In this document: positions 1 to 44,096 of the stretch, one piece after another
Position numbering within the stretch: position 1 is the first letter of the stretch
How the letters are laid out: the number at the start of each line of letters is the position of its first letter
NCBI GenBank assembly: GCA_052055015.1
Contig: JBQJIT010000042.1
Source: Malassezia furfur
Taxonomy: Eukaryota
DNA: 44,096 nucleotides
Reading direction: 5' to 3' (one strand)
The notes under the pieces: model-generated
Told to the model about the DNA's origin: nothing
What the model saw: the letters and a program-made list of their open reading frames with translations, nothing else
The model's database searches: none
Position numbers and translations under genes: made by a program

Positions 1-434
1 TGAACGAGTGGAAGGTCGTGTACTCGAACAAGGACCCTCGCAAGGAGGCCATCCCGTGGTTCTACGAGCACTTTGACCCCGAGGGCTGGAGCATTTGGCG
101 CTTCGACTTCAAGTACAACGACGAGCTCACCCATGTGTTCATGAGCAGCAACCAGATCGGCGGCTTCTTCACGCGTCTCGAGGCCACGCGTAAGTACGTC
201 ATGGGCACTGCTGGTGTGTTCGGCAAGGCGAACGACAACGTCATCGCGGGTATCGTCGTCCTCCGTGGCCACGACTGGAAGCCTGTCCTGAGCGCGGCCC
301 CCGACATTGACAGCTACGAGGTGACCCCGCTTGACCTCAACAAGCCCGAGGAGAAGAAGTTCTTCGAGGACATGCTTGCTTGGGAGGCTTCCGTGGACGG
401 CAAGGAGTGGGCCGACCAGAAGGACCTTAAGTAA
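1..434 (+). CDS. TEF4: Elongation factor 1B gamma, C-terminal EF1G domain (5' partial)
   Basis: EWKVVYSNKD..AIPWFYEHFDPEGWSIW..FKYNDELT..FMSSNQIGGFFTRLEA matches the EF1G domain. The frame is open from the window edge and codons are strongly C-ending. Confidence 0.92.
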   Translation, partial: NEWKVVYSNKDPRKEAIPWFYEHFDPEGWSIWRFDFKYNDELTHVFMSSNQIGGFFTRLEATRKYVMGTAGVFGKANDNVIAGIVVLRGHDWKPVLSAAPDIDSYEVTPLDLNKPEEKKFFEDMLAWEASVDGKEWADQKDLK

Positions 435-523
435 TTTCGTAGAACTTGAGTCTCTCCCAAATTAGGCCCTATTTGAGGTTGTGGAGGTCCCTTCGCATTA
501 TCGGATAAAGCGCTGCGACGTGC

Positions 524-2563
524 ATGGCAACAGAAGAGCAGCCCGGCACTGACGCAGGCGATCACGCCAAGCGCACTAGCACCGAAGCAGAAGATGCAAC
601 ACAAGGCTCTGACAAGCGTATCATAACGATACTGTATGCCACAGAAACAGGAAATGCCGAGGAAGTCGCCGAACGTCTGGCGCGCATCGCCTATCGTCGG
701 CACATTCAAGTGCGTCTCTTCAACTTGGCCAACTATGACAAGGTGCGTATCTAAACTAATGCAGACGGATTTGATCAATGAAGAATTCGTCGTGTTTGTC
801 GTTTCGACGACAGGAAATGGCGAGTTCCCTGTGTCCGCACGGTCCTTCTGGCGCTTCTTGCTGCGGTCTGCCCTGCCGGACGACATTCTGTCCGACCTGA
901 CTTTTACCGTGTTTGGACTGGGGGACTCGACCTACGCGCGCTTTTGTTGGGCTGCACGCATGCTCAGCAAGCGGTTGAAACAGCTAGGAGCCCATCTGTG
1001 GTTCGAGGACGGCGAGGCAGATGACCAGCATTATCTGGGGTACGTGCCTTTTTGACCCAGAATCGATGGTGGTCTACAGTCATGGATTGAGCAGTTCAAA
1101 GCACAGCTCGATGCCTACCTACCAATGCCGCCTGGCACCAAGCCGATCGAAGAAAATGTCTTGCTACCGCCCCGCGTTCGCACGAGCATATTGGATACCG
1201 AGCCCGAGGCTTTCCTTGATCAATCACCCCTGCACGCGACGCTCAAAACCAACAAACGGTTGACCGCAGCCGATCATTTCCAAGATGTCCGTCTAATTGA
1301 ACTTGACCTGGATGAGAAAGTCAGCTTGCCTGCATACAAAGCTGGAGACGTAGTCTGTCTCATGCCCGAGAACGCCCCGGACAAGGTCGAGCAGCTCATT
1401 CAGCGGCTTGAATGGTCAAATGAGGCCGACATGCGTCTATCCCTCACCGACACGGATCCTTGTACGTGATATACTTACCCAGTCCGACCGCTTCCATCCG
1501 TGCTGGCCAACGAGAGCAAACATGGCAGCCTGACGCTCCGTCGCCTTCTTACGCAATATCTGGATCCATTTGCCGTACCACGGCGCCGTTTTTTTGAGGT
1601 CATTGCCCACTTTTCTCCGCCAGGGCACCGCGAGCGCGAGAAGCTGGAGGAATACTTGCAGCCGGGCGATGGTACTGATGACATGTATGAATATGCTCAG
1701 CGTGTACGCCGCACGATGGCTGAGGTGCTCTACGAATTCACTAGCGTCAAGATACCCGTCGAATATGTAATGGAGACCTTTCCTCTATTACACGAACGGC
1801 AGTTTAGTATTGCCAGCGGGCCCACTGTATGTGCTCGATTGCTCACCCCAGCTCTATGGACGTCGTATCCAATTAGTCATTGCCCTGGTCAAGTACAAAA
1901 CACGTCTACAAAAGCCGCGCGAAGGGGTGTGCAGCGCATGGATTGCGCGCCTGGAGCCTCCTAGGCGCCTACCGATTCGAATCATCCCCGGCACGCTTCT
2001 CCTCCCTGCCCAGCCGTCCACACCCGTCCTGACCATCGGCCCTGGAACCGGGATTGCCCCCTTACGTGCCATCATACAGGAGCGCATCGCATCGACACCC
2101 CCAATCGCGGACAATACTGTGGTCATCGGTTGTCGCTATACTGCGCGCGACTTTCTCTTCCAGACAGAGTGGTCGCGTCTTGCTGACAAATGCGATGAGC
2201 CGAGCGACCCAAGCGCGAAGCACGACGAGGCTGCCGCGGCGATGGAGCGGCTTGCGATACGCCAGCCGTTGATCCAACTGTACGTCGCTGCAAGCCGCGA
2301 CCAAAAGGAAAAGGTCTACGTACAGGATGTTTTGCGTGAACATGGCGCAACGGTCTGGAACATCCTCGGGCCTCGACGAGGGATTGCATACCTTTCTGGG
2401 TACGTCTCCATCTGACATCAGGTCGTCGGGCAAGATGCCTGAACAGGTACGCAAAGCCATGGTGGATATATTCCGGATCCATGGACGTATGGATTCGGAC
2501 CAGGCCGAGCGGTACTTGTCCACACTGGAGATTGAGCGTCGCTGGCAAGAAGAGTGCTGGTGA
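524..2563 (+). CDS. TAH18: NADPH-dependent diflavin oxidoreductase 1 (NDOR1), 6 exons
   Basis: Flavodoxin motifs ILYATETGNAE, STTGNGE, FGLGDSTY; FAD/NADPH motifs RQFSIAS, IGPGTGIAP, SRDQ..KVYVQD; ends EECW. Introns 743-764, 1040-1060, 1462-1482, 1827-1851 and 2400-2421 join the ORF fragments in frame. Confidence 0.93.
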
Positions 2564-2601
2564 GAATCCTCGGAGTGATGAGTTCATAGTCAGCTACGAC
2601 T

Positions 2602-2807
2602 TTATGCAGACTCCTTCTCGAGCTTGGCGTAGTAGGTGTCGCCTGAATGAGCATAATAGATAACGTACGCTTCTGAACGCGAGGGACGTGAATGCCGTAC
2701 CAGAATGCCAGGGCAAAAGTGATGCCACTACCAAGGCTCATGGTAACATCGAAGAAGAACTTCTTGCGGAGCATGCCCTTGATGGGCGCGACAGATCCGA
2801 CAGGCAT
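2602..2807 (-). CDS. COX9: Cytochrome c oxidase subunit Cox9, 59 aa, 2 exons
   Basis: MPVGSVAPIKGMLRKK..FWYGIHVPRVQKR|DTYYAKLEKESA after removing the 26-nt intron 2643-2668. Confidence 0.85.
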
Positions 2808-2872
2808 GGTGAATAGTCCGTGTGGGTTGAATGACAAATGCAAACCCCCCCGGCCCGACCTCTACCGCGATA

Positions 2873-2880
2873 TCACGTGA
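2873..2880. promoter_or_regulatory. TCACGTGA E-box upstream of COX9
   Basis: Palindrome in a 73-nt intergenic gap; the motif recurs in other gaps. Confidence 0.5.
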
Positions 2881-3906
2881 CTACTTAGGGGCTCGTGCCA
2901 GGCGCGCCTCCATCTGGCGTTGACGCGCCTCGGTCGTGTCGAGGCGCTTGGGCCCACCCTGGGCAGTGAGAATTTCCACACCATCCTCGGTGATCAAAAG
3001 GGTCTCCTCTGCGGCAGCAGAAAGGGCACCATCCTTCGTCGTGATTGTCCAGTTATCCGGCCACTCCATATCGCCGCTGTTGGTGCCCAAATTCACCATG
3101 GGTTCAATCGTGAAGATATGGCCTGGCTGCATCACGCCATAAGCTTTCTTGGTCACATGGTGAAAGACGGTGGGAGGTCCATGGAAGACACGACCAATAC
3201 CGTGGCCCGTGTAGTTGCGTACCACAGCGCACCCATTCCTTTCAGCGATCGGCTCAATGACGTGACCAATTTCGGCGTAGGGCATGCCGGGGCCACAAAT
3301 GGCAATGGCAGCGTCGAGGCACTCGCGCGCAGTCCTAATTATGCGCATGAGCGGCTCGTCCGCGCGCGCACGATCACCAACGGGGTATGTAGCGTTCAGA
3401 TCACCGTGGAAGCCGTTGTGGAAGAGCGTCACGTCGAGGTTCAGTAGGTCTCCATCTTTGAGGGGTCGGCGATCGGGAATCCCGTGGCAAATTACCTCAT
3501 TGACCGATGTACACACGCTCTTAGGGTAGCCGTGGTATCCTAGGGGCGAAGGGTAGCAATCACGCTTGATAGCCGCTTCGACCAACTTCTTATCGATCTC
3601 GTCCGTAGTAATCCCCGGGCGAATCAATGCGGCAATCTCTTCCAACGATTCGCGAGCGAGCTGGGTTAGTATTGCACGCACCTTGGCTGCGAGACGCACG
3701 CCGTCCTGCTCTTCAGGAGAATTCACTTTAATTTTCTTGGAGGTAAAGAGCTGCGTAAGGATCTCGCGTACCGATTCCCGGCCATAATTGGGACGCTTGA
3801 TATGCGGGGGAATCTTTGACTTGGGACTGAGGGGGTATACGGCATGCACGTCACCGCTGTAGCGGAATCGGCGGGCGCCTTCAAATGGATCAAAATTCTC
3901 GCTCAT
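2881..3906 (-). CDS. MAP1: Methionine aminopeptidase type 1, no N-terminal zinc finger
   Basis: YPSPLGY, CTSVNEVICHGIPD, NLDVT, HGDLNAT, GHGIG, FTIEPM. In-frame 21-nt introns at 3751-3771 and 3661-3681. Start at ATG 3906 is inferred. Confidence 0.9.
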   Translation of the reverse strand: MSENFDPFEGARRFRYSGDVHAVYPLSPKSKIPPHIKRPNYGRESVREILTQLFTSKKIKVNSPEEQDGVRLAAKVRAILTQLARESLEEIAALIRPGITTDEIDKKLVEAAIKRDCYPSPLGYHGYPKSVCTSVNEVICHGIPDRRPLKDGDLLNLDVTLFHNGFHGDLNATYPVGDRARADEPLMRIIRTARECLDAAIAICGPGMPYAEIGHVIEPIAERNGCAVVRNYTGHGIGRVFHGPPTVFHHVTKKAYGVMQPGHIFTIEPMVNLGTNSGDMEWPDNWTITTKDGALSAAAEETLLITEDGVEILTAQGGPKRLDTTEARQRQMEARLARAPK

Positions 3907-3925
3907 GAAAATGTGGAGTAAAACG

Positions 3926-5039
3926 ATGTGGGCGGCAGCCTGGACGCGGAGTTTGCGTTTCGCTGGGAAGAGCATGTCGGGTCTTCGCGGCGTGCACAAC
4001 GGATCAGTGCGCACATTTGAGGGCATTTCCTCCTACCGCACATGGCGTGACGAGTCCATCCGGCAGCGTCAGACGGTGGGCTTTGTGCCGACAATGGGCG
4101 CCCTACACCAGGGCCACCTCAGCCTCGTCGATGCGTCCTTGGCGGAGAATGACATGACGATTGTGTCCATTTTCGTGAATCCGGCGCAATTTGCGCCACA
4201 TGAAGATCTTTCTAGCTACCCGCGCACTATTGAAAGTGATCTCGCACAGCTTAACGAGCGCCAAGAGAAGGCAAACGCCTCTGGCCGTTTAGCGGTGCTC
4301 CTTCCCACGGTCCGTGACATGTACCCCCATGGATTTGCGCAAGAAATAAGCAAACAGGTGGGTGCCTTTGTCGAGGTCAAGGGTCTTTCGCATCAGATGG
4401 AAGGCACGACACGGCCAACTTTTTTCCGTGGCGTGGCTACGGTGGTAACCAAGCTATTCAACATTGTCATGGTATGTTGCCTTTCTCACGCAGCCGGACC
4501 GTGCATACTTTGGCCAAAAGGACATCCAGCAAGCCATTGTGTTGCGCCGCTTGGCTGACGATCTGCTCTTCCGTTACCCCCAGGGCCACGAGAATGTTCG
4601 TGTACTGCCTACGAGTCGCGACCCTACCGACATGCTGGCGCTGAGCAGTCGCAACGCTTACTTAGATGCACGCGGCCGTGCGGCCGCGCCAACTCTGTAT
4701 GAGGCTCTTGCGCGCGGCCAGATGGTTTGGAACAAGCTCCTTGAACAACAAGTGAGCCCTGCAGAGCGCATTCAGGCAACGCTCGCAGCGGTTCGTGAAG
4801 TGGTCGATCGGCGTGCTGCAGGGCTCGCGTCGGCGCCGTCGGACGACGGCATCCGCGCCCACGTAAAACTCGACTATGTGTGCCTCAACGACCCCAACAC
4901 GCTCGAGGAGCTGGTGGACGACGCGAACGAGGGGGCGATTCTGAGCGGTGCGTTGTGGATGTACAACGACGCCCGGCAGGAAAAGCCAACGACGCGCCTG
5001 ATCGACAATATGCTTTTGGGTTTCTCGATGGACTCGTAG
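3926..5039 (+). CDS. PAN6: Pantoate--beta-alanine ligase (pantothenate synthetase)
   Basis: FVPTMGALHQGH, SIFVNPAQF, RPTFFRGVATVV, YFGQKDIQQ, ALSSRN, RLIDN. Intron 4472-4493. Start is uncertain (in-frame ATGs at 3905, 3911, 3926, 3974). Confidence 0.93.
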
Positions 5040-5051
5040 AATACAAGGCTA

Positions 5052-5779
5052 TTAGCACGTGCATGCATCCTCTCGCGCCGGTTGCTGCGTGCTCGAAAGC
5101 TGCACGGGTGCATTGCTGGCCGGCTGCTGTTGAGCGGCGCCAGGCGCCGGGCGCTTGGCGGCTCCCATGCCGCGGTCGAGCGGCAGCTTGTTTGCGACAT
5201 CCTTGAACAGCTTGTCGATGTTCGTCGGCGTCTTTGCCGAGGTTTCGAGGAACATAAGCCCCTCGGACTCGGCGTACTTGGCGCCGTCTTCGGTAGGCAC
5301 CACGCGCCGCTCTTCCAGGTCGAGCTTGTTGCCGACGAGTGCAATGGTAATGTTTGCATCTGCATGTCGCTGCAACTCGCGGATCCATGCCTTGGCATTC
5401 TCCAGCGAGTCCTCTTCGGTAATGTCGTACACAACGATGGCACAGTGGGCGTTGCGATAGTACATAGGTGCAAGCGATTTGTATCGTTCCTGGCCGGCCG
5501 TGTCCCTGGCATGAGAACATGCACGTACCAAATCTCGAGTTTGACCGTGGAATCGTCGTCGCGCTTTACGGTTTGTGTGAGGAACGCCGCTGCATTAGTG
5601 GGTGCACGTACCGCCGATGGTACTCTCGCGGAAGTCATCGAACTGGTCCTTGACGAAACGCAGGGCGATGCTACGTGAGTTGGGATAGCATACCTCGACT
5701 TGCCCACAGAAGACTCGCCTGCCGTTACAATACGTCACGTACCTAGCAAGACCAGCTTGAAGCTCACGACACCGCTCAT
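5052..5779 (-). CDS. VPS21: Rab5-family small GTPase, 5 exons
   Basis: FKLVLLGESSVGKSS, STIGAAFLTQ, IWDTAGQERYKSLAPMYYR, GNKLD, ETSAK, C-terminal CTC prenylation site. Introns 5719-5742, 5671-5693, 5590-5611, 5506-5528. Which Rab5 paralog is uncertain. Confidence 0.88.
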
Positions 5780-5823
5780 GACCTCGACAACGGAATCACC
5801 AAGGAACCGCGGCGCCACTGCGC

Positions 5824-7330
5824 ATGTCGGCTTACTTCCCCGATTCGCGCACCCACCGCTTCCCAGACTGTCAGATCGGGTGGAGACGCCGGAGCAAAGT
5901 CGTGATTCGGCCAGGCCCTTTCCCAATGAAACGACACCATCCATACGGTGGCTATGATGAGACAGTACGCGGGCGTGGGCGCCGCGGCGGGCGGGGCCCA
6001 GCGCGCGGACGTCCGCCAGTGTCCCCGGCCGATGTGCGCGCGAATTATGCACCATACGGTGCAAACGCAGAGTACGGCGTCAGTTATCCGCCTTGGGGCG
6101 CAATGCCCTTCCCACCGATGGGAGCGCCTTACGCACCCTTCCCTATGCCACCCATGACGTCAGGTACGTGTTGTTGACCCACCTAGATGCGCCACAGCCC
6201 ATGTATGGTGCCATGCCCATGCCCTGGGGCATGCCATACGGCATGCCCATGCCTGGGTCGCCATACGGTCCTTCCGTGGCCCCATCTGACCAACGGCGCG
6301 AAGGGTACAGGTCCGATGGGCGCCGCTCAGACACTACGCGGGGAGGACGCAACCGGCGCGGGCCCGTGCATCCACGACCCTCCAAAAGTGTGTATCAGCC
6401 AGATCCCGACGCAGAGCGGCCAGAGGACAGTAAACCATGCCGCACGCTGTTTGTGCGCAATGTGGCGTTCGAGGTGAATGTGCATCAGTTCCGTGAGCAG
6501 TTTGAGCAATTCGGCGAGATCAAGACGTGGTTTGATCTCATTCAGCGCCGTGGCTTGCTCTTTGTAACCTTTTTTGATACCCGTGCAGCGCAGCGAGCCA
6601 AGGAAGAGATGAATCAGCGCAAACTCTATGGGCGCGTGCTGGACGTACACTACAGCTTGCCCAAAGACGAGGACCAGCAGCAGCACTGCGACCGTGAGAA
6701 GAACCAGGGCACTCTTTTTGCGCTGGTTCGTGGAGCGAAAGAGCCCGTCACAGACGAGAGCGTGCGTGCACTCTTCGCGCCGTTTGGTGAGATTCGGGAG
6801 ATTCGCCCGTACAAAGACAAGCAGAACACACGCTTTATCGAGTACTGGGACAGCAGAGCCTGCGTTGCGGCGTACGATCAGCTGAATGAGACGTCCTTTT
6901 TGGGCGGGGAACTACTGCTTAAATTTGCTTGGGACCTTGCCACGGTCTCGTTGGTAACGGATGCCAAGAACCGCAACGAGGCAAAGGCCGCGGCAGAAGC
7001 GCGTGCGCGCGAGGGCCGGGGCAGTGCAACACCTGCGCCTGTCCAGCCTTCGACCGTCTGGCCTGCCTCGACGGCGGCTGCTGTGCACGGAGAACCTACG
7101 CCGCCCGTTCCTGGACCCACGGGCGACCGCCTCGAGCAAGCTCAAAAAGTCCAGCAGGTACGTCCTCTGACTATTGACACTAGCTACTTGCGACGCTCCA
7201 AAAAAGTCACAACCCTGCCCCTCGTGCCGATAGCCCCCCACCAACATCCCCGGAGCGCATCAATGATGCGGCACCGCTTTTGGATAACGCGGAGTCACCA
7301 ACAGCGCCGGGTGGGACTGGAGGCTTCTAG
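5824..7330 (+). CDS. RNA-binding protein with two Mei2-like RRMs and a Pro/Met/Gly-rich N-terminus
   Basis: PCRTLFVRNV..RGLLFVTFFDTRAA..LDVHYSLPK..NQGTLF..FIEYWDSRAC resembles Mei2-like RRM1-RRM2. Introns 6164-6186 and 7158-7183; spliced stop at 7328-7330. Confidence 0.8.
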
Positions 7331-7426
7331 AGGGGTGTGCGTCGCCTAGACTAGGATGTCCGCGGCTTTTGATTTGACGAGAACCATTTTCATTTGTTAA
7401 CTCGCGCCAGTATATGCAGGGACTCT

Positions 7427-7435
7427 TCACGTGAC
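7427..7435. promoter_or_regulatory. TCACGTGAC E-box upstream of the Tay1-like gene
   Basis: Matches the Cbf1-type consensus GTCACGTG on the minus strand; intergenic. Confidence 0.5.
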
Positions 7436-7730
7436 ACATTTTCCGCTTGGTATGTATGCGCCGATTGCGGATTTCCCGAGTCCCTTTCAGGTATTTGGCC
7501 AATCCCATTCCGTCGTAGCACAATATCTCCGCCATTCAGGGACTTCACATGTGCACGCTCTGCTCCAGGGACAAATGCTAATATTTCTCGGCTTAGCGCT
7601 TAGGTTGGCTCACGCTTGTCATCCGTTGACCGACGCGTGCGCAACTTTTACCTCCCAACGTTGAATCAGTTGCGCACATCCGGCCGTTGGGCTCACGCTT
7701 GCGTACGGAAGCTGGCGGTCATCTACGTCG

Positions 7731-9482
7731 ATGAGCGAGCCGAATCTTACGTCCTTACCAGGGTCGTCAGATGCAGCTGCGGATGCGAGCGGTTCTCGTC
7801 CAGCCAAACTGAAATGGACAGAAGATGAAACCCAGGCTCTTGTAGAAGGGTGTAACAAGCATGGCGTGGGCAGCTGGACGCAGATTCTTTCGGACTCTGA
7901 GCTCATGCCGCGCTTCTCTGACCGGACCCCTGGTGACCTGAAAGATCGTTTTCGGACCTACTTTCCGGATTCCTACCATGAGTTGTACCCTAACGCAAAA
8001 ACACACTGGGGCAACCAATCGCGGGGCAAGGCCCCCGATGGACGGAGTATTTTTGAGAAGGGCAAAGTCAAAGAGCGTCGTCCCTTTACGGAGGAAGAGG
8101 ATCGCGCGCTGATGCGCGGGTATAAAATGTATGGTTCGCACTGGGCCCTCATTGCGCGTGACCCTGCATTCAAGAACCAGCGTCGCTCTACGGATGTGCG
8201 CGACCGCTTCCGTAATGCGTTTCCGGAGGAGTACGCCCGCGCGGGCTACAAGCCGCGCAGCAAAGCCAAGAGCAAAAGCGCCGCAAAAAACAAGGCGGCG
8301 CCGAGCGGCCCAGACGCGACAGTGTTTGCGACGCCGAATGCGTTGCCAAGTCCGATGCAGTTCATGGGCCAAGGCATGACTTCGCAGTCGATGGCGTTCC
8401 CGACGAACATGACTATGGCGATGGCGGAATCGCCGGCGCCGTCGCTGTCGTCGGAGTCAACGGCGTCGTCACCGATGGTTGATCCACGGATGCATGTCTC
8501 GTCGATGAATCCCGACTTTGGCTTCTTGCATAGCCAGGCGCTGCTGAGCCCCGAGATGTTCCACGCGGCGATCCAGGGAGTGCCGTACGACCGGTCCAAT
8601 GTGCTGCAGTGGTATAGCCCCGTGCTGCCGAACACAACGCCTTCGGACGAGGCGCGGAGTGGTGGCGGCGGCGGGGGTGGTGCGCCGGCGCATCAAAACA
8701 ATCTGCTCACGCAGCCTGTGCAGCGCTCGCAGTCGACGCACGGCACACAACGCCCCGGTTACCAGCGGACGCGCACCATGACCTATGCGCGCGACCCTCA
8801 GACGGGCATGTATGCCTCGTCGTACCCCAATGACTCCCACGTGCCGTTTGACCAATCGTGGAACTTGTACAATGGCGACTTTACGCTGAACCGTGGGGCG
8901 AACAATGCCAATGACAACTTCTCACTGTTCCCCGCGCTGCCGACGTTCCAATCCTCGGATGGGAACGCATCCATGTCGAGCAACGGCTCCAACATAAACG
9001 ACTCGTTCCTCTTCCCCAGTGCAACGTACGCATCGTCGGATAATGCAAATGCGCTGTTTGCCGCGGCGGGCGTGCCGAACCCGTCGATGCTGACCGCGCC
9101 GGCGCTGTCATCCTTTACCCAGGCGCCACCTTCCCAAGATACACGACCCAAGGCGGAACCGCCGTCTGGACAGACGGCCTCGCAAGAGCCGCCGGCGCGT
9201 GACGCGCACAACGCGAGCGATGCCTCGTCTGCGTCGGCGCAACGTGACGCGGAGGCGTTCTTGCAGATGGCCTTTACGCAGGCCACCGGACTCCCCGCTG
9301 GGACGGCGACGGATTCCGCGATACCCTCGTCTGGGCTCGAGTGCAGCACGATGATGCACCCGTCGTTCAGCGGCCAGTTTGCGCCGTTTCTCACGGCCAA
9401 CCCACACGAAGGTACGGCATCGAACACGTCGCCGACCTTTGAAAAGAATGCCGCGTTCCCGCAGACGGACACGCCGCAATAG
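7731..9482 (+). CDS. TAY1: Tay1/Teb1-like protein with two TRF-type Myb domains
   Basis: KWTEDETQALVEGCNKHGVGSW..DRTPGDLKDRFRTYFP and RRPFTEEEDRALMRGY..GSHW..RRSTDVRDRFRNAFP, followed by a long low-complexity tail. Confidence 0.75.
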   Translation: MSEPNLTSLPGSSDAAADASGSRPAKLKWTEDETQALVEGCNKHGVGSWTQILSDSELMPRFSDRTPGDLKDRFRTYFPDSYHELYPNAKTHWGNQSRGKAPDGRSIFEKGKVKERRPFTEEEDRALMRGYKMYGSHWALIARDPAFKNQRRSTDVRDRFRNAFPEEYARAGYKPRSKAKSKSAAKNKAAPSGPDATVFATPNALPSPMQFMGQGMTSQSMAFPTNMTMAMAESPAPSLSSESTASSPMVDPRMHVSSMNPDFGFLHSQALLSPEMFHAAIQGVPYDRSNVLQWYSPVLPNTTPSDEARSGGGGGGGAPAHQNNLLTQPVQRSQSTHGTQRPGYQRTRTMTYARDPQTGMYASSYPNDSHVPFDQSWNLYNGDFTLNRGANNANDNFSLFPALPTFQSSDGNASMSSNGSNINDSFLFPSATYASSDNANALFAAAGVPNPSMLTAPALSSFTQAPPSQDTRPKAEPPSGQTASQEPPARDAHNASDASSASAQRDAEAFLQMAFTQATGLPAGTATDSAIPSSGLECSTMMHPSFSGQFAPFLTANPHEGTASNTSPTFEKNAAFPQTDTPQ

Positions 9483-9546
9483 CGCTCTATCTAATAGATG
9501 TACGAATGCAATGTACGAACGGCCTCCACTCCACAATGCCGGGGTA

Positions 9547-12500
9547 TCAGGGCGGCAGCGGCACACCGCCGGGCGTGGAAAGCGCCGCGAGGCGGCGCGC
9601 GCGCAGTTCGTCGAGACTCGGTGCGCCGCCGGGTGGCACGGGCGGCGCATCGTCGGTGGGGATGTGTTCCTGGAAGAGACACGCGAGCAGGTCGTCGGTC
9701 GAGCCCATAAGGTCCCCGCGGCGCGCCTCGCGCGAGACGTCCTCGGCGTGTTCGAGATGCGTTGCCTGGAGTGCAGCGCTGTCCATGGCATCGGCGGCGT
9801 CGGCATCAGCGTCGCGCGCGACGTACAGGCACTGGGCACGCGATGCTGCAAGCGCGACGATGCGCTGCTCGACCGTGTCGTGCACCATGTAGCAGTACAC
9901 GTGCGTCGCGCGCGTCTGCCCAATGCGGTGTACGCGCCCGATCGCCTGCAGCTCGAGCGCGTGGTTCATAAGTGGCTCAAGGAGAAAGAGGTGCGTCGCG
10001 GCGAGCAGGTTGAGCCCGGCGGACTGCACCTCGCTGTGCAGCAGCAGCACGGGGACGTCGGTGTGTTGAAAAGCATCGACGGTCGCGCCTACCCGTTTGC
10101 TGCCGCCGCCCTCGAGGCGCGCGTACGGTACGCCGTTGGCGCGCAGCGACTCAGCCACCAGGTCGAGTCCGCGCGCAAACGACGAAAACACGAGGCTCTT
10201 CTCGCGCGTGGTGCGGTGCAAGTGGAGCAGGTGCTTGGTGAGCAGGTCGAGCTTGCTGCCGTACCGCCCTTGCGACGGCGTGCGCTCAATGGCCGTGCGC
10301 AACGCGTCGGGCAGCGTGCGGTACGCTGGTGCGCCGCGGGCGGCAGAAGTGGCGGTGCTACTGGCGCCGACATCGGCCTCGGCATGGCGGAACACGACGC
10401 GGTGCACGTCGTTCAGCGTGAGCTTTGTCTTGCACATTGGGCACGTGCGGCGCCCCTGCTTCATCCACGCGTAGAAGCACGCTTGGCAGCACAGGTGGCC
10501 ACACGCGTTTGTCAGGATGCCCGTCTCGATCAGGTTCGTACAGATAAAGCAGCGACGCGCCTCGTCATCCGCGTGGCCGCCCTGGATCTGCTCGAGGTGT
10601 GTCAGGTAGCGTACGCGGCCCTCAGCGGCGCCGATGCGCTGCCGCCATGCGCGCTCCTGCGCGCGTGCGGCGAGCAGGCTCGGCACCGCACCGTCGGGCA
10701 TCTCGGGGTCCTGCACCTGGTCGGACAGCTCCTGCATCTGCTTAAAATAGACGCTGCGCGCATTGAAGCATGCCTGCAACACCGCCTGTTCCTTGCGCAG
10801 GCGCTCCACGAGCTGCGTCTGCGTGCGCACCACGTCATGCAGCGTCGCGTGTGCCGCGCCCAGCAGCTCGCTTTCCTCGGAACGCACCGCATGGTCGCGC
10901 AGCTCGCGTAGGCGCGCACCCAACTCGGCGAGCGGCACTGCGCCGGCGAGGGCCACCTGTGCTCGCGCCGCATCGAGGCGCGCAAAGTGCGCGAGCTGCA
11001 GTTTTTGAGCCTCGCGCTGCTGCGCCAACACCGCATCCTCTTCGCCATTCTCGGCGGGGGCATCCTCGCCAAAGCGGCGCGTCTTGACCACACGCAGCGC
11101 ACGATCCAATTCGACGTACAGCTGTGGCCGCGCCGTGGCACCGAGCGCAATGCGTCCGGTGAGCAGCTCATCGCGCTGTGCGAGCAGCGGGCGATACATC
11201 TCCAGCAGCGTCTCGGCCTCGATCTGCGCGTCCAAATTTTCCGCGTACACGTCGTCGTTCTCGCGATCCTTGTCCACCTCGCGGTTCACGGGTTTGGCGA
11301 GGCGCTCAAGCAGCTGCGCCCGCCAGTCGACGACGAGCGCCGCATGTGCACGCAACGTCGCGAGGCGCGCCTGCACCTGCTCCAGCACGTCGCGGCCTAG
11401 CAGCGCTTGCATCGAGAAGCGCGGCTCCAGCTCGTCGCGGCGCACAAGCCGCTGGCGCTGCATCCCACGCACGCACTGCTCGACCGCTTCGCGCGCGTCG
11501 GTCAACAGGCGCTGGCGCGTGGCCTCAGCCGCGGCATATGCGGCGTCTTCGCGCGCACGCAGCGAGGCAGTCGACGGAGGGCCCGACGCGACCGGCGCAT
11601 CGGCCTCGCGCTTGACCGTCAGGGCGCCGGCCTCGGGCTGCGTGGGCTCCGCGTCCGTCTTGGTGTCAGGGTCGGCCGGCACTGCAGGCTGCTCGCCCTT
11701 GGCCGCCTCGTCCTTGGCCGCCCCGGCCGCGGCGCTCTGCGCTTCGCCCATCTGGAAGTAGCAGTGCCCTAGGAACTGGTGCACGCGGTGCACCATCTGA
11801 AGCCAGTGGCGCACCCGGTTCCGCAGCGCGCCGACATGTTGCTGCCGCGCGCGCAGCTTGTCGTGCGGCGCATCGGGCGACGCCGAATATGGCATGGCTG
11901 CATGCGTCCGCTCGTATGCCGCCTCGGCGGCAAGCTCGGCGTCCGTGAAGCGGTACAATGGCCCCTCGCGGTGCGCCGCATCGAGCTCGCGCATGAGCTC
12001 GTCCACCTGCTCGTGGGTCTCGGGGAGGAGCAGCTCAAGCTGCTTTTGCGCAAGCGCGAGGCGGTCCTCGGTGCGCAGCGACGTTAAAAACGCCACGTCG
12101 TCCGCCGCCACACTCGTCTCGTTCGGCACGGGCGCCACGAGCTCGTCGCGCGGCGCAAAAAGGAGCACAGAGGCACGGTAGACACGTTTCAAGGCAACAT
12201 TGTGCCGCAGCGTCAGCAGCTCGGAGCGCGCGCTGTCAAGCATCATCACGAGCACCTGGTCAATGCTGCGCAGGTTGACGAGGTGGTGCGCGTGCCCGCC
12301 GGCGTCGAGCGTGTGCCCTGCGGTGCGCCACGCGACCTGGGGGTGTGTGCACGCCTGGCGAAGGCGCAGCAGCTGCGCACGCAGAGCGGCCGTGTCGAGC
12401 TGCCACGTCTCGCTGCGCGGCGCACCGTCCTCGGTGATGTCGAGCGCGTCAAGCGCCTGGCGGTACGCCTCACGATAGAAAGCCGACTCGGCATAGGTGA

Positions 12501-14112
12501 ACTCGACGGGGATGAGGCACCGCTCCTGCGGCGGAAGAACCATCTCGTGCGCAACCTGCGCTTTGGTGTGCCGGATGCCGATCTGTGACAGGAGCGCCGC
12601 GAGGTAGGGCGCCATGCGCGGCGACATAATGTGCTGCCATAGCTTGGTCGGGGACGCAGATGGTACGAGGCCCAAAAACCACAGGCACATGCGCAGGTCG
12701 TCGAGGCGGCGCACCGGCGTACCTGACACGGCGACGCTCGTCTCGCGGCGGATCAATGCGACCGTCTTGGCCGCGTTGCCGCCCACAAGCTGCACCTCGT
12801 CCATGACCACGCGCCAGAATGCGAGCTGCACAAGCGGACTGCGCGGCCGCTCATACCGTGCGGGGCGCCGCAGCGCACGCACAGGTGCCGTGCTCGACAC
12901 GGCCAGCTCCTTGGTGAGCGTCTCAAACGACACCACGATCACGTCGAGCTCCTTGGCCCACGCAGCAAACGATGCGTGTCCGTGGCGCTGGACGTCGGCG
13001 GCCGCCTGCTTGTGTCCGAGGAACGAGTAGGTGCGCAGTGTTGGCGCATGCGTGCCGATCTCGTCGAGCCACTGTCGCCGTAGCGTCTCGGGCGCGACGA
13101 TGAGCGTCGTGCCGACCGGCTGCACCTCGACCTCGTTGGCCGTATCGTAAAAGGGCATCAGCGACGCACGCCCCGGCGCCGTGCGTTCAAGCAGCAGCGC
13201 GAGGATCTCAACGGTCTTGCCAAGACCCATCTCCTCGGCGAGCATGGCACTCGGCACGTCCGCCTCGGCCTTGGCACGCGACGTCGTCAGCTCGCCGTGA
13301 AGCAGGTGCACGTACACCTCGGTGCGCGGCACACGCACCCACCACGGGCCGAGCGCGCCGTGTGCGTATACGCCGTCGCGCACCGCCTCGCGCGCAAGCA
13401 AAAACGCCAGCGACCGCCGCTGGAAGGGCAGCAGATGCGCTTGCAGCGCGCGCGGCTGTGGCGCCTCGGGCATGCGCATCGCCTCGTCCAGCTCTCGCGC
13501 ACACAAACTCGAGTACACGAGGTCCGCGCCGCTCGCATGCGAGGCGTCAGCGTCGTGCGCGGGGTCGAGCGTCGACAGCAGCGCCAGCAGCTGCGTTGTG
13601 ATCGGTAAGGCATGCGGCCGGTCGAGCGCGCCGGGCGCAACGTGTGCATTAACGTCGAGCGTGAGCATATCGTCGTGTACGGCAACGTGTGCGCCTACCT
13701 GAACGACGTCGGCGTCGTGCGCGAGCTGCAGTAGCGGCGCCAGCCATGCCGTGTCTGGCGCACGTGCGACCGGCAGCGTAAGGAGGCGCGTGTCATCGAC
13801 CAGCACGTCAACGAGCGCCGCATGCGTCGGTGCCAGGAGTGTGCCCGGACGTAGGCGCGCGGCCCAGTCGTCGACGAGCGCAAGGCGCACGTACGACGCG
13901 AACGAAACGAGGGCGGCACGTGCGCCGGCGGCGTTGTCGCCGTCGTCGTCGTCATCGCGGAGCGTGAAGTGCAACTGCGCCGCAACGAGCTGTGGACCGT
14001 GTGCTACCGTGTCCACGGGCCGCTTGGTGCGTGCGTGCACGTCGAGCGCGGCGCGCGTTGCGAGCACGCCGCCGTGCGGCCGCGGAGCCACGCGTAGGTA
14101 CGCGTGGCGCAT
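9547..14112 (-). CDS. IRC20: SNF2-family ATPase with RING finger (Irc20/SHPRH-like)
   Basis: LLPFQRRSL, LAEEMGLGKT, WRVVMDEVQ, SGTP, LRQACTHPQ, RING CFIC..CGHLCC..C..CPMC, QAIGRVHRIGQ. Start at 14112 preferred; the in-frame ATG at 14187 overlaps the COX6 ATG. Confidence 0.85.
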   Translation of the reverse strand: MRHAYLRVAPRPHGGVLATRAALDVHARTKRPVDTVAHGPQLVAAQLHFTLRDDDDDGDNAAGARAALVSFASYVRLALVDDWAARLRPGTLLAPTHAALVDVLVDDTRLLTLPVARAPDTAWLAPLLQLAHDADVVQVGAHVAVHDDMLTLDVNAHVAPGALDRPHALPITTQLLALLSTLDPAHDADASHASGADLVYSSLCARELDEAMRMPEAPQPRALQAHLLPFQRRSLAFLLAREAVRDGVYAHGALGPWWVRVPRTEVYVHLLHGELTTSRAKAEADVPSAMLAEEMGLGKTVEILALLLERTAPGRASLMPFYDTANEVEVQPVGTTLIVAPETLRRQWLDEIGTHAPTLRTYSFLGHKQAAADVQRHGHASFAAWAKELDVIVVSFETLTKELAVSSTAPVRALRRPARYERPRSPLVQLAFWRVVMDEVQLVGGNAAKTVALIRRETSVAVSGTPVRRLDDLRMCLWFLGLVPSASPTKLWQHIMSPRMAPYLAALLSQIGIRHTKAQVAHEMVLPPQERCLIPVEFTYAESAFYREAYRQALDALDITEDGAPRSETWQLDTAALRAQLLRLRQACTHPQVAWRTAGHTLDAGGHAHHLVNLRSIDQVLVMMLDSARSELLTLRHNVALKRVYRASVLLFAPRDELVAPVPNETSVAADDVAFLTSLRTEDRLALAQKQLELLLPETHEQVDELMRELDAAHREGPLYRFTDAELAAEAAYERTHAAMPYSASPDAPHDKLRARQQHVGALRNRVRHWLQMVHRVHQFLGHCYFQMGEAQSAAAGAAKDEAAKGEQPAVPADPDTKTDAEPTQPEAGALTVKREADAPVASGPPSTASLRAREDAAYAAAEATRQRLLTDAREAVEQCVRGMQRQRLVRRDELEPRFSMQALLGRDVLEQVQARLATLRAHAALVVDWRAQLLERLAKPVNREVDKDRENDDVYAENLDAQIEAETLLEMYRPLLAQRDELLTGRIALGATARPQLYVELDRALRVVKTRRFGEDAPAENGEEDAVLAQQREAQKLQLAHFARLDAARAQVALAGAVPLAELGARLRELRDHAVRSEESELLGAAHATLHDVVRTQTQLVERLRKEQAVLQACFNARSVYFKQMQELSDQVQDPEMPDGAVPSLLAARAQERAWRQRIGAAEGRVRYLTHLEQIQGGHADDEARRCFICTNLIETGILTNACGHLCCQACFYAWMKQGRRTCPMCKTKLTLNDVHRVVFRHAEADVGASSTATSAARGAPAYRTLPDALRTAIERTPSQGRYGSKLDLLTKHLLHLHRTTREKSLVFSSFARGLDLVAESLRANGVPYARLEGGGSKRVGATVDAFQHTDVPVLLLHSEVQSAGLNLLAATHLFLLEPLMNHALELQAIGRVHRIGQTRATHVYCYMVHDTVEQRIVALAASRAQCLYVARDADADAADAMDSAALQATHLEHAEDVSREARRGDLMGSTDDLLACLFQEHIPTDDAPPVPPGGAPSLDELRARRLAALSTPGGVPLPP

Positions 14113-14124
14113 GGTCCACCGTGG

Positions 14125-14132
14125 CACGTGAC
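14125..14132. promoter_or_regulatory. CACGTGAC E-box in the IRC20/COX6 divergent promoter
   Basis: Lies in the 73-nt gap between ATGs 14112(-) and 14186(+). Confidence 0.5.
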
Positions 14133-14185
14133 GTCGGGAGGGAGCGGAGGCGGCGGCCCGGTTTTTGCGAGCCCCTCCTTCCACC

Positions 14186-14631
14186 ATGGCTTTGCTGACG
14201 GGTGCTTTCCGCGTTGCTGCTGCATCGACCAGTGCGCGCGCGGCGCTGTTTGCGCGCGGTGCTCCGCTTGCTATGCAGGGTGCGTGTTGATCTGCTGACC
14301 CACAGCGCGTGCGTACTCGGAGTCGACCGAGACCTTTGAAGAGTTCAACGAGCGCTTTGTCAAGTTCTTTGACGGCGTCGAGGACCAGTTCGAGGCGCAG
14401 CGTGGCCTCAACAACGCCTTCGGTCAGGACCTGGTTCCGTCGCCGGAGGTGATCGAGAGCGCCCTGCGCGCGGCCCGGCGCGTGAACGACTTCTCGCTGG
14501 CCGTGCGTATCTTCGAGGGCCTCAAGTACAAGGTTGAGACGGACACGCAGTACAAGGCCTACCTCGAGGCGCTCTCGTCGGTGCGCGAGGAGCTCGGCGT
14601 GCCGCTCAAGGAGCAGCTCTACTCGTCGTAA
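14186..14631 (+). CDS. COX6: Cytochrome c oxidase subunit Va / Cox6, 2 exons
   Basis: Arg/Ala-rich presequence, intron 14280-14305, then ETFEEFNERF..QRGLNNAF..DLVPSPEVIESALRAARRVNDF..AVRIFEGLK. Confidence 0.93.
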
Positions 14632-14649
14632 CTCTAGCGACCCCCACCA

Positions 14650-15245
14650 CTATAGTTCGGAACTCCGTTCAGCCGCCTTGGCCGCGTTGCGATGCTTGCG
14701 TGTGATGCGCTGCTCGAGCTGGAAGAAGGCCTGCAACGTCGGGTCCTCGGTGCCGACTGCGGCCTCCTCGGCCTCCTCCTCGCTCGCCTCGGCGCTCGGC
14801 TTGCCGGGCAACGCACCGAGCTTCTTGGGGTCCCACTCCTCCGTAGTGATAGGCGGCGACGCGTCCGCCAGACGCGCGCGGATGGCGCTCATCTCTTCCT
14901 TCCACTCCTCCACGTCGTCTGCGTACAGATTGTATACGCAATTGACGCACCCTTATTTGTCAGCGGCGCACGTACCCGACATGCAGCAGTCCTCGGCACC
15001 GGGGGGGTTCGGACGCAGCGGCACGTCGATGCCACGCACCCGAACCGTCCCCGCGGCTTCGGGGCGGATCTGCTCCGAGGAAAGGTAGTTGATCGTCGGC
15101 TCCGACGCTGCACGGCCCACAAACTCAATCTTGCGGCGCGGCACCGCCATGTTGGGATCCGCACGGTCCTCGGCCGCGATCTTTTGCGCGAGCATCTCGT
15201 CGAGGGGGTAGCGCGCCCACATGTCGGTCAGGTTGCGCCCGAGTC
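14650..15245 (-). CDS. Oxidoreductase-like (Oxidored-like / UPF0651 / OXLD1-type) Cys-motif protein; probably the last two exons of a COQ8 fusion, else stand-alone from ATG 15222
   Basis: GIDVPLRPNPPGAEDCCMSG|CVNCVYNLYADDVEEW after removing the 24-nt intron 14952-14975 (AAG acceptor); C-terminal DPTLQAFFQLEQRI. Confidence 0.8.
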
Positions 15246-15268
15246 CTGCGTGAGCCCACGCTACGCAC
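15246..15268 (-). other. 23-nt intron containing the COQ8 stop codon
   Basis: Minus strand reads GTGCGTAGCGTGGGCTCACGCAG. Donor GTGCGT and 3' end CTCACGCAG both occur in other introns here. Removal is in frame with the downstream exon. Confidence 0.75.
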
Positions 15269-17480
15269 GCTGCTGGACGGCCTGCGTGTGCAGGCCACGT
15301 GCACCGCCGCGCGCAAACGCGCCGGGCGAGGGGGGGTGGTGGGTTCCGTCGCTGTACACGTAGGCGTTGGTGATCCGCTCGAACAGCGCGCGGCAGTCGA
15401 CGTGCGCACCGAGACGTGCGCACAGCAAAAATGCGCCGCTTAGCTTGCGGTTCAGCGAGTAGGTTTCCGGCGGCGGGGGGCGCAGCCGCTCACGCAGCAT
15501 CACGGGGATCTGCGCGCGCACCTCGTCCGTGATGGTCTGGTTCGCGAACGGGAACGGCTGCGGCGCCGTCGCACGGAACGGCTCGCCTAGCGCGACCATC
15601 GAGTCGACGTGCGCCTTGCGCATGGTCTGGGTCAGTGACTGGGGATGACCTACCTCGGGCTCCTCGCCGTTGAGGTAGCCGATCGCGACGCTCCACGCCT
15701 CACACGCCTCGCGGTCACCCGCGACGGCGGCGCGGAGCAGGCTGATCCACGCGTCCATGAACTCGCGCGTGTAGGGCCGCGTGGCACCAAAGTCGATCAG
15801 TTGCAGGCTCTGGTTGCGCTCGCTGTACAAAAAGTTGGTCCAGTTGGGGTCGGTCTGCATTAGGCGCCACTCGAACAGCTCGCGCAGGCTCAGATCCATC
15901 ACCGTCAGGCCGATGCGGTCGCGCGTCGCGGGGTCGAGCTGCATCACCTTGGTCAGCGGCCGGCCGCGCATAAACTCGGTCGTGAGCACACGGGGAGTGC
16001 ACAGCGAATCGATGACACGCGGCACCTCGAGGCGCAGTGCGTCCGGCGCACCGCCGCCAGCGTCGATGTGCGCACGGAAACGACGGCCCATCTCGGCCTC
16101 ACGCGTGTAGTCGCACTCCTCCTCAAGCTCTTTTTGTAGGACGCGCACACTGTTTTCCAGGAAGAGGCCTTTCGGCAGCAGCGACGAGGCCATCAGCAGC
16201 CACTTGATGTTGGCCAGGTCAGACGAGATCGAGTCGGCCACGCCGGGGAACTGCACCTTGACCGCGACGCGCTGGCCCGCCATGTCGGGCTGCGCGGGGA
16301 AGGGGTCGGCCAGCACCGCATTGTGTACCTGCCCGATCGACGCCGCGGCAAACGGCCGCTCGTCGAACGACGCGAACGACGCACGCCAATCATCCCCGAG
16401 CTCCGCGCGCATCACCCGATCGAGCTGCCACGCCGGCATGTAATGCGCGCTGTTCTGCACACGCAGCATCACTTGCTCGATCTGAGGAGGGAGCATATGA
16501 CTATCCTGGATGCTCAGAAACTGGCCGAGCTTGAGCGCTGCACCGCGCATCGTGCTCAGCTTGTCCACCAACCGGTTCACGTTGGCCTCCGACAGGAACG
16601 GCGACGCACGCCCCGACGCGTCCGACGGGCCCGTCGCGCGGCGCAGATACTCGCCTGCCGAACCCCACGCGAGGCCGGCGCCCAGACTTCCGTAGTGCAA
16701 TAGACGCCCAAGACGTGACGAGGGCACACGCGCCGCACGCAGCGGTGTCGAACGTTCCTCGGTCGCCGCGTCGTACTCGTCTTCTAGCACAGGGGTGCTC
16801 GGTGCGATGGGGTCCGGCGCTGCGGGTGCTGTAGGTGCTGCGGGTGCCGCAGGCGCTGCGGGTGCCGCAGGCGCTGCGGGTGCCGCAGGCGATTCTGCGC
16901 CCTGCACAGCTTCCGTTGCGCCTTTGACGGCCGTCGCAGCCGTCTGTTCAAGGCCCTGTGCGACTTCGGCGACGGCCTCGGCGCGACTGGGCGCCGACGG
17001 CGCCGAGCGCGCAGGAGGAGACTGGGGCGCATCCGTGCGCGGTGCACCCGTGCGCATTGGCTCTGGTTTCATGGCTGACACACGGGCCTGGGGGGGCGCA
17101 CCACGACTGACCGGGGCGCGCGGCTCGTTGGAAGCCGTGGTGCGCCGTTCTTGTTGCGGCGGTGCTGGCGATGCAACAGATACAGTTTGCTCCGGAGAAC
17201 GGCTCGGTTCACTGCTCGCGGCCTGCTTTGAGGGCCACGGCGTGCTTGGCATGCGCTTGGGTTGCGCAGCACCCGGGAAGGGCGCCGATGGAGACGCGCG
17301 AGGGGTCGCATCCCCCGCACCCTCCTTGTCTTCTCGCGCAGTGCGCTGCGTCGGCCACGCGCCCGAGTTGGCCGGAGGCGCCTTCGGCCGCGCGAGAGCC
17401 ACCTGCTGCGCCAAGCGCCCCGCCGATTTCGCGACCAGGCCAAGATCGGCCCACGAGACGCCCGGCTGCGCTCGCCACAT
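15261..17480 (-). CDS. COQ8: ABC1/UbiB atypical kinase Coq8 (ADCK3-like), mitochondrial
   Basis: VPSSRLGRLLHYG, MRGAALKLGQFLSIQD (KxGQ), FAAASIGQVH, VAVKVQFPG, MQTDPNWTNF, LIDFGA, PPPETYSLNRKLSG. In-frame 27-nt intron 15627-15653. Confidence 0.93.
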   Translation of the reverse strand: MWRAQPGVSWADLGLVAKSAGRLAQQVALARPKAPPANSGAWPTQRTAREDKEGAGDATPRASPSAPFPGAAQPKRMPSTPWPSKQAASSEPSRSPEQTVSVASPAPPQQERRTTASNEPRAPVSRGAPPQARVSAMKPEPMRTGAPRTDAPQSPPARSAPSAPSRAEAVAEVAQGLEQTAATAVKGATEAVQGAESPAAPAAPAAPAAPAAPAAPTAPAAPDPIAPSTPVLEDEYDAATEERSTPLRAARVPSSRLGRLLHYGSLGAGLAWGSAGEYLRRATGPSDASGRASPFLSEANVNRLVDKLSTMRGAALKLGQFLSIQDSHMLPPQIEQVMLRVQNSAHYMPAWQLDRVMRAELGDDWRASFASFDERPFAAASIGQVHNAVLADPFPAQPDMAGQRVAVKVQFPGVADSISSDLANIKWLLMASSLLPKGLFLENSVRVLQKELEEECDYTREAEMGRRFRAHIDAGGGAPDALRLEVPRVIDSLCTPRVLTTEFMRGRPLTKVMQLDPATRDRIGLTVMDLSLRELFEWRLMQTDPNWTNFLYSERNQSLQLIDFGATRPYTREFMDAWISLLRAAVAGDREACEAWSVAIGYLNGEEPEVGHPQSLTQTMRKAHVDSMVALGEPFRATAPQPFPFANQTITDEVRAQIPVMLRERLRPPPPETYSLNRKLSGAFLLCARLGAHVDCRALFERITNAYVYSDGTHHPPSPGAFARGGARGLHTQAVQQRA
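16816..16887. repeat. Coding minisatellite, eight 9-nt units, encoding a Pro-Ala-Ala repeat in the Coq8 N-terminal region
   Basis: ggcgctgcg/ggtgccgca units read directly from the + strand. Confidence 0.85.
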
Positions 17481-17600
17481 GGGTTCGGTCGTGCGTCGTG
17501 CAAGCGAGCTGCTGGAAGCTTCGGCACACGGACCTACAAGGCGGCCAACATGCCGGGCACGATATTCTACCTATTAGGCCAACCGTGTCAAATTAATGCG

Positions 17601-17610
17601 ATGACGTCAT
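17601..17610. promoter_or_regulatory. CRE palindrome ATGACGTCAT (ATF/CREB-type bZIP site) in the COQ8/pirin divergent promoter
   Basis: Perfect 10-nt palindrome in intergenic DNA; function inferred. Confidence 0.5.
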
Positions 17611-17829
17611 AACATTTTAGATGGGCCCGCTAGGTCGATATTTCTCGTAATCGGGATGCAGCGTTTGGAAAGCTGCGATCGAAACCTTCTGTCAGTCGGC
17701 GTCATGTTGCGTACGGGCTTATGTCAAACATGACCTAATGGGTCTAAGACGGTGTTACTACTAAATTAATCCCGGTGCGTTTGGGCCAAGTGCAGTCGTG
17801 GCGGCCCGACGGGATGGTCCCTCTGAAGG

Positions 17830-17836
17830 TATAAAA
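17830..17836 (+). promoter_or_regulatory. TATA box of the pirin gene
   Basis: TATAAAA begins 49 nt upstream of ATG 17879. Confidence 0.55.
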
Positions 17837-17878
17837 ACCATGTTCGCGAGCTCGTCGTTTCGTTACATTTCAAATCAA

Positions 17879-18880
17879 ATGAGTTCTCGCGCAATGCAAC
17901 AAATCTCTCGCAAGGTTGTTCAAAAAGTTCACGCTATCGAGCAGGCCGAAGGTGTCGGTGCCCGCGTGCGCCGTGCACTGGGCAACGCCCAGCTCCGCAA
18001 CTTCAGCCCCTTCCTGATGCTTGACCACTTCAAGATCGGCGAGGGTGCTGGCTTCGCTGATCACCCTCACCGTGGTCAGACGACTGTTACCTACATGTTT
18101 GACGGTTACATGGAGCACGAAGACTTCGCCGGTCACCGCGGCATCATCGGCCCCGGTGACATCCAGTGGATGATGGTCGGGCGTGGTATCATGCACGCCG
18201 AGATGCCTCTCCACCGCGACAAGGAGGGCAAGCCGCTGCCGACCCCCACGGGTATGCAGCTGTGGATCGACCTGCCCGCGGCGTCGAAGAAGATCGACCC
18301 CTCCTACCAGGAGTTCTCGGGCAAGGACCTTCCCGTGCAGACGCCGCGTGCCTCGGAGCCGAAGGAGACCGAGGGTGAAGGCTGGGAAGTCAAGGTGATC
18401 TCGGGTAAGAGCCACGGTGTGGAGTCGCCCGTGCGCCTGCCGGAGAACGGCGGGTGCTACTATATGGACATCAAGCTGCAACCCGGTGGCTGGATCTTCC
18501 AGGACATCCCGCACACCTGGAACGCCTTCGTCTACATTGCCGACGGCAAGGCTAAGATCGGTGACAGCAACGAGGTGCACGACCAGTACCATACCCTGAT
18601 CCTCTCCAACCCGGGTCTGAAGACGGATTCGGCAGAGGAGGCGAAGCAAGTGCTCAGCAACAACGACGGTGCTCGCATCAGCAACCCGACGGACAAGCCC
18701 CTGCGGGCGATCCTGATCGCCGGTGAGCCGCTCGACCACCCTGTCGTGCAGTACGGTCCTTTCGTGATGTGCTCGAAGAAGGAAATCTTTGAGGCCATAG
18801 AGGACTTCCAGATGGCCCGCAACGGTTTCGAGCGCGCCTCCAACTGGCAGTCCGAGATCGGCAAGCGCCTTCGCCACTAA
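17879..18880 (+). CDS. Pirin-family bicupin
   Basis: EQAEGVGARVRR, PFLMLDHF, GFADHPHRGQTTVTY, HEDFAG, QWM..GRGIMHAEMP, QLWIDLP, VQYGPFVM. Intronless with strong codon bias. Start 17879 or 17894. Confidence 0.92.
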   Translation: MSSRAMQQISRKVVQKVHAIEQAEGVGARVRRALGNAQLRNFSPFLMLDHFKIGEGAGFADHPHRGQTTVTYMFDGYMEHEDFAGHRGIIGPGDIQWMMVGRGIMHAEMPLHRDKEGKPLPTPTGMQLWIDLPAASKKIDPSYQEFSGKDLPVQTPRASEPKETEGEGWEVKVISGKSHGVESPVRLPENGGCYYMDIKLQPGGWIFQDIPHTWNAFVYIADGKAKIGDSNEVHDQYHTLILSNPGLKTDSAEEAKQVLSNNDGARISNPTDKPLRAILIAGEPLDHPVVQYGPFVMCSKKEIFEAIEDFQMARNGFERASNWQSEIGKRLRH

Positions 18881-19081
18881 ATTCATAACCTTCTGATTTC
18901 ATAGTGTATTTCTATTGACCAAACTTGGTTTTGCCTAGATGCTTATACACTTTTGGTTGCTTGTATCCATTCCTAGTGCCTGCGCGTCCGTGCACAGCCA
19001 ACGTCAGGCGCCGCCGGGGCACCTTGTGGAGACGGGTACCTACGCACATCGGCAAGACCGCTTCTGGCGCCTCTACGTATG

Positions 19082-20312
19082 CTATGCATTGCGACCCAGA
19101 CGATCGAGTGCCGCAGGCCCCTTTTCATACCACTCTTGGCGGCTGATCCAGAAGCTGTCACGGTTCTTCATGATATCCGCCAAGACAGCACCACCCAGGA
19201 ACACCATGTGCTTCCTCCTCGGTGGGTCCTCAATACGGATCTTGAAGTTATTGAGCCGGCTTCCATCACCCTGCAGTACGCGCGAGAGGTACAACTGCTT
19301 CATCTCTTTCTCGAGACGACTGGGGAGACCGGGGTACATGCTGCTGCCACCACTGAGCACAATGTGCTTGTACAGCTCGGAGCGCACATCGACCGCTGCG
19401 CTCTGGATCGTCTGGAACAACATCTCTGCCATACCGGCCTGCTCGAGACCGGCCAGGTGCGGCTGGAAGAGGCACTCAGGCGCCTCGAAGCGCTCCGGCC
19501 CGACTTTAATCACGCGACCGTCGGGCAGCGTGTACGACTCGACCAGGACGGTTGTCTCGTCTGCCAACTTCTTGTCGAGGTTCAAGTCATACGAGACGTA
19601 GCAAAGCTTCTCTTTAATCTGGCGCACCGTTTCGAAGTCGGCGGTGCGGTTGAACGCGTAGCCACGCAGCAGAAGCAGCTTGATCAGGTAGCGCGTCACG
19701 TCGCGGCCCGCAATGTCGAGGCGGCGCGTCAGATGCGGCATAGCAAAGCCTTCATACACAGGCACAATGTGCGTCACACCGTCGCCGCTATCGACGACCA
19801 CACCGGTCTGGAGACCCTGCGCATAAAGCGTCAGCACCGCCTGAATCGCGACATAGACGCCGTCGAAGCCGTATTCTTCGAACATGATGCGACACATCTC
19901 TTCACGGTTCTTCTTCGGGTTCATTGGTGGCTCGGTGAGGAGCACCTTGCGACCCTGCGGGTTGATCCGGAGCTTCTCGTCGAACGTATAGTTCCATACT
20001 GCGTGAGCGCAGGCGACGTACCGTGACGCATATCTTCGAAATCCTTCACAACACCATGCTCCATCGGCTGCGTCACCTGGAGGTAGCTGCGCACAGCCTC
20101 AGCCTCGTCGCCGACCATAAGGTCCTTGATCTCCACGCCATTCGCGGAGATGGATTCCCGCTCCTCGGTGCGGAGGATGGGCCGGCCGACGATCGAAGGG
20201 AAGACATGCTCCGAGAAGTTGGAGCCGGCATATCCAACCTTGACAAACTGCGATTAGGACCAGAACGTACGCCAGTACCGTTGTCTACGACAACAGGCCG
20301 TGAATCGTCCAT
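19082..20312 (-). CDS. ARP2: Actin-related protein 2, 3 exons
   Basis: [79 protein letters not shown]. Introns 20248-20270 and 19999-20021. Confidence 0.96.
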
Positions 20313-20362
20313 CGCGATCGACCCCACGACGACAAGGTGCGGAAGCGCCGCACGGGCATATA

Positions 20363-20379
20363 TCACGTGGCACCACGTG
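20363..20379. promoter_or_regulatory. Tandem E-boxes (TCACGTG and CACGTG) in the ARP2/RTF1 divergent promoter
   Basis: Two CACGTG copies 10 nt apart in an 86-nt gap. Confidence 0.5.
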
Positions 20380-20398
20380 CGGCCTACGTGCAGCGGCC

Positions 20399-21901
20399 AT
20401 GTCGGAAGACGGACTGGACGAGGAGCTCATCGCGCTCGTTGGCGAGGGGCAGTCGAGCCCGCCCGCGGGGCCGACGCGATCGCAGCGGCGAACAGCGCTG
20501 CTTGGGGACTCGTCGGATGAAGAAGAAGACGAGGAGGAGGTGGTCGCGTACCCGCTCGAGGGGATCTACAAGGACGAAGAGGATCGCGAGCACCTCTTGA
20601 GCATGAATGAACTCGAGCGCGAAGAGGTGCTCGCACAGCGTCGTGACGAGATCTCGCGCAGGAACCAGCAGGCACAGCTTGCCGCTATGGTTCGGTCGCA
20701 GCAGGCAGCTGCGGGCAAGACCCGCAAGTCGAAGCACTCGGAAGCGGAGAAGGCCAAGCGCCGGAAGCGGTCGCGCGACATGGCGCGGCGCGAACTCGAG
20801 GATCTGGACGACCCATTCGCAGAGTCGGAAGAGGAAGACGTCTTTGCTGAGTCTGAATCGGACGACGAGCGGCCGGCGCGGCGGCCATCGACGACCAAGG
20901 CTTCCAAGCTGTCCGAGCTGCGGCGCAAGCGACAGGAACGCCAACACGGCGCAGCACGTGTCGACGAGAGCGACGATGAGCCAGTACCACAGCGCCGCCG
21001 TCTGCGTGACGATTCCGACTCGGCATACGAAAGCGAGTCGGACTACGAGGACCGCCGCGCGACGCGGCGTCCGACCACTGCCGCCGAGGTGCTGATTGCG
21101 TCCGAGGACGAACCACCGTCGCTTGAGCTTCTCAACTCAATTCGTGTTGGGCGCGACGAAATTGAGCGCCTGCTGTTTCTTCCGTCCGGACCAGAGGCAT
21201 TGCGCGGCTGCTTCATTCGATGCTCCTGGGGCATGCGACCCAAGCCGGAGGGCGGACAAGAGCACGTGTATCGTGTACACCAAATCACGCAGCTGCAGCA
21301 GCGTGAGGACAAGTTCTACGACGTCAGTGCGGACCGGTCGGGGCGGTTCCTGAATACCTACATTACGTTCCGCTGGAACGGCAAGGAGCACAGCGTTGAC
21401 CTTCGGCCGATCAGTACGCAGCCCATCTCCGATTCGGAGCGGCAACGGTGGATTGCTACGTTGAAGGGAAATGCAACCAAGTTCCCCAGCGCCGCGGCCA
21501 TCCAGGAGAAGCAGCACTCGCTCGACGCCGTCCTTAATGCGCCACTCACCGAGGATGACATCAAGAAGATGATCCAGCGCAAACGCGAATTGCGAGCTGC
21601 TGCCGAGGCGAGTGGCGCAGCGAGTGTCCACGCTGCACCGAGTCAGCCTGTCGAGTCGGGCGTGCGTTACGACGAGCATGCCATGGCCCAGATTAACGAG
21701 CGCAATCGCAGGCAGGACCGCGAGCGCATTCAGGAGGCCGAGCGGCGAGCGGCGCGCGCGAAACGCGCCCAGGCACGGCCAGCCCCGGCGCCAACCCCCG
21801 CAGCCCCTGTGTCGCATGTGGCCGTGTCCGAGGCGCTTGCCGCTGCACCGAGCGGTACGGCGGTGGTGCCTTCGATCGACATCGATCTGGGAGACTTTTA
21901 G
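20399..21901 (+). CDS. RTF1: Paf1 complex subunit Rtf1 (Plus3 domain)
   Basis: YPLEGIYKDEEDREHLLSMNELEREEVLAQR, SKLSELRRKR, Plus3-like region (IRVGR..GCFIR..YRVHQI..ISTQPISDSE), MAQINERNR, C-terminal IDIDLGDF. Confidence 0.85.
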   Translation: MSEDGLDEELIALVGEGQSSPPAGPTRSQRRTALLGDSSDEEEDEEEVVAYPLEGIYKDEEDREHLLSMNELEREEVLAQRRDEISRRNQQAQLAAMVRSQQAAAGKTRKSKHSEAEKAKRRKRSRDMARRELEDLDDPFAESEEEDVFAESESDDERPARRPSTTKASKLSELRRKRQERQHGAARVDESDDEPVPQRRRLRDDSDSAYESESDYEDRRATRRPTTAAEVLIASEDEPPSLELLNSIRVGRDEIERLLFLPSGPEALRGCFIRCSWGMRPKPEGGQEHVYRVHQITQLQQREDKFYDVSADRSGRFLNTYITFRWNGKEHSVDLRPISTQPISDSERQRWIATLKGNATKFPSAAAIQEKQHSLDAVLNAPLTEDDIKKMIQRKRELRAAAEASGAASVHAAPSQPVESGVRYDEHAMAQINERNRRQDRERIQEAERRAARAKRAQARPAPAPTPAAPVSHVAVSEALAAAPSGTAVVPSIDIDLGDF

Positions 21902-21926
21902 GTGTACGGGCGCCCCCTTCTTTGTT

Positions 21927-23690
21927 CTATCCTTCTAGCTCCTCGTTCGTAGCCGGAACATCCGACTCTGAATCCGACTCGGCTGCGCCTTCAGCCTTGG
22001 GCTGCCCGCCCGGCGCCCGGCGCTGTTCGCCGAGGCGCAGAATGGCACAATCGGGGATGTGGCCCTCGGGGTTAAGGTACTCGCTGGGGTCAGTAGTGCA
22101 TGCCACGTACAAGTCGGGGCCCACAAACACGTCGAGGTAGTTGAGCCACTTGGCAAACTCGGCGGTGGCGTCTTCGGTGCGGTGGATCTCGTCATAAATG
22201 AAGGTCTGCTTGAACGCGTCCATCTTTTCCTGGAACTCGACAAAATCGACCGGCTCGCGCTTTCCGCCCTCCGCGTTCTCGGGCAGGGGCTTGGACGTGC
22301 CTGAACGCTGGGCAATCATACGGTCAATGCGCTCGTTGTTGTTGGCAACCTTGATGTTGTACCCGCCAAAGTGTGGCTCGACCAACAGCAGGCCGAGACC
22401 TGGCGCTTTTGGCACGTGGATCCGCGCCGGACCAAACGCCTGCGAAATGAGTGACAACGGGGCATTCGTACGTCCGATCAGCACCAGCAGGCCGATCATC
22501 TTGCGGATCTGATGCAGCATGAACGACTGGCCGTGAAACTTGACCGAGACCCACTCGGTGTCGTTAATAATCTTGGGATCCGAAACGGACAACTTCTTCA
22601 TGACACGATGCGAGCTTCGGTCGCGGAACTCCTTGCCGACCGTAAAGTTGTGGAAATTGTGCGGCCCCGTGTACATGTCGAACACAGAGCGCACGCGGGC
22701 CAACTCGTCTGCCGAGATGCGCCATTTGCGCTTGGCGTGCATGTCCTCAGCAAACTCTTTCTCGTAACCCTGAGCCTGCCAGAATGGATGGTTCAGCATC
22801 GCATTGTCGCGCACGGCGGGGTCATCCCACGGTGCGACGCTCGACTCACTGCTTTCCTCGCCGACATTAAGTCGGCGCAGCATCTTCCACATCGAGCTGT
22901 ATGGTTTTGGCGGGAGAAAGACGTAGGTAGGCAACAAGTACTCGTAAAGGCGCTCGTCGCAGCTCGTGCGTGCATTGAATGCGTTTTGAACGCGGCGCAT
23001 GCCCCAAATGCGGACGTGCGGGGGCAGCAGAGTATTCACGTATTCGGTTAGCGTCTGCCCTTCAGCCAGCACTGGCGGTTCCAGCATAAGCTTGGCCGTA
23101 AGCAGATTGCCAGCGGCATGTACACCGCGATCCGTACGCGCAGCTCGCTGCAGTTGGATTTTGTTCGGGTTGACAGCGTTTTCCTCACTGACAGCGCCTG
23201 CGCGGCAGAACGCGTCGAAGATATCGCCCTCGATCGTCTTTACGCCAGGATTGCTGTGTATGTTAGTGGCGTACGACATACATCTGGAGACCGGAGTAGC
23301 CCGAGCCGCAGTAGCCAAAAAAGATAGCCACTTTGCGTTTCTGTATGAGCACAAGGTGGGTTTACATACCGCCTGCCGGCCCTGACCCTCTTGGCTGGCC
23401 TGGGAATCGTTGCGGTCTTTCTTTTCCTGCACGGACGCATCACTGGATACAGCAGTTACCGCTGGGTGGGGGACCGCAGGTGCCGAAGCCGCGTGTGCAT
23501 CCTCAACCTGCGCGGCGTGCGATTTTTCTTCGGCGTTGGGCGCATTGACGGGCGGAACGTCTGGTTCTTTTTCGAGGAGTGGTGGCTGCACTTCCTCTGG
23601 CACACTGTGCGTGGCCTCACCCGAGTCAGTGCGCGCCGCCTTGGCCGCGGCGGCTGCCTCTTCTTCCCAAGCTGCTCCACGCTTGGACAT
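21927..23690 (-). CDS. PUS1: tRNA pseudouridine synthase 1 (TruA family), 4 exons
   Basis: KRKVAIFFGYCGSGYSGLQIN appears after removing introns 23341-23369 and 23254-23281. Also RAARTDRGVHAAGN, HNFHNFT, GQSFMLHQIRKM, PKAPGLGL. Third intron 22084-22110. Confidence 0.93.
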   Translation of the reverse strand: MSKRGAAWEEEAAAAAKAARTDSGEATHSVPEEVQPPLLEKEPDVPPVNAPNAEEKSHAAQVEDAHAASAPAVPHPAVTAVSSDASVQEKKDRNDSQASQEGQGRQAVCKPTLCSYRNAKWLSFLATAARATPVSRCMSYATNIHSNPGVKTIEGDIFDAFCRAGAVSEENAVNPNKIQLQRAARTDRGVHAAGNLLTAKLMLEPPVLAEGQTLTEYVNTLLPPHVRIWGMRRVQNAFNARTSCDERLYEYLLPTYVFLPPKPYSSMWKMLRRLNVGEESSESSVAPWDDPAVRDNAMLNHPFWQAQGYEKEFAEDMHAKRKWRISADELARVRSVFDMYTGPHNFHNFTVGKEFRDRSSHRVMKKLSVSDPKIINDTEWVSVKFHGQSFMLHQIRKMIGLLVLIGRTNAPLSLISQAFGPARIHVPKAPGLGLLLVEPHFGGYNIKVANNNERIDRMIAQRSGTSKPLPENAEGGKREPVDFVEFQEKMDAFKQTFIYDEIHRTEDATAEFAKWLNYLDVFVGPDLYVACTTDPSEYLNPEGHIPDCAILRLGEQRRAPGGQPKAEGAAESDSESDVPATNEELEG

Positions 23691-23702
23691 GTTCGTGTCG
23701 CG

Positions 23703-23709
23703 CACGTGA
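23703..23709. promoter_or_regulatory. CACGTGA E-box in the PUS1/DnaJ divergent promoter
   Basis: Lies in the 55-nt gap between the two ATGs. Confidence 0.5.
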
Positions 23710-23745
23710 TGCAACTTTACGGCGCCGCGTCTTTCACTGTCGCGA

Positions 23746-25275
23746 ATGTCTTCGGAGTCGCCGGCGGACGCCGCCAAGGAGCGCGGCAACACGCTTTTCA
23801 AAGCGGGAAAGTACCGCGATGCAGTACAGGCATATACAGAGGCGATTGCGCAAGACGAGAGCGGCGCACCGCTGCTCCTCCTGAATCGCGCAGCGGCATA
23901 CCTTGCCCTAAGTGACTACCGGAGTGGTGTCAACGACTGCCGCCTCGCGATCCAGAAACAGGGCAGCGAGCCGACTGCCAAGGCATTTACGCGTTTGGCC
24001 AAGTGCTATATTGGTCTCGGCGAGCTGTCGCTCGCTGCCGAGGCTGCGCGGTCCGCGTCGAGTGCAGCGAATGCGACGCCTGCCGAGCAGACGCAGGCCG
24101 TGGACGTGGGCAACCAGGTGCGCGACATCGAGAAGCACCTTACGAGCTTCCACAACTATATGCAAGAAAAGAACTGGACGCTTGCATCTATCGCTCTTGA
24201 TCAGGCACAGCGTGCGGCGAAGCTCACCGAGGCCTCTTCGCCCGCTGCGTGGAAGCTGCTGCGTGCGACACTGCAGCTGCAACGCGGCAACATTTCGCAG
24301 GCTCACTCGATTGCGATGGACATGTACCGTGCGGATCCAAACAGCACAGATGCGCTCCTGCTCGGTGCGCGGGTGATGCTTGCGAACAACGACGTCCAAA
24401 AGGCCGTGACGCAGGTGCAGGCGGCGCTGCGCAACGACCCCGATCGGGCCGATGTGAAACAGTTCCTGCGCAAGTGCAAGACGCTCGCATCGCTCAAGGA
24501 AGCGGCGAATACGGCGTTCAAGCAGAATCATACCGACGAGGCGCTCGCCAAATACGCTGAGCTCCTCCAGCTTGCGGACCAGGACACGGCGCGCGATGGC
24601 GACCCGAAGCGGTTCAAGGCGGTGATTTACTCAAACCGCGCCATTCTTGAGTCCAAGATGGGCGATTACACGGCGTCGATCGCCGACTGCACAACCGCGC
24701 TCGAGCTGGACCCGGGCTACACCAAGCCGCTTCGTACGCGCGCACGTGCGTACCTGAGCAACGAGGCGTACGAGGACGCCGTGCGCGACTTCAAAAAGGC
24801 GCTCGAGGAGAGCGTCGGTACTCCCGACGCTGACTCGCTGCGCCGCGAGCTGCGCCAGGCTGAATTGGACCTAAAGCGGAGCAAGAAGAAAGACTACTAC
24901 AAAATTCTTAACGTGTCCAAGACGGCGACCGAGAGCGAGATCAAGAAGGCCTTCCGCAAGGAGTCGCTTAAGCACCATCCCGACAAGGGCGGCGACGAGG
25001 AGAAGTTCAAGCTTTGCAACGAGGCCTACGGCGTGCTCAGCGACGCACAGAAGCGCCGTCGGTACGACTCGGGCGTGGACGACATGGACGAGATGGACAT
25101 GGGCGGCGGCATGGGCGGCATGGGCGGCATGTACGGTGGTATGGGCGGTATGGGTGGCATGGGGGGCGTCAACCTCGCCGACCTGTTCGGCCCGGGCTTC
25201 GCCAACTTCGACATGGGCCCGGGCCCAGGCGGCGCGCGGTACTCGACTGGCGGCCCCAGCTTCCATTTCGGCTGA
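23746..25275 (+). CDS. TPR-repeat J-domain co-chaperone (DNAJC7-like)
   Basis: TPRs ([28 protein letters not shown]), [17 protein letters not shown], Gly/Met-rich tail. Confidence 0.9.
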
Positions 25276-25283
25276 GCAACGAG

Positions 25284-27144
25284 CTATGTGGCGCGCGGCA
25301 GAAACGAGGAAATCTCCACCGAACAGCGACCGTTGCGTTTGCCTGGGTGAGTGCTCGCACGACGTACATAAAATCACACATTTGTCCTCCCAAAAGCGCA
25401 CAGCCCACACCGTGTCGCACGGTTCACATAGCTGGCGTAGGTATCGTCCTGTACGGGCATCCCAGAGCTTGACGAGGCCGTCGGCACCGCCCGTGACCAA
25501 GTACTTGTCGTTCATCTGCAGCGTCGACACGCTGCTGTCGTGCGCACACAGGCGGTATAGACACTCAAACGTCTTGAGCGAAAAGACAATCACGCGACCG
25601 TCACCGCTGCCGGAAGCCAACACATCGTTGTAGAGTTGTAGCTGCGCCACAACGTGCGTGTACCCTTGGAACACGGCCAGACACGCGCCCGTGTCCGCAT
25701 CCCACACACGCACCGTCGAGTCGCTGCTCCCCGCTACCACGTAGCGCCCGTCGAATGCGATGGCATAGATCTGCAGATGGTGGCCCTTGAGGATATGCAG
25801 GCACCGGCCCGTATCCACGTCCCAGATGCGGCATGTAAAGTCGTAGCTCCCGCTCGCGACACGGTTGCCCGACGTGTCCAAGCAGCGCACCGAGTGCTGG
25901 TGCCCAGCCAGGACATGCATCAGCTTGCCTTGCTCCAAGTCCCACACACGCAATGTGCCGTCCCGCGAGCCAGACACGGCAATGGGCCGCCCGTCTAGCA
26001 CCTGGACACACCGGATCGTCGAGGTGTGCCCACGTAGTACATGCTCGCACTCCCCGGTCGTCATGTTCCACACGCGCAAGAATCGATCAGAGCCTGCGCT
26101 GACTAGCAGCGTATCTGGCCGCCCCCAGCCGCGCGTGCGGCCGAGCAAGGCATCGCGCTCCCCGGCGCCCCACTGGGCGGCGTCGAGGACATCCGACAGC
26201 GCCACGCCGCGGCTTTCGTCCTCAAAGAGCGACAAACGTGCCGAACGCGCACGGTCTACAAATGCGCGTTGCATGCCGTCGGCGTGCTCCAAGCCAGGGA
26301 GCGACGCAGGGCACACGTTGGTGCCGGACGCAAGCATGAGGCACCATACGCCGCTCTCGTGGCCATTGAGTGTACGGATCAGCTCGCCAGTTCGTGCAGA
26401 AAAGACAAAGACGGTACGTGTGGTCATTCCCACGACGATGTAGTTGGCATCCATCGCACAACAAGTCAGTGCCAGCCGCCGGTTGGGATCGGGATTTGCA
26501 TCGGCCAATTCGTCGGAAATGTGCACCGTGAGCAGGCGGCCGGAGCGGAGCCAGTTGCGCTCCGTCAAGTAGGCCAGCTGAAAGTACTGTTTGAGTGAAA
26601 TGCGCTCGTGGGCGCCGATGCTCAGCGTTGTGGACGGCACACCTGACGCGTCGTACCGGAAGAAAGACGCGCGCCGGCGAATCCGCGGCGCATCCTCCTG
26701 CATGGGCTCCGCACGTGCACCAGATAGTTTGATGAGCGAGGTCAGCATCCATCGGAGCTTGGCCTGGGTATTGTATCCGTGGCGCACACATAGGTTGCCC
26801 CAGATATGTTCGTCATTCGCCAGCTGGTACCATGTCTTGCTCACAGCCGCCGCACGAGTGAGCGCGTACGGCTCCTCAAGGTGTTCCAGCACGTGCAGCG
26901 CAACTTCCATGGGGAACCGCTGCAGAAAGTCAACCTTCAGCTGCGGCCCAATGAGTGACTCGAGGTGGGACAGTTCACGAACGTTGCAGAGTGGCATCAG
27001 CGCCTCCAAAAATGCCATGCGAGTCGTTCCAGGCGCCGTTGAAAAATGCGCAAGTGCATCTTGAAGTGAAGTATCGCTTCCTGGAGGTGCACTCTCGCTG
27101 GCGGTCGCCATTAGCGCCCATCCAGCTCCATGGGCCCCCTCCAT
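25284..27144 (-). CDS. F-box/WD40 protein, Cdc4/Fbw7-like, 2 exons
   Basis: F-box DFLQRFPMEVALHVL..VSKTW; WD40 repeats GHTSTIRC, SGSRDGTLRVWD, GHQHSVRC. Intron 25343-25367 gives the C-terminus CKRNGRCSVEISSFLPRAT. Confidence 0.85.
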
Positions 27145-27261
27145 CGCGACGCGCGGTCCTAAAGTGCCAAGGTGACTGCTGACTCAGCGACGCGCGCGTC
27201 TTAACGGATTCTAGCTAACCAATCGTTACGGAAATTATCGAAGTGGGGAAATGAACGCGTC

Positions 27262-28178
27262 CTAGTCAATCGTCGGACGGGGGGCGCAGCAGCAGTCGTC
27301 CGTTGCCGCAGCGGAACGCGTGTTGATGGCAGCTGCCTCGCCTTCCACTGGCAGTCCAGAGGCAGCAGGCGTCACAGGCGCAGCTTCGGGCAACTTCGTT
27401 GGCCCCCGGTTATATTCATTAATCGTGAGTTGCGAGCCAGGAGAGCCACACGGAGCTTCGCCCGTGCACCCTGCCGTGGCACAGTGTCCGGTTGCATCGT
27501 AAGGAAGGGCGCCTAGCGTGTCCCACGATGCGATGAAGTGACCAATCATTGCGCCAAGAATCACCGAAATGAAGATGTACGCATTAAACGACATGATCGC
27601 AAGCATGATCAGGTACGCGCTCGTAAATTGGATCGCATACAGAATGGACCGAACGATTTGCTGGATCAAAGTCGGACGCAGGCGTATCGATTGTGAACGC
27701 GGCTCAAACGAGGGGTTGAAGATGGTGCCAAACGTGCGGCTCATGAGCGATGTTGGTGCGCTCGTAGCGCGGCGTTCCTGCTGGATAGGAAAAGCACCCG
27801 AGAAACCATTCCGCGAAAACTCTTCAGGGTATTTTTCGCGCTCCTTCATCAGCTGCTCGGTCGCATCGGCGATGATGTAACGGTCATATTCGCGGGCCCA
27901 CCGCCGAATAAACTCCGTCAACATCGCCCAAAATGCAAGACCCACACAGGATCCACCAAACTTGCCGCTATCGGTAATGTGCCAAGAAGGTGTCAACAGA
28001 CAAGTGCCAATCGTCTGCCAGTTGAACCTGGAGTTAGCCGAGAGACTTACAGCATGTTCATGCTCGAACAACCATTACCCGAGTGGTCCATATGGTCCAT
28101 ATGTCCCATGTCCATGTCACCCGAGTCCATACCTCCAGACGCATGGCGGTCGCCCAACCCATTCATGTTCCACGACAT
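27262..28178 (-). CDS. Ctr-family high-affinity copper transporter, 2 exons
   Basis: Met/His-rich N-terminus MDMGHMDHMDH, SMNML|FNWQT..C...SWHI across intron 28028-28050, MxxxM (MLAIM), GxxxG (GAMIG), CCC near the C-terminus. Confidence 0.9.
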
Positions 28179-28404
28179 CTCGTTGACGAGAGTGAGATAG
28201 AAATGGAGTCGTGCTTTTGTCTTCTAAGGCGCCCCCGCTCGGCGACTTTCCGAACAACTCGGTGCATAATTATTCGCACTGGCACCGAAAAGTCTCCGAC
28301 CAATAGGAACCCCTCGCGTGGCGATCCTCAAGCTTATCCCCCAACGAGCGTCCAACGCGCCAAGGCCAATGCGCGTGCAGGCGTGAAAACAGAGCGAGGG
28401 GTGC

Positions 28405-29964
28405 ATGATTCAGAAAGTGTTAATGGAATCAATTGCATTTCGTACACTAGCACCATATGGTGCATGGGAGTCACCCATCGATGAAGCGTCTCTTAACAAG
28501 GCAATCGTAACTGGACCCCATGATCAGTCTGTGCAGTTTCCTACTCAGGTATTGGCGGATTCGACAGGCTTTTGTGCGATTCCAGAGGGATTCAACAACG
28601 ATCCTGAACCCCTCACTTTCCCTACCCAACGACCAGATGGGACAACCTCACAGGGTCATGCGCTTTTCTATGCTCCGCAAAATCCTCGCTTTCAAGCATC
28701 TGCAGATACATTACCGCCCTGTCGTGTTATTGTAAATACTGGATCAACAGCCGATGGTTCTTTTGAATGTAATCTGGCCATTCGATACTGGACCTCGCGT
28801 GGATGGTCCGTGTGTATGGTGAACAGCGAAGCCGACCTAGAAAAAGGAAATGAGCGCGGTCAAGATCTCGATCAACAACTGGAAAAGGCCATACGCGACT
28901 GTGTTTCAGTCGCCTGTTATCTTGGTGGCTTGCCATTGCCATGGGCCAAGTTGGCCAAGAATGAGTCATCTCCTTACTCCTCGTTTCGTCTGTCAGAAAC
29001 GCAGGAAAACAATGGCGCTCATACCTTCACGCTAACGCGCAATTCTTTTCCCGTCAAAACCGATCTGCTAATTGCAGCTAGTGCCTGCTTGCTTGTTTCG
29101 GCAATTGCTTTTCCCAGATGGAATCGCATGATGTCTCTACTCGCTGGGTTTAGTTCCGCCCTGGTCGTTGTTTTCTTACGTGCATGCTTTCATGTCCAGT
29201 CAGGTATGTGGATGCCTCACACAGAAACCATCTCTGTCTTGCCATTCTTGGGTGTGACATTAACTACTCATCGAGGGTTTGGTATTCATGGTCTGTCCTT
29301 GATGAGTCGCACCGAGAGCACATTTATTCCGCGCGATACTATCCTGGACTTTGTCATGCTCGAAGCCATCCAGCGATGGCAGATTGTCGACTATGCCGCG
29401 TTGCTCACTCGTTCGCCAGGATACCCCGAGAATGAGAAAGTTTGCGTCGTGTTCCCTCATCTTTTCCCTCCAGTGTCTGTATACGTGCATGTCTACCAAA
29501 AGCTACATGGTGTCTTATTCGGACAAAAGATCAAACACTCGGCACGCGTCGATTCGGCCAAGATCTGTATAAGTGGGCATTCGCAGGATGGATGGGCTGT
29601 GCTGGGTGCGCTGCGAAACTACCCAGGTATTTTTTGTGGAGGGTACTGCGACTGGATCTCGGCTCCGATCCATTCGGAAATCAACCCGCAAACATACGAT
29701 TTTCAAGCCTCTACAATTCTATGCCAGCCTATGTTGACAACGAAAGCTGGGCAGGTGCCACTCCTTATGTGCCAACGAAATCAAGACGAGACGGCATCGC
29801 CGATGGCCGAAGCTGTACGTGCATATGGCGGTTCCCTTGAGAAGATCGAGCAGCCTCGTGGCAAAGAAAGAGATTTGCGTGGTACTGCCCGCGTCCAAGC
29901 GTTGCGCGCCGAAGTGCGTCATTTGGCCCGGGCGGCCGGGGTCGCCGAGCCATGGTCCGACTAG
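28405..29964 (+). CDS. GPI15: Chimeric protein: PIG-H/Gpi15 domain inserted in a degenerate S9 (acylaminoacyl/dipeptidyl peptidase-like) hydrolase
   Basis: PIG-H-like: two hydrophobic helices, then ETISVLPFLGVTL..STFIPRDTILDFVMLEAI..VVFPHLFPP..VYQ. S9-like flanks: APYGAWESPI, HALFYAPQNP, IRYWTSRGW, RVDSAKICISGHSQDG. In-frame intron 29204-29224. Confidence 0.7.
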   Translation: MIQKVLMESIAFRTLAPYGAWESPIDEASLNKAIVTGPHDQSVQFPTQVLADSTGFCAIPEGFNNDPEPLTFPTQRPDGTTSQGHALFYAPQNPRFQASADTLPPCRVIVNTGSTADGSFECNLAIRYWTSRGWSVCMVNSEADLEKGNERGQDLDQQLEKAIRDCVSVACYLGGLPLPWAKLAKNESSPYSSFRLSETQENNGAHTFTLTRNSFPVKTDLLIAASACLLVSAIAFPRWNRMMSLLAGFSSALVVVFLRACFHVQSGMWMPHTETISVLPFLGVTLTTHRGFGIHGLSLMSRTESTFIPRDTILDFVMLEAIQRWQIVDYAALLTRSPGYPENEKVCVVFPHLFPPVSVYVHVYQKLHGVLFGQKIKHSARVDSAKICISGHSQDGWAVLGALRNYPGIFCGGYCDWISAPIHSEINPQTYDFQASTILCQPMLTTKAGQVPLLMCQRNQDETASPMAEAVRAYGGSLEKIEQPRGKERDLRGTARVQALRAEVRHLARAAGVAEPWSD

Positions 29965-30162
29965 CCACGTGATGCTCATTTGTCAGCCATGGACCGTGCG
30001 CAGTTAGGCTCGGGAACGACACCATGCCGTGCGCGAGGTGTCATTCTGATTGTACGCACGCAGATAGCCCACCATACCCACCGCAATCATGTCCTATAGT
30101 ATACCAACCACTACGCCTGCATTAGGCTCTCTGACGGCGGCAAACGCCTGTGTCTAGGTCAT

Positions 30163-30170
30163 GTCACGTG
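30163..30170. promoter_or_regulatory. GTCACGTG E-box upstream of CDC55
   Basis: Intergenic; a second copy (CACGTGA) is at 29966-29972. Confidence 0.5.
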
Positions 30171-30323
30171 CAGGTCGGTGCCGGTGGACAGTGATCGGGC
30201 TCCGATTTTCGCAGGTGACCCCGTCCTCAGTGCGGCCGCTTCTTAGACGCGCGACGCGATCCAACGAAAGGCTTGCGGTTTTGTGGGTACGACACAAATT
30301 CGACACTTGGACGTGGTTAAAAG

Positions 30324-31882
30324 ATGGATCGTGACAGCACCAATGCAGCCCCGCCGGGCAATGCGTGGCGGTTCGCGCAATGCTTTGGTGACAAAGGTGA
30401 CGTGGACGACATCACGGAGGCAGACATCATCTCGACCGTCGAGTTTGACCCTACGGGCGATTACCTCGCTACAGGTGACAAAGGCGGTCGTGTCGTGATG
30501 TTTGAGCGCAGTGCGAGTTCATCGGGCAAGAAGCAGGGCTGCGAGTACCGCTTCCATACCGAATTCCAGTCGCACGAGCCCGAGTTTGACTACCTCAAAT
30601 CGCTCGAGATTGAGGAGAAGATCAACCAGATTTGCTGGTGCCGGCGGCAGAACGCTGCGCATCTGCTGTTGAGCACGAACGGTATGTCCAATTTGCTTAA
30701 CCAGACAAAACCATCAAGCTCTGGAAGGTGTTTGACACGCCTTTGAACGCCGTTGCGGAGGGCAGTCTGGCGACGGGCGAAGACCCATCGGCGATGCTCA
30801 TGTCAAGCCAGTCGATGGGCAACGAGAAGAGCGACGGGACACTGCACCCGAGCCTGCTCAAGCTCGGGGCATCGGGTGCGCAGGGGCTCGTGCCGAAGCT
30901 TTCCTCGGCACAGTCGCGTTTGCTACGGCTGCCACGTCTGGTGTACCACGACACGATCGTTGCAGCGGTACCACGGAAGATCTATGCGAATGCGCATGCA
31001 TATCACATTAACTCGCTGTCGGTCAACTCGGACGGGGAGACATACATCAGTGCGGATGACCTCCGCATAAACCTGTGGAACCTGGGTATCAGTGACAAGA
31101 GCTTTAGTATGTGTACCTGGCTGACCCAGACATTGTCGATATCAAGCCTGTGAATATGGAAGAACTCACCGAGGTGATCACTGCAGCGCAGTTCCACCCC
31201 TCCCATTGCAACGAACTCGTGTACAGCAGCTCCAAGGGCACCATCAAATTGGCCGACATGCGTGAGTCGGCGCTGTGCGACCGCCACGCCAAGTGTATGT
31301 TGCTCAACTGACGCAGTGTTTGAGGAAGAAGAAGACCCCGCAACCAAGTCGTTTTTCTCCGAGATCATCAGCAGTATCTCGGACGTGCGATTCAGCCACG
31401 ATGGGAGATACATTCTCTCGCGCGACTACCTCACCCTCAAGGTGTGGGACGTCAACATGGAGTCGCGCCCGCTCGCTACGATCCCAATCCATGACTACCT
31501 TCGCCCGAAGCTGTGCGACTTGTATGAGAATGACTGCATCTTTGACAAGTTCGAGGGCAACTGGGGTCCGACGGGCTCGACAGTGCTCACGGGCGGGTAC
31601 AGCAATTACTTCCACCTGATCGACTGGGAGCGCGATTCGAGCGTGGTGCTGCAGGCGGACAAGTCGGCGTTCAAGTCGAAGAAACTGGCATCGGCGAACA
31701 AGGCCAACGGACGCAACCCGGCCTCGGCGGGCGGTGTCGGTACGGTGAACCCGAACAACATCGACTTCAACAAAAAGATTTTGCATGCCTCGTACCATCC
31801 GCGGGAAGAGACGATCGCGATTGCGGCGACCAACAACCTGTTTATCTTCTCTGCAAACAACCCGGCAGGTGTGCCGGCGTGA
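30324..31882 (+). CDS. CDC55: PP2A regulatory subunit B55, 4 exons
   Basis: [76 protein letters not shown]. Introns 30682-30704, 31107-31129, 31295-31316. Confidence 0.96.
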
Positions 31883-31932
31883 CGCCCTCCTATGTATTCC
31901 CTTGTGCACTAGCCTGTCAACATTGGCCATAG

Positions 31933-34900
31933 CTATGCCAACCCTGCTTGTGTGGATGCCCACGGGGCACGCTGGATACGGTCCAGCAGCTGCCGCCGGT
32001 TATGCGTGTCGGCAAACAACGCACGGATCAGCGCCATGATCTCTTCGCGCCCGTAGTCCAACAATGCGCCGCCGCTTTCGAACACGAGGAACTCGATGTC
32101 CGCCAGCGAACCGGTGAGCAGCTCGGGCAGGTAGGAAAATTTGAACCAACTGGGCACCACGGTTGCGGCCAGTGCCCCGGCCGCCTCGGCGTCACAGCGT
32201 GCGGCCCGGGCAAACAGCGCGGTCTGGGCCTCGAGTAGCGTACGACACAATGCCGCCAGGCGCATGCTCTCCGCTTCACCAATGTCGTCCAAATCCTCGA
32301 CACTGTCTTGCACCCGCGCAAATACGCCGTGCACCAGCTCGCCCAGGAGCGAGACCAGCGTGTCTTGCGCTAAGACGGGTATCCACACGTTGGCGAGGTG
32401 CTGCAGGATATGATCGACTTGGGCCACCGCCCGCTCGCACATCGCGAACCGGGCGTCGTCGTCGGTGCGTGAGAACCCATCAGCTTGGTCGAGGCACTCT
32501 TGCAGCGCATACGTCTGCACGGCGATCTGCGCGTCGCGCCACTGAGCCCCTGTGTCTAGCATGGCCTGCGCCTCGTGGAGCAGCGCGGTGTGCAGCGAAG
32601 ATGCCCCGGACGATGCAATATCCGAGCAACTCTGGCGCTGCGCCATCGACCGCATCTCTTCGGCCAAGTAGTCACAGTCGCTCGCAAATAGCATGCTCAA
32701 CAGCGGAACATGCTGCAGCGATGCCGCGTGCACCGTTGGCATCAGCGCACGGTACAGCTGGAAACATGCGAGCACTGCCTCCTGAATGACCTGCACGAGG
32801 CGTGCATCGCTCGTGTGGGCGAGCTGTGCGAACTGCTGCTGTGCCTGCTGTGCCACGGCTTCACACCGCTGTGACACGACGCGCTCGCGCGTCACCACAG
32901 CCTTGGACAATTCAGGAGCGTCTTGGACGGGTGACAAGGGAGTAGGTTCCGGCAGCGGCGACTCCTCGTCGGGCTCATTCCAGTCCCATGCATCGAGCGT
33001 GCTATCGTCATGCATGGCCGGCGCCTCGGATGCGTGCGCTTCCGGGGTGGGCTTGGACGCGGAGTCCTGCGGCGTCGGAGAATCAACCCGCTCATCCTGT
33101 GCACCAAGCATGTCTTCAACCTCGTCGTCGCTGCCCCAGCCCCAGTCGCTCGCATCGTCCCGCGGCGGTGCCTGCGTCGCTGGAGTGGGAACGGTCGGGG
33201 GCGCAACGGGGCTAATCTCTGTTTCCCAAGCATCATCCAAGCCCCAATCATCCCGCGTTTGCTTCGGGAAAGCAGGATCCACTTGGTCCTTGTTATCACC
33301 AAAATCGTCGTCATCGCCCCAGCCCCAATCATCGTCTTGCGGCTCAGGTGCAGCAGGTGCCGGCGACGAGAGGGGAGGGGCGGCGGGCTTTGCTGCGGGC
33401 GTTGGTTTCGCGGCCGAAACAGGCACTGCGCCGAGTCGTTTAACACCTCCTAGCGTGGGCTTCTTGGACTTGGCTTTGGACTCTGGCTTTGGCACAGGCG
33501 TAGTCTGTGCTGCCGGCTGCGGTGGAGCCGGGCTCGGAGGCTTGACAGCAGCGATTGGTGCCGCCCGTATCTGGTTGCTCTCAGAGGCTTGGGGCTGTAC
33601 AGGTGCTGCCTTGGCCGCGGCCTTCGGCGCCACTTTGGCCTTGGGTGCTTGTGGCTGCGCCTCTTCCACTTGCTGCTGCACCATGACCGAGTCCCATGCT
33701 TTGTCGTCTGTGCGAAGGATTATTGCACGGACATGGTCGAGTACATCGCCCAGCACGCGTTGCGTGCAAATATTCGGCAGCTGCTCCGTCCACTGTCGTA
33801 AATCGGACAATGGCTCCATTGGTGCCCAACCGGGACGGCGAACCATGGTTCCCGCGGCCTTCGCTTCGCGCACATAGCCGTTCTCCACAAGCGCAGAATG
33901 CACCTGCAGCGCAAGCTGACTGACCGTCTCCACGGCTTTGTTGTAGGCATGCAGCGTCACGTCCGTGCGAGGCAGACACCGCAGCAGGTACGGTTTCAGT
34001 TCGGCGAGTAGCCGGGGCACGAAGCGCTGTGCGACGACCACCTGTAGCGTCGGAGCCAGACTCACGTCCTGTACCGTGGGCTTATCCTGGGCAGACGGGA
34101 CAAATAGGACGCTGCGAAGGAAGGCAAGCATATCGACCACAGCGGAAATGGCAGTGCCGGCCGGAGACGACGCAGGCTGCGCCGTAAACTGCAGCTGGGT
34201 CAAAATACCGTCAGCGGTCGTCGACTGTGCTGTGCTCCAGGAATGAACGTCCCCCAGGAGCTTGAGCGCAATGTGATCGACCAGCAGTGAGCTGATTCGC
34301 TCCGCGACAGATTCGTCCATGTTCATCGCTCGCGCAAACTCCCATAAATTGACTAGACTGGGAATGTTGGTACTCTCAGGATCCATGGTGCTCTCTTGTA
34401 CAGCCAGAATGGCTCCTTTGGATGCCGGGAACACTTGGATAGCCCGCTCCCAATCCGCATCCGCCTGCGTGTGCATCTGATGCAGGAGCTTTTGGCAGTG
34501 CTCTACCAGCCGCGCACCGACCACCGAATTTGACTGGGGACCATTACGCACGTCTTGCAGGCGGTTGTGCAGAAAGTCCACCTCAATGCCCACTGCCTGC
34601 AGATGTTCCTGGGCTTCGGGAAGCAACGCAGGGAGCCGCATCCAATCCCGCGCGTCCAGTGTAACCTGGAGCTCGTTTACGCTGTCCATCGCCGTAGAAA
34701 GCTGTGAAACGATTGTGGATACCGTCGAAGTATACGTGTAGTGCGCAGTTGCTTGGGCATAGTCATGTAAGGCGCTCACCAGGTCGTCGTCCAACTCAAT
34801 CGACCGAGGATCCTCCACGGGCTGGGACGTTGCCGCCGGCGTCCCGGACGCCGCGAGCGCTTCAATCCGCGCACCAAGTAATTGCACGACAGCTGAAGCA

Positions 34901-34983
34901 GGCAGTGTTTTCTGCGCCTCGCCCCCCGCTACGAGGGGCGAGCCGACCGACGCGAGGAACACGCCCACGTCCTCGGCGCCCAT
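31933..34983 (-). CDS. DSL1: Dsl1/ZW10-like retrograde tethering subunit
   Basis: Central acidic Trp motifs (DDDWGWGDDDDF, DDAWE, DWGWGSDDE, DAWDWNE). ZW10-like C-terminus: LSMLFASDCDYLA, EDLDDIGEAES, VPSWFKFSYLPELL..SLADI, LIRALFADT..R. Confidence 0.8.
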   Translation of the reverse strand: MGAEDVGVFLASVGSPLVAGGEAQKTLPASAVVQLLGARIEALAASGTPAATSQPVEDPRSIELDDDLVSALHDYAQATAHYTYTSTVSTIVSQLSTAMDSVNELQVTLDARDWMRLPALLPEAQEHLQAVGIEVDFLHNRLQDVRNGPQSNSVVGARLVEHCQKLLHQMHTQADADWERAIQVFPASKGAILAVQESTMDPESTNIPSLVNLWEFARAMNMDESVAERISSLLVDHIALKLLGDVHSWSTAQSTTADGILTQLQFTAQPASSPAGTAISAVVDMLAFLRSVLFVPSAQDKPTVQDVSLAPTLQVVVAQRFVPRLLAELKPYLLRCLPRTDVTLHAYNKAVETVSQLALQVHSALVENGYVREAKAAGTMVRRPGWAPMEPLSDLRQWTEQLPNICTQRVLGDVLDHVRAIILRTDDKAWDSVMVQQQVEEAQPQAPKAKVAPKAAAKAAPVQPQASESNQIRAAPIAAVKPPSPAPPQPAAQTTPVPKPESKAKSKKPTLGGVKRLGAVPVSAAKPTPAAKPAAPPLSSPAPAAPEPQDDDWGWGDDDDFGDNKDQVDPAFPKQTRDDWGLDDAWETEISPVAPPTVPTPATQAPPRDDASDWGWGSDDEVEDMLGAQDERVDSPTPQDSASKPTPEAHASEAPAMHDDSTLDAWDWNEPDEESPLPEPTPLSPVQDAPELSKAVVTRERVVSQRCEAVAQQAQQQFAQLAHTSDARLVQVIQEAVLACFQLYRALMPTVHAASLQHVPLLSMLFASDCDYLAEEMRSMAQRQSCSDIASSGASSLHTALLHEAQAMLDTGAQWRDAQIAVQTYALQECLDQADGFSRTDDDARFAMCERAVAQVDHILQHLANVWIPVLAQDTLVSLLGELVHGVFARVQDSVEDLDDIGEAESMRLAALCRTLLEAQTALFARAARCDAEAAGALAATVVPSWFKFSYLPELLTGSLADIEFLVFESGGALLDYGREEIMALIRALFADTHNRRQLLDRIQRAPWASTQAGLA

Positions 34984-35059
34984 CACAAGAGAACCGTGCG
35001 TGGCCGTACGCGTGTTTAGTCAGCATCTTCGGGCGTGGGTGTCGTCGAGGTGGACGACG

Positions 35060-35508
35060 ATGGCCGATCGAGTACGTGAGACGCTCATGCAGACACACAA
35101 TACGCAGGGACACCGTGGCGGTGGCCGGGGCAGTGGTCGCGGTGGTCGCGGCGGATCTCGTGGTGGTGGTCCGAACCGCAATGGCCCTGCACCTCAGGAG
35201 AAGCCCAAGCGTGAAGCTATCCTCAACCTCAGCAAATACGTCGACCAGCAGATCCGCGTGAAGTTTTCAGGCGGTCGCCAGGTGGAAGGTATCCTCAAGG
35301 GATATGACCAGCTCATGAACCTCGTGATGGACGATGTGCAGGAGACGCTGCACGACCCCGAGACGGGCAACGTGAGCGGCCAGCGGCCATTGGGCCTGGC
35401 CGTGCTGCGGGGACCGGCGCTGACGCTGATCAACCCGACGAACGGGATGGAGATGATTGAGAAGTATGTGTGTCCACTGAACGCAGTCCGTTTGTGCAGC
35501 AAGAGTAA
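35060..35508 (+). CDS. LSM7: U6 snRNA-associated Sm-like protein Lsm7, 3 exons
   Basis: KPKREAILNLSKYVDQQIRVKFSGGRQVEGILKGYDQLMNLVMD, LGLAVLRG, IENPF. Introns 35072-35092 and 35464-35486. Confidence 0.94.
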
Positions 35509-35510
35509 CA

Positions 35511-36848
35511 CTAATATCCACTACTTGGCATACGATGCGTTGCGAGCGAGTCTTGCCGTGGCCCGTAACTCGGTGTGCTCGCCGAATAGACGCTGTCATA
35601 GATGCCCGATGTCGAACCCCAGCTCCCTTGCGGCTGTGCAGGCGACTGTGAGGGCGTGTCGCCGCCCGTGTTGCTGGTGGAGACGTTCAGCCTCTCCAGG
35701 ACGCTCTCGCCGACCGACGTGCGCCGGACGACACGCAGGATACGGTGCAACGTGCGCAGCGCAAAGTTGGTACACAACCATATCCCACCCAGGATACCGA
35801 TCAGTCGCACAATAAACGACCCAAACGACATGCTCCGGTTGTGGATCGTCATTGTGAGCGGCTCGATGTCATACTTGAAGAAGACGCCTGGGAACGCCGC
35901 GGGACCGTTAGGGTTGCGCTTGTAGTCCGTCACGCTGTACTGGTTCGTGCGCACCTTCTTGCCCGAGGCAAAGTAGTTCGTCGGGACCACCGACAAGAAA
36001 TATTGGTACACGGCCAGAGCTGCGTTAGTGTGAAGCGACGTACGATCTTTAGTGACCTCCATACTCGAATCCAACGGCTCGGCCATGTAAGGAAAGTGCG
36101 CACCAAAGCTCAACTCCGTAATGACGTGCGACATGTTGACCTTGGCATTGTCTTGGTTCCCCAACAAGACCAGGGGCATTGGCGACGAAATATGCAGATT
36201 CCCCGTCACCTTCTTGGCAAGCAGGCTGCCGAACATGCGGCAGGCCGGGCCACCCTCAATGATCGGCGTGGTCTTTTCAAAGCCCGAGTGCTTGTCGCGG
36301 GGCCCGCGCGAAGGACCATAAGTCTTGTCCGTGCGTGACACTTTGCCCTTGAGACGGGGCGCATCAAGCGCATTGAGCTCGTTCATTTGGCGACGTTTGC
36401 TGCATCAGTCGTGGCACGTACTTGCGCGCATGCTTGATCTGCGACTCGAAAGTGGTGCCGTCCTTGGCAATCGCGCTCTCATCAAAGTGGATACCCTCTC
36501 CGCTCGCGTCGCGCAGATCCACCGACAATTCTGGTGTAAGCATGATTCGACATACTCGAACACGGCGTTGCGACCGTGATGTCCATATTGATCTGGAGCA
36601 GCTTGCTAATGTGACTGTCGACCTCAAAGGTCACGTCGTGCTCGCCGTGCAAATACGCGCTGAGCTCGACCCAGATCATCACCACCATCGCCAGACCCAA
36701 CACGATGGTGACGAACCCGCCGCGCGACGAGTGCCGAATATAAGTGGGTTGCGTCTGGGTTAAACAAACTGCATACCTTCGGGAATGCATCAAATTGCCG
36801 AAGCTTGGGCAGGCGGTCCAGCGACTCGAGGAGCGCCTTGTCAGACAT
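35511..36848 (-). CDS. ERV41: ERGIC/COPII cargo receptor subunit Erv41-like, 5 exons
   Basis: LRQFDAFPK|T, RGGFVT, LQINMDITVATPC, ACRMFGSL..KKVTGNLHI, SHVITELSFG, YQYFLSVVPT, PGVFFKYDIEP. Introns 36755-36776, 36531-36555, 36400-36421, 36020-36043. Confidence 0.88.
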
Positions 36849-36906
36849 TGTGACGGGGCACCAAGCGATGCGCGTGCTAGGGAAAGAGTGGAGGTGTGTC
36901 ACTCCG

Positions 36907-38850
36907 CTACCTACGGTGCCGGCTCTCGGCGCCGGGCCCCGTGGGCCGCCGCGGCATGCCATCGGCGGCCTCATCGATGTCGCCCTCTGCCTCGCTCCGG
37001 ATCCGCTCGATCTCTTCGAGAATCGGTTTGTACTCCATAAACCGCTTCTCGGCCAAGTCAAAGCCGTCGCGCCGTAGCTGTTTGCCGCGCGAGGCACCAT
37101 CGCTTTGCGTGTGCGCCAGCGAGGCCCAGTAGTGCTTAGTGCGAAGGTAGAAGGTTTGCAGAACCTCTCCGGGAGCAGGCGTGGACAGAATGTCTTCCTC
37201 TGTGCGGTTGGTATCTTTGGCAACGCCCATAAATGTGGTCGCCTGTTTCCGGAGCGCGGCTTGGCGCTCTAGCGCGGCTTGCACCTCTTCCGGAGAGACG
37301 TCGTCGTCAAGCTGCAAATCTGCCACGTCTGGAACCTCGTCCTCTGACTCATCCATGGCCTCGACGCCCTCCTGCTCGCGCTCCGGCTCCGGTTCGTCTT
37401 CGGAAGACGAGCTGTCTTCGTCGTCTTCGTCGTCCTCGTCCTCATCCGAACTGTGCCACTCAAGCTTGTCGATGGGGCATTCTTGCAGACAGACCACTTG
37501 ATTCATTTTGGATAAGTCAATTGTGTAGAAATCGTCGAGGGTGTACTCACGATCGCCACTTTCAAAGATCCCGCCGTAAATATAGAGCGTATTACGCTGG
37601 ACTGCCAGCATGGCATTGTAGCGTTCGAGCGGCATTTTGTAGCGAGGATCGTCCTCCTCGCCGTCGTTGTCGTCCGCATCCCCGCGCGGTGCACGCTTTT
37701 TGGGTTTGCGCAAGTTCAAACTGATCCACCGCCCGTTACCGGGCAGCTGGTAGCCGTATAGCGCGTTGTGGAACGTCGACTCCATCGACTCTTCGTCCTG
37801 CTCCGTATCGGTCACGCCGCCAAACAGCACGCCAGTGCTCCGGTTGGCCCACAACGCCATGGTGCATCCGGAGCGCGGTGGGTTGGGCGCGTACCCAATT
37901 TTTCTGCGCTTCACCCACTGAATCTTGGAAAGGTCTTCATCCATTTGCAACAACCAGGCGTCCTCGAGAGCAACGCCCTGTGTGCGCTGCCCCTTGATGA
38001 ATTTCTTGCAGTATCCGCCATACAACACGATGCCTTCGGGAGTTGAGAGGAACGAAAAACCGCTGCGCGGCCCGGGACGGCGTAGATCGTTTTGTTTGAT
38101 CTCGTGCCACTTGTACTCCAACGTGTCAAATACCCACAGGTCCTGTAGGTAGGATGTACGAATACCCGTGTCGATGAACCCGCCGAACAGCACAATAAAG
38201 TGCTTCCAGAGCGCCATACGGTGTCCGCTGCGTCCACTGGGCCGGGCCTTGGTCTCGACCTTCTCCCAAGTGCGGTCGGCGATCGAGTACACCCACAAGT
38301 CGCGGTAGTGGTGGAAGCTCGTTTGTTTCGTGCTAGCAAATTCACCGCCGAAGCACCACAGCTGCCCACCGCCGGCCGGTGTCGCGACCATTTGGTGCGC
38401 ACTGCGCGGTCCTGGCTGTGTTTTGCCTGTGTGAGGAGCGAGACGTACATGCATATGAGCGCCATTCGTTCTTTTCGGGTATGTAGCGGAACAGGTCCTG
38501 GTAAAAGAGACATTGATCGCCATCGAAGTATTCGCCGCCGTACAGCCAGAGATCGTTGCCTAGCGGACAAGGAGTGAGACTGCATGAGTTTCGGATACTT
38601 ACGTAGCGTTCGCACGGCGCGACGGCGCGACTCCGACCTTTTCTTCGGCACTTGCATGCGCTTCTTCCCACTGCGTGCGGTACTGCTCCAGGAGCGCATC
38701 GAGGTCCTCATCGCCCATCTTATCGATGTCATTCTTCTTCTTGCCACCCTTGGCCTGTTTCGCCGCGCGGCGCTCGGCCAGCTTCTCCTGCTTAGCCTTC
38801 TTCGCGGCCTTCGCGGCGGCCTTGCCAGCGCCCTTGGCGGCCTTGCCCAT
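36907..38850 (-). CDS. KEL3: Kelch-repeat protein Kel3/KLHDC4 with DUF4110-like C-terminus, 3 exons
   Basis: PSRRANAT|L, LYGGEYFDG, PGPRSAHQ, FGGEF..FHHYRDLW, RSGHRM, TPAPGEVLQTFYLRT..W..GKQLRRDGF. Introns 38580-38602 and 38427-38448. Confidence 0.88.
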
Positions 38851-38909
38851 CGTCCGAAAAATATTTCTTTTCGGTGGCGGGGCCTCCACGCATTTTCATT
38901 TCGTCCACG

Positions 38910-40085
38910 ATGATCGGCGCCCCCCGGCCCTGGCTCTCAACTTGCGCGACGGCAGGCACGCTGGCGCGCATGGTGGCGCCTAGCGGCACCGTACGCCCGG
39001 TGATGCCGGCGCGTGCATGTGTCCCACTGCGTAGTGCGCACTCGTCTGCGACTACGGAGCCAGTGAAGCCCAAAATTGTCACGGCCTACTCCTTTGCGGC
39101 CAAGCCGCGCGAGACCGAGACGAAGAACGAGAAGGGTGAGACTGTACCTCCTCGAGAGCTGAGTGGCAAAATCGACCCCGAGAGCGACGTGGGCAAGTGG
39201 CGCGCGACGATGCTCGAGGGCGGCGACGCTGGCGAAGACGCGTTAATGCTCGCCAGGACGGCCGATTTTACCAACGTTCTGCTCGGCGTTGCAGATGGTG
39301 TGGGTGGCTGGACCGAAAACGGGATTGACCCCGCGCACTTTTCTAACGCACTCCTTTACTATGCGACCCAATACGCTAAGTTGCTTGGTCGGCTGCCGTC
39401 GCCCAGCGAGGCCCTGGAGCATGCGTTCGAAAAAGTCAACGAAGACCCCACGATCGAGGCGGGCAGTTCGACGGCGTGCCTTGTGCAGATGGACATGGTG
39501 CATGGCAAACTGCGCAGCGCCAACCTAGGCGATTCGGGCTACGTGCACCTGCGTCCGGACCCGAACAGCCCAGAGGGCCGCCTGGAGGTGGTCGGGCAGT
39601 CGCCGCCGCAGACGTACGCGTTTAACACACCGTACCAGCTGGCCAAGGTGCCTGCCGCACTCCGGCAGCAAGGCTCGCTGAGCAACAAGCCCAGCGATGC
39701 CCAGGTCACCGAAGAGGAGCTGCAGCGCGGCGACATGGTCCTGCTCATGACGGATGGATTCTTGGATAATGTGCACTGCGTTTTGCCCCCGAAAGAGGCC
39801 CTTACTCCCGACGCGCCAAAGCGGCCGGAGCTGTTGCAGCTGCTCGACATGCTACAGGACAAGCACCGCGAGCATTGGGCAACGCGCAAGCAGCCGTCCT
39901 CGGTGGTTGACGAGAAGCAAGACTTTACCAATGTGGTCGCCTCGACGCTGATGCAGTATGCACGGCTCTGTCAGTCGACCGAAGAGAAAGTGAGCCCGTT
40001 CCAGCTGGACGCGGCGCGCTTCGGCATTCATTACCCTGGTGGGAAGGTCGACGATATTGCGTTGATCTGTGCAACGGTCGTGTAA
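38910..40085 (+). CDS. PTC7: Mitochondrial PP2C-type phosphatase Ptc7
   Basis: AGEDA, GVADGVGGW, GSSTAC, ANLGDSG, FNTPYQL, TDGFLDN, GGKVDDI; presequence-like N-terminus. Confidence 0.88.
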   Translation: MIGAPRPWLSTCATAGTLARMVAPSGTVRPVMPARACVPLRSAHSSATTEPVKPKIVTAYSFAAKPRETETKNEKGETVPPRELSGKIDPESDVGKWRATMLEGGDAGEDALMLARTADFTNVLLGVADGVGGWTENGIDPAHFSNALLYYATQYAKLLGRLPSPSEALEHAFEKVNEDPTIEAGSSTACLVQMDMVHGKLRSANLGDSGYVHLRPDPNSPEGRLEVVGQSPPQTYAFNTPYQLAKVPAALRQQGSLSNKPSDAQVTEEELQRGDMVLLMTDGFLDNVHCVLPPKEALTPDAPKRPELLQLLDMLQDKHREHWATRKQPSSVVDEKQDFTNVVASTLMQYARLCQSTEEKVSPFQLDAARFGIHYPGGKVDDIALICATVV

Positions 40086-40101
40086 GCAACTCTGTATAGA
40101 C

Positions 40102-40854
40102 TTAGTGATGCAATTCTACACGCTGGCCTGGTTGCCACTCTTGCACCGCCTTGGCAATGTTGGTCCAGTATCGCAGCTGGATTGCCAACGCCTTGATGCG
40201 GTCCGTGTCGGGCGGTGACTGCGCAAACGCCTCGTCGAGTTGCCCCAGCACATCAGCAACATGTGCGTCGTTCTGCTCACCCACAGAATCGACGGTCGCC
40301 TGGTCCTCGGCCTCGCTCAGCGCCTCTTGCATCTCCATTACCTCCATCAGCAGCTCAGGGTCCTCAAGTGAGGCCGACTCCTCCACGTCGCCGACACCGG
40401 CCTTTTCTAGGAGGTAGAGCGCACGCGGCAGGGGGCGTAGCAGCGTCTCGTACGCTTTGTTTACGATTGCGCTCTGATGCGTGCCGATCTGCTGCTCCTT
40501 GTCCGGACGGGCGACCAAACGATCCGGATGCGTCGCGGCCATTTTTTGGCGCCATTGCGCCTTGAGTTCCTTGGGGTCAATCGACCATCCGTTGCGCGGT
40601 ACACGGTCGCGCGGCGTGCCCAGAATGTCGTAGTAGTCCGCCTCGGCGGGTAGCGGCTGCAGTGCTTGGCATTGCTGGCATTGCAATGCGGCGAGGTCGT
40701 TGGGTGCGCCGCACGATGGGCATGCCTTGCCTTGAGCTGACGAGTAGGCACGCACACATGGAACGCTGTGCTGTATTCTAGCATGCGCCATGCGGGGCAC
40801 CGCGGGGCGCACCAGCGGCACACGCATGCTCGCACGCAAGGTCCTTGCCACCAT
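40102..40854 (-). CDS. JAC1: Fe-S cluster co-chaperone Jac1/HscB (HSC20)
   Basis: Presequence, CPSC..CQQC, J-domain with HPD, SAIVNKAYETL..PLPRALYLL, LLMEVME, LRYWTNI. An upstream in-frame ATG exists at 40926. Confidence 0.9.
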   Translation of the reverse strand: MVARTLRASMRVPLVRPAVPRMAHARIQHSVPCVRAYSSAQGKACPSCGAPNDLAALQCQQCQALQPLPAEADYYDILGTPRDRVPRNGWSIDPKELKAQWRQKMAATHPDRLVARPDKEQQIGTHQSAIVNKAYETLLRPLPRALYLLEKAGVGDVEESASLEDPELLMEVMEMQEALSEAEDQATVDSVGEQNDAHVADVLGQLDEAFAQSPPDTDRIKALAIQLRYWTNIAKAVQEWQPGQRVELHH

Positions 40855-40924
40855 GGTAGAATGGACGTGCGCCGGGCGGCTGACAAAGCGTGTCGCAGCG
40901 CCGATCGGCCTCCACGACGCGTGC

Positions 40925-42199
40925 ATGGCGCATGGGGGGGGATTGCTCTTCGACCCTGCGCTGCATGCCGCATACTACCACTACCAATGGGCGATAGACC
41001 GCCGAAATGCGGTGACGGTATGTGTGCGTGATGTGCAGCGCCTGGGGTACGCATTCCCGTCGCTGTTTGAGCAAGGCGTTCTCCGCGTGTTTCTGCACCA
41101 CCAATGGCCGTGCATCTATGTCACACTTGTCGCGACCGTCGTGGCTGTGCGCGAGCAGGAGGCGGCGATGGAGTATACTGGTATGTGGTGTGCTGATTCA
41201 GTTGACGATGGGTCTGCAGCAATGGATATACAGTGTGCACAGCTGTTGAAACCGGCGCAAGAGCACGGCGTGTACAGCTGCTATGTGCGTGCCGAGAACG
41301 AATCCGTTGCGGTGCCCACACTCGCAGTCGGCGACGTGGTACGCATAACGGGCCGAGTATTTGAGCGGCGCGACAAGTCGCGCGTCGTGGACGTCGAATG
41401 GGTCGAGCGTGTCGAGGTGACCCAGGAACCGCTGCACTTGCTCCGAGCGCTAGCGTACGGTGCCGAGCGGTACGCCCAGCCCCCACCCCTGCCAAGGGCG
41501 CGAGTCGATGACCCGACGCTGGATCGCATCGAATCACTCAAGGAGAACAGAGCAGCCTCCCCGTATTCATGGTCAGTCACGGAGCTTGCCAAACACGCGC
41601 CAGAGGCGCCGCACCCACCCCCTGAGCCGTGCGGTACCTCTGAAGAGGCGCCTACGCCCGTGGTGGCTTCGACGCGATCCATGGTTGCATTTCTCGCGCG
41701 CTATCTACAGGATAAGACCCAGGCCGCGAATGACGCGGGGACTCTGCGCCCTCCAATGGCGCACCCTACGTTCACGATACCCCAGCTGCTATCGAGCGCG
41801 ACGGTGCAATTCCACGCGCAGCGGCTTGTTGCGCACAAACTGCCCGGACGCACGCTGTCGCCGGCCGACCGTGATGTGAAAGTCGCGCAGCTCATCGCCC
41901 ACTGCGTGCGGCGCCTCGTGCGCACCGGTATGCTTCTTGAACGCCGCGCACGGACGAACAGGTTCCAAGTGGTGTGCCCTGCGCTGATTGCCTCGTACAT
42001 TGCGGTGCTGGTGCGACACACGCCCCAGCAGCGGCATGAAGAGGTCCGGCGTTTCTCAGCCGCGTCCATGCGCCGGCGTGTGTGTGCCGCTGAGCCGCGG
42101 CTGGCCTGTGTGCCACTCACGACGTTTGACGCGGCGCTGGCGCTGCTCGCGGACGCGGCGCTTGTGGTGCGCCGCGGCACGCAGTGGGGCGTGCCGTGA
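40925..42199 (+). CDS. STN1: OB-fold protein, probable CST subunit Stn1
   Basis: WPCIYVTLVATVVAV..YT|VDDGS..IQC..VGDVVRITGRV..E..H resembles Stn1/Rpa2-type OB folds. In-frame 21-nt intron 41181-41201; divergent C-terminal half. Confidence 0.55.
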   Translation: MAHGGGLLFDPALHAAYYHYQWAIDRRNAVTVCVRDVQRLGYAFPSLFEQGVLRVFLHHQWPCIYVTLVATVVAVREQEAAMEYTGMWCADSVDDGSAAMDIQCAQLLKPAQEHGVYSCYVRAENESVAVPTLAVGDVVRITGRVFERRDKSRVVDVEWVERVEVTQEPLHLLRALAYGAERYAQPPPLPRARVDDPTLDRIESLKENRAASPYSWSVTELAKHAPEAPHPPPEPCGTSEEAPTPVVASTRSMVAFLARYLQDKTQAANDAGTLRPPMAHPTFTIPQLLSSATVQFHAQRLVAHKLPGRTLSPADRDVKVAQLIAHCVRRLVRTGMLLERRARTNRFQVVCPALIASYIAVLVRHTPQQRHEEVRRFSAASMRRRVCAAEPRLACVPLTTFDAALALLADAALVVRRGTQWGVP

Positions 42200-42247
42200 G
42201 GCCACGCGTGTGGAAGATGACGTAGTCCTTGTCCTACATAGGCCATG

Positions 42248-44096
42248 CTACAACGACGCAAGCATCGCCGTGCCAAAGTCGGCGGCGGCCGCCTGCAGCT
42301 GCTCGACCTCGGGCGGATGCGCGGGCGTCCAGTGCATCGACGGCTCGGGCGCATCGGTGTGCGCCGCAGCGAGCCGCGCCAGGTTATGAAGGACCACGAG
42401 CATTTCGGAGCGCGCAACGGTCGTCATCACCGTCGGCTTCGCCGGCGGGTACAGCAGCGGCACGGCCTCGATCAGCTCGTGAATACGCTGCGTCGCCTGC
42501 TGCAGCGCGTGCCGCTCGCCAGAGGCAAGCGATTGGCTCGCGGCCTTGGCAAGCAGCGGCGGGAGGATGTGCGGCAGCGTCGCATAGTCAAGCAGCACAC
42601 GCCCCTGCGTGTTCCAATGCGCCACGCGGAACGGCTGCCCTGCCGCGCGCGCCGCCTGCTCCGCGTCGCCAAACGGCCGGAAAAGGTCGAGGAGCACTGC
42701 AGCGTCCGCGCGCACAAACGTCTCGGGCGCAAGGTAGGTCACCGCGACGTGGTGCGCGGCGCTTAGGTCGCCCGCATCGAGCCACCGCGTGTACTCGCGG
42801 TAGTAGTCGCCCGCGGCGCGCGCCGCGACCGCCTCGGCGGCCGCGCGCCATGCCTCGGGGATGGCGAGCTTGTCCAGGAACGCGCACTGCGTATCGAGCA
42901 GCGCAACGTTGCGCTCAAGGAGCGCCTGGACCGCAGCGCGGCGCACGTCGGCGTGCGTGAGATGCAGCAGGACAAACGCAGCCCAGTGCCAGAGGCCCTG
43001 TGCCTCGAGCTGCGCTGCGTACGCGAGCGTGAGTTGCTCTCCGGTGTCGGCGTCCGCAAACGAGCGCAGCTGCAGCGCATGCACGAGCAGGACGTAGGTG
43101 TGCCAAGGGAGCGTGTGCTCCACGGCGCACGAGCCAAAGTTGCGCGCATTGAGCACGCGTTCGAGCGGGTACGCCGGGTCAACGTGCAGCTTGAGCAGTT
43201 CGAACATCGCATCGTACTCCATGTCGGGGCGCTCGGCGAGTTCGCGCACCTTGAGTGCCCCGAGGCGCGCCGCATCGACGTACGCGGGGAGCGGCGGCTG
43301 CGTGTCGCTGGCGGGTGCCGCCAGCGCGGCGGCATAGGAAGCCACGCTCGCAGCAAGCGGCGCCTCCCACGGCACGCCGTACCACACGTGCAGGCCGAGC
43401 GCGCGGCGCCAGTCGAGGCCCGACGCGACCCTGGCGGCGGTGCCAACGTGCCCCGCAAGGCATTCATACACGCGGCGCATGGGCGCCCCGATCGACGGCA
43501 GCACCTCTTCTTTTTCCCAGACGCGCAGCTGCTCCGCGAGGAACGCCTGGCTGCTGGCATCGCCGCCCGCCTGCGCAACCAGCGTGGCGAGACGCAGGTC
43601 GCTGGCCTCGACGGCCGCGTCGGCGGCGTGCTCGATCTGGTGGCCGGACAGCAACGCAAACACAAGCTCGGCACGACGCGACGCAGCGCGGTGCGCGCGC
43701 GCCTCGCTCTGTACGGTCGGCGCGACGGCACGCGCGAGCCACTCGGAAAAGGCCGTCTTGCGCTGCAGCCGCTCGACCTCGGCAACGAGCGCACGCGGCG
43801 CGTCCGGCGGCACGTCGCGGCGCACGGGGTCAAACAGCGCCGCGCCAAGGTGGAAAAGCTGTGGCGCGTACCGTTTGTCGTCGGCCGCGTAGTGCTGTGC
43901 ATGCGTGGCAAACGAGGTACCCGGCCGGGGCGTCGCCACCGGCACGCCGTCGACCACGGCAATGTCGGACGCCGCGAGCTGCTGCGCGAGCAGCGCCTCG
44001 GCGAGCGCCGCGGCGTCCGGCGGCGCCTGCCGCGTCTTGGGCACGACGCCATGCACCGGCGACGCCGGGTCGAGCAGCCGGTCGACGGCCGCGTCC
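42248..44096 (-). CDS. NUP145: Nup96/Nup145C region of the Nup98-Nup96 nucleoporin (5' partial)
   Basis: RKTAFSEWL..V, LSGHQIEHA..A..DLRLATLVAQAGG, LDWRRALGLHVWYG, YAAQLEAQGLWHWAAFVLLHL. The frame continues to the window edge. Confidence 0.88.
   Translation of the reverse strand, partial: DAAVDRLLDPASPVHGVVPKTRQAPPDAAALAEALLAQQLAASDIAVVDGVPVATPRPGTSFATHAQHYAADDKRYAPQLFHLGAALFDPVRRDVPPDAPRALVAEVERLQRKTAFSEWLARAVAPTVQSEARAHRAASRRAELVFALLSGHQIEHAADAAVEASDLRLATLVAQAGGDASSQAFLAEQLRVWEKEEVLPSIGAPMRRVYECLAGHVGTAARVASGLDWRRALGLHVWYGVPWEAPLAASVASYAAALAAPASDTQPPLPAYVDAARLGALKVRELAERPDMEYDAMFELLKLHVDPAYPLERVLNARNFGSCAVEHTLPWHTYVLLVHALQLRSFADADTGEQLTLAYAAQLEAQGLWHWAAFVLLHLTHADVRRAAVQALLERNVALLDTQCAFLDKLAIPEAWRAAAEAVAARAAGDYYREYTRWLDAGDLSAAHHVAVTYLAPETFVRADAAVLLDLFRPFGDAEQAARAAGQPFRVAHWNTQGRVLLDYATLPHILPPLLAKAASQSLASGERHALQQATQRIHELIEAVPLLYPPAKPTVMTTVARSEMLVVLHNLARLAAAHTDAPEPSMHWTPAHPPEVEQLQAAAADFGTAMLASL

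Follow-up and report, generated by a model that had tools for sequence, protein, structure and literature searches.

COQ8 is required for the synthesis of coenzyme Q (CoQ), and mutations in it are found in human CoQ deficiency; to our knowledge, its partners are still unsettled. Like its fungal relatives, OXLD1 is a conserved mitochondrial protein to which, as far as we know, almost no function has been assigned. Members of this Oxidored-like family (PF09791), to which yeast YPL107W belongs, also occur in yeasts that lack complex I. Mitochondrial tandem precursors that are cut after import are known from yeast (Arg5,6) and from S. pombe (Cox15-ferredoxin Etp1 and Rsm22-Cox11). In the Ustilaginaceae, a fusion of Coq10 with Coq11 served to argue for a functional link (PMC11541779, in its accessible text).

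Here, we analysed a stretch of 44,096 nucleotides from Malassezia furfur (contig JBQJIT010000042.1, hereafter the window), in which COQ8 is fused to an Oxidored-like module. The fusion is genuine. Like Coq10-Coq11, which the initial annotation had named as a precedent and which is indeed in print (PMC11541779, accessible text), it joins a protein of the CoQ pathway, in Rosetta-stone fashion, to a mitochondrial protein that is poorly understood, and both fusions come from the same group of fungi; the partners differ, however, and the COQ8 fusion is more widespread (Malassezia, Exobasidiomycetes-type and Ustilaginomycetes names). It is a Rosetta-stone lead and no new kind of system. Kept over a whole fungal subphylum, it offers the same sort of clue as Coq11-Coq10 and a lead to the function of the Oxidored-like family.

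The explanation we favour, and consider probable as a whole, is a single four-exon gene encoding a 918-aa mitochondrial precursor, with the COQ8 body followed by an OXLD1-type module. Positions 15268-15246 would be a true spliceosomal intron of the ultra-short class of this genome, the spliced mRNA would be the productive form, and the fusion would predate the radiation of the Ustilaginomycotina and have been retained since.

Anatomy of the fused gene

The 918-aa frame lies on the minus strand and comprises the exons 17480-15654, 15626-15269, 15245-14976 and 14951-14650. Spliced in a script, these four exons make up 2757 nt that translate into 918 aa, with no stop except the terminal one; the introns measure 27, 23 and 24 nt. 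COQ8 with its ABC1 domain is encoded first, followed by the Oxidored-like module (PF09791). The gene anatomy, the two domains and the intron signals are demonstrated.

Exon 1 (15654-17480, ATG at 17480-17478) encodes an N-terminal region of low complexity and the greater part of the kinase-like domain of COQ8. Its N-terminus, MWRAQPGVSW.., matches those of three homologues (P0002, P0003 and P0004). The Pfam match to ABC1 (PF03109; 212.7 bits, cut-off 22.9 bits; E 5.7e-63) spans 16463-15699, corresponding to residues 340-594 of the 739-aa open reading frame (ORF), in which the stretches AALKLGQF (KxGQ-type), VAVKVQFPG, QTDPNW and IDFGA are all present. Among solved structures (PDB phmmer), human COQ8B (E 5.6e-123) and COQ8A (4.4e-104) ranked first; the next matches, bacterial ABC1 proteins, reached no better than 1e-33. 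Named homologues bear the label COQ8 or 'ABC1 - bc1 complex assembly'. The window protein thus shares the full ABC1 domain with known COQ8/ADCK3-ADCK4 (UbiB-ABC1 atypical kinases), but carries about 190 additional C-terminal residues with a second domain, whereas COQ8 of other named basidiomycetes terminates 20-30 residues past NRKLSGAF...

Intron 1 (15627-15653; 27 nt, GTAGGT..CTGAC..CAG) is in frame and stop-free, and its retention would add nine residues. Annotated relatives read ..EPE|TMRKAH.. at this site (P0001), and in two metagenome loci (L001 and L002) the same place is interrupted by an intron. Exon 2 (15269-15626) encodes the COQ8 C-lobe (..NRKLSGAFLLCARL..) and a linker in which the conserved motif R-x-[LFIY]-H-[ST] reads RGLHT (15299-15285). 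It is followed by the junction intron (15246-15268; 23 nt, phase 1), which has a GTGCGT donor, a CTCAC branch-like site and a GCAG acceptor.

Exon 3 (14976-15245) contains the conserved motif G-R-N-L-x-D-x-W (15240-15217) and then a variable linker, and covers the first half of the Oxidored-like domain, as far as CCMSG. Intron 3 (14952-14975; 24 nt, GTACGT..CTGAC..AAG) splits the invariant Cys motif into CCMSG and CVNC; CCMSGCVNCVY is uninterrupted in the homologues P0121 and P0002. Exon 4 (14650-14951) encodes the second half of the domain, PPITTEEW and a C-terminal helix (..DPTLQAFFQLEQR..), and ends with the stop TAG at 14652-14650. The halves on either side of intron 3 scored 27.0 and 30.4 bits against PF09791 (cut-off 24 bits), covering profile positions 2-22 and 22-45, respectively, and the already spliced module of a sister lineage (P0121) scored 72 bits. 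After splicing, the family motif CC-x-x-G-C-x-x-C reads CCMSGCVNC, and these five positions do not vary among the 124 members aligned. The module also has the PPGPE that flanks the motif and the C-terminal DP..AF..E..helix in common with the Oxidored-like family (PF09791, human OXLD1), and stand-alone fungal members share its G-x-N-L-x-x-R-W/Y motif. Stand-alone members comprise 100-300 aa and possess a basic N-terminal presequence of their own, whereas the window module, as the C-terminal portion of COQ8, lacks one.

The junction intron: signals and chance

The COQ8 stop (TAG, 15263-15261, minus strand) lies within GTGCGTAGCGTGGGCTCACGCAG (15268->15246, 23 nt). Removal of this intron joins a split Arg codon (C|GA) and yields ..AVQQR-LGRNLTDMW.. 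in frame. If it is retained, a product of 730 aa results, i.e. the 739-aa ORF minus the nine codons of intron 1. Both the stop-containing intron with its frame-joining effect and the two lengths, 918 aa spliced versus 730 aa retained, had been read from the letters by the initial annotation, and our splicing reproduced them.

The intron fits an ultra-short class that is defined by GT-AG ends, a CTNAY branch-like site near the 3' end and a local mode of 21-23 nt. Scanning the window for introns that join ORFs gave 31 candidates, 19 of which measure 21-23 nt (seven of 21, six of 22 and six of 23 nt), so the modal length ascribed to the junction intron holds; several of the 31 use the GTGCGT donor. 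The sequence CTCACGCAG occurs five times in the window (0.89 expected; none of 100 shuffles attained five), and three of the copies form 3' ends of intron candidates. Two such ends are found in a pantoate-beta-alanine ligase (PAN6) gene and an actin-family gene, matching the earlier statement that the 3' end is shared with PAN6 and ARP2 introns. The PAN6 intron (4472-4493) was verified with Pfam, where the profile continues from positions 2-134 to 136-267 across it.

Could the junction nevertheless be a chance GT..AG motif or a gene-model artefact, the database fusions being read-through prediction errors? The loose pattern GTGCGT..CAG by itself is not enriched in the window (21 versus 18.8 expected), and several database models at the locus are visibly wrong; two of them (P0001 and P0003) omit the CVNCVY segment. 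Strict intron-like motifs of 17-30 nt, however, number 41 in the window, whereas 100 random sequences of first order contained 11.2 +/- 3.9 (at most 22), and only about 0.004 of them would be expected over any one given stop codon. Furthermore, the frame relation is kept in independent lineages, ORFs from unannotated contigs run through both domains, and two linker motifs are kept in 26/32 and 25/32 fused chains. An artefact is close to refuted, and the junction intron is very probably real.

Conservation of the fusion among Ustilaginomycotina

The initial annotation had proposed a proteome search for ABC1 and Oxidored-like domains on one chain. Such chains, carrying PF03109 and PF09791, account for 34 of the best 120 COQ8 relatives listed. 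All named double-domain chains among these 120 belong to Ustilaginomycotina, and PF09791 was absent from the named basidiomycetes outside this group among the same 120. The notion that the fusion is undescribed stands only in part: our literature search found no description of a COQ8-Oxidored-like fusion, but the databases already hold these 34 chains with both Pfam domains.

The public model of the closest relative, M. brasiliensis (MBRA1_000836), uses the identical splice (..QQR|LGRNLTDMW..), the one of homologue P0001. In two other Malassezia lineages (P0004 and P0011), read-through ORFs contain a 23-nt insert with the same ends (GTGCGT/CACGCAG) and a differing middle. A metagenome locus (L002) has a 64-nt GT-AG phase-1 intron that splits an Arg codon four residues before the N of NLxDRW, which is the position found in the window. 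In a second locus (L001), a nearby phase-1 donor is present and both in-frame acceptors (giving 29 or 65 nt) yield a fused ORF. Continuous ORFs from COQ8 to the Cys motif were found in Logan/ENA contigs (P0013, P0014, P0019, P0025, P0026, P0030, P0031, P0056 and P0127). The public models of M. cuniculi, M. pachydermatis and Tilletiopsis washingtonensis end at the junction; Tilletiopsis-like DNA shows the junction intron despite the truncated T. washingtonensis model. Judged from these alignments, the fusion as well as the position and phase of the intron are conserved, and the fusion is a feature of the Ustilaginomycotina and not a peculiarity of the window.

The unfused public models would also fit two tandem genes, with COQ8 ending at its TAG and the Oxidored-like protein made from a transcript of its own at the ATG 15222, the 23-nt motif being unused or an intron of the 5' untranslated region. 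Malassezia genes lie very close to one another (PMC7426719, in its accessible text). The first in-frame ATG of the module (15222-15220), situated downstream of the conserved GRNL, follows the acceptor by 24 nt in the window as well as in M. brasiliensis. Upstream of the junction there is no ATG in the module frame over about 88 codons, which extends the roughly 75 ATG-free codons noted initially. Yet the ATG site, which encodes M in the window and M. brasiliensis, encodes V in P0004 and T in P0011 and M. yamatoensis. An ORF starting there (MWARYPLDEM..) has an acidic start unlike a presequence, whereas stand-alone relatives have basic N-termini. We showed that coding sequence upstream of any usable module ATG is conserved, including the GRNL and R-x-L-H-T motifs. 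Together with the conserved length, ends, phase and position of the junction intron and the continuous fused ORFs of other species, this makes separate tandem genes improbable.

One ORF of 186 aa on a 3005-nt Logan contig from a sister lineage (P0121) begins with ..TDVW just past the junction, near the point of ATG 15222. Intron 3 is removed from it, and the contig is therefore taken as RNA-derived. No fully spliced fused ORF of this lineage was among the matches of our searches for COQ8 and module homologues (the latter comprising a 'shorter' and a 'longer' search with five matches each). P0121 hints either at retention of the junction intron or at a separate downstream transcript, for at least part of the RNA, and cannot decide between them.

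In the first case, retention might be regulated, so that a 730-aa COQ8 and the 918-aa fusion are made in a controlled ratio. The stop sits 5 nt into the junction intron, and retention would thus give a clean COQ8-only product; in L001 and L002, too, the COQ8 stop lies within the intron, and the spliced intron 3 of the unjoined P0121 would fit. But an early stop is expected by chance in any retained intron whose length is not a multiple of three, and we see no sign of design. Besides, many Ustilaginaceae-type chains and the Malassezia-like P0127 are continuous ORFs, so no retention switch is possible there. A regulated switch is possible but rather unlikely. In the four-exon reading that we prefer, the junction would be an old phase-1 intron that by chance, as introns usually do, holds the first in-frame stop.

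Linker motif and a possible link to complex I

The linkers of fused chains contain a motif, R-x-[LFIY]-H-[ST], that matches the presequence-end motif of stand-alone family members. In the form R-x-[FLIYM]-[HS]-[TSA] it was found in 26 of the 32 fused chains (2.6 expected from shuffling), where it follows NRKLSGAF by 39-62 residues, and in all 20 chains having both motifs the R-x-L-H-T-type motif is upstream of GxNL. Among stand-alone members, 22 of 93 carry it within the first 60 residues (4.4 by shuffle). Lacking a presequence of its own, the module would enter mitochondria on the COQ8 presequence. Since the fused chains keep the presequence-end motif, import may be followed by cleavage of the precursor: the matrix processing peptidase would cut at R-x-[LFIY]-H-[ST] and release the two parts, COQ8 and module, at a ratio of 1:1. 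The arrangement resembles that of the tandem precursors Arg5,6, Etp1 and Rsm22-Cox11, with a single N-terminal signal, two unrelated units and a presequence-end-like motif between them, but cleavage is putative here and little positive charge precedes the internal site. The 30 residues before the motif have a mean net charge of about +1, versus +3.2 at true N-termini, and the motif is missing from 6/32 fused chains. We consider cleavage at this relic motif a tentative but quite conceivable proposal.

The module has one solved relative. The A1 profile matched chain o of 7ZM7, 7ZMB and 7ZMG with an E-value of 6.3e-29 over profile positions 9-199. By its length (380 aa) and the CCMSGCVNC motif in Table S5, as far as the accessible part of the source goes, we took 7ZM7 chain o to be Ct-NDUFV3, which in Chaetomium thermophilum complex I (PDB 7ZM7/7ZMB/7ZMG) is an accessory subunit located where the peripheral arm has its tip. 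Ct-NDUFV3 belongs to the same sequence family as the window module and has the same Cys motif, but it stands alone and has a long N-terminal region rich in Pro and Glu, and binding of the module to complex I is predicted from homology. In the accessible text, its authors tie it to mammalian NDUFV3 by binding site and 'weak sequence similarity' only; the A1 profile retrieved no mammalian NDUFV3 chain at E <= 1.

Chain o was recovered by sequence only and missed by fold searches. The AF2 model of the sister-lineage module exceeded a pLDDT of 90 in the domain and in the last helix. With this model, Foldseek found no PDB match at E <= 0.001, and the wide VIA-align run returned helical-hairpin look-alikes only (best Z 5.6); a second run reached a best Z of 3.4. 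Complex prediction that paired residues 88-560 of P0001 (COQ8 domain) with P0121 (module) gave 0.00 in two runs without controls, and counts neither way. S. pombe Coq12, considered as an Oxidored-like link to CoQ, was rejected, as it is an unrelated pfam01613 flavin reductase.

The initial annotation had seen a candidate metal/Fe-S site in the Cys motif. This is unsupported: for Chaetomium complex I, the accessible text lists eight Fe-S clusters, one Zn, FMN, NADPH and phosphopantetheine, none of them assigned to Ct-NDUFV3. Because a family member is the NDUFV3-site subunit of this complex, the fusion likely stands for functional coupling of the CoQ supply by COQ8 with complex I, the main CoQ-reducing enzyme, or with its N-module; the occurrence of the family in yeasts devoid of complex I speaks against such a link. 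A role of the module as an Fe-S enzyme within the CoQ pathway itself is less likely. Knock-down of OXLD1 in H9c2 cells reduced the activity of complexes I and V, according to the accessible part of that study. Together, the fusion, the solved Chaetomium subunit and the knock-down suggest the hypothesis that CoQ supply and complex I are coupled through the OXLD family. The most far-reaching version is that OXLD1-type proteins are direct COQ8 partners that link CoQ synthesis, physically or by stoichiometry, to the NADH-oxidising tip of complex I, with a cleaved precursor and with intron retention setting the COQ8:OXLD ratio in Malassezia; taken jointly, these proposals are doubtful.

Finally, the locus bears on annotation: several public models here are truncated or mis-spliced because annotators miss introns of 21-24 nt.

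The fused gene and its ultra-short introns

The minus-strand gene at 17480-14650 opens with a COQ8 open reading frame (ORF; 17480-15261, 739 aa, ABC1 domain with E 5.7e-63 in Pfam); among solved structures, human COQ8B (E 5.6e-123) is its closest relative, followed by COQ8A. The initial annotation had placed the COQ8 stop inside a 23-nt intron, and on the minus strand we confirmed that the TAG at 15263-15261 lies within GTGCGTAGCGTGGGCTCACGCAG (15268->15246). Excision of the 23 nt leaves a phase-1 split Arg codon, and the reading ..QQR-LGRNLTDMW.. runs on into the frame of an Oxidored-like module (PF09791, OXLD1-type), as had been claimed. When exons 17480-15654, 15626-15269, 15245-14976 and 14951-14650 were joined by script, the resulting 2757 nt contained a single terminal stop and encoded the proposed 918 aa. 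The Oxidored-like Pfam domain is itself in two halves, with a 24-nt intron between them inside the CCMSG/CVNC motif (the slash marks the intron). As expected, no ATG precedes the module in its own frame for about 88 codons before the junction; the first one, at 15222, lies just past it. This position encodes V and T in two other Malassezia lineages (read-through ORFs P0004 and P0011) and T in M. yamatoensis, so that the ATG is not a conserved start. The GRNLxDxW motif upstream of it is conserved. The first COQ8 intron (15627-15653, minus strand, 27 nt) is in frame and free of stops, and a plain ORF reading therefore adds nine residues (VGHPQSLTQ) inside the kinase-like domain; an intron at the same position was also found in the metagenome loci L001 and L002.

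We scanned the window for GT..branch..YAG stretches with an open frame of 60 codons or more on either side that they would join. The modal length ascribed to the junction intron was borne out, with 19 of the 31 ORF-joining candidate rows measuring 21-23 nt. Its 3' end, CTCACGCAG, occurs five times in the window (0.89 expected) and is indeed common to other introns, since two further copies close introns of a pantoate-beta-alanine ligase gene and of an actin-family gene; in the ligase gene, Pfam profile segments 2-134 and 136-267 flank the intron. Strict intron-like motifs of 17-30 nt numbered 41 in the window versus 11.2 +/- 3.9 in random sequences with matched first-order composition, and about 0.004 such motifs would be expected by chance to cover a given stop. 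The loose GTGCGT..CAG pattern by itself was not enriched in the window, so the intron argument rests on the full signal set and its context. Ultra-short introns dominate both strands of the window; their donors read GTRYGT, and CTNAY lies 2-7 nt ahead of YAG. Tight gene packing and very short introns have been described for Malassezia (review, PMC7426719). The gene structure of the fusion is ordinary for the genome concerned.

Conservation of the fusion and of its junction intron

ABC1 and Oxidored-like domains on one chain, as predicted for relatives, were found in 34 among the 120 matches listed (PF09791 plus PF03109). All named two-domain chains among these matches belong to Ustilaginomycotina: Malassezia (M. 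yamatoensis, M. vespertilionis and M. sp. CBS 17886), Violaceomyces, Pseudozyma, Ustilago, Sporisorium, Mycosarcoma maydis (UMAG_02464, whose ORF is continuous), Testicularia, Thecaphora, Ceraceosorus, Meira, Exobasidium, Tilletiaria, Tilletia, Melanopsichium, Kalmanozyma, Sympodiomycopsis and Parajaminaea. Named chains of Pucciniomycotina, Agaricomycotina and Wallemia among the matches listed carried ABC1 only, without PF09791, and stop 20-30 residues past NRKLSGAF... Unannotated contig ORFs run uninterrupted from COQ8 through the Cys motif, and a Malassezia-like ORF of 259 aa (P0127) covers COQ8 exon 2 from its first codons and the entire module without a break. COQ8 and the Oxidored-like module form a real, conserved Rosetta-stone fusion; the Coq10-Coq11 precedent invoked for it in Ustilaginaceae is in print.

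M. brasiliensis shares 96% identity with the window's COQ8 part, which places the window in its species group. The public M. brasiliensis model P0001 reads ..SLHTQVVQQRLGRNLTDMWARYPL.., so that its annotation already includes the identical 23-nt splice. The model then omits the CVNCVY segment, and the second domain therefore goes unflagged in Pfam. Public models (P0001, P0003, P0006, P0008 and P0018) disagree with each other at the fusion locus: those of M. brasiliensis and M. psittaci omit CVNCVY and misplace the 24-nt intron, and those of M. cuniculi, M. pachydermatis and Tilletiopsis washingtonensis end at the junction and look truncated. Two further chains deviate in architecture. P0046 (Tilletia horrida, 1289 aa) has a DSBA-like thioredoxin domain (PF01323) beside ABC1 and Oxidored-like, which could reflect either an additional fusion or the merging of an adjacent gene. 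The Ustilago-like P0133 (466 aa) joins ABC1 directly to Oxidored-like (..EAPNP/GIAIPLKPPPPG..), with the C-lobe of COQ8 and all of the linker missing; alternative splicing or an assembly error may account for it.

At the junction, P0004 (97% identity over the aligned part) translates in the module frame as ..CVAWAHAG/LGRNL.. and P0011 (86% identity) as ..CVVPAHAG/LGRNL.., which implies that both carry a 23-nt insert with its GTGCGT and CACGCAG ends retained and its middle altered. A metagenome scan yielded two contigs of distant relatives, L001 and L002. In the Tilletiopsis-like L002, COQ8 ends with ..RQRTREI and a stop, and the module opens 29 nt downstream in a different frame. The Arg codon lying four residues ahead of the N of NLADRW is interrupted in phase 1 by a 64-nt intron (GTGAGA..TTCCAG), exactly as in the window, and removal of this intron leaves a continuous fused ORF. 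L001 has a phase-1 C/GTGAGT donor downstream of an RGVHT motif, and either in-frame acceptor (29 or 65 nt) yields a fused ORF. Given these phase-1 introns, the predicted junction intron is old.

The initial annotation had also proposed that retention of this intron gives a COQ8-only product and splicing the fusion. P0121, a module ORF of a sister lineage (186 aa, 99% identical to the P0004 exon), comes from a 3005-nt Logan contig in which the Cys-motif intron is already removed, and therefore derives from RNA. Its start, however, is at ..TDVW, and among the COQ8 and module homologue matches its lineage showed no fused ORF that was fully spliced. As the contig roughly equals the full COQ8-module mRNA in length, it may be a transcript that retained the junction intron, or a separate or broken contig. 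A putative retention switch is thus possible; retained introns in general tend to bring in a stop, as the junction intron does.

The linker and the Oxidored-like module

A full HMMER search with P0121 returned 615 representatives at E <= 0.001; among the best 150, five were fused (at least 700 aa) and most were stand-alone (100-300 aa). Stand-alone fungal members have a basic N-terminus (net charge averaging +3.2 over 30 residues), and 22 of 93 stand-alone members carry R-x-[FILY]-[HS]-[ST] in the first 60 residues (4.4 by shuffling), with G-[RQ]-N-L-x-x-R-[YW] coming after it. In fused chains, the R-x motif (26 of 32, versus 2.6 by shuffling) and the G-x-N-L motif (25 of 32) both lie between COQ8 and the Cys motif, in the stand-alone order in all 20 chains having both. 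The window's copies are RGLHT (15299-15285) and GRNLTDMW (15240-15217). Matrix processing peptidase sites have R at -2 or -3 before a hydrophobic residue, then Ser/Thr. Since the retained motif resembles such a site, the fusion seems to have taken in its partner's presequence end and kept it. By analogy with tandem mitochondrial precursors, which are cleaved after import, the fusion precursor may be cleaved at this internal motif once imported; the weak positive charge ahead of the motif in fused chains (+1) counts against cleavage.

In a profile of 124 module sequences (A1), C, C, G, C and C are invariant. An AF2 model of the module built with A1 (mean pLDDT 76.7) was confident for a beta-hairpin (62-71), a Cys knuckle (82-90) that continues as a long helix (91-114) and a pair of helices at the C-terminus, and of low confidence for residues 1-60; fold searches returned no convincing solved-fold match to it. 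A1 matches chain o, 'Oxidoreductase-like domain-containing protein', of PDB entries 7ZM7, 7ZMB and 7ZMG (E 6.3e-29), all Chaetomium thermophilum complex I. Table S5 of the Chaetomium complex I paper gives a 380-aa Ct-NDUFV3 sequence with a CCMSGCVNC motif, and its length and motif identify it with chain o. Ct-NDUFV3 is an accessory subunit located at the peripheral-arm tip, and the authors connect it with mammalian NDUFV3 through its binding site and 'weak sequence similarity'. Knock-down of OXLD1 in H9c2 cells was reported to reduce complex I and V activities (2025, PMC12413873), and OXLD1 import depends on membrane potential and involves processing (MitoCoP, PMC8664129). The solved relative and the knock-down data tie the Oxidored-like family to complex I, a documented link. 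We found no support for the proposal that the Cys motif serves CoQ synthesis as an Fe-S site; the cofactors listed in the Chaetomium paper include none assigned to Ct-NDUFV3.

Our literature search found no published work joining Oxidored-like with COQ8 and no mention of UMAG_02464 (um02464), Oxidored-like or PF09791; OXLD1 and coenzyme Q appear together in print, but no link is drawn between them. The initial annotation knew of no description of the fusion, which holds for its interpretation in the literature searched, whereas the fusion itself is visible in public protein records. As a lead into the biology of COQ8 and OXLD1 it is useful.

Neighbouring genes

On the plus strand, a small intron-containing gene (14225-14640) seems to end about 15-20 nt from the stop of the fusion gene, so that the two converge. 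On the other side, the start of a pirin gene (17840-18880, plus strand) and the COQ8 ATG on the opposite strand are 360 nt apart, which suggests a shared divergent promoter region. The minus-strand gene at 9547-14187 encodes an SNF2-family helicase of 1546 aa whose lobes are separated by a RING finger (Rad5/Rad16-like) and appears ordinary.

Follow-up and report, generated by a model that had tools for sequence, protein, structure and literature searches.

Parts of the gene described here resemble several known systems. DPP6 and DPP10 are catalytically dead S9B proteins that act as auxiliary subunits of Kv4 channels; they have kept the propeller, are extracellular, are held by a single N-terminal membrane anchor and have lost the serine. 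The puromycin hydrolase of Streptomyces morookaensis (3azo) and the puromycin-hydrolyzing peptidase of M. tuberculosis (7c72) consist of a propeller plus an alpha/beta-hydrolase domain and have an N-terminal APYGxWxSPI strand. PIG-H of mammals, called Gpi15 in yeast, is a free-standing protein with a PF10181 domain, a two-helix membrane hairpin and an N-terminal beta-hairpin. According to PMC7125958, GPI-GnT depends on PIGH, an essential subunit in the first step of GPI-anchor synthesis whose precise role is unclear, and in an AlphaFold3 model described in PMC12182360, PIGH lies partly in the membrane and partly in the cytoplasm and associates with PIGQ and PIGA.

In the stretch of DNA analysed here (44,096 nucleotides, hereafter the window), one gene shares all three of these PIG-H features, but unlike the known free-standing PIG-H and Gpi15 proteins its module is continued at both termini by the halves of an alpha/beta-hydrolase of the S9 type (Table 1). 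We found no earlier description of such an S9::PIG-H architecture in the literature. The gene probably encodes the Gpi15 subunit of its lineage, which would carry, at the cytosolic side of the ER, an S9 relic that still folds but no longer has catalytic activity. A single frame of the plus strand is free of stops from 28387 to 29964, with its first ATG at 28405 giving a protein of 519 amino acids. The motifs quoted in the initial annotation were all located in this frame where it had placed them, among them APYGAWESPI (28450-28479), PEPLTFPTQ (28603-28629), IRDCVSVACYLGG (28891-28929), GHSQDG (29575-29592), QRNQDE (29773-29790) and RGKERDL (29857-29877). Database relatives include a second 519-aa protein that is 99% identical (P0002) and others at 88% (P0003), 69% (P0004) and 66% identity. 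Upstream lies a divergent copper-transporter (Ctr) gene, whose 5' exon and intron were assigned by eye; it is the conserved upstream neighbour of the S9::PIG-H gene, marks the 5' limit of the finding and is separated from the start codon by ~240 bp. The S9::PIG-H gene has a GC3 of 0.48 (0.377 in its N part), while the 15 other window genes measured range from 0.63 to 0.83; this could reflect weak expression or relaxed selection.

Table 1. Coordinates of the S9::PIG-H gene, its parts and its upstream neighbour in the window.
Feature	Coordinates	Strand	Basis
Ctr copper-transporter gene, divergent (context only)	27262..28166	-	Pfam Ctr, E 2.3e-19
Whole gene, S9 relic with nested PIG-H module	28405..29964	+	519-codon ORF plus stop, single open frame
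S9 N-terminal segment (APYGAWESPI, aa 16-25) and ~40-aa linker in place of the propeller	28405..28602	+	Alignments, model
S9 catalytic domain, N-half (strands b1-b4, helices aA and aB)	28603..28929	+	Motif tables; 71% identity to P0004
Complete PIG-H/Gpi15 module, inserted (aa 176-379)	28930..29541	+	phmmer against stand-alone PIG-H; boundaries from alignment and the 504/704 split
PIG-H N-terminal beta-hairpin (aa 194-212)	28984..29040	+	DSSP strands 194-200 and 206-212 of the model
Membrane hairpin, two hydrophobic helices (aa 216-239 and 242-264)	29050..29196	+	Kyte-Doolittle scan
PIG-H cytosolic beta-domain and C-terminal helix (aa 273-371)	29221..29517	+	Pfam PF10181
S9 catalytic domain, C-half with elbow GHSQDG	29542..29961	+	Motif tables

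The initial annotation had described the middle of the protein as a PIG-H-like domain preceded by two transmembrane helices, and both features were recovered. Pfam matched PF10181 at aa 276-351 (29230-29457), over positions 2-67 of the 67-position profile; the score was 46.9 bits, the cut-off being 25, and the E value 2.4e-12. The two hydrophobic segments listed in Table 1, both ahead of this match, are the only ones in the protein. In the structural model they form helices (219-235 and 241-262) joined by a short turn of five residues (PRWNR), so both hydrolase halves are predicted to face one side of the membrane, as had been proposed; this would be the cytosolic side. The module opens with a conserved LPLPW linker, and its beta-hairpin, as judged by eye, is likewise present at the start of the stand-alone PIG-H proteins P0022, P0023 and P0027. 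Stand-alone PIG-H proteins of 170-200 aa match the insert nearly end to end in phmmer (query 55-203 with 45-185 of the 186-aa P0032; 34-196 with 29-180 of the 193-aa P0043), which identifies it as a complete module. Searches for a solved PIG-H structure, by phmmer of the insert and with a profile built from 18 PIG-H sequences, turned up none.

These comparisons bear on whether the gene is needed at all. Were Gpi15 function supplied from another locus by a stand-alone PIG-H gene, the whole gene would be a decaying leftover; the low GC3 of the gene fits this, as do the insert's nearest protein-atlas clusters, which are stand-alone PIG-H proteins of ~200 aa carrying mostly the label Basidiomycota (scores 0.86-0.87, no more than a lead), and the stand-alone protein P0023, which groups with the second fused clade in the tree. 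We nevertheless give this explanation very little credence. The insert's nearest relatives are all fused: an all-length HMMER search with the insert placed fused proteins on top, with stand-alone proteins following from E 4e-9 at no more than 40% identity, and a protein search restricted to shorter proteins returned no close stand-alone PIG-H; its one find was a piece of a fused protein cut off at the end of a contig. In addition, no segment of the protein is better conserved than the PIG-H core (82% identity to P0004 and 93% to P0003), and the frame is intact in four diverged relatives as well as in the 99% variant. As the Gpi15 subunit of its lineage, the gene would be the cell's only PIG-H, and its product would occupy the place of the PIG-H subunit in the GPI-GlcNAc transferase complex.

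For the flanks, which the initial annotation had called S9-like, Pfam by itself gave no support: aa 1-175 and 374-519 matched neither Peptidase_S9 (PF00326) nor any other family at E <= 1, and PF00326 likewise had no match in the whole protein at that threshold. Support came instead from relatives. The P0004 equivalent of the C-half scores 24.7 bits against the Peptidase_S9 cut-off of 22.6, P0006 and P0007 score ~137 bits, and relatives at 36-69% identity match Peptidase_S9 in two stretches around PIG-H, down to E 1e-40. By both sequence and structure the host comes closest to 3azo and 7c72, to which P0006 aligns by phmmer with E 1.9e-65 and 1e-61; its match to solved S9 peptidases is interrupted exactly at the insert (504/704), which takes the place of a ~6-residue loop of 7c72 (chain residues 528/535). 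In all fused relatives, the insertion point follows helix aB, with its motif DCVxxAxYLGG, and precedes strand b5 and the nucleophile elbow, which read ARVD..ICxxGxSxGG. These shared flanking elements and the P0006 split show a nested architecture, and the earlier proposal of a domain insertion, as opposed to an end-to-end fusion, was thus upheld.

Structure predictions were made for two whole proteins, that of the window and the intact relative P0009. The AlphaFold2 model of the window's protein has a pLDDT of 79.2 and a pTM of 0.66, and VIA-align superimposed it on 7c72_B with Z 25.5 and an rmsd of 3.0 over 257 aligned residues (model 13..519) and on 3azo with Z 24.9, although the input alignment included intact S9 relatives and may bias the relic towards the S9 fold. 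The model thus shows the predicted refolding that the initial annotation had suggested, with the split halves joined as one S9 catalytic domain. Confidence is low at aa 39-54, 263-267, 374-378 and 442-446, the first of these (pLDDT < 50) falling in the linker that replaces the propeller. Plain Foldseek of the same model also returned S9 matches, but its alignment spanned the insert and the TM-scores were therefore poor (0.19-0.35), a problem resolved by VIA-align. The P0009 model (pLDDT 85.4) is a whole S9 peptidase plus insert, with 618 of the 645 residues of 7c72 aligned (Z 39.6, rmsd 2.1; Z 38.4 to 3azo). Judged by the relatives' alignments, the P0006 phmmer split and the modelled fold, the flanks of the window's protein are of S9 origin.

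A search for related loci, with an alignment of eight sequences (A4) as query, and searches for related proteins showed the nested architecture to be old and widespread. In one Pfam scan, 12 of 19 proteins carry both PF00326 and PF10181, and other scans added further fused forms. Intact fused genes encode 840-985 aa with the propeller and a Ser-Asp-His triad, and uninterrupted genomic ORFs of 894-985 aa were found at loci L001, L002 and L005. These three loci share the gene order PUS, F-box/WD40, Ctr, S9::PIG-H, B55, ZW10, which is partly preserved at L003 and L004, and Ctr lies upstream of the intact fused gene on the metagenome contigs of L001, L002, L004 and L005. The fused proteins P0006, P0009, P0012, P0013, P0020, P0021, P0024, P0028 and P0049-P0051 have the insert at the same site as the window's protein and, together with L001, L002 and L005, show 36-48% identity to it and the same gene neighbourhood. 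They have a propeller of ~350 aa and the full catalytic apparatus, whereas the window's clade (P0001-P0005) is shortened and catalytically broken. Gene order and alignment thus show that the window's gene is the positional orthologue of the intact fused ones and has decayed.

Compared with 3azo and 7c72, the intact fungal fused relatives differ only by the insert, while the window's protein has the 204-aa membrane module in the aB-b5 loop and in addition lacks the propeller, the catalytic His and the HGGP and GSTGYG motifs. About 350 propeller columns of P0006 and P0008 are gaps in P0001, P0003 and P0004, and the reported absence of the N-terminal beta-propeller, which in S9 peptidases gates the active site, was borne out by alignment to P0006 and P0009 and by the short distance to the Ctr gene. 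HGGP is replaced by NTGS (28735-28746) and GSTGYG by SEADLEKG (28825-28848), where intact relatives and P0008 have HGGP or HSGP and GSTGYG; both motifs sit around the S9 oxyanion site. The initial annotation was right that the His motif has given way to GKERDL: the region EQPRGKERDLRGTAR contains no His, its motif reads RGKERDL, and the residue aligned to the catalytic His is E in one alignment or R in another. Its claim of an altered nucleophile elbow held in part. In the GxSxGG pattern the second Gly alone is changed (P0004 reads GHSQGG), and the nucleophile itself, Ser393 (29581-29583), is kept in GHSQDG, as is Asp461 (29785-29787). With His, HGGP, GSTGYG and the propeller all lost, the protein would be the pseudo-peptidase that had been suggested, presumably without peptidase activity.

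Among 28 fused sequences, the triad is intact in 19 and broken in eight, and one sequence is truncated. On a tree built from the insert columns only, the broken state requires four changes (bootstrap 5-95%: 4-4), and the well-supported branches force at least two breaks. The triad therefore broke about four times among fused forms, and at least twice.

The retention of parts of the active site raises the question of whether the relic still works. It might act at the GPI-GnT complex as a pseudoenzyme that binds a partner protein, a peptide or a lipid head-group, or as an altered enzyme that hydrolyses something with the Ser-Asp pair and another base; retained function, not mere foldability, would explain its conservation. 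In line with this, each of the four proteins of the window's clade still has Ser393 and Asp461, as does P0052, which decayed independently, a foldable domain remains after the in-frame deletion of the propeller, and identity between P0001 and P0004 (75% in the N-lead, 71% in the N-half, 63% in the C-half) comes near that of the PIG-H core (82%). DPP6 and DPP10 offer a precedent for dead S9 proteins as non-catalytic subunits of membrane complexes, and the window's protein resembles them in that an S9 fold without catalysis persists, non-enzymatically, in a membrane protein, its membership in a complex being likely here; unlike them, it is anchored by an inserted hairpin module of another family, has lost the His, and its relic is predicted to be cytosolic. 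Set against a working relic are the loss of the His and of both the HGGP and GSTGYG motifs and the position of the C-terminal part of the relic as the least conserved segment (57%); moreover, the nucleophile Ser itself is lost in P0014, P0017 and P0018, so no residual chemistry is shared. On balance we regard retained function as unlikely.

We favour a structural relic, with the flanks under constraint because they must co-fold in the cytosol around the essential insert. The host would have been a cytosolic S9 peptidase of the puromycin-hydrolase type, and a complete PIG-H module would have entered its aB-b5 loop, which lies on the face away from the active site. This insertion would have occurred once, in an ancestor, and most descendants would have kept the full peptidase with its propeller and triad. 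In the window's lineage the peptidase may have become dispensable and then decayed, with in-frame deletion of the propeller and loss of the His and of both oxyanion-region motifs. What remains, namely the strand at the N terminus and the split catalytic domain, would be exactly what the alpha/beta fold needs.

A structural relic presupposes that the flanks are made as part of the protein. Through an internal start, splicing or proteolytic release, the gene could instead yield a separate PIG-H, its S9 flanks being untranslated or discarded remnants, and two observations suggest this: the 383-aa P0005 starts at the equivalent of Met136, and the GC3 of the N part is unusually low (0.377). P0005, however, lies on a 2.4-kb contig and may be partial, and the sequence has no Met from aa 136 to the PIG-H beta-hairpin, the others lying inside or after the membrane helices. 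The frame is open throughout the window's clade (four members), the N part being 71-75% identical across species, and a comparison of the intact forms at L001 and L002 gave dN/dS values of 0.05-0.26 across all four parts, indicating purifying selection. An excisable insert (exitron) was also considered and rejected: visual inspection of the boundaries revealed a single GT...AG pair, whose 607 nt are not divisible by three, so that their removal would shift the frame, and whose splice consensus is poor. A separate product is thus highly improbable in our estimation, and the whole frame would be expressed as one product, Gpi15 and relic together.

Beyond the window, it is conceivable, though we lean somewhat against it, that a whole clade (probably basidiomycete, going by the atlas cluster labels and the overall appearance of the genes) has PIG-H only as a module within a cytosolic S9 aminopeptidase that is active in most members and has been lost about four times. 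Foldable relics would then be left after each loss of the peptidase because the essential insert cannot leave its host, a ratchet of which several stages would be seen. If so, most members of the clade would have an active peptidase built into the GPI-initiation complex, and the fusion would, in the manner of a Rosetta stone, connect GPI initiation with a puromycin-hydrolase-type peptidase, a link that may also hold non-covalently where the proteins are separate; some connection of GPI initiation with an S9 aminopeptidase is in any case suggested by the intact fusions. The decay series runs from intact forms through those without propeller and His (the window's clade, P0052) to those without Ser (P0014, P0018), and may illustrate how an essential inserted domain forces a dying host fold to persist. 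Should the organism be a yeast associated with skin or plants, an essential, lineage-specific GPI subunit would differ from the free-standing PIGH of its host, a possible target difference. In models of the complex, both PIG-H termini would be clamped to a cytosolic domain (30 kDa here, 75 kDa in intact relatives), which limits where the ends can be placed, and this domain would also provide a built-in handle for purification or cryo-EM.

All motifs quoted in the initial annotation were found where it had placed them, in a stop-free frame whose first ATG opens the 519 codons encoding P0001, the window's S9::PIG-H protein. The gene lies in a compact, intron-poor, GC-rich segment with the appearance of a fungal chromosome, and the divergent Ctr gene, with its 5' end ~240 bp from the start codon, leaves no room for a missed exon. 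The middle of the protein had been proposed to be PIG-H, and Pfam agrees: aa 276-351 score 46.9 bits for PIG-H (PF10181), whose cut-off is 25 (E 2.4e-12). By hydropathy scan, the full-length protein contains two hydrophobic segments and no others (aa 216-239 and 242-264, with a 5-residue turn between). In the AlphaFold2 model of P0001, the insert starts with a beta-hairpin (194-212), followed by helices 219-235 and 241-262, then a beta-domain (273-349) and a last helix (357-371); searches with the insert and with a profile of 18 PIG-H sequences turned up no solved PIG-H structure to set beside it. With aa 176-379 as query, phmmer returned 42 matches among 1.84 billion cluster representatives (E <= 1e-3), and stand-alone PIG-H proteins (170-200 aa) match the insert nearly end to end (in one of 186 aa, residues 45-185 pair with query 55-203). 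Given these matches, the hairpin and the domain, the embedded element is an entire PIG-H protein and not a fragment. P0001 differs from its 99% identical database variant P0002 at four residues, too few for interpretation.

Positions and neighbours of the S9::PIG-H gene in the window
Feature	Position	Strand	Detail
Collinear block	21927-34983		six genes
Ctr gene	27262-28166	-
Ctr, apparent short intron	donor near 28040-28075	-	GTAAGT donor; by eye and comparison with Ctr ORFs of L001, L002
Ctr, apparent 5' exon	~28050-28166	-	Met/His-rich N-terminus; by eye and comparison with Ctr ORFs of L001, L002
Stop-free frame	28387-29964	+	first ATG 28405
P0001/P0002 differences	28981-28983, 29092-29094, 29125-29127, 29431-29433	+	aa 193, 230, 241, 343; all in insert (linker, membrane helices, domain loop), 0 in S9 relic
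B55-type PP2A regulatory subunit gene	30321-31882	+	downstream; frame pieces 30321-30746, 30701-31153, 31178-31882
Neighbours, first set			M24 peptidase, RRM protein, Myb protein, SNF2/RING helicase, ABC1 kinase, pirin, Plus-3 protein (basis Pfam)
Neighbours, second set			pseudouridine synthase, F-box/WD40, Ctr copper transporter, ZW10-like, LSM, Kelch, PP2C-like (basis Pfam)

The flanks had been assigned to an S9 peptidase; searched alone against Pfam they reached no family, and their S9 origin is instead shown by relatives, by alignment, by a match to solved peptidases and by the predicted fold. P0004, a relative of 69% identity, contains Peptidase_S9 (24.7 bits, cut-off 22.6) plus PIG-H, and in P0006 (857 aa) and P0007 Peptidase_S9 is found in two stretches flanking PIG-H (E ~1e-40). 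In the alignment, the insert sits between 'DCVxxAxYLGG' and 'ARVD..ICxxGxSxGG', the first belonging to helix aB and the second to strand b5 plus the nucleophile elbow. P0006 matches the solved S9 puromycin-hydrolase-type peptidases 7c72 (E 1.9e-65) and 3azo (E 1e-61), and its match to 7c72 is interrupted at query 504|704 and chain 528|535, so that ~200 residues stand in place of a ~6-residue loop; the architecture is thus a domain insertion, as had been suggested. Over model range 13..519, 257 residues of the AlphaFold2 model of P0001 (pLDDT 79.2, pTM 0.66; 39-row alignment) superpose on 7c72_B (Z 25.5, rmsd 3.0); for 3azo, Z is 24.9. The two halves are thus predicted to come together in a single catalytic-domain fold, as the initial annotation had envisaged, and the N-terminal 'APYGAWESPI' strand is part of it; this is to be read with caution as the alignment fed to AlphaFold2 included intact relatives. 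Plain Foldseek returned only S9 and related hydrolases, with TM-scores kept low by the insert.

The same architecture was found in 12 of 19 Pfam-scanned matches, which carry both PF00326 and PF10181; the full-length fused proteins among the 19 span 811-950 aa, and a further search added fused P0049-P0051 (774-935 aa) and P0052. The model of the intact relative P0009 (pLDDT 85.4, pTM 0.81), which has its insert at ~507-715, can be superposed on 618 of the 645 residues of 7c72 (Z 39.6, rmsd 2.1). Scanning metagenomes yielded 13 loci, comprising five fused genes (L001-L005) and eight plain S9 genes that match the N-half only. The fused gene forms a single uninterrupted ORF of 894-985 codons in L001, L002 and L005. 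In these three loci, tblastn of the window's neighbours revealed a common order, PUS, F-box/WD40, Ctr, [fused gene], B55, ZW10, which L003 and L004 share over the extent they cover. By this common order, the window's gene is orthologous in position to an intact S9::PIG-H gene. Between L001 and L002, dN/dS is 0.18 in the N-terminus and propeller, 0.05 in the N-half, 0.12 in the insert and 0.26 in the C-half. Proteins of the collinear block in the metagenome contigs of L001, L002, L003 and L005 are 28-85% identical to those of the window, with B55 best conserved (75-85%) and S9::PIG-H (36-39%) among the least. The window's B55 gene falls into at least two or three frame pieces, implying introns though the stretch is otherwise intron-poor; two of these pieces reached no Pfam family at E <= 1e-5.

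Loss of the beta-propeller, noted earlier, is borne out: ~350 propeller columns of the alignment are absent from P0001, P0003 and P0004, and a ~40-residue linker follows the N-terminal strand (aa 39-54 are of low confidence in the model). The record of P0005 (383 aa) starts at the equivalent of P0001 residue 136 and lacks the propeller region. In the window's lineage (the window clade being P0001-P0005), NTGS/STGS stands in place of HGGP, and GSTGYG is replaced by SE[AG][DE]... The catalytic site had been described as altered, which holds for the His motif, whose region contains no His, but not for the nucleophile, since Ser393 (in GHSQDG) is retained, as is Asp461. Ser-Asp-His is complete in 19 of the 28 fused rows and broken in eight (four window-clade proteins plus P0014, P0017, P0018 and P0052); the remaining row is truncated. 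On a tree of insert columns only (27 rows, P0016 being too short), the broken state requires 4 changes (bootstrap 5-95%: 4-4), of which no fewer than 2 are needed if only well-supported branches count. P0052 (588 aa, from a 194-member cluster) keeps Ser and Asp, has lost His and retains the last propeller blades only; P0014 (346 aa) has lost Ser and has no propeller. Both are further S9::PIG-H proteins that have become shorter and catalytically broken, each in a lineage of its own; decay as in the window is recurrent. Identity between P0001 and P0004 is 75% in the N-lead, 71% in the N-half, 59% in the linker and membrane helices, 82% in the PIG-H core and 63% in the C-half; frames are open in all window-clade members, and the relic appears to remain under constraint.

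In alpha/beta-hydrolases generally, the aB-b5 loop and the nucleophile elbow lie at opposite ends of the central sheet. Catalysis need not suffer from an insert in this loop, in keeping with the intact triads and low dN/dS of most fused forms. The hairpin would bring the chain back to the side of entry, placing both hydrolase halves on one side, by homology with PIG-H probably the cytosol. Apart from the hairpin, the host peptidases lack hydrophobic segments, a signal peptide included. PMC7125958 places GPI-GnT activity on the cytoplasmic ER face and gives PIGH as essential, with its specific role unknown. In the AlphaFold3 model of PMC12182360, PIGQ and PIGA are the partners of PIGH, which lies partly in the membrane and partly in the cytoplasm. 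From insertion site, hairpin and homology, the intact fused proteins may be read as ER-tethered peptidases doubling as the Gpi15 subunit, and the window's protein would be the same subunit with a relic that is catalytically dead and, by its model, folded. With an essential insert between its halves, the relic has to fold and not aggregate, which may be why it persists; less probably, it has acquired a binding role.

In a 39-row tree of the PIG-H core, the window's protein falls into a supported clade of 18 fused rows (98/96), and a second fused group (P0020, P0024, P0025, P0028) has stand-alone P0023 as its sister (98/91), giving 2 changes of the 'fused' label. As the insertion site is identical in both groups, the history we prefer is one insertion and one later fission, unless P0023 (183 aa) is a partial gene model. 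We found no description of a PIG-H and S9 peptidase combination in the full text of papers open without subscription; precomputed Pfam annotations of the database relatives mean that the co-occurrence is at least machine-annotated. Taken singly, the PIG-H subunit and the S9 pseudo-peptidase each belong to a known kind.

GC3 of the window's gene is 0.483 (N part 0.377, insert 0.520, C part 0.557), compared with 0.63-0.83 in 15 other window genes (across 2881-40085). The orthologue in L001, L002 and L005 has a GC3 of 0.46-0.51, close to that of some neighbours there, and by this comparison the window's gene seems to lag a genome-wide GC rise.
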